Shown piece after piece: positions 1 through 29,115 of a stretch of 29,115 nucleotides of DNA. The notes beneath the pieces are model-generated. The model was not told where the DNA came from and searched no databases. It was given only the letters and a program-made list of their open reading frames with translations. The translations under genes and the position numbers were made by a program. Each line of letters starts with the position of its first letter. Position 1 is the first letter of the stretch. Where the stretch lies: NCBI GenBank assembly GCA_947087145.1, contig CAMUBM010000001.1, positions 1 to 29,115 of the forward strand, read 5' to 3'. The DNA is from an uncultured Mycoplasmatota bacterium (GTDB lineage Bacteria > Bacillota_I > Bacilli_A > RF39 > UBA660).

Positions 1-51
1 GCAGATATGGGAAAAACCATAAGTGGAAAAATATTTATAGAAGAAGTATAA
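1..51 (+). CDS. 3' end of an upstream gene, truncated by the window; product unknown
   Basis: Frame 1 reads ADMGKTISGKIFIEEV then TAA at 49-51, immediately followed by a terminator-like hairpin. Confidence 0.5.
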   Translation, partial: ADMGKTISGKIFIEEV

Positions 52-56
52 AGAAT

Positions 57-92
57 AAAAAGAGATATAGAAACTTCTATCTCTCTTTTTTT
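57..92 (+). terminator. Intrinsic terminator-like hairpin upstream of tex
   Basis: AAAAAGAGATATAG (57-70), loop AAACTT, CTATCTCTCTTTTT (77-90) plus TT; one mismatch in the stem. Confidence 0.7.
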
Positions 93-102
93 GGAGGAAA
101 AA

Positions 103-2217
103 ATGAACATAGTAGAAACATTAGCGGGCACATTAGGCGTAAAAAAAACACAAGTAGAAGCAGTATTAAAACTTTTAAGTGAAGATTGCACTATTCCCTT
201 TATAGCAAGATACCGAAAAGAAGCAACAGGTGCTCTTGATGAAGAGCAAATTGGTATCATTGATAGAGAATACAAATACCTTTGCAACTTAGAAAAACGA
301 AAAGAAGATGTTATTCGCTTAATTGATGAAAAAGAATTATTAACGGAAGAACTAGAAAAGTCAATCCGGGCCTGTACAAAACTCATTGAAGTCGAAGATT
401 TGTATCGTCCATTCAAAGAAAAAAAGAAAACCAAAGCAACAGAAGCCATCAAACTAGGACTAGAACCTTTAGCCAAAAAAATCATGGCTTTTCCAACGAA
501 CGGTGATTTGAATTCTTTAGCAAGTGGCTACAATATGCCAGTAGAAGAAGCTCTAAAAAATGCTGGATATATAATCAGCGAATGGATTAGTGACAATGCC
601 TCCTCTAGGAAGTGGACTCGTAACTTTATCTTTAATACTGGACTAATACAAAGTAAAAAGAAAAAAAATGCCGAAGACGAGCGTAAAGTTTACGAAATGT
701 ATTATGATTTTCAAGATAAAATTAAATACATGAAGCACTATCGTGTTCTAGCAATCAATCGAGGAGAAAAAGAAGGAATTCTTTCCGTAAGCATTGACTT
801 TGATAAAGAAAGAGTCTTAGAAAACTACAAAGAAAGAACCATAAAAAAACAAGAATCTTTTGTTGTACCAATTGTCATTGAAGCAATAGAAGATGCTCTA
901 AAACGATTAATACTACCAAGTATTGAAAGAGAAATTAGAACCATGCTTACGGATAACGCAAGTGAAGAAGCCATTAAAACATTTAAAGACAATCTAGAAA
1001 AACTATTATTAACCAAACCTGTAAAAAACAAAACTATCATTGGTTTTGACCCAGCCTTTCGTACTGGATGTAAACTTGCTGTTTTAAACCCTTATGGAGA
1101 AGTTTTAGAAATTGCAACCATCTATCCACATGAACCACATAATAAAAAAATAGAAGCAACCAAAATTTTAAGAGATTTAATTACCAAATACAACGTTGAT
1201 ATCATTGCTATAGGAAATGGTACTGCATCTCGTGAAAGTGAATTCTTTGTAGCAGAAGCCATTAAAGGACTCGATGTAAAATACAATATCGTGAGTGAAG
1301 CCGGAGCAAGTGTCTACTCAGCAAGTAAACTAGCAATTAGTGAATTTCCCGACCTTACTGTTGAAAAAAGAAGTGCTATTTCGATTGGCAGAAGAGTACA
1401 AGACCCTCTATCTGAACTCGTAAAAATTGATCCAAAAAGTATTGGAGTAGGAGAATACCAACATGATGTTAACCAAACAAATCTTTCCGATGCCCTAGAT
1501 TTTACTGTATCAAAAATTGTGAACGAAGTGGGAGTAAACATTAATACAGCGAGTTCAAGTATTTTAAAATACATTTCTGGTCTAAACAAAAAATGTATTG
1601 AAAATATCCAAAAATTCAAAAAAATGCACAACTTCAAAAACAGAGAAGAAATCAAAACTATCTCTGGTATAAGTGACAAAGTCTACGAACAATGTATTGG
1701 GTTCTTACGTATCAATGATGGAGAAAATCTTTTAGACAAAACCAAAATCCACCCCGAAAGTTATGAAATAACGAATAAAATCTTACAAGAACTTAACCTA
1801 GATATCAACAACCAACAAACAGAAAATTTTAAAGAAAAAGTGAACTTTGCAAGTGCCAAAGAATTAAGTGAAAAACTAGACGTAGACATCTATACCATAG
1901 AAGATATTCTAAAAGAATTAGTAACACCAGGACTAGACCCAAGAGACGCCTTGGAAGATGTTTTACTAAAAAGTGATATCTTAACCATCGATGATTTGAA
2001 AGAGGGCATGGAACTTACAGGAACCGTTAGAAACGTGGTCTCCTTTGGAGCATTCGTTGACATTGGTCTGCATAACGATGGTTTGATCCATATTTCAAAA
2101 CTAAGCAAAGAATATGTTTCCAACCCTTTAGATGTCATTCATGTAGGAGATATCATTACTTGTCATGTAGACAAAATTGACAAAGAAAAAGAAAAAGTAA
2201 ATTTAACGCTTATTTAA
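103..2217 (+). CDS. tex: Tex/YhgF family RNA-binding transcriptional accessory protein with C-terminal S1 domain
   Basis: TIPFIARYRKEATG N-terminus, YqgF-like GFDPAFRTGCKLAV, DPLSELVKIDPKSIGVGEYQHDV, S1 domain GTVRNVVSFGAFVDIG...GLIHISKL. Start moved to ATG 103 behind GGAGG. Confidence 0.95.
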   Translation: MNIVETLAGTLGVKKTQVEAVLKLLSEDCTIPFIARYRKEATGALDEEQIGIIDREYKYLCNLEKRKEDVIRLIDEKELLTEELEKSIRACTKLIEVEDLYRPFKEKKKTKATEAIKLGLEPLAKKIMAFPTNGDLNSLASGYNMPVEEALKNAGYIISEWISDNASSRKWTRNFIFNTGLIQSKKKKNAEDERKVYEMYYDFQDKIKYMKHYRVLAINRGEKEGILSVSIDFDKERVLENYKERTIKKQESFVVPIVIEAIEDALKRLILPSIEREIRTMLTDNASEEAIKTFKDNLEKLLLTKPVKNKTIIGFDPAFRTGCKLAVLNPYGEVLEIATIYPHEPHNKKIEATKILRDLITKYNVDIIAIGNGTASRESEFFVAEAIKGLDVKYNIVSEAGASVYSASKLAISEFPDLTVEKRSAISIGRRVQDPLSELVKIDPKSIGVGEYQHDVNQTNLSDALDFTVSKIVNEVGVNINTASSSILKYISGLNKKCIENIQKFKKMHNFKNREEIKTISGISDKVYEQCIGFLRINDGENLLDKTKIHPESYEITNKILQELNLDINNQQTENFKEKVNFASAKELSEKLDVDIYTIEDILKELVTPGLDPRDALEDVLLKSDILTIDDLKEGMELTGTVRNVVSFGAFVDIGLHNDGLIHISKLSKEYVSNPLDVIHVGDIITCHVDKIDKEKEKVNLTLI

Positions 2218-2232
2218 AAGTCATGTTATAAT

Positions 2233-2264
2233 AATAGATAGAGAAAACCACTCTATCTATTTTT
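2233..2264 (+). terminator. Intrinsic terminator after tex
   Basis: Perfect 11-bp stem AATAGATAGAG / CTCTATCTATT with loop AAAACCA, followed by T-run. Confidence 0.75.
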
Positions 2265-2308
2265 ATATCCAAAAATGGGTATACTAAAAAAACAAGGAGA
2301 AGAAAAGT

Positions 2309-4138
2309 ATGTGTGGAATTGTAGGGATCATTAGTAAAGAAAAAGAAAAAAAACAAACTATAAAAAAAATGGCGGATCGAATTAGTCATAGAGGTCCAGA
2401 TGGTGAAGGCTATTACGTAGACAAAAATGCTGCTTTAGGACACAGAAGACTTTCTATTATTGATATAGCAAGTGGTGCCCAACCGATGTATAACGAAATG
2501 GAGTCCATAGTAGTTGTTTTTAACGGAGAAATTTATAACTATATAGAATTAAAAAACGAACTAAAAAAGAAGAACCATATCTTTAAAACCAATTCGGATA
2601 CGGAAGTTCTTTTGCATGGTTACGAAGAGTGGGGTAGTGACTTACCTAAAAAACTAAGAGGAATGTTTGCTTTTGCTCTATGGGATAAAAATACAGAAAC
2701 TTTATTCTGTGCACGAGATCCTTTTGGTATTAAACCATTTTATTATTACGAAACAGATAATACTTTCCTTTTCGCATCAGAAATTAAATCTTTTCTAGAA
2801 CACCCCAAATTTGAACGTATCTTAAACAAGGATTTAATTGGTCCCTATCTATCCTTTAGTTTTACTCCTACCACCGAAACATTCTTTAAAGGTGTCTATC
2901 GTCTTGACCCGGGAAGTAGTTTGACCTACCAACAAGGCAACTTAAAAATAGAAAAATACTTTGAAATTGCATTCAATGAAAAAAATAGAGAATTAAAAAA
3001 AGTAGTAGAAGACATTGATAAAGTTATGAAAGACTCTGTAAATCACCACATGCTAAGTGATGTCGAAGTAGGTTCTTTCCTTTCCAGTGGAATAGACTCT
3101 TCTTACATTGTAAGTCTTGCCAAACCAGACAAAACCTATACAGTAGGATACGAAGAAGATAAATACAACGAGATTAACTATGCCAAAGATTTGGCCGACA
3201 AACTAAAAATAAATAATACCAGTAAAATAATCACCAAAGAAGAATACAAGAGTATTATACCAACCATTATGTATTATATGGATGAACCATCCAGTGACCC
3301 TGCTGCTATTGCCCTTTACTTTGTCTCTAATCTAGCAAGCCAAGACGTAAAAGTCGTTTTATCAGGAGAAGGAGCCGACGAATTCTTTGGAGGATATAAC
3401 AAATATAGAGAAGAAGTAGATCTAAAATGGTACAACAAACTTCCTTACTTCTTAAGACACACACTAGCCCTACTATTCAGTATCCTACCAGAAGTAAAAG
3501 GAAGAAACTTTATTGTAAGACGAGGAACCAAATTAGAGGCAGAATACATCGGAGTCAATAAAGTATTTAGTGAGAAAGAAAGAAAAAAAGTCCTTGCTTG
3601 CAACGATACGATAAGAAACAAAGACTTAACAAAACCAATTTTTGAAACCCAAAAAGGAAAAGACAATATTACCAAAATGCAAGCGATTGATATACATTTT
3701 TGGTTAATTAAAGACATTTTACAAAAAGCAGATAGAATGACCATGGCAAATTCGATAGAAGGAAGAGTTCCTTTTATTGATAAAGAAGTCTTTAAACTAG
3801 CAAGCACCTTAAACGAAGAATGCAAAGTAACAAAAGAAAATACCAAAGTAGCTCTAAGAAGTGCTGCCAAAAAAGTAATTCCCAATGAGTCTTATAAGAA
3901 GAAAAAACTGGGGTTCCCCGTTCCTCTTCGTGAATGGTTAAGAGATATGGATTTCTATACCGAAGTAAAAACAACATTTGAACAAGACTTTGTCAGAGAA
4001 TTCTTTAATCAAAACTATATTTTAAAATTATTAGAAGAACACAAAAATCATAAAAAAGATATTTATAAAAAAGTATGGACCATTTATTGTTTTATCAAAT
4101 GGTATGAGATTTTCTTTTTGGATAAGTCCTATGAGTAG
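2309..4138 (+). CDS. asnB: Asparagine synthase (glutamine-hydrolysing), AsnB family amidotransferase
   Basis: N-terminal MCGIVG (Ntn Cys), HRGPDGEG, GHRRLSIID, FNGEIYNY, RDPFGIKP, FLSSGIDSS, VLSGEGADEFFGGY, EGRVPF, KKLGFPVP. Confidence 0.95.
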   Translation: MCGIVGIISKEKEKKQTIKKMADRISHRGPDGEGYYVDKNAALGHRRLSIIDIASGAQPMYNEMESIVVVFNGEIYNYIELKNELKKKNHIFKTNSDTEVLLHGYEEWGSDLPKKLRGMFAFALWDKNTETLFCARDPFGIKPFYYYETDNTFLFASEIKSFLEHPKFERILNKDLIGPYLSFSFTPTTETFFKGVYRLDPGSSLTYQQGNLKIEKYFEIAFNEKNRELKKVVEDIDKVMKDSVNHHMLSDVEVGSFLSSGIDSSYIVSLAKPDKTYTVGYEEDKYNEINYAKDLADKLKINNTSKIITKEEYKSIIPTIMYYMDEPSSDPAAIALYFVSNLASQDVKVVLSGEGADEFFGGYNKYREEVDLKWYNKLPYFLRHTLALLFSILPEVKGRNFIVRRGTKLEAEYIGVNKVFSEKERKKVLACNDTIRNKDLTKPIFETQKGKDNITKMQAIDIHFWLIKDILQKADRMTMANSIEGRVPFIDKEVFKLASTLNEECKVTKENTKVALRSAAKKVIPNESYKKKKLGFPVPLREWLRDMDFYTEVKTTFEQDFVREFFNQNYILKLLEEHKNHKKDIYKKVWTIYCFIKWYEIFFLDKSYE

Positions 4139-4151
4139 TAACGAAAAATAC

Positions 4152-4181
4152 TTGTATTAAAACACATTATCGTGTTATAGT
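4152..4181 (+). promoter_or_regulatory. Sigma-A promoter for the putative antisense sRNA
   Basis: TTGTAT (4152-4157), 18-bp spacer, extended -10 TGtTATAGT (4173-4181). No plus-strand ORF lies downstream. Confidence 0.65.
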
Positions 4182-4187
4182 ATAAAT

Positions 4188-4283
4188 GAAGTGTTATCCG
4201 AGAGAGATAACGCTCGCATTATAAGCTTTGAGCGCTATACCAGATATTAAGTGAATTCATGATGTTTGGCTAGCGCTCTTTTT
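4188..4283 (+). ncRNA. Putative ~95-nt cis-antisense (antitoxin) sRNA; ends approximate
   Basis: Lies between the promoter and a long GC-rich hairpin GAGCGCTATACCA...TGGCTAGCGCTC (4230-4278) followed by TTTTT. It has a 5' hairpin GTTATC/GATAAC and is antisense to the 3' region of the 28-aa peptide transcript. Confidence 0.6.
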
Positions 4284-4368
4284 ATATCAATCTTAGTATG
4301 ACTAAAATTAACATAAAAATGATTACTAGAAGAAAATATACCAAATGTGATATAGAATCTTTTTTCAT
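4282..4368 (-). CDS. 28-aa hydrophobic membrane peptide MKKDSISHLVYFLLVIIFMLILVILRLI (putative type I toxin)
   Basis: ATG at 4368 behind AGGAGGAG, TAA at 4282-4284, one ~20-aa hydrophobic stretch. The ORF is conserved in frame in copy B. Below the ORF-track cutoff. Confidence 0.75.
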   Translation of the reverse strand: MKKDSISHLVYFLLVIIFMLILVILRLI

Positions 4369-4460
4369 GTACACCACTCTCCTCCTACCTTTCGAGTAAA
4401 CCCCCTGAAAGATAAAATTTAAATGAAGCGAGCGCTACTCACTGAATAACACGAGTGGCT

Positions 4461-4488
4461 ATTATAACTAAAAAAAACGAAAGTACAA
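4461..4488 (-). promoter_or_regulatory. Sigma-A promoter for the peptide mRNA (copy A)
   Basis: TTGTAC, 16 bp, TATAAT on the minus strand; same hexamers and spacing in copy B. Confidence 0.7.
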
Positions 4489-4516
4489 GACTTTCGACAA
4501 AATTGGATAAATTATT

Positions 4517-4972
4517 TTAATTCAAAATAGCAATTCCAATCGTTAAATAAGTTGCAAACAATATCCATAACAAATAAGGAATATTGAAGTAAGCACTTAT
4601 TTTTTTCTTGTTCCAAAATAAGTAAATCAGTAGAAAAACAAGAACATCCAAAAGTAGGATCCATACCACAGCAATAAATCTTGCTTTCCACAAAAAGAAA
4701 ATAAGACTCTATAAAGCATTTACAAAAAGTTGTACGTAATAGACGATGTCAACAAAACCATTTTCTTCATATTCTTTTTTATAAAGAAAATACGAAATGC
4801 CAATCAAAAGATAAAGGATAGACCAAGCAATAGGAAATAATATTTTAGGAGGAGCAAGAATAGGCCTCACAAGAGAAGTATAATCAATACTATCTCGAAT
4901 AAGAAAAGCTATGGTTCCTCCTATCACCAACGGAAAAAACAAATAAAAAAGATTTTGCAAAATTTTTTTCAT
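4517..4972 (-). pseudogene. tspO: TspO/MBR family protein interrupted by one in-frame TAG (4709-4711)
   Basis: N-half has LAPPKILFPIAWSILYLLIG and YYVQLFVNAL*. The frame continues past TAG as SLIFFLWK...AYFNIPYLLWILFATYLTIGIAILN to TAA 4517-4519, giving 151 codons. The TAG replaces the W of the LNxxWSxxFF motif. Confidence 0.85.
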
Positions 4973-5024
4973 AAAACACCTCTGCTATTATCATAGAAAT
5001 AAGAAAGAAAAATATACCAACATG

Positions 5025-5033
5025 TGCTATAAT
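5025..5033 (+). promoter_or_regulatory. Extended -10 promoter just upstream of the UDG-like gene
   Basis: TGCTATAAT ends 7 nt before GTG 5041. Confidence 0.55.
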
Positions 5034-5040
5034 ACATATA

Positions 5041-5709
5041 GTGAGTAGTATGGAAATAGAAGATTTAAACATAGAATATGATAAATTACAAAAGAAATAT
5101 GGAGCCCCAGAACTAGACTCCATTTATAATGGTGGATGTACAGAAAACCCAGAATTATGTTTCGTATTCATGAACCCTACTGGAAGAAATATTGCATCAA
5201 CAAAAACATGGAAAGGCATAAAATCACCTTGGATAGGAACAAAAAATATTTGGGACTTATTTTATAGTTTAGATTTAGTAGAAGAGAATATTTACCAAGA
5301 AATAAAAAAGAAAAAAGGAAGTGAATGGACACCTGAGTTTGCAGAGTTTGTTTATGAAGACGTAAAAAAGCACAAATACTTCATTACCAATCTAGGAAAA
5401 TGTACCCAAATCGATGCCAGACCTTTACCAGACTCTGTATACAAAGAGTACTTAGAATTACTAAAAAAAGAAATCGAAATCATAAAACCCAAAGTAATTA
5501 TTTTATTTGGCAACCAAGTAAGTTCTATTGTACTGGAAGAAACTATTTCTGTTTCCAAATGCCGTAGGAAAGAATTTAAAAGAACAATAAATGGGCAAGA
5601 ATATTCTTTCTATTCTGTTTTTTACCCTGTAGGAAATGGCAGATTTAATATAGACAAAGCCATTGAAGATATAAAATGGATAAAGGAGGAAATAAAGTGC
5701 AAAATTTAG
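5041..5709 (+). CDS. Uracil-DNA glycosylase superfamily protein, atypical (start GTG 5041 or ATG 5050)
   Basis: UDG-fold motifs CFVFMNP, YFITNLGKC, IEIIKPKVIILFGNQV, and FYPVG in place of the usual HP motif. Confidence 0.75.
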   Translation: MSSMEIEDLNIEYDKLQKKYGAPELDSIYNGGCTENPELCFVFMNPTGRNIASTKTWKGIKSPWIGTKNIWDLFYSLDLVEENIYQEIKKKKGSEWTPEFAEFVYEDVKKHKYFITNLGKCTQIDARPLPDSVYKEYLELLKKEIEIIKPKVIILFGNQVSSIVLEETISVSKCRRKEFKRTINGQEYSFYSVFYPVGNGRFNIDKAIEDIKWIKEEIKCKI

Positions 5710-6167
5710 GATTTATTATAGACAAAAATGGAATAGTCACTTATTTTGGAAGTTGGGTAGAATATGATAAGAGAGAAAAAGAAAATCGAAATCAACAACA
5801 TACAACTAGTTTTGAAGATGAAGTAGAACCAACAGAATATTTTAAGTCGCTAAATCTCGTTTACAAAAAAGAAAATGACCATTGGATAATTTATGAAGCA
5901 GAAAATATTAGTTTACAAGGAGTTATAGTAGGAATAAACAATACTTATTATAAAGATAGACAGGAATTATGGATGTTTGTTTCTACGGATTTGACTGCAG
6001 CTCAAAAAGAAAGTTTGAATGACTTATATGAAACATTAAAAAAATTTAATACAATAAAAATAAAAACTTCTTCAAAACTAGGTTTTAATATAGAAGGATA
6101 TGAATACACCTCCGTTGATGATTATTTCGAAGATTATGGCATTGATTTACCAGGACGAAAAATGTAA
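5697..6167 (+). CDS. Hypothetical protein (~156 aa)
   Basis: Open frame with GGAGG 6 nt upstream of GTG 5697, overlapping the UDG 3' end. No recognised motif. Confidence 0.7.
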   Translation: MQNLGFIIDKNGIVTYFGSWVEYDKREKENRNQQHTTSFEDEVEPTEYFKSLNLVYKKENDHWIIYEAENISLQGVIVGINNTYYKDRQELWMFVSTDLTAAQKESLNDLYETLKKFNTIKIKTSSKLGFNIEGYEYTSVDDYFEDYGIDLPGRKM

Positions 6168-6200
6168 AAAACTTACACGAATAAAAATCATGTAAGTTTT
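6167..6200. terminator. Bidirectional terminator between convergent genes
   Basis: AAAACTTACA ... TGTAAGTTTT inverted repeat between two convergent stop codons. Confidence 0.6.
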
Positions 6201-6768
6201 ATTTATTTTCTAAAATATAAGTAAGAAGAACACCAATCGTTCTCTCTTCATGAATTTCCTTGTGAATACAAAGTTCTACGATTTCTTCATAACCTTTCCA
6301 AACAAAACCAGAAACAACTTCATTTTCTTCTAATTGTGGCCCGTCTTCACTAATTGTAAAGTCCGTAATTTCATAATAATACAAATCCCAAATGACTCCA
6401 GCTCCATCATGAGAAACTTTTAATAATCTGGGGTTATTTACAACAAAACCAACTTCTTCTAAAACCTCTTTTGGAACAGTGGATTCTACATGTTCCAAAA
6501 CGTTCCCTTGTTTTAAAGATTTCTTATATTCTTCCAAACTATCAAAAACTTTTCCGCCAGGAAGCCGATAATCCCAATCATTCAGTTCATAACGAAATTC
6601 TCGAGAAAGTAAAATCTTTCCCTTTTTCTTATCAACCAATAAAGCACGTATTCCTGGAGGTCTTCGTACCATGTTCCTTTTGATATGTTTGGTAACTCCC
6701 TCGATAACAAAATCTTCCTCTGTCTCCAAAAATTCAAAAAAACCATTATTATAAACAGATTTTTCCAT
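6199..6768 (-). CDS. NUDIX hydrolase (ADP-ribose pyrophosphatase-like)
   Basis: RRPPGIRALLV, LLSREFRY, YRLPGGKVF...KEVLEEVGF. Start reassigned to ATG 6768 behind AAGGTGA. Confidence 0.85.
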   Translation of the reverse strand: MEKSVYNNGFFEFLETEEDFVIEGVTKHIKRNMVRRPPGIRALLVDKKKGKILLSREFRYELNDWDYRLPGGKVFDSLEEYKKSLKQGNVLEHVESTVPKEVLEEVGFVVNNPRLLKVSHDGAGVIWDLYYYEITDFTISEDGPQLEENEVVSGFVWKGYEEIVELCIHKEIHEERTIGVLLTYILENK

Positions 6769-6916
6769 ACACATCACCTTAAATAAAATATACCATAGAA
6801 AAAAATAAAAGTGTATAATAAAAGAAAAAATATGAATAATATATTTTAATGAAAATTCCCACAAAAATAGCAATAGTTATATCAGAATTATAGTATAATT
6901 AAAGTAGGTGGTAACA

Positions 6917-7396
6917 ATGGAAATAATAGATTATTCTAATCAGTATAATGAAGATGTTAAAAATTTACTTGTCGAATTACAAGAACATATTGTGAAGTTA
7001 GACAAAGAAAAATATAATATTTTAACACCTGACTATAGAGAAAAATACTTTGAAAAAACAATGAACGCGGTAAAAAAATACGAAGGAAAAATATTTTTAG
7101 CCAAAGAAACGGATGCAATTGTTGGACTTATTATTGGTTTGATTAACAATGAAAATGAAAATACTTATGATTTTTCTGCTCCAAAAAGAGGTCGAGTGAC
7201 AGAATTAATAGTATCAAATAAATGCCGTTCCAAAGGAATAGGAGAACAATTATTAAATAAAATGGAAAGTTATTTTAAAGAAGTTGGTTGTAAAGGTGTT
7301 TTAATTGATGTTTTCGCTTACAATGAAAAAGCCCAAAATTTTTATTATAAAAACGGTTACTTTAATAGAAATATAGAGATAATGAAAAAAATTTGA
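6917..7396 (+). CDS. GNAT family N-acetyltransferase
   Basis: ELIVSNKCRSKGIGEQLL acetyl-CoA motif A and VFAYNEKAQNFYYKNGY. ATG 6917 follows AGGTGG. Confidence 0.9.
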   Translation: MEIIDYSNQYNEDVKNLLVELQEHIVKLDKEKYNILTPDYREKYFEKTMNAVKKYEGKIFLAKETDAIVGLIIGLINNENENTYDFSAPKRGRVTELIVSNKCRSKGIGEQLLNKMESYFKEVGCKGVLIDVFAYNEKAQNFYYKNGYFNRNIEIMKKI

Positions 7397-7406
7397 GGTA
7401 TTACCA

Positions 7407-7859
7407 ATGGTTGAAGAAATAATTAATACAATAGAAAAACAATTAGATAAACAAGAATGGGAACAATTAAAAAGCAAAACCTGGCATCTAGGAATTTTTA
7501 CAGAACCCTATTTAAACTATATGTTAGAAAAAAAGAAAACTATCGAGTCGAGATTTAGTAAAAACAAAATAGCTCCTTTCGAAAAAATAACAAAAGACGA
7601 TATTGTTTTCGTAAAAAAGTCTGGAGGAGATATTGTTGCCTATTTCACCATAAAAGAAGTATTATTTTTTGATTTACGAAACACTCCGATAGAAGAAATA
7701 AAAGAAAAATATGGGAAGGAATTGTGTGTAGATAACTCATTCTGGACAATTAAAAAAGATAGCAATTATGCAACATTAATAGTAATTGACCAAATAAAAA
7801 AAGTGAAACCATTTTCTATCAAGAAAAAAGGAATGCAAACTTGGATTGAGTTAAAATAG
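7407..7859 (+). CDS. ASCH domain protein (PUA-like)
   Basis: HLGIFTEPYLNYMLEKKKTIESRF (KxxExR motif) followed by DDIVFVKKSGG. Confidence 0.8.
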   Translation: MVEEIINTIEKQLDKQEWEQLKSKTWHLGIFTEPYLNYMLEKKKTIESRFSKNKIAPFEKITKDDIVFVKKSGGDIVAYFTIKEVLFFDLRNTPIEEIKEKYGKELCVDNSFWTIKKDSNYATLIVIDQIKKVKPFSIKKKGMQTWIELK

Positions 7860-7873
7860 AAATAGGATTAGCC

Positions 7874-8623
7874 ATGAAAAAAGAAGAAATTTTAAAAAAA
7901 GTCGATTGTTTATACAACATGTATCATGAGAGAAAATTAGGTGGAGAAATTATGCCTGAAGATGAAAATCCACGGTTAGAAAAAACTTCTAAAGAAAACT
8001 ATCTGTATTTTACTTTGCCAATGGCCCTAAATTATCAAAGAAACTCTTATACGCTTTGGGAAAATGCGAATAAAACCTATCAAGACAAAGAAACTCATTT
8101 TGTTTTTGACCCCCAAGAAGTTTTAAAAAGACCATTAGAAGAAGTACAAATGGCTTTAACCAAATACAAAGTAGCCCTCCAAAAAAACAAACAAACCGAA
8201 ATTTGGATAACATTATGCCAGACGATAGAAGATTTATTTGATGGAGATATAAGAAAATTGTTTATAGAACTAGAAAACGATGTAGATAAAATCAGAAACT
8301 TTATTCAAAAAGAAAAGAAGAAAAGATTTCCTTACCTTTCTGGAACTAAGATTTGCAATTACTGGTTGTACGTGATATGGCAGTATACAAAGCAAGAATA
8401 TAAAAATATAGAAAACCTAACAGTTGCACCTGATACACATGTCGTAAAAGCAACCCATCGTTTAGGATTGATTACAGAAAAAGAATTGACCTCATCCAAT
8501 GTCCAAGAAATTGTTATAAATCGGTGGAATGAACTCTTAAAAGGAACAAAATACAAACCCATTGACATTCACACCCCTCTTTGGCTTTGGAGTAGAAATG
8601 GTTTTAAGGAGTTAGAAGAATGA
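7874..8623 (+). CDS. HhH-GPD superfamily DNA glycosylase-like protein, no Fe-S motif
   Basis: HhH-like FPYLSGTKICNYWL, catalytic-Asp-like VAPDTHVVKATHRLGL, C-terminal DIHTPLWLWSR. Confidence 0.7.
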   Translation: MKKEEILKKVDCLYNMYHERKLGGEIMPEDENPRLEKTSKENYLYFTLPMALNYQRNSYTLWENANKTYQDKETHFVFDPQEVLKRPLEEVQMALTKYKVALQKNKQTEIWITLCQTIEDLFDGDIRKLFIELENDVDKIRNFIQKEKKKRFPYLSGTKICNYWLYVIWQYTKQEYKNIENLTVAPDTHVVKATHRLGLITEKELTSSNVQEIVINRWNELLKGTKYKPIDIHTPLWLWSRNGFKELEE

Positions 8624-9561
8624 ATAAATTAGAAGAAATCGAAAATACCTGTGAATATGTAATGCAAAATGCTAAACACGTCACCATAAACGAAGAAGCA
8701 ATAAATGATATAATAAAAAATTGGAACGAAGAAGAACAAAGCCACTGGCTAAGTAGTAATCCTTTTGGTCTACTAGATTTAGAAATAGAAGAGATTGTCA
8801 ATTTTCTAATTATTTTTGACTCTATTGTCTTTTCTTTCTGGGGAAAACCTAAATGGACCCTAACTACAATAGAAAACGAAAAGATAGATGGGTCATTTGC
8901 TCTTATCTACGCTTTACGGAATTTATATAAACAATACCACCATTTAGACTTTACTAAAATAACAGAAGAAGAATTTAAAAATGTTTTAAAAGGAAATGTA
9001 GAAATCCCTTTGCTTCAAAAACGCTTTCAAATTGCGAGGGAAGTAAGTGAAATCATAAACAAAAAAATGAATAGCAACTTCTATGTCTATACAAAAAAAA
9101 TGACAAAAGATACAGATCTTTTCAATTTTATTGTAGATAACTTCCCGACTTTTGAAGACGAAAGAACCTACAATGGAAAAACGATATTCTTTTATAAATT
9201 AGCCCAATTAGTCACCTCAGATATTTTGCATATAAGAGCATTAAAAGAAAATATTAGAGTAGATTGTTCTCATTTAGTAGGTTGTGCAGACTATAAGATA
9301 CCTCAAAGTTTAAGAAATTTACATATTGTAGAATATGACGAAGAACTGTCTCGTTTAGTAGATAATTTACAAGAGATAGAAGAAAACTCCATCTATGAAG
9401 TAGAAATACGAGCAAGTATGATTGTAGCCATCAAAAAAATAAAAGAAGGACGACGTAATAAAACAAATGCGATAGATATTAATGATACCTTGTGGGTATT
9501 AGGACAAGACAAATCAAAAAGTAACTATCCCTATCATCGAACAAGAACAACGTCTTATTAA
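8620..9561 (+). CDS. Queuosine salvage family protein (QNG1/DUF2419-like queuosine nucleotide N-glycosylase)
   Basis: IVFSFW, FPTFEDER, FFYKLAQL, ADYKIPQSLR (catalytic Asp motif), EVEIRAS, INDTLW, PYHRTRTTSY: the ordered motif series of the Q_salvage family. Confidence 0.85.
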   Translation: MNKLEEIENTCEYVMQNAKHVTINEEAINDIIKNWNEEEQSHWLSSNPFGLLDLEIEEIVNFLIIFDSIVFSFWGKPKWTLTTIENEKIDGSFALIYALRNLYKQYHHLDFTKITEEEFKNVLKGNVEIPLLQKRFQIAREVSEIINKKMNSNFYVYTKKMTKDTDLFNFIVDNFPTFEDERTYNGKTIFFYKLAQLVTSDILHIRALKENIRVDCSHLVGCADYKIPQSLRNLHIVEYDEELSRLVDNLQEIEENSIYEVEIRASMIVAIKKIKEGRRNKTNAIDINDTLWVLGQDKSKSNYPYHRTRTTSY

Positions 9562-9630
9562 GGAAAGATTTATTATTACGAGAACAAAATACATATAAAA
9601 AATATGGAAAGTTAAAAAAATAAAAATGGT

Positions 9631-10344
9631 CTAAGCAACCAATTTTTTTAGTTCTAACATACGTTTGATTTCATAGGTTGGAGTATAACCAGGAAGTAAG
9701 GGTTTATCACGATGATTAAACCAAATAGTATCCATTCCATTTTGCATACCACCTAAAATATCACTAGAAAGGGAATCTCCTATTGCTAAAATTTCTCTTG
9801 GCTCACATTTACAAAGTTCAAATAATGCTTTATAAAACAAAGGGTGAGGTTTATTTTTTCCAATATCTTCTGAACAAACTATTCCGGAAAAAAGAGAATC
9901 AACTTTTATGACTTCTAATTTCTTTGTAATCAAATTTTTTACACCATTTGTAATAAGCACTAATTTATAATATTTTTGTAAAAATTCCAATGTTTCACGA
10001 ACATTTGGAAGCGGTTGGATACAATCTCCTAAATGACTCATGTAAATATCGTTTAATAAAATACCCTCTTCAAGAGAAACAGATTTATCCTTAAAAAACT
10101 CTACAAAACGAAGAGCACGGAGATAGGTTGCCCAATCGGTAGGAAGTTCTTTAGGAACAACAATTTTATTTTCTTGAAAACGTTTCCAAAAATACTCATC
10201 AAAATGAACATATTGTAGCATATTTTCTTCCGTAGAAATAATATGTAAATGTTCATAAACCTGAGAAATAGCATATTTTATTGCTGCTACATCATCAACC
10301 AATGTATCATCTATGTCAAACGCAAGTACTTTGTATTTTTGCAT
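9631..10344 (-). CDS. HAD hydrolase, YjjG-like noncanonical pyrimidine nucleotidase
   Basis: FDIDDTLVD, LITNG, SEDIGKNKPHP, IGDSLSSDILGGMQNGMDTIWFN. Confidence 0.9.
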   Translation of the reverse strand: MQKYKVLAFDIDDTLVDDVAAIKYAISQVYEHLHIISTEENMLQYVHFDEYFWKRFQENKIVVPKELPTDWATYLRALRFVEFFKDKSVSLEEGILLNDIYMSHLGDCIQPLPNVRETLEFLQKYYKLVLITNGVKNLITKKLEVIKVDSLFSGIVCSEDIGKNKPHPLFYKALFELCKCEPREILAIGDSLSSDILGGMQNGMDTIWFNHRDKPLLPGYTPTYEIKRMLELKKLVA

Positions 10345-10430
10345 AAAATCACCATAGCGGCTATTATAAACAAAATAAAATAAATTGTGAAGAGAACAAA
10401 AGTATGCTATAATGATTGTGGGTGATAAAA

Positions 10431-10793
10431 ATGGACCAAAAAGAATTATTAAAACAAATAAAAACCACAGATAGTTTATATGCGATACAAAAATACATTG
10501 GAAAAGTAATTGAAATCAGAGGATTTGCAAACAATCCTATTGAAGAAGAGTTACTGCTTCTTACTGAAGAAGTGGGAGAACTAGCAAAAGCAGTAAGAAA
10601 AGAAAAATATCCAGTAGACAATAAAAAATTAAAAAACTATGACTCAATAGAAAGTGAAATAGCAGATGTGTTTATTGTTTTGACTTCGATTTGCAATTGT
10701 TTAAAAATTAATTTATACGATGTCATTATAGAAAAAGAAAATAAAAATATAGAAAGAATTTGGCAGAAAGTAGAAAAAGATAAAAATGAATGA
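10431..10793 (+). CDS. MazG-like nucleotide pyrophosphohydrolase
   Basis: LLTEEVGELAKAVRK and IESEIADVFI. ATG 10431 follows GGTGA and an upstream TGCTATAAT. Confidence 0.85.
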   Translation: MDQKELLKQIKTTDSLYAIQKYIGKVIEIRGFANNPIEEELLLLTEEVGELAKAVRKEKYPVDNKKLKNYDSIESEIADVFIVLTSICNCLKINLYDVIIEKENKNIERIWQKVEKDKNE

Positions 10794-11256
10794 GCGATTA
10801 ACAAAACGTTACATTATAAAAAACATAGAAAATTTAGAACTAAGTATTCCGTTACGTTACGAAAGATATTACATAAATGATTATTTGCGTATTCAAAAAA
10901 AAGGCAACAAATGTGAGAGTGAAACTTTAAATGAAAAAAATATAGTAATCAAAAAAGAAGAAATTTCACTAAAGGGATTTAATGAACTTAAAAAAACAGC
11001 CTATAAAAAAATCGTTCGAGATAGTTATTTATATGAAAAAGATAATCGTATTTCTATAAAAGTCTATTTAGAAGAATACAAAGGCTTAAATAGAATAGAA
11101 GTAAACTTTCCAAACGAAGAAGAATTAAAAAACTTTAAAAAAGAACCTTGGATGGAAAAAGAAATTACAAATTCTCCTCTTGCTTTTGATAAATACTTAA
11201 GTAAATTAACAAGACAAGAATTTGAAAAAGAATTAAAAAAATACCTTGGAGAATAG
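10786..11256 (+). CDS. CYTH/triphosphate tunnel metalloenzyme-like protein, degenerate N-terminal motif
   Basis: YLRIQKKG, IVRDSYLY, IKVYLEEYKGLNRIEVNF, PWMEKEIT. The usual ExExK is replaced by RLTKRY. Confidence 0.6.
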   Translation: MNERLTKRYIIKNIENLELSIPLRYERYYINDYLRIQKKGNKCESETLNEKNIVIKKEEISLKGFNELKKTAYKKIVRDSYLYEKDNRISIKVYLEEYKGLNRIEVNFPNEEELKNFKKEPWMEKEITNSPLAFDKYLSKLTRQEFEKELKKYLGE

Positions 11257-11258
11257 AA

Positions 11259-11585
11259 ATGTACTATATTTATATGCTTCGATGTGAAGACAATTCAATT
11301 TATACAGGAATAACCAATCATTTGGAAAGAAGAATGCAAGAGCATTTTCTAAAAACAAAAGAATGTGCAAAATACACAAAAAGACATACACCAGTAAAAA
11401 TTGAAAAAGTATGGACTTGTGAAAATCGTGTACTTGCTTCTAAATTAGAATATCGTATCAAAAAATTAACGAAACAAGAAAAAGAAGAGTTAATCAAACA
11501 AGAGAAAAAATTTTTGATATTATTTCAAGATAGTTTAGAATGCAAAAACTATAAACCGTTTTGTTTAAAAAACGATACCAAATAA
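11259..11585 (+). CDS. GIY-YIG nuclease family protein (YazA/UPF0213-like)
   Basis: YYIYMLRCEDNSIYTGITNHLERRMQEH, KYTKRH, ASKLEYRIKKL. Confidence 0.9.
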   Translation: MYYIYMLRCEDNSIYTGITNHLERRMQEHFLKTKECAKYTKRHTPVKIEKVWTCENRVLASKLEYRIKKLTKQEKEELIKQEKKFLILFQDSLECKNYKPFCLKNDTK

Positions 11586-11607
11586 AAAACAGCCTAGGCT
11601 GTTTTTT
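11584..11607. terminator. Bidirectional intrinsic terminator
   Basis: Perfect 24-bp palindrome AAAAAACAGCCTAGGCTGTTTTTT between convergent genes. Confidence 0.85.
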
Positions 11608-12808
11608 AAATGTTTACTTCGTCATCAGAAGATAATGTACCCACTTGTATGTTAGGATCATTTGTTTTATTAATGATGGATTCATACTTCGTTTTTACAT
11701 TGATGTAGTTAGGCAAAATACTATTATCCATTTTATAAAAAGGAAGAATTCTAAAATTTCGGAAACCTGCTGTTCTTTCTGTATATACGAGATCCCCTTT
11801 TACATTATCAACACTTATAGTAGTTACTCCATCCTCAACAACTTTATGAATATCAACAGAAGCAATCATTCCAATTCGTTTCATTAGATCGTCTTGTCCA
11901 GAAATAAAATTTCCTAAAGAATAAATCACAACAGTCTTACCAATATGTTCAATCGGTTGAATGACATGAGGGTGAGATCCAATAATGACATCCACTCCCA
12001 AATCAGAAAGAAATTGTGCTTGCTTTCTTTGCTCTTGTGTTGGAACATGGGTATACTCAACTCCCCAGTGCATAGAAACTAAAACAACATCCACTTGATC
12101 TCGAACCGCTTCAATATCCGCCCTCGCTTTTTCATAATCAAATAAATTTACCAGATACTCTTTTCCCTTAGGAACAGGAATGCCATTCGTTCCATATGTG
12201 TAAGCCAAGAAAGCATACGTAATTCCGTTCTTTTCACCAATATGACTTCTTGCCTTATCTTCAAAAGAATCATAACTTCCCGCAGTCATTACATTGGTTT
12301 GTTTTCTCCAATATTGGGCAGAATTTAAAATCGCTTTCTGTCCTTTATCCAATGTGTGATTATTAGCAAGACTCACCAAATTAAAACCGGCTTTAACGAA
12401 TGCATCTCCTACTTCTTGCGGAGAATTAAAATTTGGATACGAAGAAAGTTCAAGTTCTACACCACCCAAAATCGTTTCTTGGTTGTAATACGCTAAATCA
12501 TACCCACGAACAATGGGGGTAATGTCTGCTAACTGCTTATCAAAATTGTACGTTCCATCACTTTGTAAACCATCCTTATAACATCCTGTATGATACAAAG
12601 CATCTCCAATCATTCCAAGCCGTAAGTTATACTCTTCTCGTTTTGGTTCCTCTACATCAGGCTCTTTTTCTTCTACTATTGTATCATTTGGAATATTACT
12701 TTCTTTTTTCTTATCAAAAAAATACAAAGACGTTCCTATTAATAATAAAAAAATAAGAACATAAAGTAGAATATAAACTATTTTTCTACCATTTTTCTTT
12801 TGCTTCAT
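11606..12808 (-). CDS. CapA/PgsA family membrane-anchored metallophosphoesterase-like protein
   Basis: N-terminal TM helix; GDALYH, NQET, LANNHTLD, HWGVEY, GSHPHVIQ, YSLGNF. Confidence 0.9.
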   Translation of the reverse strand: MKQKKNGRKIVYILLYVLIFLLLIGTSLYFFDKKKESNIPNDTIVEEKEPDVEEPKREEYNLRLGMIGDALYHTGCYKDGLQSDGTYNFDKQLADITPIVRGYDLAYYNQETILGGVELELSSYPNFNSPQEVGDAFVKAGFNLVSLANNHTLDKGQKAILNSAQYWRKQTNVMTAGSYDSFEDKARSHIGEKNGITYAFLAYTYGTNGIPVPKGKEYLVNLFDYEKARADIEAVRDQVDVVLVSMHWGVEYTHVPTQEQRKQAQFLSDLGVDVIIGSHPHVIQPIEHIGKTVVIYSLGNFISGQDDLMKRIGMIASVDIHKVVEDGVTTISVDNVKGDLVYTERTAGFRNFRILPFYKMDNSILPNYINVKTKYESIINKTNDPNIQVGTLSSDDEVNI

Positions 12809-12983
12809 AACTGCTACACCTCTACTACTTATGATTTTTTATGAAAAGATTATAGCATGTAGATAGAAGGTTGTAAATTGATTTGTTTATAAAGAAAAAG
12901 AGGCAAAGACAGGAAAAATAAGATTGTAGTAGTTTTAGAAAAGATATATAATAAAGAAAAGAAATCAAAGTGGAGGTACAAAA

Positions 12984-13508
12984 ATGGACTTTAATATTCT
13001 CTATTGGATAGACAAATTACATCACCCCGTATTAGATAAAATCATGATATTTTTAACCAATTTAGGAGATGCTGGAATACTTTGGATTGCTATTGCAGTG
13101 ATATTGCTCTTCTTTAAAAAGACCAGAAAATGTGGCATCCTAATGGGAGTTTCTTTGATCTGCGGTCTTATTTTAGGAAACGGACTTTTAAAACATTTTG
13201 TAGCAAGACAAAGACCCTGCTGGATAGATACAACTATTCCATTATTAATTCCAAATCCAACTGATTATTCCTTTCCCTCCGGCCATACACTTGCCTCCTT
13301 TGAAGCAGCCATTATGATTTTTTTACACAATAAAAAGTGGGGAAGTATCTCTATCCTTGTTGCCTTAGGAATTGCCTTCTCAAGAATGTATCTATTCGTT
13401 CATTTTCCCACTGACATTTTAGGAGGGGCAATTCTTGGAAGTTGTATTTCTCTTGCTGTCTATAAAATAGCCAAAAAAATAGAAAAGAAAAAAGTTACCA
13501 CCACGTAA
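12984..13508 (+). CDS. PAP2 family phosphatase (possible undecaprenyl-pyrophosphate phosphatase)
   Basis: LKHFVARQRP, SFPSGHT, SRMYLFVHFPTDILGG. Confidence 0.9.
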   Translation: MDFNILYWIDKLHHPVLDKIMIFLTNLGDAGILWIAIAVILLFFKKTRKCGILMGVSLICGLILGNGLLKHFVARQRPCWIDTTIPLLIPNPTDYSFPSGHTLASFEAAIMIFLHNKKWGSISILVALGIAFSRMYLFVHFPTDILGGAILGSCISLAVYKIAKKIEKKKVTTT

Positions 13509-13528
13509 CAAAAAGGAAGTAGTAGTAT

Positions 13529-14575
13529 ATGAAAAAAACAATGAACCTATTAGGAAAAATTTTTGTTAGTTTAGGAATAACCATTTTATTTATTTTTTTA
13601 ACCCTTGTATTAACCATCAAACTCATTTGTAGTAATATCTCTGGGAGTGCCAAAGAACTATTTGCTACCACGATGCTAGAAACGGGACAATTAAAATTCT
13701 TAGCCAACTTATTTATTCCAAAAGATGAACTACAAGCACTTGTAAACAAAAATTCTATGGCAAATATGACCACCGAAGTAGATACTGACCTAATTCATAC
13801 AGAACAAGAAAATAATTCTTTTGATAAAAATGGCATCAAAATAGAAGAAATTTCTGGAAATACGTTTTTTGCTAAAATGCTTATCATAAATGACCCTGCA
13901 AGAGTAAAACTAGCAACCACCTATCCTTGGGGGGAATATGGAGTAGAACTAGAAAAACTAGTGCACGACAACAATGCGATTGCTGGAGTTAACGGCGGCC
14001 TATACGAGTCTACTGGAAATAAAGGCGGAAGACCTTTAGGAATTGTTGTAAAAGATGGAAAAATAGAGTTTAACAAACCAAATGGTTATCCTGGGTTACA
14101 CCTAATTGGTTTTGACGAAGAAAACGTCTTACGAATATTGAGTCTAGAAGGAAAAACTGCCAAAGAAGTAGAACAACTCGTTTCTGATGAAAAAATAAGA
14201 GATGCCGTTGCTTTCCAAGAAGAAAATAGTGATGCCAATAACCATTTTGTAAAACTCATTATCAATGGAGAAGAAAGAGAAACTGGTGGATCTGGAAGTG
14301 GAGCAAACCCAAGAACAGCGATTGGTCAGCGTGCTGATGGAACGGTTTTACTTTTAGTCACCGATGGAAGAGGAGCAAATGGACACCTTGGTGCAACAGC
14401 AAAAGACTTAATTAAAATTATGAAACAATTCGGTGCCGTAAATGCTGCTAATCTAGATGGTGGAAGTTCTTCCAGTATGTACTATAACGACAAATACGAA
14501 ATGTCATCTGTAACGTTTTACTATGCCAATTCTTCCTGGAAATTGCCTACTGGATTTATAGTAGAAAAAAGATAG
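13529..14575 (+). CDS. Phosphodiester glycosidase (NAGPA/DUF2233) family protein, membrane-anchored
   Basis: N-terminal TM; AGVNGG, NPRTAIGQRADG, LLVTDGRG, AANLDGGSSSSM. Confidence 0.9.
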   Translation: MKKTMNLLGKIFVSLGITILFIFLTLVLTIKLICSNISGSAKELFATTMLETGQLKFLANLFIPKDELQALVNKNSMANMTTEVDTDLIHTEQENNSFDKNGIKIEEISGNTFFAKMLIINDPARVKLATTYPWGEYGVELEKLVHDNNAIAGVNGGLYESTGNKGGRPLGIVVKDGKIEFNKPNGYPGLHLIGFDEENVLRILSLEGKTAKEVEQLVSDEKIRDAVAFQEENSDANNHFVKLIINGEERETGGSGSGANPRTAIGQRADGTVLLLVTDGRGANGHLGATAKDLIKIMKQFGAVNAANLDGGSSSSMYYNDKYEMSSVTFYYANSSWKLPTGFIVEKR

Positions 14576-14588
14576 CAAGGAGAGTATT

Positions 14589-15740
14589 ATGAAAGAAAAG
14601 AAACAAAAAACTCCATTTCAAAAATTTTTAATTCTTTACGCAGTTTGCTTGAGTTTATTAATGATTATCTTCTTAATCTATGTAGGAAATAGTTTAGTAA
14701 AATACGAAAACAACCAAACAGAAAATTACTTAAAGAATACCATAGAAGACTTAAAAACAACAGAAATAAACAACTTATCAACAATAAAAAAAAGCCAATG
14801 GGAAAAAGAAAACATAAATAACGAAGAAATACTAAAGAAAATTCTAAAAGACACCGAGAACATTACTTATCAACAACAAGAAAACACCAAAGAGGACCAT
14901 CCCACCTTTCATGTTCTTTATAAAAAGAAACCAGTGCTAGAAATTACTTTAAAAGAAAAGAAAAAATTACATCGTTTAGGACTACTCACATTCTCCGTTT
15001 GGGAGACAGAAAATGTGAGTAGCATTATGGAAGAAGGCTTATATGACTACACTTTCGAAGTACCAAGTACTTATCAAATAAAAATAAATGAAAAAGAACT
15101 AACAACAGAAGATAGAAAAGAGGAAACCGAAAACGAAGGTTTATTAGAAATCTCTAAGTATGTAGAAATACCAACACTTGTAACCTATGAAATAAAAGGA
15201 TTACTAGAAGAACCAACGATAGAAATAACAGATAAATCTGGCAACAATATTGAATACAAAAAGGAAGATGGAAAAATTACCAAAGAACTCAATTTCCAAA
15301 AAATTGCTACATTAGAAGAAGCAAAAGAAAAAATAGAAAACATGCCCGAAATTTTAAAAATGGCGAAAGATTGGAGTTTATTCTTATCAAAAGACTTAAC
15401 AGGTCCAAAACATGGTTACAACACAATTAGCAACTATTTAATTGAAGGATCGTATTTATCCAAATATGCTTATAGTTGGGCAACAGGAGTAGATATTACT
15501 TTTACAAGTTCGCACACATTATCTAATCCACCATTTACAAATGAATTAGTAGAAAACTTTGAAATCTATAATGAAAATGCTTTTTCTTGTGAAGTATATT
15601 TAATAAAACATATGATAATAAAAGGAAACAAAAAACTAGACGATACTATGCACGATAGAATGTATTTTGTTCGTATAAATGGTGAATGGAAACTTGTAAA
15701 CATGGAAGCCATGACAGAAGGAGAAAATCAAAATGAATGA
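14589..15740 (+). CDS. Hypothetical membrane-anchored extracellular protein
   Basis: 383-aa ORF with GGAG RBS, one N-terminal TM segment, no recognised catalytic motif. Confidence 0.75.
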   Translation: MKEKKQKTPFQKFLILYAVCLSLLMIIFLIYVGNSLVKYENNQTENYLKNTIEDLKTTEINNLSTIKKSQWEKENINNEEILKKILKDTENITYQQQENTKEDHPTFHVLYKKKPVLEITLKEKKKLHRLGLLTFSVWETENVSSIMEEGLYDYTFEVPSTYQIKINEKELTTEDRKEETENEGLLEISKYVEIPTLVTYEIKGLLEEPTIEITDKSGNNIEYKKEDGKITKELNFQKIATLEEAKEKIENMPEILKMAKDWSLFLSKDLTGPKHGYNTISNYLIEGSYLSKYAYSWATGVDITFTSSHTLSNPPFTNELVENFEIYNENAFSCEVYLIKHMIIKGNKKLDDTMHDRMYFVRINGEWKLVNMEAMTEGENQNE

Positions 15741-16782
15741 AATTGCAGTCATAATTCCTGCTTATAAACCACACGAAAAAATAATGAATGACTTTATGGA
15801 AGAATTGAAAAGAAACTTTAAAAATATCGTTATCGTCGACGATGGAAGTGGAAAAGAATACGAACCCTTTTTTAAAAAATTTGAAGAAATGAATATTCCT
15901 GTCTTAAGACACCATGTGAACATGGGAAAAGGAAGAGCTATCAAAACTGCATTCAATTATTGCTTAAATACTTACTCTCATTTACTAGGGACCATTACCG
16001 CAGATTGCGATGGACAACATACGGTGAGTGACATTACAAAATGTATTGAAAAACTAAAAGAAAACCCCAAAAAATTAGTCATTGGAACGCGAAACTTTGA
16101 TGCAGAAAATGTTCCTTTTAAAAGTAGATATGGAAATAAAATTACTAGAAATATGTTTACAGCATTTATTGGCATAAAAATCACTGATACCCAATCAGGT
16201 CTTCGTGCCTTTGGCGTAGATGCCATGAAAGAATTTCTAACCATTGCAGGAGAAAGATACGAATACGAAACCAATATGCTCATTGCTTGCAAAGAACAAG
16301 AGATAGAAATTGCTGAAGTTCCCATAGATACTATTTACATAAACAACAATGAACTTAGTCATTTCCATCCCTTTAGAGATGCTTTTCTCATATACAAATT
16401 ATTTTTAAAATATGTTTTAGCAGCAGTCAGTTCCTTTTTTGTTGATATTTTGTTATTTTCACTATTTATGCATATCTTACCAAATATCAACCTAGGAATA
16501 CTAACGACTATTGTGATTGCAACTATACTCGCAAGAATATTTTCTTCAACATACAATTTTACCATCAATGCCAAAGTAGTATTTAAAAACAAAGGAAAAA
16601 ATTCTATAATCAAATACTTTACTTTAGTTGTTATTCAAATGTTTATTTCAGCATTTTTAGTCTCTGAAATATTTAAAGCAACCAATTTAAATTCGACAAC
16701 TTTAAAAATAGGAGTAGACATACTAATATTTATAGCAAATTTTATTATTCAAAGAGAATGGGTATTTAAAAATAAAAAATAG
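15733..16782 (+). CDS. Bifunctional GT2 glycosyltransferase / GtrA flippase-like protein
   Basis: IIPAYKP, IVDDGS, NMGKGRAIK, ADCDGQH, DTQSGLRAF, YEYETNML; hydrophobic GtrA-like C-terminus ending QREWVF. Confidence 0.9.
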   Translation: MNEIAVIIPAYKPHEKIMNDFMEELKRNFKNIVIVDDGSGKEYEPFFKKFEEMNIPVLRHHVNMGKGRAIKTAFNYCLNTYSHLLGTITADCDGQHTVSDITKCIEKLKENPKKLVIGTRNFDAENVPFKSRYGNKITRNMFTAFIGIKITDTQSGLRAFGVDAMKEFLTIAGERYEYETNMLIACKEQEIEIAEVPIDTIYINNNELSHFHPFRDAFLIYKLFLKYVLAAVSSFFVDILLFSLFMHILPNINLGILTTIVIATILARIFSSTYNFTINAKVVFKNKGKNSIIKYFTLVVIQMFISAFLVSEIFKATNLNSTTLKIGVDILIFIANFIIQREWVFKNKK

Positions 16783-16812
16783 TACAGCATAAATAAACTG
16801 AACTATTTTTTT
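16774..16812 (+). terminator. Intrinsic terminator of the envelope operon
   Basis: AAAAAATAGT-A-CAG ... CTG-A-ACTATTTTTT. Confidence 0.65.
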
Positions 16813-16832
16813 ATCTTCTTTTGTTGAAAACC

Positions 16833-16860
16833 TTGTACTTTCGTATTTTTAAATTATAAT
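16833..16860 (+). promoter_or_regulatory. Sigma-A promoter for the peptide mRNA (copy B)
   Basis: TTGTAC, 16 bp, TATAAT, as in copy A. Confidence 0.7.
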
Positions 16861-16956
16861 AACGACTCGAGTTATCCAGAAAAGTAGCGTTTGCTTCATT
16901 TCAATTTTTACTTAGAGGTTTTAGTAAATCGAAAGGTAAGAAAGCGAGTGTTGTAT

Positions 16957-17019
16957 ATGAAAAAAGATTCTAATATTACATGGGTATGTTTTGTTTTAGT
17001 AATACTAAAGTTAATATAA
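16957..17019 (+). CDS. 20-aa hydrophobic peptide MKKDSNITWVCFVLVILKLI (paralogue of the 28-aa peptide)
   Basis: Aligns to copy A with an in-frame 8-codon gap; shares MKKDS, LVI and L[R/K]LI-stop. Confidence 0.6.
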   Translation: MKKDSNITWVCFVLVILKLI

Positions 17020-17090
17020 AAAGTGCGATATCCAAACACCATAGGTTTTACTCGATGTTCGGTATAGCGGTTTACAAAAACTGTAAGGCG
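17018..17090 (-). ncRNA. Putative antisense sRNA of copy B (5'-shortened; ends approximate)
   Basis: Minus-strand hairpin CCGAACATC/GGTGTTTGG followed by TTTTT over the peptide stop. TTGTAT -35 kept at 17120-17125; only a weak -10 (TAATTT, 17097-17102). Confidence 0.4.
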
Positions 17091-17142
17091 TTATTGAAAT
17101 TACATGATTATGTGTTTGAATACAAGCCTCGCTTAAAAAAAA

Positions 17143-17185
17143 TAACAAAACTGTAATATTGGAAAGAAAAAGAAAATGCTATAAT
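17143..17185 (+). promoter_or_regulatory. ABC-transporter promoter with candidate Bce-type response regulator site
   Basis: TAACA-N4-TGTAA (17143-17156) just upstream of a poor -35, and extended -10 TGCTATAAT (17177-17185). Confidence 0.45.
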
Positions 17186-17207
17186 TTACTAGAAAGAAGG
17201 AATTATA

Positions 17208-17975
17208 GTGGAGATTTTAAAAATAGAAGATTTAAAAAAATATTATGGAAAAAAGAGTAGTATTATCACCAAAGCCATCAATGGCATTAGTTTAGAAGTA
17301 CAAAATCAAGAATTTGTTGCCATTATGGGTGCATCAGGTTCAGGGAAAACTACTCTTTTAAACTGCTTATCCACAATTGATACAGTAACAAGTGGCCACA
17401 TTTATATAGATGGGCAAGATATCACAGAATTAGAAAACGACGAACTTTCAGACTTCCGGCGAGAAAAACTAGGCTTTATCTTTCAAGACTTTAATCTTTT
17501 GGATACTTTAACCATAGAAGAAAACATTGCTCTTTCTTTAATTATCAACAAAACAGATCCAAAATTCGTAAACAATGCTGTAAAAGACATCGCAGGAAGA
17601 TTAGACATTGCAAACATTCTAAAAAAGTTTCCATATGAAGTCTCTGGTGGACAAAAACAACGTTGTGCCTGTGCAAGAGCCCTAATCAATCATCCAAAAC
17701 TCATACTTGCCGACGAACCAACAGGTGCACTAGACTCTAGATCAGCAAGACTGCTTTTAGAAACAATGTGGGAAATGAATGAAAATTTAAATGCTACCAT
17801 ATTAATGGTCACCCATGATGCTTTCTCTGCGAGTTTCTGTAAAAGAGTACTATTTTTAAAAGACGGAAAAATATTCAATGAAATCCAAAAAGGAGACAGC
17901 CCAAGAAAAGAATTTTTTGAAGAAATATTAGACGTTCTAACTCTTATGGGAGGAGATCTAAACGATGTTAAGTAA
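17208..17975 (+). CDS. ABC transporter ATP-binding protein, BceA-like
   Basis: GASGSGKTT, GFIFQDFNLLDTLT, VSGGQKQR, LADEPTGALDS, MVTHD. Confidence 0.93.
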   Translation: MEILKIEDLKKYYGKKSSIITKAINGISLEVQNQEFVAIMGASGSGKTTLLNCLSTIDTVTSGHIYIDGQDITELENDELSDFRREKLGFIFQDFNLLDTLTIEENIALSLIINKTDPKFVNNAVKDIAGRLDIANILKKFPYEVSGGQKQRCACARALINHPKLILADEPTGALDSRSARLLLETMWEMNENLNATILMVTHDAFSASFCKRVLFLKDGKIFNEIQKGDSPRKEFFEEILDVLTLMGGDLNDVK

Positions 17976-19989
17976 GCTTTCCCTTAGAAATGTAAAAAGA
18001 AGTCTTAAAGATTATTTAATTTATATGGTAACCATTACTCTTTCTTTTTCTCTTATCTTTTCATTCAATTTAATTGCTTTTTCGCGCGACTTAACAGAAC
18101 TATCCGAACATATGGAAAATTTTAAATATGCTATTCTTTTTGTAAGTATGATTGTCATATTTGTAGTGGGATGGTTAATCAATTACACCATGCATTTTAT
18201 GTTTGAAAAAAGAAGCAAAGAATTTGGTACTTACATGCTCTTAGGAATTAAAAAGAAAGAAATCAATAAACTTTTTTTATTAGAAAATATTTTTCTAGGC
18301 AGTATCGCCGTCGTACTTTCTTTTTTTATCGGAACATTGTTTTCCATTTTACTTTCTGCTATCATTATGAACATTTTTGAAATGCCTTATCAAATTGCCC
18401 TTTCCATACATATTACTCCTATACTTGTCTCTCTTACTTATTTTCTTTTCATTTATATATTTGTCTTATTAAGAAGCAAAAGAAGAATAAAAAAAATGAA
18501 TATTTATGATTTACTTTACCTCGAAAAACAAAATGAACAAAAAATGTCTAAAAAAACCAGAAGTTGGACTTTTATACTAGCAAGTTCTTTAGGAGGGTTA
18601 GGACTTTTACTATTTGATTATGCCTTTAAAATAGTGGAAGAACCTACTATGATGATTCCTTTCTTTCTCTCTATTCTTTTACTGGGGATAAGTATTTATG
18701 GCCTAACCCTATCGATAGGAGAATTTCTATTAAACTATTGTTTAAAACACGAAAAAATAAAATACAAAAAAGACAACTTATTTATCACTAGGAATTTTTC
18801 TGCCAAAGTAGGTACAATGGGAATTACATTAGGAACACTTGCTTTGTTATCCACACTGACACTCTTATGTCTAAACGTTTCCGCGTCTTTTAAAGATGCT
18901 TTTGAAAACCAAGTGAATACGCGAATTCCTTATGATATTGTAATGAATAAAATTTATTCCGAAACAGGTGCCTTACATCCCAATATACAAAATAAAGATT
19001 ACCAAAAAAAATACCAAGAAAGTCATGAGTACATTGAAAAAAGGGTAGGAATAAAAGAAGAACTAATCTACAACATCTATGTTAAATCAGTAAATATCGA
19101 CGATGCAGTAATAGCAAAAAAACTATCTAGTGTAAATGGAAAACTAACCTTTCAAAATGACTTATTCATAAAACTAAGTGACTACAATAAACTACAAAAA
19201 ATGCTAAATAGGAGTGAAATTACTTTAAATGAAAACGAATACTTTTTACATTATTATAAAGAATTAAGAAATTGGTTTGAACAATTGAAAAAAGAAGATT
19301 TAAATGTAGAAATAAATGGAAAAACACTGCATTGTAAAGAAATGACCGATAAAAACTATGTAAGTTCTTGGAACTCCAGTTATTATCTCCTTGTTGTCCC
19401 CGACGAATATGTGAATAATATGTTGATTGAAAATGCAATAAATGCTATCAACACAGAAAAAGAAATCACGACTTCCGTGGTAGAAGAATTAAAAAATAAA
19501 GTAGGAAATTTAGAAATAACGAGTAGCATAAATGGAGAAGACTACACCATTGCTATAGACACAATGATTATAAGAGCAGAAGTTTTAGCCCAAAATCGTT
19601 CTGCCATAACAATATTTTCTTTTTCCTTAACTTATTTAGCTCTAGTATTCATCGCTGTGGTAGGAACCATCCTCTCTATCCAAACCTTATCAGATGCTAC
19701 GAAATACAAATATCGATATGACATCTTAAAGAAACTAGGAGTAAGAGAAAAAGAAATCGACAAAACCATATTAAAACAAGTTACTATGAACTTTATATTC
19801 CCCATTGTCTATCCCTTACTCATTGCAGTGATAACCACATTCTCCTTAAATAGACTTTTTTTTAACATATCAAGTGAAGAACATACCTATCTTTATTCCT
19901 TAGGAAACTCTATATTCTTATTTCTACTAATTTATGGTATTTATTTTCTAGCTACATACATTGGTTTTAAGAAAAATAAAAGTGAATAA
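17965..19989 (+). CDS. ABC transporter permease, BceB-like
   Basis: KRSKEFGTYMLLG, multiple TMs flanking a large extracellular loop, KYRYDILKKLG, NFIFP. Confidence 0.9.
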   Translation: MLSKLSLRNVKRSLKDYLIYMVTITLSFSLIFSFNLIAFSRDLTELSEHMENFKYAILFVSMIVIFVVGWLINYTMHFMFEKRSKEFGTYMLLGIKKKEINKLFLLENIFLGSIAVVLSFFIGTLFSILLSAIIMNIFEMPYQIALSIHITPILVSLTYFLFIYIFVLLRSKRRIKKMNIYDLLYLEKQNEQKMSKKTRSWTFILASSLGGLGLLLFDYAFKIVEEPTMMIPFFLSILLLGISIYGLTLSIGEFLLNYCLKHEKIKYKKDNLFITRNFSAKVGTMGITLGTLALLSTLTLLCLNVSASFKDAFENQVNTRIPYDIVMNKIYSETGALHPNIQNKDYQKKYQESHEYIEKRVGIKEELIYNIYVKSVNIDDAVIAKKLSSVNGKLTFQNDLFIKLSDYNKLQKMLNRSEITLNENEYFLHYYKELRNWFEQLKKEDLNVEINGKTLHCKEMTDKNYVSSWNSSYYLLVVPDEYVNNMLIENAINAINTEKEITTSVVEELKNKVGNLEITSSINGEDYTIAIDTMIIRAEVLAQNRSAITIFSFSLTYLALVFIAVVGTILSIQTLSDATKYKYRYDILKKLGVREKEIDKTILKQVTMNFIFPIVYPLLIAVITTFSLNRLFFNISSEEHTYLYSLGNSIFLFLLIYGIYFLATYIGFKKNKSE

Positions 19990-20038
19990 GTTCAATTTTT
20001 CTAAACGTGCTATAATAAAAGAAAGAAAGGTGATTTTT

Positions 20039-20695
20039 TTGACCATCCTAATTATTGAAGACGAAAAAACAATTCGAGAAAATATCCAAGAATTATTAAA
20101 CAAAAATGGCTACCAAACTCTTGCTACCCAAAATGGCGAAGACACATTACAAGTAGTAGAAAAAGAAAATCTTCAACTCGTTTTACTAGACATTCATTTA
20201 CCCTTAGAAGATGGGTTTTCTTTATGTAAAAAAATAAAGAAAATAAAAAACATTCCTGTCATTTTTTTAACCAGTGACTCCAGAAGCAAAAGTGAATTAA
20301 AAAGCATTCAAGTCGGAGGGATTGACTACATCACAAAACCATTCTCTAAAGGAATTCTTTTAGAAAAAATAAAAAGAGCAACAAAGAAAAATCCTTTGGA
20401 TTACAAAGAAATCACTAAAGAAGAATATACCTTAGATTTACACTTATCTATCTTAAAATACAAGAAAAAAGAAATCGAACTTACGCGAAACGAATTTCGC
20501 ATTTTGTACTACTTTTTTACCAATGAAAAACGCATTATTACCAAAGAAGAATTATTAGAATATTTATGGAATGATAAATACTACCTAGACGAAAACATTC
20601 TTACCGTAAATTTAGGTCGCTTAAGAAAAAAAGCAAAAGAGATAGGAATAGAAGAACTGATTAAAACAGAAAGAAAAAAAGGTTATACTTTATGA
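20039..20695 (+). CDS. OmpR-family response regulator, BceR/GraR-like
   Basis: ILIIEDE, LLDIHLP, DYITKPF, DENILTVNLGRLRKK. Start reassigned to TTG 20039 behind AAGGTGA; own TGCTATAAT at 20008-20016. Confidence 0.9.
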   Translation: MTILIIEDEKTIRENIQELLNKNGYQTLATQNGEDTLQVVEKENLQLVLLDIHLPLEDGFSLCKKIKKIKNIPVIFLTSDSRSKSELKSIQVGGIDYITKPFSKGILLEKIKRATKKNPLDYKEITKEEYTLDLHLSILKYKKKEIELTRNEFRILYYFFTNEKRIITKEELLEYLWNDKYYLDENILTVNLGRLRKKAKEIGIEELIKTERKKGYTL

Positions 20696-21708
20696 AATTT
20701 TTACAAATGCTAGAAGAGAAAATAGTTTTTCTTCTTTTTCAAATAACTTTTATTTTTACAATTGGTATTTTTTTAAACGTATTTGGAATTCCTAAACTTT
20801 ACATCTTTACTTTTATTATCATTTTTATCACTTTTACTTTCCTTTATTTAGGTATCTATTTTTATCAAATAAAGCAAAAAGAAAATCGCATAAAACAGCA
20901 ACTTTTGTCTTTAGAAGAAAAATATCTGATAGCAGAAGTATTAGAACGCCCAAAAAATTTAGAAAACCAAGGCTATTACAATGCATTAAAAAAAGCTTGT
21001 AAAGCCATGAATGATAAGATTACCCACTTAGAAAAAGAGCAAAAAGAATACGAAGAATATATTGAAAGCTTTGCACATGAAATGAAAACACCCATCGCTG
21101 TACTATCTTTAGAAACAGAAAAGAAAAAAGAAAAGCTTTTACAAGAAGAAATAAAAAAAATAGACAACTTAGTAGAACAAATGCTTTACTACGCCAGAAT
21201 GAAAACGACGGAAAAAGATTATTTTGTAAAAAAATTAGACTTAGAAGAAGTAGTGCATGCCGTTTTACTAGAATACAAAGACTATGTATTAAAACAAAAA
21301 ATCACTTTAGAAGTAAGAAATACAAGCCAAAATGTGTACACCGACGAAAAATGGTTGTCTTTTATTCTATCTCAAATCCTTCAAAATGCAATAAAATACC
21401 AAAATAAAACCAATAAGAAGATCAAAATAGAAGCCAAAGAACAAGAAAACAAATGTATATTACAAATAGAAGATAATGGTTGTGGTATTGCTAAAAAAGA
21501 TATTATTAGAATTTTTGAACCATCATTTACAGGAGACAATAGAAAAAATAAACAAGCAACAGGAATGGGTTTGTATTTAGCAAAAAAACTCTGTGATAAA
21601 TTAGGATTAAAATTAATAGTAACTTCAATAGAAAACAAATACACACGTGTAGAAATTGTTTTTCCCAAAGGGAAAATGCATAACTTAGAACAAACAACAA
21701 AGTTTTAA
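20692..21708 (+). CDS. Intramembrane-sensing histidine kinase, BceS/GraS-like
   Basis: Two adjacent N-terminal TMs with no sensor loop; FAHEMKTP, QILQNAIKY, DNGCGI, FTG, GMGLYL. Confidence 0.92.
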   Translation: MKFLQMLEEKIVFLLFQITFIFTIGIFLNVFGIPKLYIFTFIIIFITFTFLYLGIYFYQIKQKENRIKQQLLSLEEKYLIAEVLERPKNLENQGYYNALKKACKAMNDKITHLEKEQKEYEEYIESFAHEMKTPIAVLSLETEKKKEKLLQEEIKKIDNLVEQMLYYARMKTTEKDYFVKKLDLEEVVHAVLLEYKDYVLKQKITLEVRNTSQNVYTDEKWLSFILSQILQNAIKYQNKTNKKIKIEAKEQENKCILQIEDNGCGIAKKDIIRIFEPSFTGDNRKNKQATGMGLYLAKKLCDKLGLKLIVTSIENKYTRVEIVFPKGKMHNLEQTTKF

Positions 21709-21754
21709 AAAATAATATTTATATGATATAATGAACGAAAGAGAGGAGTAAAAA

Positions 21755-22207
21755 ATGAAAAAAATAATTTATGTATTGTGTATGTTTGCTTTTTGTTTTG
21801 TTCTAACAGGTTGTGGAGAAAAAAATATCGAAGGAACTTTGCCAGACATTATGACAAAACTTTATGAGGGAATAAGCGAAGAGGAAAAGCCAATGATGCT
21901 AGATAACATAGAATTAAATAGTGAAAATTTTGAATACTATGCATTTGCTGATGTAAAATACAAAGAAGCTATTGCGAGTGAAGCCATGACAGGAGCAACC
22001 CCTCACTCTGTTGTACTAATTCGTTTAGAAAACGCAAAAGACAGTGAACAAGTAGTAAAAGAAATCAAAGAAAAAGCAAACCCTCGCAAATGGATTTGTG
22101 TAGAGGCAGAAAATACGTATGTAGTATCGAAAGGAGATTTAGTTGTACTGATTATGTCCAATGAATTAGCTCCTAAAATAAAAGAAAATTTTGAAAAATT
22201 AAGTTAG
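21755..22207 (+). CDS. Lipoprotein of unknown function, first gene of the MBOAT operon
   Basis: Signal peptide with lipobox VLTGC. Confidence 0.8.
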   Translation: MKKIIYVLCMFAFCFVLTGCGEKNIEGTLPDIMTKLYEGISEEEKPMMLDNIELNSENFEYYAFADVKYKEAIASEAMTGATPHSVVLIRLENAKDSEQVVKEIKEKANPRKWICVEAENTYVVSKGDLVVLIMSNELAPKIKENFEKLS

Positions 22208-22215
22208 GAGAAAGT

Positions 22216-23589
22216 ATGATATTTTCAAGCATAAGCTTTCTCTTCTTTTTTTTGCCTTGCTTACTTTTTTGTTACTTCTTCGTTCCTCAAAAAGGTAAAA
22301 ATGTTGTCTTACTTCTATTTAGTCTTTTCTTTTATTATTTCGGTGAAAAAAACACTCTCTTTTTATTACTCACCATTTGTTTTGTGAATTACTTTTTAGG
22401 ACGAACTATTGAAAAATCCCAAAAGAAAATATGGTTTATTTCAGGAATTGTAATCAATATTTGCCTTCTTTTTTACTATAAATACACCAATTTCTTCTTA
22501 GAAACAGCTTTTTCTCTGTTACACCAAAAAGCACCTTTTTTAAATATTGTTCTACCATTAGGCATTAGTTTTTTTACTTTTCAAAACATAAGTTATTTGT
22601 GTGATGTCTATAAAAAGGAAGTGCCTAGTCAAAAAAATTTTTTTACATATACCTTATACATCACCTTATTTCCACAATTAATAGCAGGACCCATTGTACG
22701 ATACAAAGATATAAATAAAGAACTGGAAAATAGAAAAGAAAATAGCAAAACATTTAGTGAAGGTATCGCAAGATTAATTATAGGACTTGGAAAAAAAGTC
22801 ATTTTAGCAGATGGTATGTATTATTTTAGTACACAATTACTACAAGAAGACATGTCCTTTCTTTCCTATTGGTTTGTAGCTTTGAGTTTTCTATTCCAAA
22901 TCTATTATGACTTTTCAGGGTATTCAGACATGGCAATAGGACTTGGAAAAATGTTTGGATTTCATTTCAAAGAGAACTTTGATTATCCACTCATTGCCAC
23001 ATCCATTACCGATTTTTGGAAAAGGTGGCATATTTCATTGACTAGTTTTTTAAAAGATTATGTCTATATCCCTTTGGGAGGAAATCGTACCACAAGAGCA
23101 AAAAATATTCGAAATCTAAGTATTGTTTGGTTTTTAACAGGATTTTGGCATGGTGCCAGTTGGAATTTTATTCTCTGGGGAATGTATTTTTTCTGTTTAT
23201 TAATAATAGAAAAGTTCCTTCTAAAAAAATATCTAAAAAAAGGACTTTTCTCTCGAATTTATACCCTATTCTTTATCTGTATTAGTTTTGTTCTATTTCA
23301 TTTTACAGATATAAATGAATTAGCCGTGTTTCTAAAAGGAATGTTTACAATAACCTTTAAAAACAATGGAATGGCATTTTATTATTTAAAAAATTATGGC
23401 ATGCTTTTTCTTTTTGCTATTCTAGGATGCAGTCCATATTTAAAAAATACAATAAAAAAATTACAGAAAGGAAAAGAAAGGAAATGGTTGAATATCCTTT
23501 CCGTAGGATACCTCTTACTACTATTTTTACTAGCAGTTGCTAAAATAGTAAGTAATTCTTTTCAACCATTTATTTACTTTCGCTTTTAA
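22216..23589 (+). CDS. MBOAT family O-acyltransferase (AlgI/DltB/PatA-like)
   Basis: LPLGISFFTFQ, FPQLIAGPIVRY, YDFSGYSDMAIG, FWKRWHISL, GFWHGASWNF. Confidence 0.93.
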   Translation: MIFSSISFLFFFLPCLLFCYFFVPQKGKNVVLLLFSLFFYYFGEKNTLFLLLTICFVNYFLGRTIEKSQKKIWFISGIVINICLLFYYKYTNFFLETAFSLLHQKAPFLNIVLPLGISFFTFQNISYLCDVYKKEVPSQKNFFTYTLYITLFPQLIAGPIVRYKDINKELENRKENSKTFSEGIARLIIGLGKKVILADGMYYFSTQLLQEDMSFLSYWFVALSFLFQIYYDFSGYSDMAIGLGKMFGFHFKENFDYPLIATSITDFWKRWHISLTSFLKDYVYIPLGGNRTTRAKNIRNLSIVWFLTGFWHGASWNFILWGMYFFCLLIIEKFLLKKYLKKGLFSRIYTLFFICISFVLFHFTDINELAVFLKGMFTITFKNNGMAFYYLKNYGMLFLFAILGCSPYLKNTIKKLQKGKERKWLNILSVGYLLLLFLLAVAKIVSNSFQPFIYFRF

Positions 23590-23591
23590 TA

Positions 23592-24650
23592 ATGAAAGAA
23601 AAATTTTTATCCATTACTTTCGTCGGCATACTATTTATTTTTTTCGCTTTGGGAATTATTTTCAAAGACCAAAAAATATCTTTATTAGAACGCAGATACC
23701 TAACAACCAAAGAAACTTTAAATAAAGACCCTTTTACTAATTTAGATGCATATTTGAGCGATCAATTTCCTTTTCGAAATACATTTCTTTCTTTGTACTC
23801 CTTTTTTGATAGAGTGATTTTAGGAAACAAAGAAAATAATAATATTTATAAAAAAGGGAAAGTTTTAATTGAAAAAAACTATCCTTTACAAGAAAAAAAT
23901 ATTGAAAAATTTAGTCAAAAAATAAACACTATTGCAGAAAAATATTTAAACAAGGATAATCGTGTTTTTTATGCTCTTCTTCCTGATAAAAGTTATTTTT
24001 TAGAGGAAAAAGAATACCAAAAATTAGATTTCCAAAAACTAATAAAGAAAGTAGAAAAAGAAATTGTCTTTCCTTATATAGATCTAATTCCTTTATTTCA
24101 GTTACAAGATTATTACAATACCGATATTCATTTAAAGCAAGAAGCTTACCAAAAAGTAGTAGAAGTTTTAGCCAAAAACTATAATTTTTCCCTACAAAAC
24201 ATATTCTGGGAACAACAAAAAAATAACAATTTTTATGGTTCCTCTTACGCCAAAGGTGCGTATTTTGCAAAACCAGAAGAATTAAATTTTTACACCAATG
24301 CGTGGACAGAACAAGCGGATGTCTGGCATTTAGAATACGGAAAGAAAAAAGTATACGATCAAGAAGAATTGGCTAGTTTGGACGCCTACAATGTATTCTT
24401 AAGTGGGCCCAGTGCCTATGTGGAAATAAATAGTCCCAATGCCTTATCTGAAAAAGAACTCATTTTATTTCGAGATTCTTTTGGAAGTAGTTTAGCCCCT
24501 TTGCTTCTCCCTTATTACAAAAAAATAACTCTCATTGACCTACGATACACCTCTATGGATAAAATAGAACAATACTTAGACTTTAATCACCAAGATGTTT
24601 TATTTCTATACAGCACATTATTAGTAAATAAAAGTAATCTTTTAAAATAA
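23592..24650 (+). CDS. DHHW-family / AlgJ-like extracellular O-acetyltransferase partner
   Basis: N-terminal TM, ERRYL, DQFPFR, YYNTDIHL (DHHW-equivalent), FRDSFG, LIDLRY. Confidence 0.8.
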   Translation: MKEKFLSITFVGILFIFFALGIIFKDQKISLLERRYLTTKETLNKDPFTNLDAYLSDQFPFRNTFLSLYSFFDRVILGNKENNNIYKKGKVLIEKNYPLQEKNIEKFSQKINTIAEKYLNKDNRVFYALLPDKSYFLEEKEYQKLDFQKLIKKVEKEIVFPYIDLIPLFQLQDYYNTDIHLKQEAYQKVVEVLAKNYNFSLQNIFWEQQKNNNFYGSSYAKGAYFAKPEELNFYTNAWTEQADVWHLEYGKKKVYDQEELASLDAYNVFLSGPSAYVEINSPNALSEKELILFRDSFGSSLAPLLLPYYKKITLIDLRYTSMDKIEQYLDFNHQDVLFLYSTLLVNKSNLLK

Positions 24651-24654
24651 AGAA

Positions 24655-24924
24655 TTAAGATTTCATTTTGGCGTACATTTCAACTCTTTTGGGTAATTTC
24701 TTAGCTAATTTTGCTGTTCTTTCACTAAATAAATCTCTAGGTGCAACACCGAAAGAAGATGCAATCAAATCAATCGTTTCACAAGTGAGATTAAAAGAAC
24801 CAGCTTCAATATAATTAATATCAAATACATCAAACTTTATGGTGTTAGCATAATATTCTTGTGTCCATCCCTTTTGATAACGAAGCCATTTCATATTAAG
24901 GCCTACTAATTCCATCGATTTCAT
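24655..24924 (-). CDS. XRE-family helix-turn-helix transcriptional regulator
   Basis: GLNMKWLRYQKGWTQE...YIEAG...IASSFGVAPRDLF. Start reassigned to ATG 24924, 8 nt behind GGAG. Confidence 0.8.
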   Translation of the reverse strand: MKSMELVGLNMKWLRYQKGWTQEYYANTIKFDVFDINYIEAGSFNLTCETIDLIASSFGVAPRDLFSERTAKLAKKLPKRVEMYAKMKS

Positions 24925-25116
24925 AATCATTACTCCTTCTACCTTATCCTTTTTATAAACCTGCAATTTATTCCTTATAAAAATTATAAAATTATAAATA
25001 AAATAAAGCAATCTTTATTAAAAATATTTAAAGTTAATATCAAGTTTATCAATATAAATTTAACCAAAAGGAATACATTCTTTTCAATATTTACTAAAAA
25101 TTTCCACCCGCAAAAC

Positions 25117-25156
25117 CAAACAAATGTTTGAAAATACAAAATTTTTGTAGTACAAT
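25117..25156 (+). promoter_or_regulatory. Sigma-A promoter with LexA/DinR-like box over the -35 and a second palindrome in the spacer
   Basis: CAAACAAATGTTTG (25117-25130); TTGAAA, 17 bp, TACAAT; TACAAAA-T-TTTTGTA (25135-25149). Confidence 0.6.
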
Positions 25157-25172
25157 ATTTCTGGTGATATCC

Positions 25173-26381
25173 ATGGAATTACAAGAAAAATTAAAAATAT
25201 TAGCAGATAGTGCGAAATACGATGCTTCCTGTTCTTCGAGTGGAAGTAACAGAAAAAACGAGAAAGGAATTGGTAACACAGCAATTTCAGGAATTTGTCA
25301 TTCCTTTGCTTCCGATGGAAGATGCATTTCTCTTCTAAAAATTCTCATGACCAATTGTTGTATTTTTGATTGCAAATATTGTTTAAATCGCAAAAGTAAC
25401 AACGTCAAAAGAGCAATCTTTACTCCTGAGGAAATCTGTACCATTACCTTAAATTTTTACCGAAGAAACTACATCGAAGGATTATTTTTAAGTTCAGGAA
25501 TTGTGAAAAGTCCAGATTACACTATGGAACTTTTAATAAAAACCATTTCCTTATTGCGTCATAAATACCATTTCAATGGCTACATTCATGCCAAAGCAAT
25601 ACCAGGGTCTAGTCCCAAGTTATTAAAAGAATTAGGCTTTCTTGTAGATAGATTAAGTGCCAATATCGAACTTCCCACAGAAAATGGTCTTAAACTTTTA
25701 GCCCCCAATAAAGAAAGCAAAAATGTAAGAGAGATTATGGAATATGTGCAAAAAAAACATAGTAGAAACTATGCTCCAGCAGGACAAAGTACCCAAATGA
25801 TTATTGGTGCCACCAAAGAAACTGACTTAGAGATTATGAGTAAAAGTTCTAGTCTATACAATAACTACCAATTAAAACGAGTTTTCTATTCTGCTTATGT
25901 TCCAGTAAACAAAGACAATTTGCTACCAAGCCTAGAACACCCTCCTTTAGTAAGAGAAAATAGGCTTTACCAAGCCGACTGGCTACTTCGTTATTATGAT
26001 TTCAAAGTAACAGATTTATTAGACCAACAAAACCCCAACTTTAACATTTTATTAGATCCAAAAGCCGACTGGGCTCTAAGACATTTAGAAGAATTCCCAA
26101 AAGAAGTCAATACTTGTTCTTACTATGATTTACTAAAAATACCTGGGATTGGTGTCAAAAGTGCCAAAAGAATTATCGCTTCTCGCCATCATTTTACCAT
26201 TCATTTAGAAGACTTAAAACGAATGGGAGTGGTTTTAAAACGGGCCAAATATTTTATTTTGTGCAATGGAAAATACGTGACAAACAAAGAATTTTTTAAC
26301 AAAGATTTTATTGAAAAAAACGTAATCTTAGAAGAAAAAAGTGTTCTTACCACCAACAAAGAACAATTGAGGTTGTTTTAA
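25173..26381 (+). CDS. Putative DNA modification/repair radical SAM protein (TIGR03916-like)
   Basis: LADSAKYDASCSSSG, CIFDCKYC (CxxxCxxC), RENRLYQADWLLRYY, C-terminal HhH IPGIG. Start reassigned to ATG 25173 because the TTG at 25128 is the -35. Confidence 0.92.
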   Translation: MELQEKLKILADSAKYDASCSSSGSNRKNEKGIGNTAISGICHSFASDGRCISLLKILMTNCCIFDCKYCLNRKSNNVKRAIFTPEEICTITLNFYRRNYIEGLFLSSGIVKSPDYTMELLIKTISLLRHKYHFNGYIHAKAIPGSSPKLLKELGFLVDRLSANIELPTENGLKLLAPNKESKNVREIMEYVQKKHSRNYAPAGQSTQMIIGATKETDLEIMSKSSSLYNNYQLKRVFYSAYVPVNKDNLLPSLEHPPLVRENRLYQADWLLRYYDFKVTDLLDQQNPNFNILLDPKADWALRHLEEFPKEVNTCSYYDLLKIPGIGVKSAKRIIASRHHFTIHLEDLKRMGVVLKRAKYFILCNGKYVTNKEFFNKDFIEKNVILEEKSVLTTNKEQLRLF

Positions 26382-27128
26382 ATGAAAAATGTTTATATGT
26401 ATGATGGTGATTTTCTTTCTCTTTTAAATACCATAGTCTACTTATTAAAAAATCACTTACAAGTAGAAAATATAAAAAACGAAAACTATAACCCATCTCT
26501 TTTTGAAAATACCATACATTTATCCATTCCAAAACAAGAAATAATCATTGAACAGATAGTCTCTTCTTTTGGAAGTTTTGTATTACGTAGCATGTACGAT
26601 GTTTTTTTATCAGAAGAAGAAAACAAAGAAATCATTCTTTATTATTTTTTTCGTAATGCTTTAAAATATCGTCATAAAATCATGTACCATCGCAATTTAA
26701 AATGTGTAAGTGAAGTCTTGCGTATCTCTGCTTTTGTAAGACACGAAATCCATAAAATGAAAGGTTTTTTAAGATTTAAAGAACTTGAAAAAAACATTTT
26801 ATATGCGGAAATGGAACCAACAAATGACATTCTCTTTTTCCTTTCCCTTCACTTTAGGAAACGTTTAAAAAGTGAATTTTGGATTATAAAAGACAACAAA
26901 AGAAAAATACTAAGTATATATGATAAAAAGAAATTTGTAATTGTAAAAGAAGAAGAATTTCAACTACAGAATTTAAAAGAAAGTAAAGAAGAAAAAAACA
27001 TCAAAATCTTATGGAAAACATTTTACAAAACCATAGGCATTAAAGAAAGAAAAAATGACCGCTGTCGTAGGAACTTTATGCCGAAAAAATATTGGAAATA
27101 TATTACAGAAGTGAGTGAAGAACTATGA
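26382..27128 (+). CDS. DUF4130 / TIGR03915-like putative DNA metabolism protein
   Basis: YMYDGDF, HKMKGFLRF, EPTNDIL, LWKTFYKTIGIKERKN, MPKKYWKY; usual partner of the radical SAM gene. Confidence 0.9.
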   Translation: MKNVYMYDGDFLSLLNTIVYLLKNHLQVENIKNENYNPSLFENTIHLSIPKQEIIIEQIVSSFGSFVLRSMYDVFLSEEENKEIILYYFFRNALKYRHKIMYHRNLKCVSEVLRISAFVRHEIHKMKGFLRFKELEKNILYAEMEPTNDILFFLSLHFRKRLKSEFWIIKDNKRKILSIYDKKKFVIVKEEEFQLQNLKESKEEKNIKILWKTFYKTIGIKERKNDRCRRNFMPKKYWKYITEVSEEL

Positions 27129-28672
27129 AAAAAATAGTAAATGGAAAAGAACTGCAAGAAAAGATACTTGAAAGCATTCATACTTTATGTGGTACAGTAA
27201 AGGAAACTTTAGGACCCAAAGGAAACAATGTATTGATTGATCATTCTACTTTTTCTCCTTTTATCACAAATGATGGTGTAACCATTGCTAAAAACATTGA
27301 AAGCGATGATGAAACATTAGGGGCCATCCTAGAAATTATAAAAGAAGCCTCTATCAAAACCAATGAAGAAGTAGGAGATGGAACAACCACAACTTTAGTT
27401 CTACTAGAAAGTCTTTACGAACAAAGTATAGAATATGTGAATAAAGGAATAAGCCCTATTATCCTTAAAAAGGAACTAGAAGAAGTATTAGAAATCATAC
27501 TAAAAAAATTGCAAAATCAAAAAAGAAAAGCCACAAACAAAGACTTAAAAAATATTGCCATAATCTCTGCAGGAGACGAAACCTTAGGAACTCTTGCCTA
27601 TGAAGCAATCAATAAAGTAAAACAAAAAGAAGCCATAACCATAAAAGAAATACCAGAAAACAAAACCTTTGTCTCTTACCGAAAAGGATATACTTGTGAG
27701 ACTTCTCTTGTCTCTCCTTACTTTTTAAAAGATAAAAAAGTACTAATATATAAAGACGCTTACATCTTAATTATGAACACACCACTGACTGACTTAGAAA
27801 ATATTAGTTTTCTTTTAAATGATTGTTTGAAAACTAAAAAAGAGATTGCAATCATCGCAAATTATTATGACGAACAACTCGTGAGTGAACTTGTTTCACT
27901 TTCCTTAACAGAAGAGATAAATATTTGTCTTCTAAAAATAGAAGAATATGGTATGCATGTGTACGAAATTCTAAAAGATTTAGAAGCAATTACTGGAGCC
28001 AAAATAATAGAACAAGAAAACAACATAACGGCAAAAGATATCGGTAGAATAGAAAATATAGAAATCACAAAAGAAAAAGTAAGAGTTGATTTTAAAACGA
28101 CAGAGAGGATAAAAAATCATATAAAGAAATTAAAAGAAAAAGAAAACTTCAATGATTTAGAAAAAGAGTTCTATACAAATAGATTGGCAATGTTTTCAAA
28201 AGGAACGGCAGAAATCAAATTAGGGGCCCCAACCAAAACGGAACGAATAGAAAAAAGAATGCGTCTAGAAGATGCTTTATGTGCTCTATCTGTTTCTAAA
28301 GAGGGGATGGTACTAGGAGGAGGAATAAGTTTACTACAAATAGCTATGATATTAAATCAAAAAAATGATGCAAACCATATTTGGAAAATCACTCTAAAAA
28401 AACCATGGGAGCAAATTTTAAAGAATGCAGGCATTTTTCCAGAAATCATACAAAAACAAATAGAAAAAGAAGAATACAACACGATTTACAATGTTGCAAG
28501 TGATACTTGGGAGAGTAGTAGAAATACCAAAGTCATGGATCCCTTTTTAGTAGTAATGCATGCTTTAATAAACGCAACTTCTATAGCAGGAATGCTCCTT
28601 ACTACCACCAGTTTAATTATTAATGAATATAAAAACGATATCAATAAAGAAAGCGAATATAGCAATTGGTAG
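27125..28672 (+). CDS. Divergent group I chaperonin (GroEL/Cpn60 paralogue), 515 aa
   Basis: TLGPKG, ITNDGVTIAK, GDGTTT, SPYF, LGAPT...RLEDAL, GGG. No GGM tail and no adjacent groES. Confidence 0.88.
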   Translation: MKKIVNGKELQEKILESIHTLCGTVKETLGPKGNNVLIDHSTFSPFITNDGVTIAKNIESDDETLGAILEIIKEASIKTNEEVGDGTTTTLVLLESLYEQSIEYVNKGISPIILKKELEEVLEIILKKLQNQKRKATNKDLKNIAIISAGDETLGTLAYEAINKVKQKEAITIKEIPENKTFVSYRKGYTCETSLVSPYFLKDKKVLIYKDAYILIMNTPLTDLENISFLLNDCLKTKKEIAIIANYYDEQLVSELVSLSLTEEINICLLKIEEYGMHVYEILKDLEAITGAKIIEQENNITAKDIGRIENIEITKEKVRVDFKTTERIKNHIKKLKEKENFNDLEKEFYTNRLAMFSKGTAEIKLGAPTKTERIEKRMRLEDALCALSVSKEGMVLGGGISLLQIAMILNQKNDANHIWKITLKKPWEQILKNAGIFPEIIQKQIEKEEYNTIYNVASDTWESSRNTKVMDPFLVVMHALINATSIAGMLLTTTSLIINEYKNDINKESEYSNW

Positions 28673-28736
28673 TAGTAAAAAAATAGCATTGTTAAAATTA
28701 AGTCTAGGAATACTATTCGTATATTTTAAAATTAAA

Positions 28737-28767
28737 AAGGTTATTTCTAAAATAAAGAAATAGCCTT
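28737..28767 (+). terminator. Hairpin downstream of the chaperonin gene (possible terminator, weak U-tract)
   Basis: AAGGTTATTTCT / AGAAATAGCCTT with a 7-nt loop. Confidence 0.45.
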
Positions 28768-28850
28768 ATTTACATATAAAATAAACTAAACATACACATT
28801 GCTATTGATTGATGCGTATATTTTGTCTAAAATTAAAAAGGGGAATAAAA

Positions 28851-28991
28851 ATGTTATATACACATAGAGAATTACTAAAAACTTATAAATCAAATTACCT
28901 AATCGAAAAAGCAGTTAGAGAACAAAAAGCATTTAAAATTGAAAAAGGTATTTATTCTGATAAAAAATGTTCATTATTTAAAAATAATTAG
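28851..28991 (+). pseudogene. Truncated fragment resembling the N-terminal wHTH of AbiEi-type antitoxins/regulators
   Basis: MLYTHRELLKTYKSNYLIEKAV...FKIEKGIYS resembles the xRxxRGxY wing; stops after 46 aa. Recognised by eye only. Confidence 0.4.
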
Positions 28992-29070
28992 TTAGAATTG
29001 CCGATTGAAGATAGTGTTCTTCATCTATGTCTTTATTTATTGTTACCGAGTAATTTGAAAGGAGTTAAAA

Positions 29071-29115
29071 ATGAAAAAAATTTTAGTTGTTGATGATGAA
29101 GAAATGATAACAGAC
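29071..29115 (+). CDS. 5' end of a response regulator receiver domain, truncated by the window
   Basis: AGGAG RBS then MKKILVVDDEEMITD. Confidence 0.8.
   Translation, partial: MKKILVVDDEEMITD

What the first reader, a model, noticed from the sequence alone, without database searches (positions are those of the whole stretch)
4150..4500. Unannotated two-copy peptide / antisense-RNA element: candidate new type I toxin-antitoxin family
Seen: the asnB-tspO gap and the GT2-ABC gap (16821-17126) are homologous along their whole length. Each has TTGTAC-16-TATAAT, a ~90-nt leader and a short hydrophobic ORF (MKKDSISHLVYFLLVIIFMLILVILRLI; MKKDSNITWVCFVLVILKLI). Each also has a convergent TTGTAT promoter leading to a hairpin plus U-run that ends on the peptide stop codon. 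The hairpin sequences differ between copies but pairing is kept. Established: 3'-overlapping convergent toxin mRNA/sRNA pairs define Firmicute type I TA loci such as TxpA/RatA and BsrG/SR4. Inference: this is such a locus. The peptide lacks the Fst APxxxG signature and the basic C-terminal tail of TxpA/BsrG, so it may be a new family.
Basis: partly seen in the sequence, partly recalled or inferred. Interest (0 to 1): 0.85.

Follow-up and report, generated by a model that had tools for sequence, protein, structure and literature searches.

The report
New candidate type I toxin-antitoxin family
Two intergenic gaps carry copies of an unannotated module, a roughly 28-residue membrane peptide gene facing a small antisense RNA gene, that occurs up to 12 times per genome in one genus of small-genome gut bacteria and looks like a new type I toxin-antitoxin family, though toxicity and transcription are untested.

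Summary
The two window copies are 77% identical. Copy 1 (4150-4502, minus strand) is intact. Copy 2 (16820-17126, plus strand) looks decayed.

This is not a two-copy oddity. It is a family with over 100 loci in uncultured Bacilli/'Tenericutes' gut MAGs. In the window's genus, 18 of 31 species carry 1-12 copies. It was not found in 149 other genera of the same family.

- **Peptide:** the ORF is conserved (MNKExxxxLxxxLLVIIIMLIVVILRLI). pN/pS is 0.5, and the second codon position is the least variable.
- **Antisense RNA:** it has a conserved promoter, a conserved 5' hairpin and a terminator with compensatory changes. The terminator is more stable on the antisense strand in 71 cases against 11.
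- **Known families:** there is no match in Rfam, Pfam or NCBIfam. Only one mis-started ORF appears among 1.84 billion protein representatives.
- **New feature:** the mRNA leader hairpin and the sRNA 5' hairpin co-vary. The mRNA 5' end can therefore pair with its own 3' UTR, which is the sRNA target. This is the predicted minimum-energy fold in 20 of 23 members.
- **Mobility:** the closest relatives have an empty asnB-tspO site.

Best reading: a new type I toxin-antitoxin-like family with 3' overlap. Toxicity, transcription and RNA ends are untested, and the metatranscriptome contigs were uninformative.

The parts
4493..4502 (-). Conserved upstream box TTTTGTCGAA, just 5' of the peptide promoter -35. 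In some family members it is doubled as TGTCGAA-N3-TGTCGAA.
   Evidence: Nearly invariant in the alignments. The doubled form is visible. It occurs only 5 times in the 850-kb genome, and 2 of those are at elements.
4461..4488 (-). Peptide (toxin) mRNA promoter: TTGTAC (4488-4483), 16-nt spacer, TATAAT (4466-4461).
   Evidence: Read. TATAAT is invariant and TTG conserved in 23 of 23 elements. The consensus scan does not call it, because the -35 is weak.
4478..4496 (-). Terminator-like hairpin CGAAAGT-cttgt-ACTTTCG plus T8, overlapping the -35. It probably terminates the upstream tspO-like gene. Specific to this copy.
   Evidence: No equivalent pairing in other family members.
4428..4452 (-). 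mRNA leader hairpin and 5' arm of the predicted 5'-3' fold-back (GUGUUAUUCAGUGAGUAGCGCUCGC). It resembles the sRNA 5' hairpin in sequence.
   Evidence: The minimum-energy fold pairs nt 5-29 with the 3' UTR. Leader and sRNA loops co-vary in 31 of 71 cognate pairs against 6.7% of non-cognate pairs. The fold-back appears in 20 of 23 family mRNAs.
4379..4385 (-). Shine-Dalgarno GGAGGAG, 10 nt upstream of the ATG. Predicted to be partly sequestered by UUUUAUCUUUC.
   Evidence: The SD window is on average 74% paired across 23 members.
4282..4368 (-). 28-aa hydrophobic peptide ORF MKKDSISHLVYFLLVIIFMLILVILRLI plus stop (candidate toxin).
   Evidence: pN/pS is 0.50 and entropy by codon position is 0.83/0.36/0.97 over 25 gapless homologues.
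4152..4181 (+). Antisense sRNA promoter: TTGTAT (4152-4157), 18-nt spacer, TATAGT (4176-4181).
   Evidence: Read. The -35 complement ATACAA and the -10 region are conserved.
4185..4287 (+). Candidate antitoxin sRNA, about 100 nt. It has a 5' hairpin (4191-4213), a linker, a terminator hairpin (4230-4278) and a U-run (4279-4283) ending at the peptide stop codon.
   Evidence: The fold is -34.7 kcal/mol, z -4.5. The covariance model match covers 4185-4287 at 76 bits. Structure counts are and terminator strand asymmetry.
4159..4175 (-). Possible weak terminator of the peptide mRNA (ACACGAUAAUGUGUUUU), lying inside the spacer of the antisense promoter.
   Evidence: A hairpin in the fold. It is conserved in only a subset of the family, so the mRNA 3' end is uncertain.
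16820..17126 (+). Copy 2, degenerate. Promoter TTGTAC (16833-16838), 16 nt, TATAAT (16855-16860); weak SD; 20-aa ORF at 16957-17019 (MKKDSNITWVCFVLVILKLI).
   Evidence: The mRNA fold has z -0.59. The 8-codon in-frame deletion is visible.
17014..17105 (-). Copy 2 antisense RNA remnant. The terminator is kept, the 5' hairpin is lost and the -10 is degraded. The antisense -35 TTGTAT lies at 17125-17120.
   Evidence: Covariance model match at 44.9 bits. The fold is -19.8 kcal/mol, z -2.8.

Best explanation

**Peptide mRNA.** One strand gives an mRNA of about 300 nt. It has an ~86-nt structured leader, a Shine-Dalgarno sequence that is largely base-paired, and an ORF for a roughly 28-residue single-helix membrane peptide. 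The peptide has a short polar N-terminus (M-N/K-K-E/D), then about 22 hydrophobic residues ending in R-L-I.

**Antisense RNA.** The other strand gives a convergent sRNA of about 75-105 nt from its own promoter. It is perfectly complementary to the mRNA 3' UTR and ends in an intrinsic terminator at the peptide stop codon. In sister sub-families the terminator lies inside the last codons.

**Inferred mechanism.**
- The sRNA pairs with the 3' UTR, as RatA and SR4 do. This triggers duplex cleavage and mRNA decay and keeps the peptide from being made.
- The peptide, if made, damages the membrane.

**Additional inferred layer.** The mRNA 5' leader is complementary to the same 3' UTR stretch. Full-length mRNA is therefore predicted to close on itself in a fold-back, as in hok or aapA1. 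Leader and sRNA would then compete for one site.

**What is shown here.** Conservation and a coding signature of the ORF. Conservation of both promoters. A co-varying sRNA terminator selected on the antisense strand. Leader/sRNA hairpin co-variation. A multi-copy, patchy, insertion-polymorphic distribution.

**What is not shown.** Transcription, RNA ends, translation, toxicity and rescue by the sRNA.
For: 1. **Coding.** The ORF is present in 47 distinct nucleotide versions. For 25 gapless 28-codon homologues pN/pS is 0.50, and entropy per codon position is 0.83/0.36/0.97. This is the pattern of NUN hydrophobic codons. An SD of GGAGG type sits 6-10 nt upstream in most copies.

2. **sRNA.** There are 97 non-redundant versions with a conserved 5' hairpin GUGUUAYC-loop-GRUAACGC. 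There are 69 different terminator hairpins followed by U-runs. Mean dG is -13.3 kcal/mol on the antisense strand against -9.5 on the opposite strand, and the antisense strand is the more stable in 71 cases against 11. On the covariance-model alignment of 91 matches, 98.9% of cells are paired and 6 of 14 pairs show compensatory changes. The covariation score is 0.154 against 0.096 in shuffles (0 of 500 reach it), and slid controls are far lower.

3. **Toxin-antitoxin-like population behaviour.** In the genus, 18 of 31 species have 1-12 copies in 1-1.5 Mb genomes. Tandem pairs exist. Decayed copies exist: copy 2 and the C109 remnant. There is no conserved neighbour gene among 101 elements. The closest relatives (AsnB 90% and 86% identical) have asnB and tspO adjacent with no element.

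4. **mRNA structure.** The fold is -92.9 kcal/mol, z -8.5, with the 5'-3' helix and a sequestered SD. The fold-back appears in 20 of 23 members. Leader and sRNA loops co-vary through about 10 different trinucleotide states.

5. **Architecture.** It matches the Gram-positive families with a 3'-overlapping antisense RNA listed in the T1TAdb paper (PMC8594479).
Against: - No experimental or transcriptomic support. The two true metatranscriptome runs gave contigs only over 3994-4196 and 4599-4758, and the other 'RNA' runs look like DNA.
- The window's own -35 hexamers are weak, and the generic scan calls neither promoter.
- The peptide has no detectable homology to any known toxin.
- This sub-family lacks the charged C-terminal tail typical of Fst, TxpA and BsrG.
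- The mRNA 3' end is not defined. A terminator-like hairpin beyond the sRNA region exists in only some members. The fold-back needs the transcript to reach that far.
- Sequences in the comparative tests are related to one another, so the counts overstate independence.
Confidence: 0.65

Rival explanations
1. This is a non-toxic small membrane protein gene under antisense control. The peptide would be an ordinary accessory membrane subunit or regulator, like KdpF or AcrZ-type small proteins. The convergent sRNA would simply tune its level. There would be no addiction or killing function.
For: Coding and sRNA conservation are equally compatible with this reading. The peptide has no similarity to known toxins. 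This sub-family has no charged tail.
Against: Up to 12 diverged paralogues sit in 1-1.5 Mb reduced genomes, yet 13 of 31 congeners have none. There are tandem duplicates and decayed copies. No conserved partner gene or operon exists. The closest relatives have an empty site. Housekeeping small membrane subunits are normally single-copy, syntenic and co-transcribed with their partner.
Confidence: 0.2
2. This is a non-autonomous mobile repeat (MITE-like). Its inverted terminal similarity, between the leader hairpin and the sRNA hairpin, would be a DNA-level transposition signal. The ORF and 'promoters' would be incidental.
For: The two ends are inverted copies of one another over about 25-30 nt and co-vary. 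The element is multi-copy, intergenic and insertion-polymorphic.
Against: The ORF shows three-base periodicity of variation and pN/pS of 0.5. G-U wobble pairs make the terminator work on one strand only (71 against 11) and the leader hairpin on the other, which is RNA-level selection. The conserved -10 boxes and SD sit at the right distances. The inverted similarity is internal, just downstream of each -10, not at the element's termini. No transposase-bearing relative was seen among neighbours.
Confidence: 0.05
3. This is a secreted signalling or bacteriocin-like peptide precursor. It would resemble short hydrophobic pheromones of the SHP or PrgQ type, the latter of which also use convergent antisense transcription.
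For: The peptide has a short M-K-K start followed by a hydrophobic stretch. Copy 2 and the C109 remnant lie directly upstream of FtsX-type ABC transporters. In the window such a transporter is followed by an OmpR-type response regulator and a histidine kinase.
Against: ABC neighbours occur at only 6 of 101 elements. No Rgg, PrgX-like, processing or immunity gene is a conserved neighbour. There is no double-glycine or other leader motif. Ten or more diverged paralogues per genome is atypical for a pheromone.
Confidence: 0.05

Closest known systems
TxpA/RatA and BsrG/SR4, BsrE/SR5, YonT (Bacillus subtilis type I toxin-antitoxin systems)
   Same: A convergent sRNA gene on the 3' side of a small hydrophobic toxin ORF. 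Overlap lies in the 3' UTR or the 3' end of the ORF. Each RNA has its own promoter. The host is in Bacillota. The expected mode of action is duplex-triggered mRNA decay. The architecture is as summarised in PMC8594479.
   Different: There is no sequence similarity of peptide or RNA: nothing in Pfam, NCBIfam or Rfam. The peptide is shorter (28 aa) and, in this sub-family, has no basic tail. The sRNA is shorter (about 100 nt). The predicted leader-3' UTR fold-back and the leader/sRNA twin hairpins are not, to my knowledge, described for these systems.
hok/Sok (plasmid R1) and aapA1/IsoA1 (Helicobacter pylori)
   Same: A long-distance pairing between the mRNA 5' end and its 3' end is predicted to lock the full-length toxin mRNA. 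The SD is sequestered in a local hairpin. Background is from my own knowledge and the titles and abstracts listed (PMC6733600, PMC9841398).
   Different: In those systems the antisense RNA targets the 5' part of the mRNA, and the 3' fold-back element is removed by processing. Here the 3' partner of the fold-back is itself the antisense target. Those hosts are Gram-negative. There is no sequence homology.
Fst/RNAII (par of Enterococcus pAD1) superfamily
   Same: A Bacillota host. Convergent RNAs meet at a terminator next to the toxin stop codon. The peptide is about 30 aa with a single helix. The repeated sequence at the 5' ends of both RNAs matters for function.
   Different: In par the repeats are direct on the DNA, so the two 5' ends are complementary and pair at the ribosome-binding site. 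Here they are inverted on the DNA, so the two 5' ends are alike rather than complementary. The terminator is not bidirectional, since no U-run follows it on the mRNA strand. There is no Fst Pfam match.
Ibs/Sib and ShoB/OhsC (Escherichia coli)
   Same: Very short (19-26 aa), almost purely hydrophobic toxins without a charged tail. They are multi-copy in the chromosome.
   Different: Sib overlaps the whole ORF and OhsC is divergent. The hosts are Gram-negative. There is no homology.

Membership tests
Type I toxin-antitoxin system (generic definition) | Small (under 60 aa) hydrophobic protein-coding ORF maintained by selection | tested here: met
   47 distinct ORF versions. pN/pS is 0.50. Entropy by codon position is 0.83/0.36/0.97.
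Type I toxin-antitoxin system (generic definition) | Cis-encoded antisense RNA gene with its own promoter and terminator, complementary to the toxin mRNA | tested here: met
   This is comparative evidence only. The promoter is conserved, there are 69 different terminator hairpins with U-runs, the antisense strand is favoured in 71 cases against 11, and there are compensatory pairs. No transcript was observed.
Type I toxin-antitoxin system (generic definition) | Peptide is toxic when over-expressed | not testable with these tools
   Needs inducible expression and growth or membrane-potential assays.
Type I toxin-antitoxin system (generic definition) | Antisense RNA prevents toxin synthesis | not testable with these tools
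   Needs co-expression, and RNase III-dependent or RNA half-life assays.
TxpA/RatA and BsrG/SR4-type families | Toxin or antitoxin sequence homology (Pfam/NCBIfam toxin models, Rfam antitoxin models) | tested here: not met
   No family at E up to 1 in Pfam or NCBIfam. No Rfam family at gathering score in the window or in 12 family loci, and only noise at E up to 10.
TxpA/RatA and BsrG/SR4-type families | [quoted passage not shown] | tested here: met
   The sRNA covers 4185-4287 (+) and the ORF stop is at 4284-4282 (-). In sister sub-families the terminator lies within the last codons.
Fst/Ldr superfamily | Fst-type toxin sequence, with the 5' ends of the two RNAs complementary through direct repeats | tested here: not met
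   No Pfam match. The 5' regions of the mRNA and the sRNA are alike, not complementary.
hok/Sok-type fold-back regulated toxin mRNAs | Long-distance 5'-3' pairing of the full-length toxin mRNA | tested here: inconclusive
   It is predicted in the minimum-energy fold of the window copy (z -8.5) and in 20 of 23 members, with loop co-variation. It depends on an unverified mRNA 3' end, and inverted-repeat homogenisation could also explain the co-variation.
hok/Sok-type fold-back regulated toxin mRNAs | Antisense RNA targets the 5' leader or an overlapping leader ORF (mok) | tested here: not met
   The antisense gene lies on the 3' side. No conserved leader ORF was found.

The most novel reading that the evidence does not exclude
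In this type I toxin-antitoxin family the antitoxin sRNA may be a sequence mimic of the toxin mRNA's own 5' leader. Both start with the same hairpin, and their loops co-evolve. Leader and sRNA would then compete for one site in the mRNA 3' UTR. That would make an sRNA-operated fold-back switch, combining the Gram-positive 3'-overlap design with hok/aapA1-type 5'-3' locking. It may additionally be under transcriptional control through the conserved TGTCGAA direct-repeat box upstream of the toxin -35.
Probability: 0.3. Interest if true: 0.75.

Novelty: new member of a known kind. Interest (0 to 1): 0.6.

Why it matters
Type I toxin-antitoxin systems are known from few lineages. According to PMC12390103, they have been identified only in Proteobacteria, Firmicutes and Tenericutes, and the authors think this narrowness reflects search methods that rely on similarity to known loci. 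This family sits in uncultured, genome-reduced gut Bacilli. It is invisible to gene callers: one mis-started hit among 1.84 billion protein representatives. Yet it occupies up to a dozen loci in a genome of about 1 Mb. That is a considerable investment for a reduced genome and suggests a role in genome stabilisation, phage defence or persistence in the gut.

The data here provide a ready peptide profile, an sRNA covariance model and more than 90 natural variants, which suit structure-function work on toxin mRNA folding. If the leader/sRNA mimicry is functional, it would be a regulatory design not described for Gram-positive type I systems.

Tried and rejected
- **Rfam.** Searched at gathering score and at E up to 10 on both copies, and at gathering score on 12 family loci. 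Only noise came back: Chlorobi-RRM at 22.9 bits against a cut-off of 45, miRNA models and the like.
- **Pfam and NCBIfam on the peptides.** Nothing.
- **The search for related loci on genome contigs.** The first alignment was too variable. The second gave 243 pattern hits, but none passed tblastn at E 1e-3 because the peptide is too short. A DNA pattern from the sRNA hairpin worked instead.
- **Public RNA runs.** X8 and X15 are probably DNA. X18 and X19 gave only two short contigs outside the element core. No directional or end information was obtained.
- **blastn against plasmids and phages.** No match.
- **Literature.** Searches for the peptide motifs and for type I toxin-antitoxin plus RF39 found nothing.
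- **Conserved partner gene.** I considered an ABC transporter, Rgg or a transposase. This was rejected after clustering 471 neighbouring ORFs from 101 elements: the best cluster is present at only 18.
- **LexA/Cheo box.** By eye, the upstream TGTCGAA box is a direct repeat, not the CGAAC-N4-GTTCG palindrome. I left it unexplained.
- **Model sensitivity.** The sRNA model R1 misses the divergent C17 copy in the same genome. The count of 0 in 149 other genera is therefore a lower bound on the distribution.

Full report
**1. Observation**

Copy 1 lies on the minus strand between an asparagine synthase gene (2309-4138, Pfam Asn_synthase) and a tspO-like gene. Copy 2 lies on the plus strand between a GT2/GtrA glycosyltransferase (15733-16782) and an ABC ATPase with an FtsX permease (17208-19989). 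The two gaps align end to end at 77% identity, with blastn E 1e-34.

Both copies have TTGTAC, 16 nt, TATAAT, then a leader of about 86 nt and a short hydrophobic ORF. The ORFs are 28 aa (4368-4282) and 20 aa (16957-17019).

On the opposite strand, copy 1 has TTGTAT, 18 nt, TATAGT. A 5' hairpin follows (4191-4213), then a long terminator hairpin (4230-4278) and a U-run (4279-4283) that abuts the peptide stop codon. This RNA folds at -34.7 kcal/mol, z -4.5.

The generic promoter scan does not call either promoter, because the -35 boxes match TTGACA at only 3 of 6 positions. The case for these promoters rests on conservation.

**2. It is a family, not a two-copy element**

- In the window's own 850-kb, 74%-complete MAG there is a third, divergent but complete copy on contig C17. 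Its peptide is MKQEIYFLKVVIILLIVVILLLVLKMTLN. There is also a promoter/leader remnant on C109.
- DNA and peptide-profile searches of relatives found many copies within the genus.
- A DNA pattern taken from the sRNA 5' hairpin hit 112 stretches in the species-representative genome collection. Nearly all are 'uncultured Bacilli' or 'uncultured Tenericutes' MAGs from mouse, rabbit, chicken and other guts. Named examples include Ca. Onthocola stercorigallinarum (classified as Bacilli incertae sedis) and Mycoplasma sp. CAG:776. About eight hits in unrelated phyla are at the level expected by chance.
- A covariance model of the sRNA found 1-12 copies in 18 of 31 species of the genus.
- The same model found none in one genome each of 149 other genera of the family. 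It misses the divergent C17 copy, so this is a lower bound.

**3. The ORF is coding**

Most loci keep an ORF at the same place. The consensus is MNKExxxxLxxxLLVIIIMLIVVILRLI. Among 47 distinct nucleotide versions, 25 are gapless 28-codon ORFs. For these, pN/pS is 0.50 and variability per codon position is 0.83/0.36/0.97 bits. A strongly conserved second position is what NUN (hydrophobic) codons under selection would give.

Sister sub-families share the same promoters and sRNA hairpin but encode other small hydrophobic peptides with charged tails. Examples are MSEKLFFQLVIIIVIIIFGDNNDKDATRK and MKQEIHFLKVIILFLLFIFLEAVKKTSASK. In these the sRNA terminator is embedded in the last codons.

In-frame deletion variants of 20-22 aa recur, copy 2 among them.

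**4. The antisense RNA is real at the level of selection**

In 97 non-redundant loci the region reads, on the antisense strand, as follows: a -10 box, GUAAGUGUUAYC-loop-GRUAACGC, a linker, a hairpin of very variable sequence and length, then a U-run.

I found 69 different terminator hairpins. Their mean stability is -13.3 kcal/mol on the antisense strand against -9.5 on the peptide strand. The antisense strand is the more stable in 71 cases against 11. This is the signature of G-U pairs tolerated on the transcribed strand only.

On the model-based alignment of 91 matches:
- 98.9% of cells form pairs.
- 6 of 14 pairs carry double changes.
- The covariation score exceeds all 500 shuffles and all slid controls.

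These sequences are related to one another, and the alignment was fitted to the model. The numbers are therefore supportive rather than formal probabilities.

**5. Structure of the peptide mRNA**

The predicted transcript of copy 1 folds at -92.9 kcal/mol, z -8.5. Three features stand out.

- *Fold-back.* The leader (nt 5-29) pairs with the 3' UTR at exactly the stretch complementary to the sRNA 5' hairpin.
- *SD sequestration.* The SD is held in a local hairpin.
- *In-ORF hairpin.* A 19-bp hairpin joins codons 15-20 with the last four codons, the stop codon and the A-run after it. In the family this hairpin is more stable on the mRNA strand in 21 cases against 4, and it shows GC/GU/AU alternation.

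The fold-back arises because the leader hairpin and the sRNA 5' hairpin are near-copies of each other. Their loops co-vary. The first three loop bases are identical in 31 of 71 cognate pairs against 6.7% of non-cognate pairs, through about ten different states such as GAG, TGT, AAG, GAA, AAT, CAG, AAA and TAT. The leader version keeps its pairing through G-U pairs that work only on the mRNA strand.

In 20 of 23 family mRNAs the minimum-energy fold contains the leader-3' UTR helix, and the SD window is on average 74% paired.

Caveats:
- The mRNA 3' end is unknown. A weak terminator-like hairpin inside the antisense promoter spacer exists in only some members.
- Concerted evolution of a short inverted repeat could also produce the co-variation.

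**6. Population behaviour**

- No neighbouring gene is conserved. The best cluster, a membrane protein with an fn3 domain, flanks 18 of 101 elements. Other neighbours are a PBP, ArgRS, ParB, ABC transporters and HTH proteins.
- Tandem pairs exist (L053, L110).
- Copy 2 is decaying. It has an 8-codon deletion, a weak SD, a lost sRNA 5' hairpin and -10, and an mRNA fold no better than random.
- The closest relatives, G343 (AsnB 90% identical) and G344 (86%), have asnB and tspO back to back with a short gap and no element. In G343 an ordinary terminator sits in that gap. Copy 1 is therefore an insertion or loss polymorphism.
- In copy 1 a terminator-like hairpin that overlaps the toxin -35 appears to have taken over termination of the tspO-like gene.

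**7. Comparison with known systems**

There is no match to any Rfam family, and Rfam holds 13 type I antitoxin families according to PMC8594479. There is no Pfam or NCBIfam match, no plasmid or phage relative and no literature hit for the peptide motifs. Only one protein among 1.84 billion representatives belongs to the family: a 57-aa mis-started version of the same ORF.

The architecture is that of the Gram-positive families with a 3'-overlapping sRNA: TxpA/RatA, BsrE/G/H, YonT and SprG/SprF. The predicted fold-back recalls hok/Sok and aapA1/IsoA1, but here the 3' arm is the sRNA target. Unlike Fst/RNAII, the 5' ends of the two RNAs are alike, not complementary.

**8. Verdict**

A conserved module of a peptide gene and an antisense sRNA gene is established with high confidence, about 0.9. 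[quoted passage not shown] It lacks any expression or toxicity data, because the public RNA runs were uninformative. It is a new family of a known kind. The leader/sRNA twin-hairpin design is the part that could make it a new variant.

Noticed in passing
window 4517-4972 (minus strand): The tspO-like gene next to copy 1 is split into two ORFs in different frames (4972-4709 and 4693-4517). This is either a frameshift or pseudogene, or an assembly error. Relatives have one continuous gene here.
   Followed up: partly
window 4493-4502, and family loci such as L049, L053 and L110: A conserved TTTTGTCGAA box lies immediately upstream of the toxin -35. In one sub-family it is a direct repeat, TGTCGAA-N3-TGTCGAA, with a 10-bp period. 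That looks like a response-regulator-type activator site. Only 5 exact copies occur in the whole 850-kb genome.
   Followed up: partly
G000 contig C17, about 6400-6720: A third, divergent but complete module in the same genome. Its peptide is MKQEIYFLKVVIILLIVVILLLVLKMTLN. It has its own sRNA, with TTGTCA-17-TATAAT and a short GACGCUAAUUUAGCGUC terminator inside the ORF end. The sRNA model R1 missed it.
   Followed up: partly
G000 contig C109, about 2170-2600 (minus strand): A remnant with an intact box, -35, -10 and leader start, but no ORF or sRNA. It lies directly upstream of a MacB-like ABC transporter gene that has its own promoter.
   Followed up: no
window 17208-21708: Copy 2 sits upstream of a BceAB/RS-like cluster: an ABC ATPase, a 674-aa FtsX permease, an OmpR-type response regulator and a histidine kinase. 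ABC neighbours occur at only 6 of 101 elements, so this is probably coincidental.
   Followed up: partly
window 4400-4412 (minus strand), and the family alignment A5: A conserved AGGGGGU(U) run lies 30-45 nt upstream of the start codon in most leaders. No conserved pairing partner was found. It could be a ribosome standby site or a protein-binding site.
   Followed up: no
window 4279-4325 (minus strand): A hairpin inside the ORF pairs the ...IFMLIL codons with the ...LRLI-stop-AAAAA stretch. It is 19 bp in copy 1. It is more stable on the mRNA strand in 21 of 25 homologues and shows some compensatory pairs.
   Followed up: partly
L158 (G343) and L159 (G344), downstream of asnB: The closest relatives show the empty site. 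asnB and tspO converge with a gap of about 10-100 nt. In G343 a bidirectional terminator, AAAAAAGAAGCU...AGCUUCUUUUUU, sits in that gap.
   Followed up: yes

What the first reader, a model, noticed from the sequence alone, without database searches (positions are those of the whole stretch)
7874..9561. Uncharacterised HhH glycosylase translationally coupled to a queuosine-salvage (QNG1) homologue
Seen: ATGA overlap at 8620-8623; both keep a candidate catalytic Asp (APDTH; ADYKIPQ). No tgt, que genes, queuine transporter or preQ1 riboswitch is visible in the window. Established: QNG1 cleaves the N-glycosidic bond of queuosine nucleotides, and some phages carry 7-deazaguanine derivatives in DNA. 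Inference: the pair may excise and recycle 7-deazaguanine bases, as salvage from nucleic acid or as defence against deazaguanine-modified phage DNA.
Basis: partly seen in the sequence, partly recalled or inferred. Interest (0 to 1): 0.7.

Follow-up and report, generated by a model that had tools for sequence, protein, structure and literature searches.

The report
Two coupled base-cleaving enzymes, often fused
A gut bacterium with a small genome carries two overlapping genes for related base-cleaving enzymes, one a queuosine-nucleotide hydrolase (QNG1) and the other from an unnamed family; relatives have them fused into one protein, and they probably clear or recycle abnormal purine nucleotides rather than only salvage queuosine.

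Summary
Two intact + strand genes overlap by ATGA at 8620-8623.

- **P0002** (8620-9561) is a clear QNG1/DUF2419 homologue. Its catalytic residues, 5'-phosphate pocket and free C-terminal Tyr are conserved.
- **P0001** (7874-8623) belongs to an unnamed helix-hairpin-helix (HhH) glycosylase family. No Pfam or NCBIfam model reaches threshold. Asp187 is invariant and Lys159 nearly so. Its predicted fold is closest to QNG1 itself (Z 18), ahead of endonuclease III (Z 15).

The linkage is not unique to this genome. At least 20 protein clusters are single HhH–QNG1 fusion proteins, always with QNG1 at the C-terminus. One lies in a near-identical syntenic locus where QNG1 plus the adjacent nucleotidase gene were swapped for a 50%-identical allele.

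QNG1 is a minority partner. In 57 loci with a co-directional downstream gene, that gene is most often an ITP/XTP pyrophosphatase from two unrelated families (18 of 57). The HhH domain is also fused to methyltransferases, GNAT, HD and Ham1 domains.

The 7-deazaguanine reading is only partly supported. The guanine-face Asp of AGOG and QNG1 is His in P0001. No defence model matches. tgt and queA lie elsewhere in the genome.

Best reading: a module that clears or recycles non-canonical purine nucleotides. Whether P0001 acts on mononucleotides or on DNA is unresolved.

Earlier windows of this scan had already noted this HhH family on other DNA, as a glycosylase–ITPase–UDG trio.

The parts
7874..8623 (+). 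P0001, 249 aa: member of an unnamed HhH-fold N-glycosylase family. Candidate catalytic Asp187 (APDTH) and HhH Lys159 (FPYLSGTK). No Fe-S cysteines.
   Evidence: ORF and translation. Only sub-threshold AGOG, DUF2400 and HhH-GPD hits. Family of 543 clusters at 50% identity. Invariant D187, near-invariant K159. Family profile vs Pa-AGOG 1XQO, E 1.1e-5. AF2 model pLDDT 95.7. Structural matches: Z 18.2 to Qng1 7ulc, Z 15.3 to EndoIII 1orn.
8620..9561 (+). P0002, 313 aa: QNG1/DUF2419-type nucleoside-5'-monophosphate N-glycosidase homologue
   Evidence: PF10343 E 1.8e-44. PDB 7U07 E 2.5e-34. Residues equivalent to St Qng1 (paper PMC9881137): K193=K199, D224=D231, Y225=Y232, K226=K233, K78=R80, Q296=Q306, W292=W302, terminal Y313=Y323.
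8606..8623 (+). Coupling junction: Shine-Dalgarno AAGGAG (8606-8611), then the ATGA start/stop overlap (8620-8623). Indels of 1-2 nt here turn the pair into a fusion in relatives.
   Evidence: Sequence. Junction alignment of split and fused loci.
6908..7396 (+). GNAT acetyltransferase, first gene of the tightly spaced co-directional run GNAT-ASCH-HhH-QNG1
   Evidence: PF00583 E 7e-18. Gaps of 10 and 14 bp to the next genes. Partly deleted in the syntenic locus L090.
7407..7859 (+). 150-aa ASCH-like protein directly upstream of the HhH gene
   Evidence: PF04266 E 5.6e-4, 21.0 bits, just below the 21.2-bit cut-off. Homologues also lie upstream of the HhH gene in L004 and L005 and in L090.
9631..10344 (-). 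HAD hydrolase resembling the YjjG/YfnB non-canonical pyrimidine 5'-nucleotidase. Convergent with QNG1 and swapped together with it.
   Evidence: PF13419 E 6.6e-26. TIGR02254 E 4.5e-44, 150.6 bits, below the 159.9 cut-off. Lies inside the divergent block 8600-10357.
8600..10357 (.). Allelic cassette. Against the syntenic contig L090, DNA identity is 98-100% up to about 8600, 30-73% across QNG1 plus HAD, and 96% again from 10358.

Best explanation
The locus encodes a two-enzyme module made of two HhH-fold N-glycosidases, which many relatives carry as one polypeptide.

P0002 is a QNG1-type enzyme that cleaves the base from a purine nucleoside 5'-monophosphate, giving free base plus ribose-5-phosphate. 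Queuosine-5'-monophosphate or a related guanine-like analogue is the likely substrate.

P0001 belongs to an undescribed sister-like family with the same two-lobe fold and the conserved Asp/Lys pair. I propose that it cleaves a second class of non-canonical purine that QNG1 does not take, most likely also at the mononucleotide level.

Together with the neighbouring ASCH, GNAT, YjjG-like nucleotidase, MazG, NUDIX and UDG-like genes, the pair would clear or recycle abnormal or modified nucleotides. These arise from RNA/DNA turnover and from the gut environment, in an organism that lives by salvage.

Shown here: gene structure, family membership of P0002, fold and catalytic residues of P0001, and the recurrent fusion and coupling. 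Inferred: the substrates of both enzymes and the level (mononucleotide versus polymer) at which P0001 acts.
For: **Coupling**
- ATGA overlap with its own Shine-Dalgarno sequence.
- Adjacent genes in L003-L005.
- Fused ORFs in G153, G087 and G118 and in at least 20 clusters at 90% identity, 55-96% identical to one another.
- QNG1 is always the C-terminal half. This fits its need for a free C-terminal carboxylate (PMC9881137).
- The fusion model has pLDDT 89.6 and pTM 0.83, with an ordered linker.
- P0304 has an HhH half 99% identical to P0001 but a QNG1 half only 51% identical to P0002, in a syntenic locus. The partnership therefore survives replacement of the partner.
- On the HhH tree, QNG1-linked rows form the basal grade and at least 4 separately supported groups.
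- In 200 genomes of the order, HhH and QNG1 co-occur with odds ratio 5.2.

**Nucleotide-level theme**
- P0002 keeps the whole 5'-phosphate pocket.
- The P0001 model is closer to Qng1 (Z 18.2, 224 residues aligned, rmsd 3.4) than to any DNA glycosylase (EndoIII Z 15.3, 193 residues).
- Immediate downstream partners in 57 loci: DUF84 ITP/XTPase 10, Ham1 8, QNG1 4, HD 4, NUDIX 3.
- Fusions to Ham1 (P0136), YfbR-like HD (P0391), SAM-methyltransferase and GNAT.
- The window's HAD gene resembles the YjjG house-cleaning nucleotidase.
- The genome already has two canonical HhH-GPD repair genes elsewhere.
Against: - No assay exists, so the substrate of P0001 is unknown.
- P0001 keeps an EndoIII-like hairpin (FPxLxGxK) with Lys two residues after Gly, as in bifunctional DNA glycosylase/lyases.
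- Its best sequence-profile match is a DNA glycosylase, Pa-AGOG.
- Distant family members carry an EndoIII-type 4-Cys motif. Some are fused to DUF6884, a YaaA-like DNA-binding fold, and one sits beside giant helicase-nuclease genes. The wider family may therefore act on DNA.
- A UDG-like DNA glycosylase is the commonest family among second-downstream and upstream neighbours (11 of 95).
- Profile-profile similarity of P0001 to QNG1 is not significant (hhalign probability 1.9%).
- IMP and XMP, the products of the ITPase partners, are normal metabolites that need no disposal.
Confidence: 0.45

Rival explanations
1. P0001 is a true DNA glycosylase/AP lyase that removes deaminated or oxidised purines (hypoxanthine, xanthine, 8-oxoG-like) from DNA. 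Its partners (ITPases, NUDIX, MazG, QNG1, nucleotidases) clean the nucleotide pool. The genes would then form a 'prevent and repair' set like MutT/MutM/MutY, not consecutive steps of one pathway.
For: - Conserved Asp187 and Lys159 at EndoIII D138/K120-like positions.
- AGOG is the best profile match.
- Z 15.3 to EndoIII-DNA complexes.
- Fe-S-type and DUF6884-fused distant relatives.
- Recurring HhH-ITPase-UDG order.
- No endonuclease V or Ham1 found in this genome, which is 74% complete.
Against: - The fold is nearer to Qng1 than to any DNA glycosylase.
- The P0001 clade is not basic: pI 5-8 against 8.7-9.7 for the Fe-S-type relatives.
- Fusions to small-molecule-type methyltransferases, GNAT, an HD 5'-nucleotidase and QNG1 are hard to explain for a DNA enzyme.
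- The family is patchy (15 of 200 genomes), and canonical Nth- and MutY-like genes are present.
Confidence: 0.3
2. One reading: the pair targets 7-deazaguanines. P0001 excises queuine, preQ or other 7-deazaguanine bases from nucleic acid (tRNA fragments or modified phage DNA, as Dag1/Dag2 do). QNG1 cleaves the matching mononucleotides. The outcome is salvage or anti-phage defence.
For: - Repeated fusion of the HhH domain to a 7-deazaguanine-nucleotide hydrolase family, possibly the ancestral partner.
- HhH glycosylases that defend against 7-deazaguanine phages exist (bioRxiv 10.1101/2025.10.29.685425).
- The family is patchy, highly conserved and found in variable contexts.
- Distant relatives are fused to a YaaA-like domain, the fold family of DpdC.
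Against: - The guanine-face Asp (AGOG D218, Qng1 D298) is His233 in P0001.
- Most loci pair the same, nearly invariant HhH domain with ITP/XTPases or methyltransferases, not with QNG1.
- No PADLOC match.
- The Q-specific pocket of P0002 is itself partly altered.
- tgt is universal in the order while QNG1 is present in 14%.
- This genome has queA and a non-queuine-type TGT motif.
Confidence: 0.12
3. The adjacency has no functional meaning: two unrelated cargo genes packed together in a variable region of a compact genome, sometimes fused by accidental loss of a stop codon.
For: The surroundings of the HhH gene are very variable. Fusion needs only a 1-2 nt indel. The HhH domain is fused to many different partners.
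Against: Fusions persist down to 55% identity with both halves intact. Domain order is always the one QNG1 chemistry requires. The pair is kept through allele replacement. Partners are far from random: nearly all act on nucleotides.
Confidence: 0.05

Closest known systems
QNG1 / DUF2419 (PF10343), queuosine-5'-monophosphate N-glycosidase; structures 7U07 and 7ULC (Sphaerobacter), 7UGK (human)
   Same: P0002 is a full-length member: E 1.8e-44 to Pfam, and E 4e-54 for the clade profile against 7U07. It has the nucleophile Asp, the HhH Lys, the ribose and phosphate pocket, and the C-terminal Tyr. The P0001 model also has Qng1 as its best structural match (Z 18).
   Different: By profile alignment, the P0002 clade has Ser/Ala for Y93, Phe for W94, Asp/Thr for W299, and Asn288/Asp289 where D298 lies. 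The queuine side-chain pocket may therefore differ. P0001 has no significant sequence match to the family, lacks about 60 residues of Qng1 insertions, and does not end in the conserved Tyr. No published Qng1 work read here mentions an N-terminal HhH fusion.
AGOG (PF09171; Pa-AGOG 1XQO) and endonuclease III (Nth; 1ORN, 2ABK), bifunctional HhH DNA glycosylase/lyases
   Same: Two-lobe HhH fold. Catalytic Asp in a V/P-D-x-H motif, and Lys two residues after the hairpin Gly. Trp four residues after the base-contact column. Family profile E 1.1e-5 to AGOG; Z 15.3 to EndoIII and Z 12.8 to AGOG.
   Different: Below every Pfam and NCBIfam cut-off. No Fe-S cluster in the P0001 clade. His in place of AGOG's guanine-binding Asp218. 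Near-neutral pI. Patchy accessory distribution. Fused or coupled to nucleotide hydrolases.
Dag1/Dag2 and related integron HhH glycosylases that defend against 7-deazaguanine-modified phages (bioRxiv 10.1101/2025.10.29.685425)
   Same: Sequence-divergent HhH-fold proteins missed by family models. Accessory, patchy, and in variable or AT-rich contexts.
   Different: No sequence comparison was possible because the Dag sequences are not held. P0001 partners are house-cleaning enzymes rather than defence genes. No PADLOC hit.
House-cleaning nucleotide hydrolases: RdgB/Ham1, YjjX (DUF84), MazG, NUDIX, YjjG, YfbR
   Same: These are the recurrent neighbours and fusion partners of the HhH domain, and they fill the window's 5041-11585 island.
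   Different: None of them cleaves the N-glycosidic bond. An HhH-fold N-glycosidase working alongside them has not been described apart from QNG1.

Membership tests
QNG1 / Q_salvage (PF10343), tested on P0002 | Sequence match above the curated family threshold | tested here: met
   152.8 bits against a cut-off of 25. 7U07 E 2.5e-34.
QNG1 / Q_salvage (PF10343), tested on P0002 | Nucleophile Asp (St D231) and HhH Lys (St K199) | tested here: met
   D224 and K193 align with them and are invariant in 22 clade members (roles from PMC9881137).
QNG1 / Q_salvage (PF10343), tested on P0002 | 5'-phosphate pocket (St R80, Y232, K233, Q306) | tested here: met
   K78, Y225, K226 and Q296 sit at the aligned positions.
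QNG1 / Q_salvage (PF10343), tested on P0002 | Free C-terminal Tyr carboxylate as part of the active site | tested here: met
   P0002 ends in Y313. All 14 aligned fusions place QNG1 at the C-terminus and end in Tyr. The requirement is described.
QNG1 / Q_salvage (PF10343), tested on P0002 | 7-deazaguanine face contact (D298, W302) and cyclopentenediol pocket (W48, Y93, W94, W299) | tested here: inconclusive
   W292 = W302. D298 aligns with N288 in the gapless profile alignment, or with D289 if shifted by one. Y93 aligns with Ser92 (Ala in most of the clade), W94 with Phe93, W299 with Asp289 or Thr290. The N-terminal part is too poorly aligned to place W48.
QNG1 / Q_salvage (PF10343), tested on P0002 | Hydrolysis of queuosine-5'-monophosphate to queuine | not testable with these tools
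   Needs an enzyme assay.
QNG1 / Q_salvage, tested on P0001 | Sequence or profile match to the family | tested here: not met
   No PF10343 hit. hhalign of the two family alignments gives probability 1.9%, E 0.025. Only the fold is shared (Z 18.2).
HhH-GPD / EndoIII / AGOG DNA glycosylases, tested on P0001 | Sequence match above the curated threshold | tested here: not met
   AGOG 16.0 bits (cut-off 26.1); HhH-GPD 13.9 (26.2); DUF2400 14.3 (25); nth 15.7 (211.7). The family profile reaches E 1.1e-5 to 1XQO over 63 residues only.
HhH-GPD / EndoIII / AGOG DNA glycosylases, tested on P0001 | Two-lobe HhH fold | tested here: met
   AF2 pLDDT 95.7. Z 15.3, rmsd 3.3, 193 residues to 1orn; Z 12.8 to 1xqo.
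HhH-GPD / EndoIII / AGOG DNA glycosylases, tested on P0001 | Catalytic Asp after the hairpin, and Lys for the bifunctional enzymes | tested here: met
   D187 is invariant and K159 is conserved in at least 90% of 33 diverse members. The family-profile alignment pairs D187 with residue 172 of Pa-AGOG.
HhH-GPD / EndoIII / AGOG DNA glycosylases, tested on P0001 | Binding and base-flipping of duplex DNA | not testable with these tools
   No model coordinates or protein-DNA modelling were available. pI 7.6 is uninformative.
Dag-type anti-phage HhH glycosylases, tested on P0001 | Location in defence islands, integrons or mobile elements | tested here: inconclusive
   No PADLOC hits for P0001, P0002 or most neighbours tested; two neighbours give only weak hits, E about 0.006. 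Among 95 flanking genes: integrase 3, AAA_15/21 3. An earlier scan note (e1-4725591) reports mobile-element cargo in another genome. The window's locus is syntenic chromosomal DNA.
Dag-type anti-phage HhH glycosylases, tested on P0001 | Sequence relation to Dag1-Dag24; protection against 7-deazaguanine phages | not testable with these tools
   Dag sequences are not held. Protection needs plaque assays.

The most novel reading that the evidence does not exclude
The HhH-QNG1 protein is a polymer-to-base machine for 7-deazaguanines. The HhH half would excise queuine-type or other 7-deazaguanine bases directly from nucleic acid (tRNA fragments or modified phage DNA). The QNG1 half would strip the same bases from mononucleotides. 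This would give nucleic-acid-level queuine salvage, or a defence that also recycles the phage's modified bases. A related possibility is that the unnamed HhH family is the evolutionary bridge from AGOG-like DNA glycosylases to QNG1, arising by tandem duplication.
Probability: 0.12. Interest if true: 0.85.

Novelty: new variant of a known kind. Interest (0 to 1): 0.55.

Why it matters
QNG1 is so far the only HhH-fold enzyme known to act on a free nucleotide rather than on DNA. This locus shows a second, unnamed HhH family with 543 clusters at 50% identity. It is structurally nearest to QNG1 and is repeatedly fused or translationally coupled to QNG1, to ITP/XTP pyrophosphatases, to nucleotidases and to small-molecule transferases.

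If that family also cleaves nucleotides, it defines a new branch of house-cleaning and modified-nucleotide recycling in gut bacteria with reduced genomes. It would also change how 'queuosine salvage protein' annotations in these genomes should be read.

If it acts on DNA instead, it is a new accessory repair or defence glycosylase family, and its nucleotide-pool partners are unusually informative about its substrate. Both outcomes can be tested directly with one protein panel.

Tried and rejected
- **Complex prediction** of P0001 with P0002: no verdict (score 0.00). Not used as evidence either way.
- **Single-sequence phmmer** of P0001 against PDB: only chance hits.
- **hhalign** of the HhH family against the QNG1 clade: not significant. 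The alignment was used only as a guide to positions.
- **PADLOC scan** of the pair and eight neighbours: nothing for the pair or six neighbours; two neighbours gave only weak hits (E about 0.006).
- **Promoter/terminator scan**: counts at chance level in this AT-rich DNA, so no operon boundaries are claimed from it.
- **Co-occurrence of QNG1 with tgt**: uninformative, because tgt is in 199 of 200 genomes.
- **pI and net charge** as a proxy for DNA binding: inconclusive.
- **Cluster names** for ten family members: none carries a name.
- **YhhQ/QPTR, QueT, QueC and QueF** were not found in the genome. At 74% completeness this does not show absence.
- **QueL (queuine lyase)** could not be searched for, because no sequence or model was at hand.
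- **Sequencing frameshift** as the origin of the split was considered and rejected. Three other genomes have the split form, with a conserved Shine-Dalgarno sequence and start codon.
Full report
**1. What is in the sequence**

The ATG of P0002 (8620-8622) overlaps the TGA of P0001 (8621-8623). A strong Shine-Dalgarno AAGGAG lies at 8606-8611, 8 nt upstream.

The two genes end a tightly spaced co-directional run. It consists of GNAT (6908-7396), a 150-aa ASCH-like protein (7407-7859), HhH and QNG1, with gaps of 10 bp, 14 bp and -4 bp.

Around them lies an island of base-excision and nucleotide house-cleaning genes:
- a family-4-like UDG (5041-5709);
- NUDIX (6199-6873, minus strand);
- a HAD hydrolase resembling the YjjG non-canonical pyrimidine nucleotidase (9631-10344, minus strand; TIGR02254 E 4.5e-44, just below its cut-off);
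- MazG (10416-10793);
- GIY-YIG (11259-11585).

No tRNA gene and no Rfam family, so no preQ1 riboswitch, is present in the window.

**2. The organism and its queuosine genes**

The window belongs to an 850-kb metagenome-assembled genome that is 74% complete. Its closest relatives are uncultured gut 'Bacilli/Tenericutes' MAGs of about 1 Mb.

The genome does carry tgt and queA, adjacent on contig C4. QueC, QueF, YhhQ/QPTR and QueT were not found. At this completeness that does not show absence.

tgt is in 199 of 200 sampled genomes of the order, whereas QNG1 is in 27 of them over the family cut-off. QNG1 is therefore an accessory gene in a lineage where Q modification is universal.

The TGT pocket motif here reads GGVANDHE. 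It is neither the preQ1-type GGLAVG nor the queuine-type GG[LS][AS]G described in PMC11570991. With queA present, direct insertion of queuine is not the expected route.

**3. P0002**

P0002 is an unambiguous QNG1/DUF2419 member: PF10343 E 1.8e-44, Sphaerobacter Qng1 7U07 E 2.5e-34, and clade profile E 4e-54.

Using the residue roles given in PMC9881137, the following are conserved:

| St Qng1 | P0002 | Role |
|---|---|---|
| D231 | D224 | nucleophile |
| K199 | K193 | HhH lysine |
| F75, Y232 | F73, Y225 | ribose stack |
| R80, K233, Q306 | K78, K226, Q296 | 5'-phosphate pocket |
| W302 | W292 | base-stacking Trp |
| Y323 | Y313 | terminal Tyr with free carboxylate |

P0002 should therefore be an active nucleoside-5'-monophosphate N-glycosidase.

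The part of the pocket that holds queuine's side chain is less well kept. By profile alignment, Y93 becomes Ser/Ala, W94 becomes Phe, and W299 becomes Asp or Thr. The guanine-face D298 aligns with Asn288, or with Asp289 if the register shifts by one. I treat this as a flag that the true substrate may not be queuosine monophosphate, not as proof.

**4. P0001**

No Pfam or NCBIfam model reaches its cut-off. The best hits are AGOG, DUF2400, HhH-GPD and nth, each at 14-16 bits.

The family is nevertheless large. There are 3,395 proteins in the 90%-identity collection and 543 clusters at 50% identity. None carries a name.

In an alignment of 33 diverse members, Asp187 is invariant. Lys159, Phe152-Pro153, Gly157, His189 and Trp237-x-x-Ser240 are nearly so. 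The family profile matches Pa-AGOG (1XQO) at E 1.1e-5, with Asp187 on AGOG Asp172.

Distant members carry a C-terminal four-Cys motif like the Fe-S loop of endonuclease III. The P0001 clade lacks it.

The AlphaFold model is confident (pLDDT 95.7). Its best structural matches are the Qng1 crystal structures (Z 18.2-17.4, 224 residues, rmsd 3.4). Next come endonuclease III (Z 15.3, 193 residues), MjOgg (13.7) and AGOG (12.8). So the 'uncharacterised HhH glycosylase' resembles its downstream neighbour more than it resembles any solved DNA glycosylase.

At the sequence level the two families are not significantly related (hhalign probability 1.9%). The alignment is nonetheless topologically sensible, placing Asp187 on Asp224 and Trp237 on Trp292.

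One specificity clue stands out. The column that holds the guanine-binding Asp in AGOG (D218) and Qng1 (D298) is His233 in P0001. It is invariant in the close clade, His/Asn/Gln in other Fe-S-less members, and Asp in the Fe-S-type members.

The genome also has two canonical HhH-GPD genes, with Nth-like and MutY-like frames, elsewhere. P0001 is therefore an extra enzyme, not the ordinary repair one.

**5. Is the linkage real?**

Yes. Six lines of evidence support it.

- *Recurrence.* Among the 80 best related loci from other species, QNG1 directly follows the HhH gene in L003, L004 and L005. It is fused to it in L037, and a 98-aa remnant follows it in L082.
- *Fused open frames.* In a 200-genome sample of the order, three genomes from three genera carry one open frame of 561-563 aa.
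- *Many fusion clusters.* A search with one fusion found at least 20 full-length fusion clusters, 55-96% identical to the query. All aligned fusions have HhH at the N-terminus and QNG1 at the C-terminus, ending in Tyr. This is the only order compatible with Qng1's need for a free C-terminal carboxylate.
- *Compact fusion model.* A fusion model has pLDDT 89.6, pTM 0.83 and an ordered linker, which suggests a compact two-lobed unit.
- *Small indels at the junction.* Split and fused forms differ by 1-2 nt indels at the junction. The split forms keep the Shine-Dalgarno sequence and start codon, so the split here is not a sequencing error.
- *Survival through allele replacement.* The fusion P0304 has an HhH half 99% identical to P0001, but its QNG1 half is only 51% identical to P0002. 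Its contig (L090) is syntenic with the window over 17 kb. DNA identity is 98-100% through the ASCH-like and HhH genes. It falls to 30-73% exactly from the junction (about 8600) through QNG1 and the HAD gene, then returns to 96% at 10358. The QNG1-plus-nucleotidase cassette was exchanged while the partnership was kept.

On a tree of HhH domains, QNG1-linked sequences form the basal grade and at least four separately supported groups. This was a quick search, rooted on long outgroup branches with modest backbone support, and the fusion rows were added by a targeted search. The partnership is therefore either ancestral or gained repeatedly.

In the 200 genomes, HhH and QNG1 co-occur more than expected (counts 6, 9, 21, 164; odds ratio 5.2; p 0.007). 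The caveat is that related genomes are not independent.

**6. QNG1 is not the main partner**

In 57 related loci with a co-directional downstream gene, that gene belongs to these families:

| Downstream family | Loci |
|---|---|
| DUF84/YjjX ITP/XTPase | 10 |
| Ham1/RdgB ITPase | 8 |
| QNG1 | 4 |
| HD protein | 4 |
| NUDIX (two of them Nudt16-like) | 3 |

A UDG-like gene is the commonest family among second-downstream and upstream neighbours (11 of 95).

The HhH domain is also fused to:
- a TehB-like SAM methyltransferase (13 of 80 loci);
- an N-terminal GNAT;
- Ham1 (P0136);
- a YfbR-like HD 5'-nucleotidase (P0391);
- an LCM-type methyltransferase (P0399).

The HhH domain stays 70-80% identical, with the same pocket residues, whatever the partner. 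Its own substrate is therefore probably the same in all these settings.

QNG1 genes that are not next to the HhH gene have heterogeneous neighbours: NUDIX 3, GNAT 2, UDG 2. None of them is tgt, a que gene or a known Q transporter. Earlier windows of this scan reached the same picture for other genomes. They describe a recurring glycosylase-ITPase-UDG trio and HhH-methyltransferase and GNAT-HhH fusions. I recovered these independently.

**7. Mechanism**

The shared feature of almost all partners is action on free nucleotides, mostly non-canonical purine nucleotides.

Three things make the following reading the most economical, at confidence 0.45. The fold of P0001 is nearest to the one HhH enzyme known to work on a mononucleotide. 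The catalytic pair is intact. Fusions usually join steps of one pathway. On this reading, P0001 is a second nucleotide N-glycosidase that works beside QNG1. The island as a whole would then dispose of, or recycle, abnormal and modified nucleotides in a salvage-dependent gut bacterium.

The main rival (0.30) is that P0001 is a true DNA glycosylase/lyase for deaminated or oxidised purines, with pool-cleaning partners, in the manner of the MutT/MutM/MutY logic. Four observations favour it:
- the EndoIII-like hairpin with Lys two residues after Gly;
- the AGOG profile match;
- the Fe-S-type relatives and those fused to DUF6884, a YaaA-like DNA-binding fold (PMC11701544), one of which lies beside giant helicase-nuclease genes;
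- the UDG neighbour.

It loses from His233, from the dominance of ITPase partners and from the absence of any defence signal.

Chance adjacency (0.05) is hard to reconcile with section 5.

**8. Novelty**

Both folds are known, and P0002 belongs to a known family. What is new:
- the HhH family itself, which is unmodelled, unnamed and structurally nearest to QNG1;
- the HhH-QNG1 fusion architecture;
- the evidence that 'queuosine salvage' genes in these genomes sit in a house-cleaning context rather than a queuosine context.

None of the papers read here mentions such a fusion.

I rate this as a new variant of a known kind, of moderate interest. Interest would be high if the nucleic-acid-level 7-deazaguanine reading turned out to be true.

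Noticed in passing
L002:1492-2607 (-) = G000:C4:5759-6823: The genome's TGT has GGVANDHE where bacterial preQ1-type enzymes have GGLAVG and queuine-type enzymes have GG[LS][AS]G (PMC11570991). It keeps the DEC motif, and queA is the next gene. This is an unusual substrate pocket in a lineage that must salvage Q precursors.
   Followed up: partly
window 8600-10357 versus L090:8725-10480: There is a sharp allelic replacement. QNG1 plus the convergent YjjG-like HAD gene are 30-73% identical between two otherwise 96-100% identical syntenic loci. The left breakpoint falls exactly at the HhH/QNG1 junction.
   Followed up: yes
L006, L007, L009, L014, L017, L022, L028, L029, L038, L046, L065 (HhH ORFs of 457-484 aa); P0126: The same HhH domain is fused to a C-terminal TehB-like class I SAM methyltransferase in 13 of the 80 related loci.
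   Followed up: partly
L075:5464-6744, L079:750-2033; P0136; P0379, P0391; P0399: Further fusions of the HhH domain: N-terminal GNAT, C-terminal Ham1 ITPase, HD/YfbR-like 5'-nucleotidase, and LCM-type methyltransferase.
   Followed up: partly
L091:6001-7728 (P0287): A distant family member is fused to DUF6884, a YaaA-like DNA-binding fold. It lies between a 1276-aa NERD-UvrD-PD(D/E)XK protein, a 1275-aa unknown protein and a 1616-aa DEAD/ResIII/MZB helicase. This looks like a defence island.
   Followed up: no
L082:4254-4547; G075:C28:20220-21209; G108:C32:6683-7090; G013:C64:86-241: Decay products are present. A 98-aa QNG1 remnant lies after an intact HhH gene. One QNG1 frame still carries the last 21 residues of an HhH domain. 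Two HhH pseudogenes have in-frame stops.
   Followed up: no
P0310 (543 aa): Here QNG1 is fused to a GFO/IDH/MocA-type NAD-binding oxidoreductase domain (PF01408, PF03447), which is another unexplained QNG1 architecture.
   Followed up: no
window 6908-7396 versus L090:7216-7521: The GNAT gene upstream of the ASCH-like gene is full length (162 aa) in the window but reduced to a 101-aa ORF in the near-identical locus. There are also alignment gaps at 5870-6111 and 7171-7320. The house-cleaning island varies between close strains.
   Followed up: partly
window 10786-11256 and 5676-6167: Two conserved ORFs of the island, 156 aa and 163 aa, have no family match above threshold. The 156-aa gene is kept in L003 and L090.
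   Followed up: no
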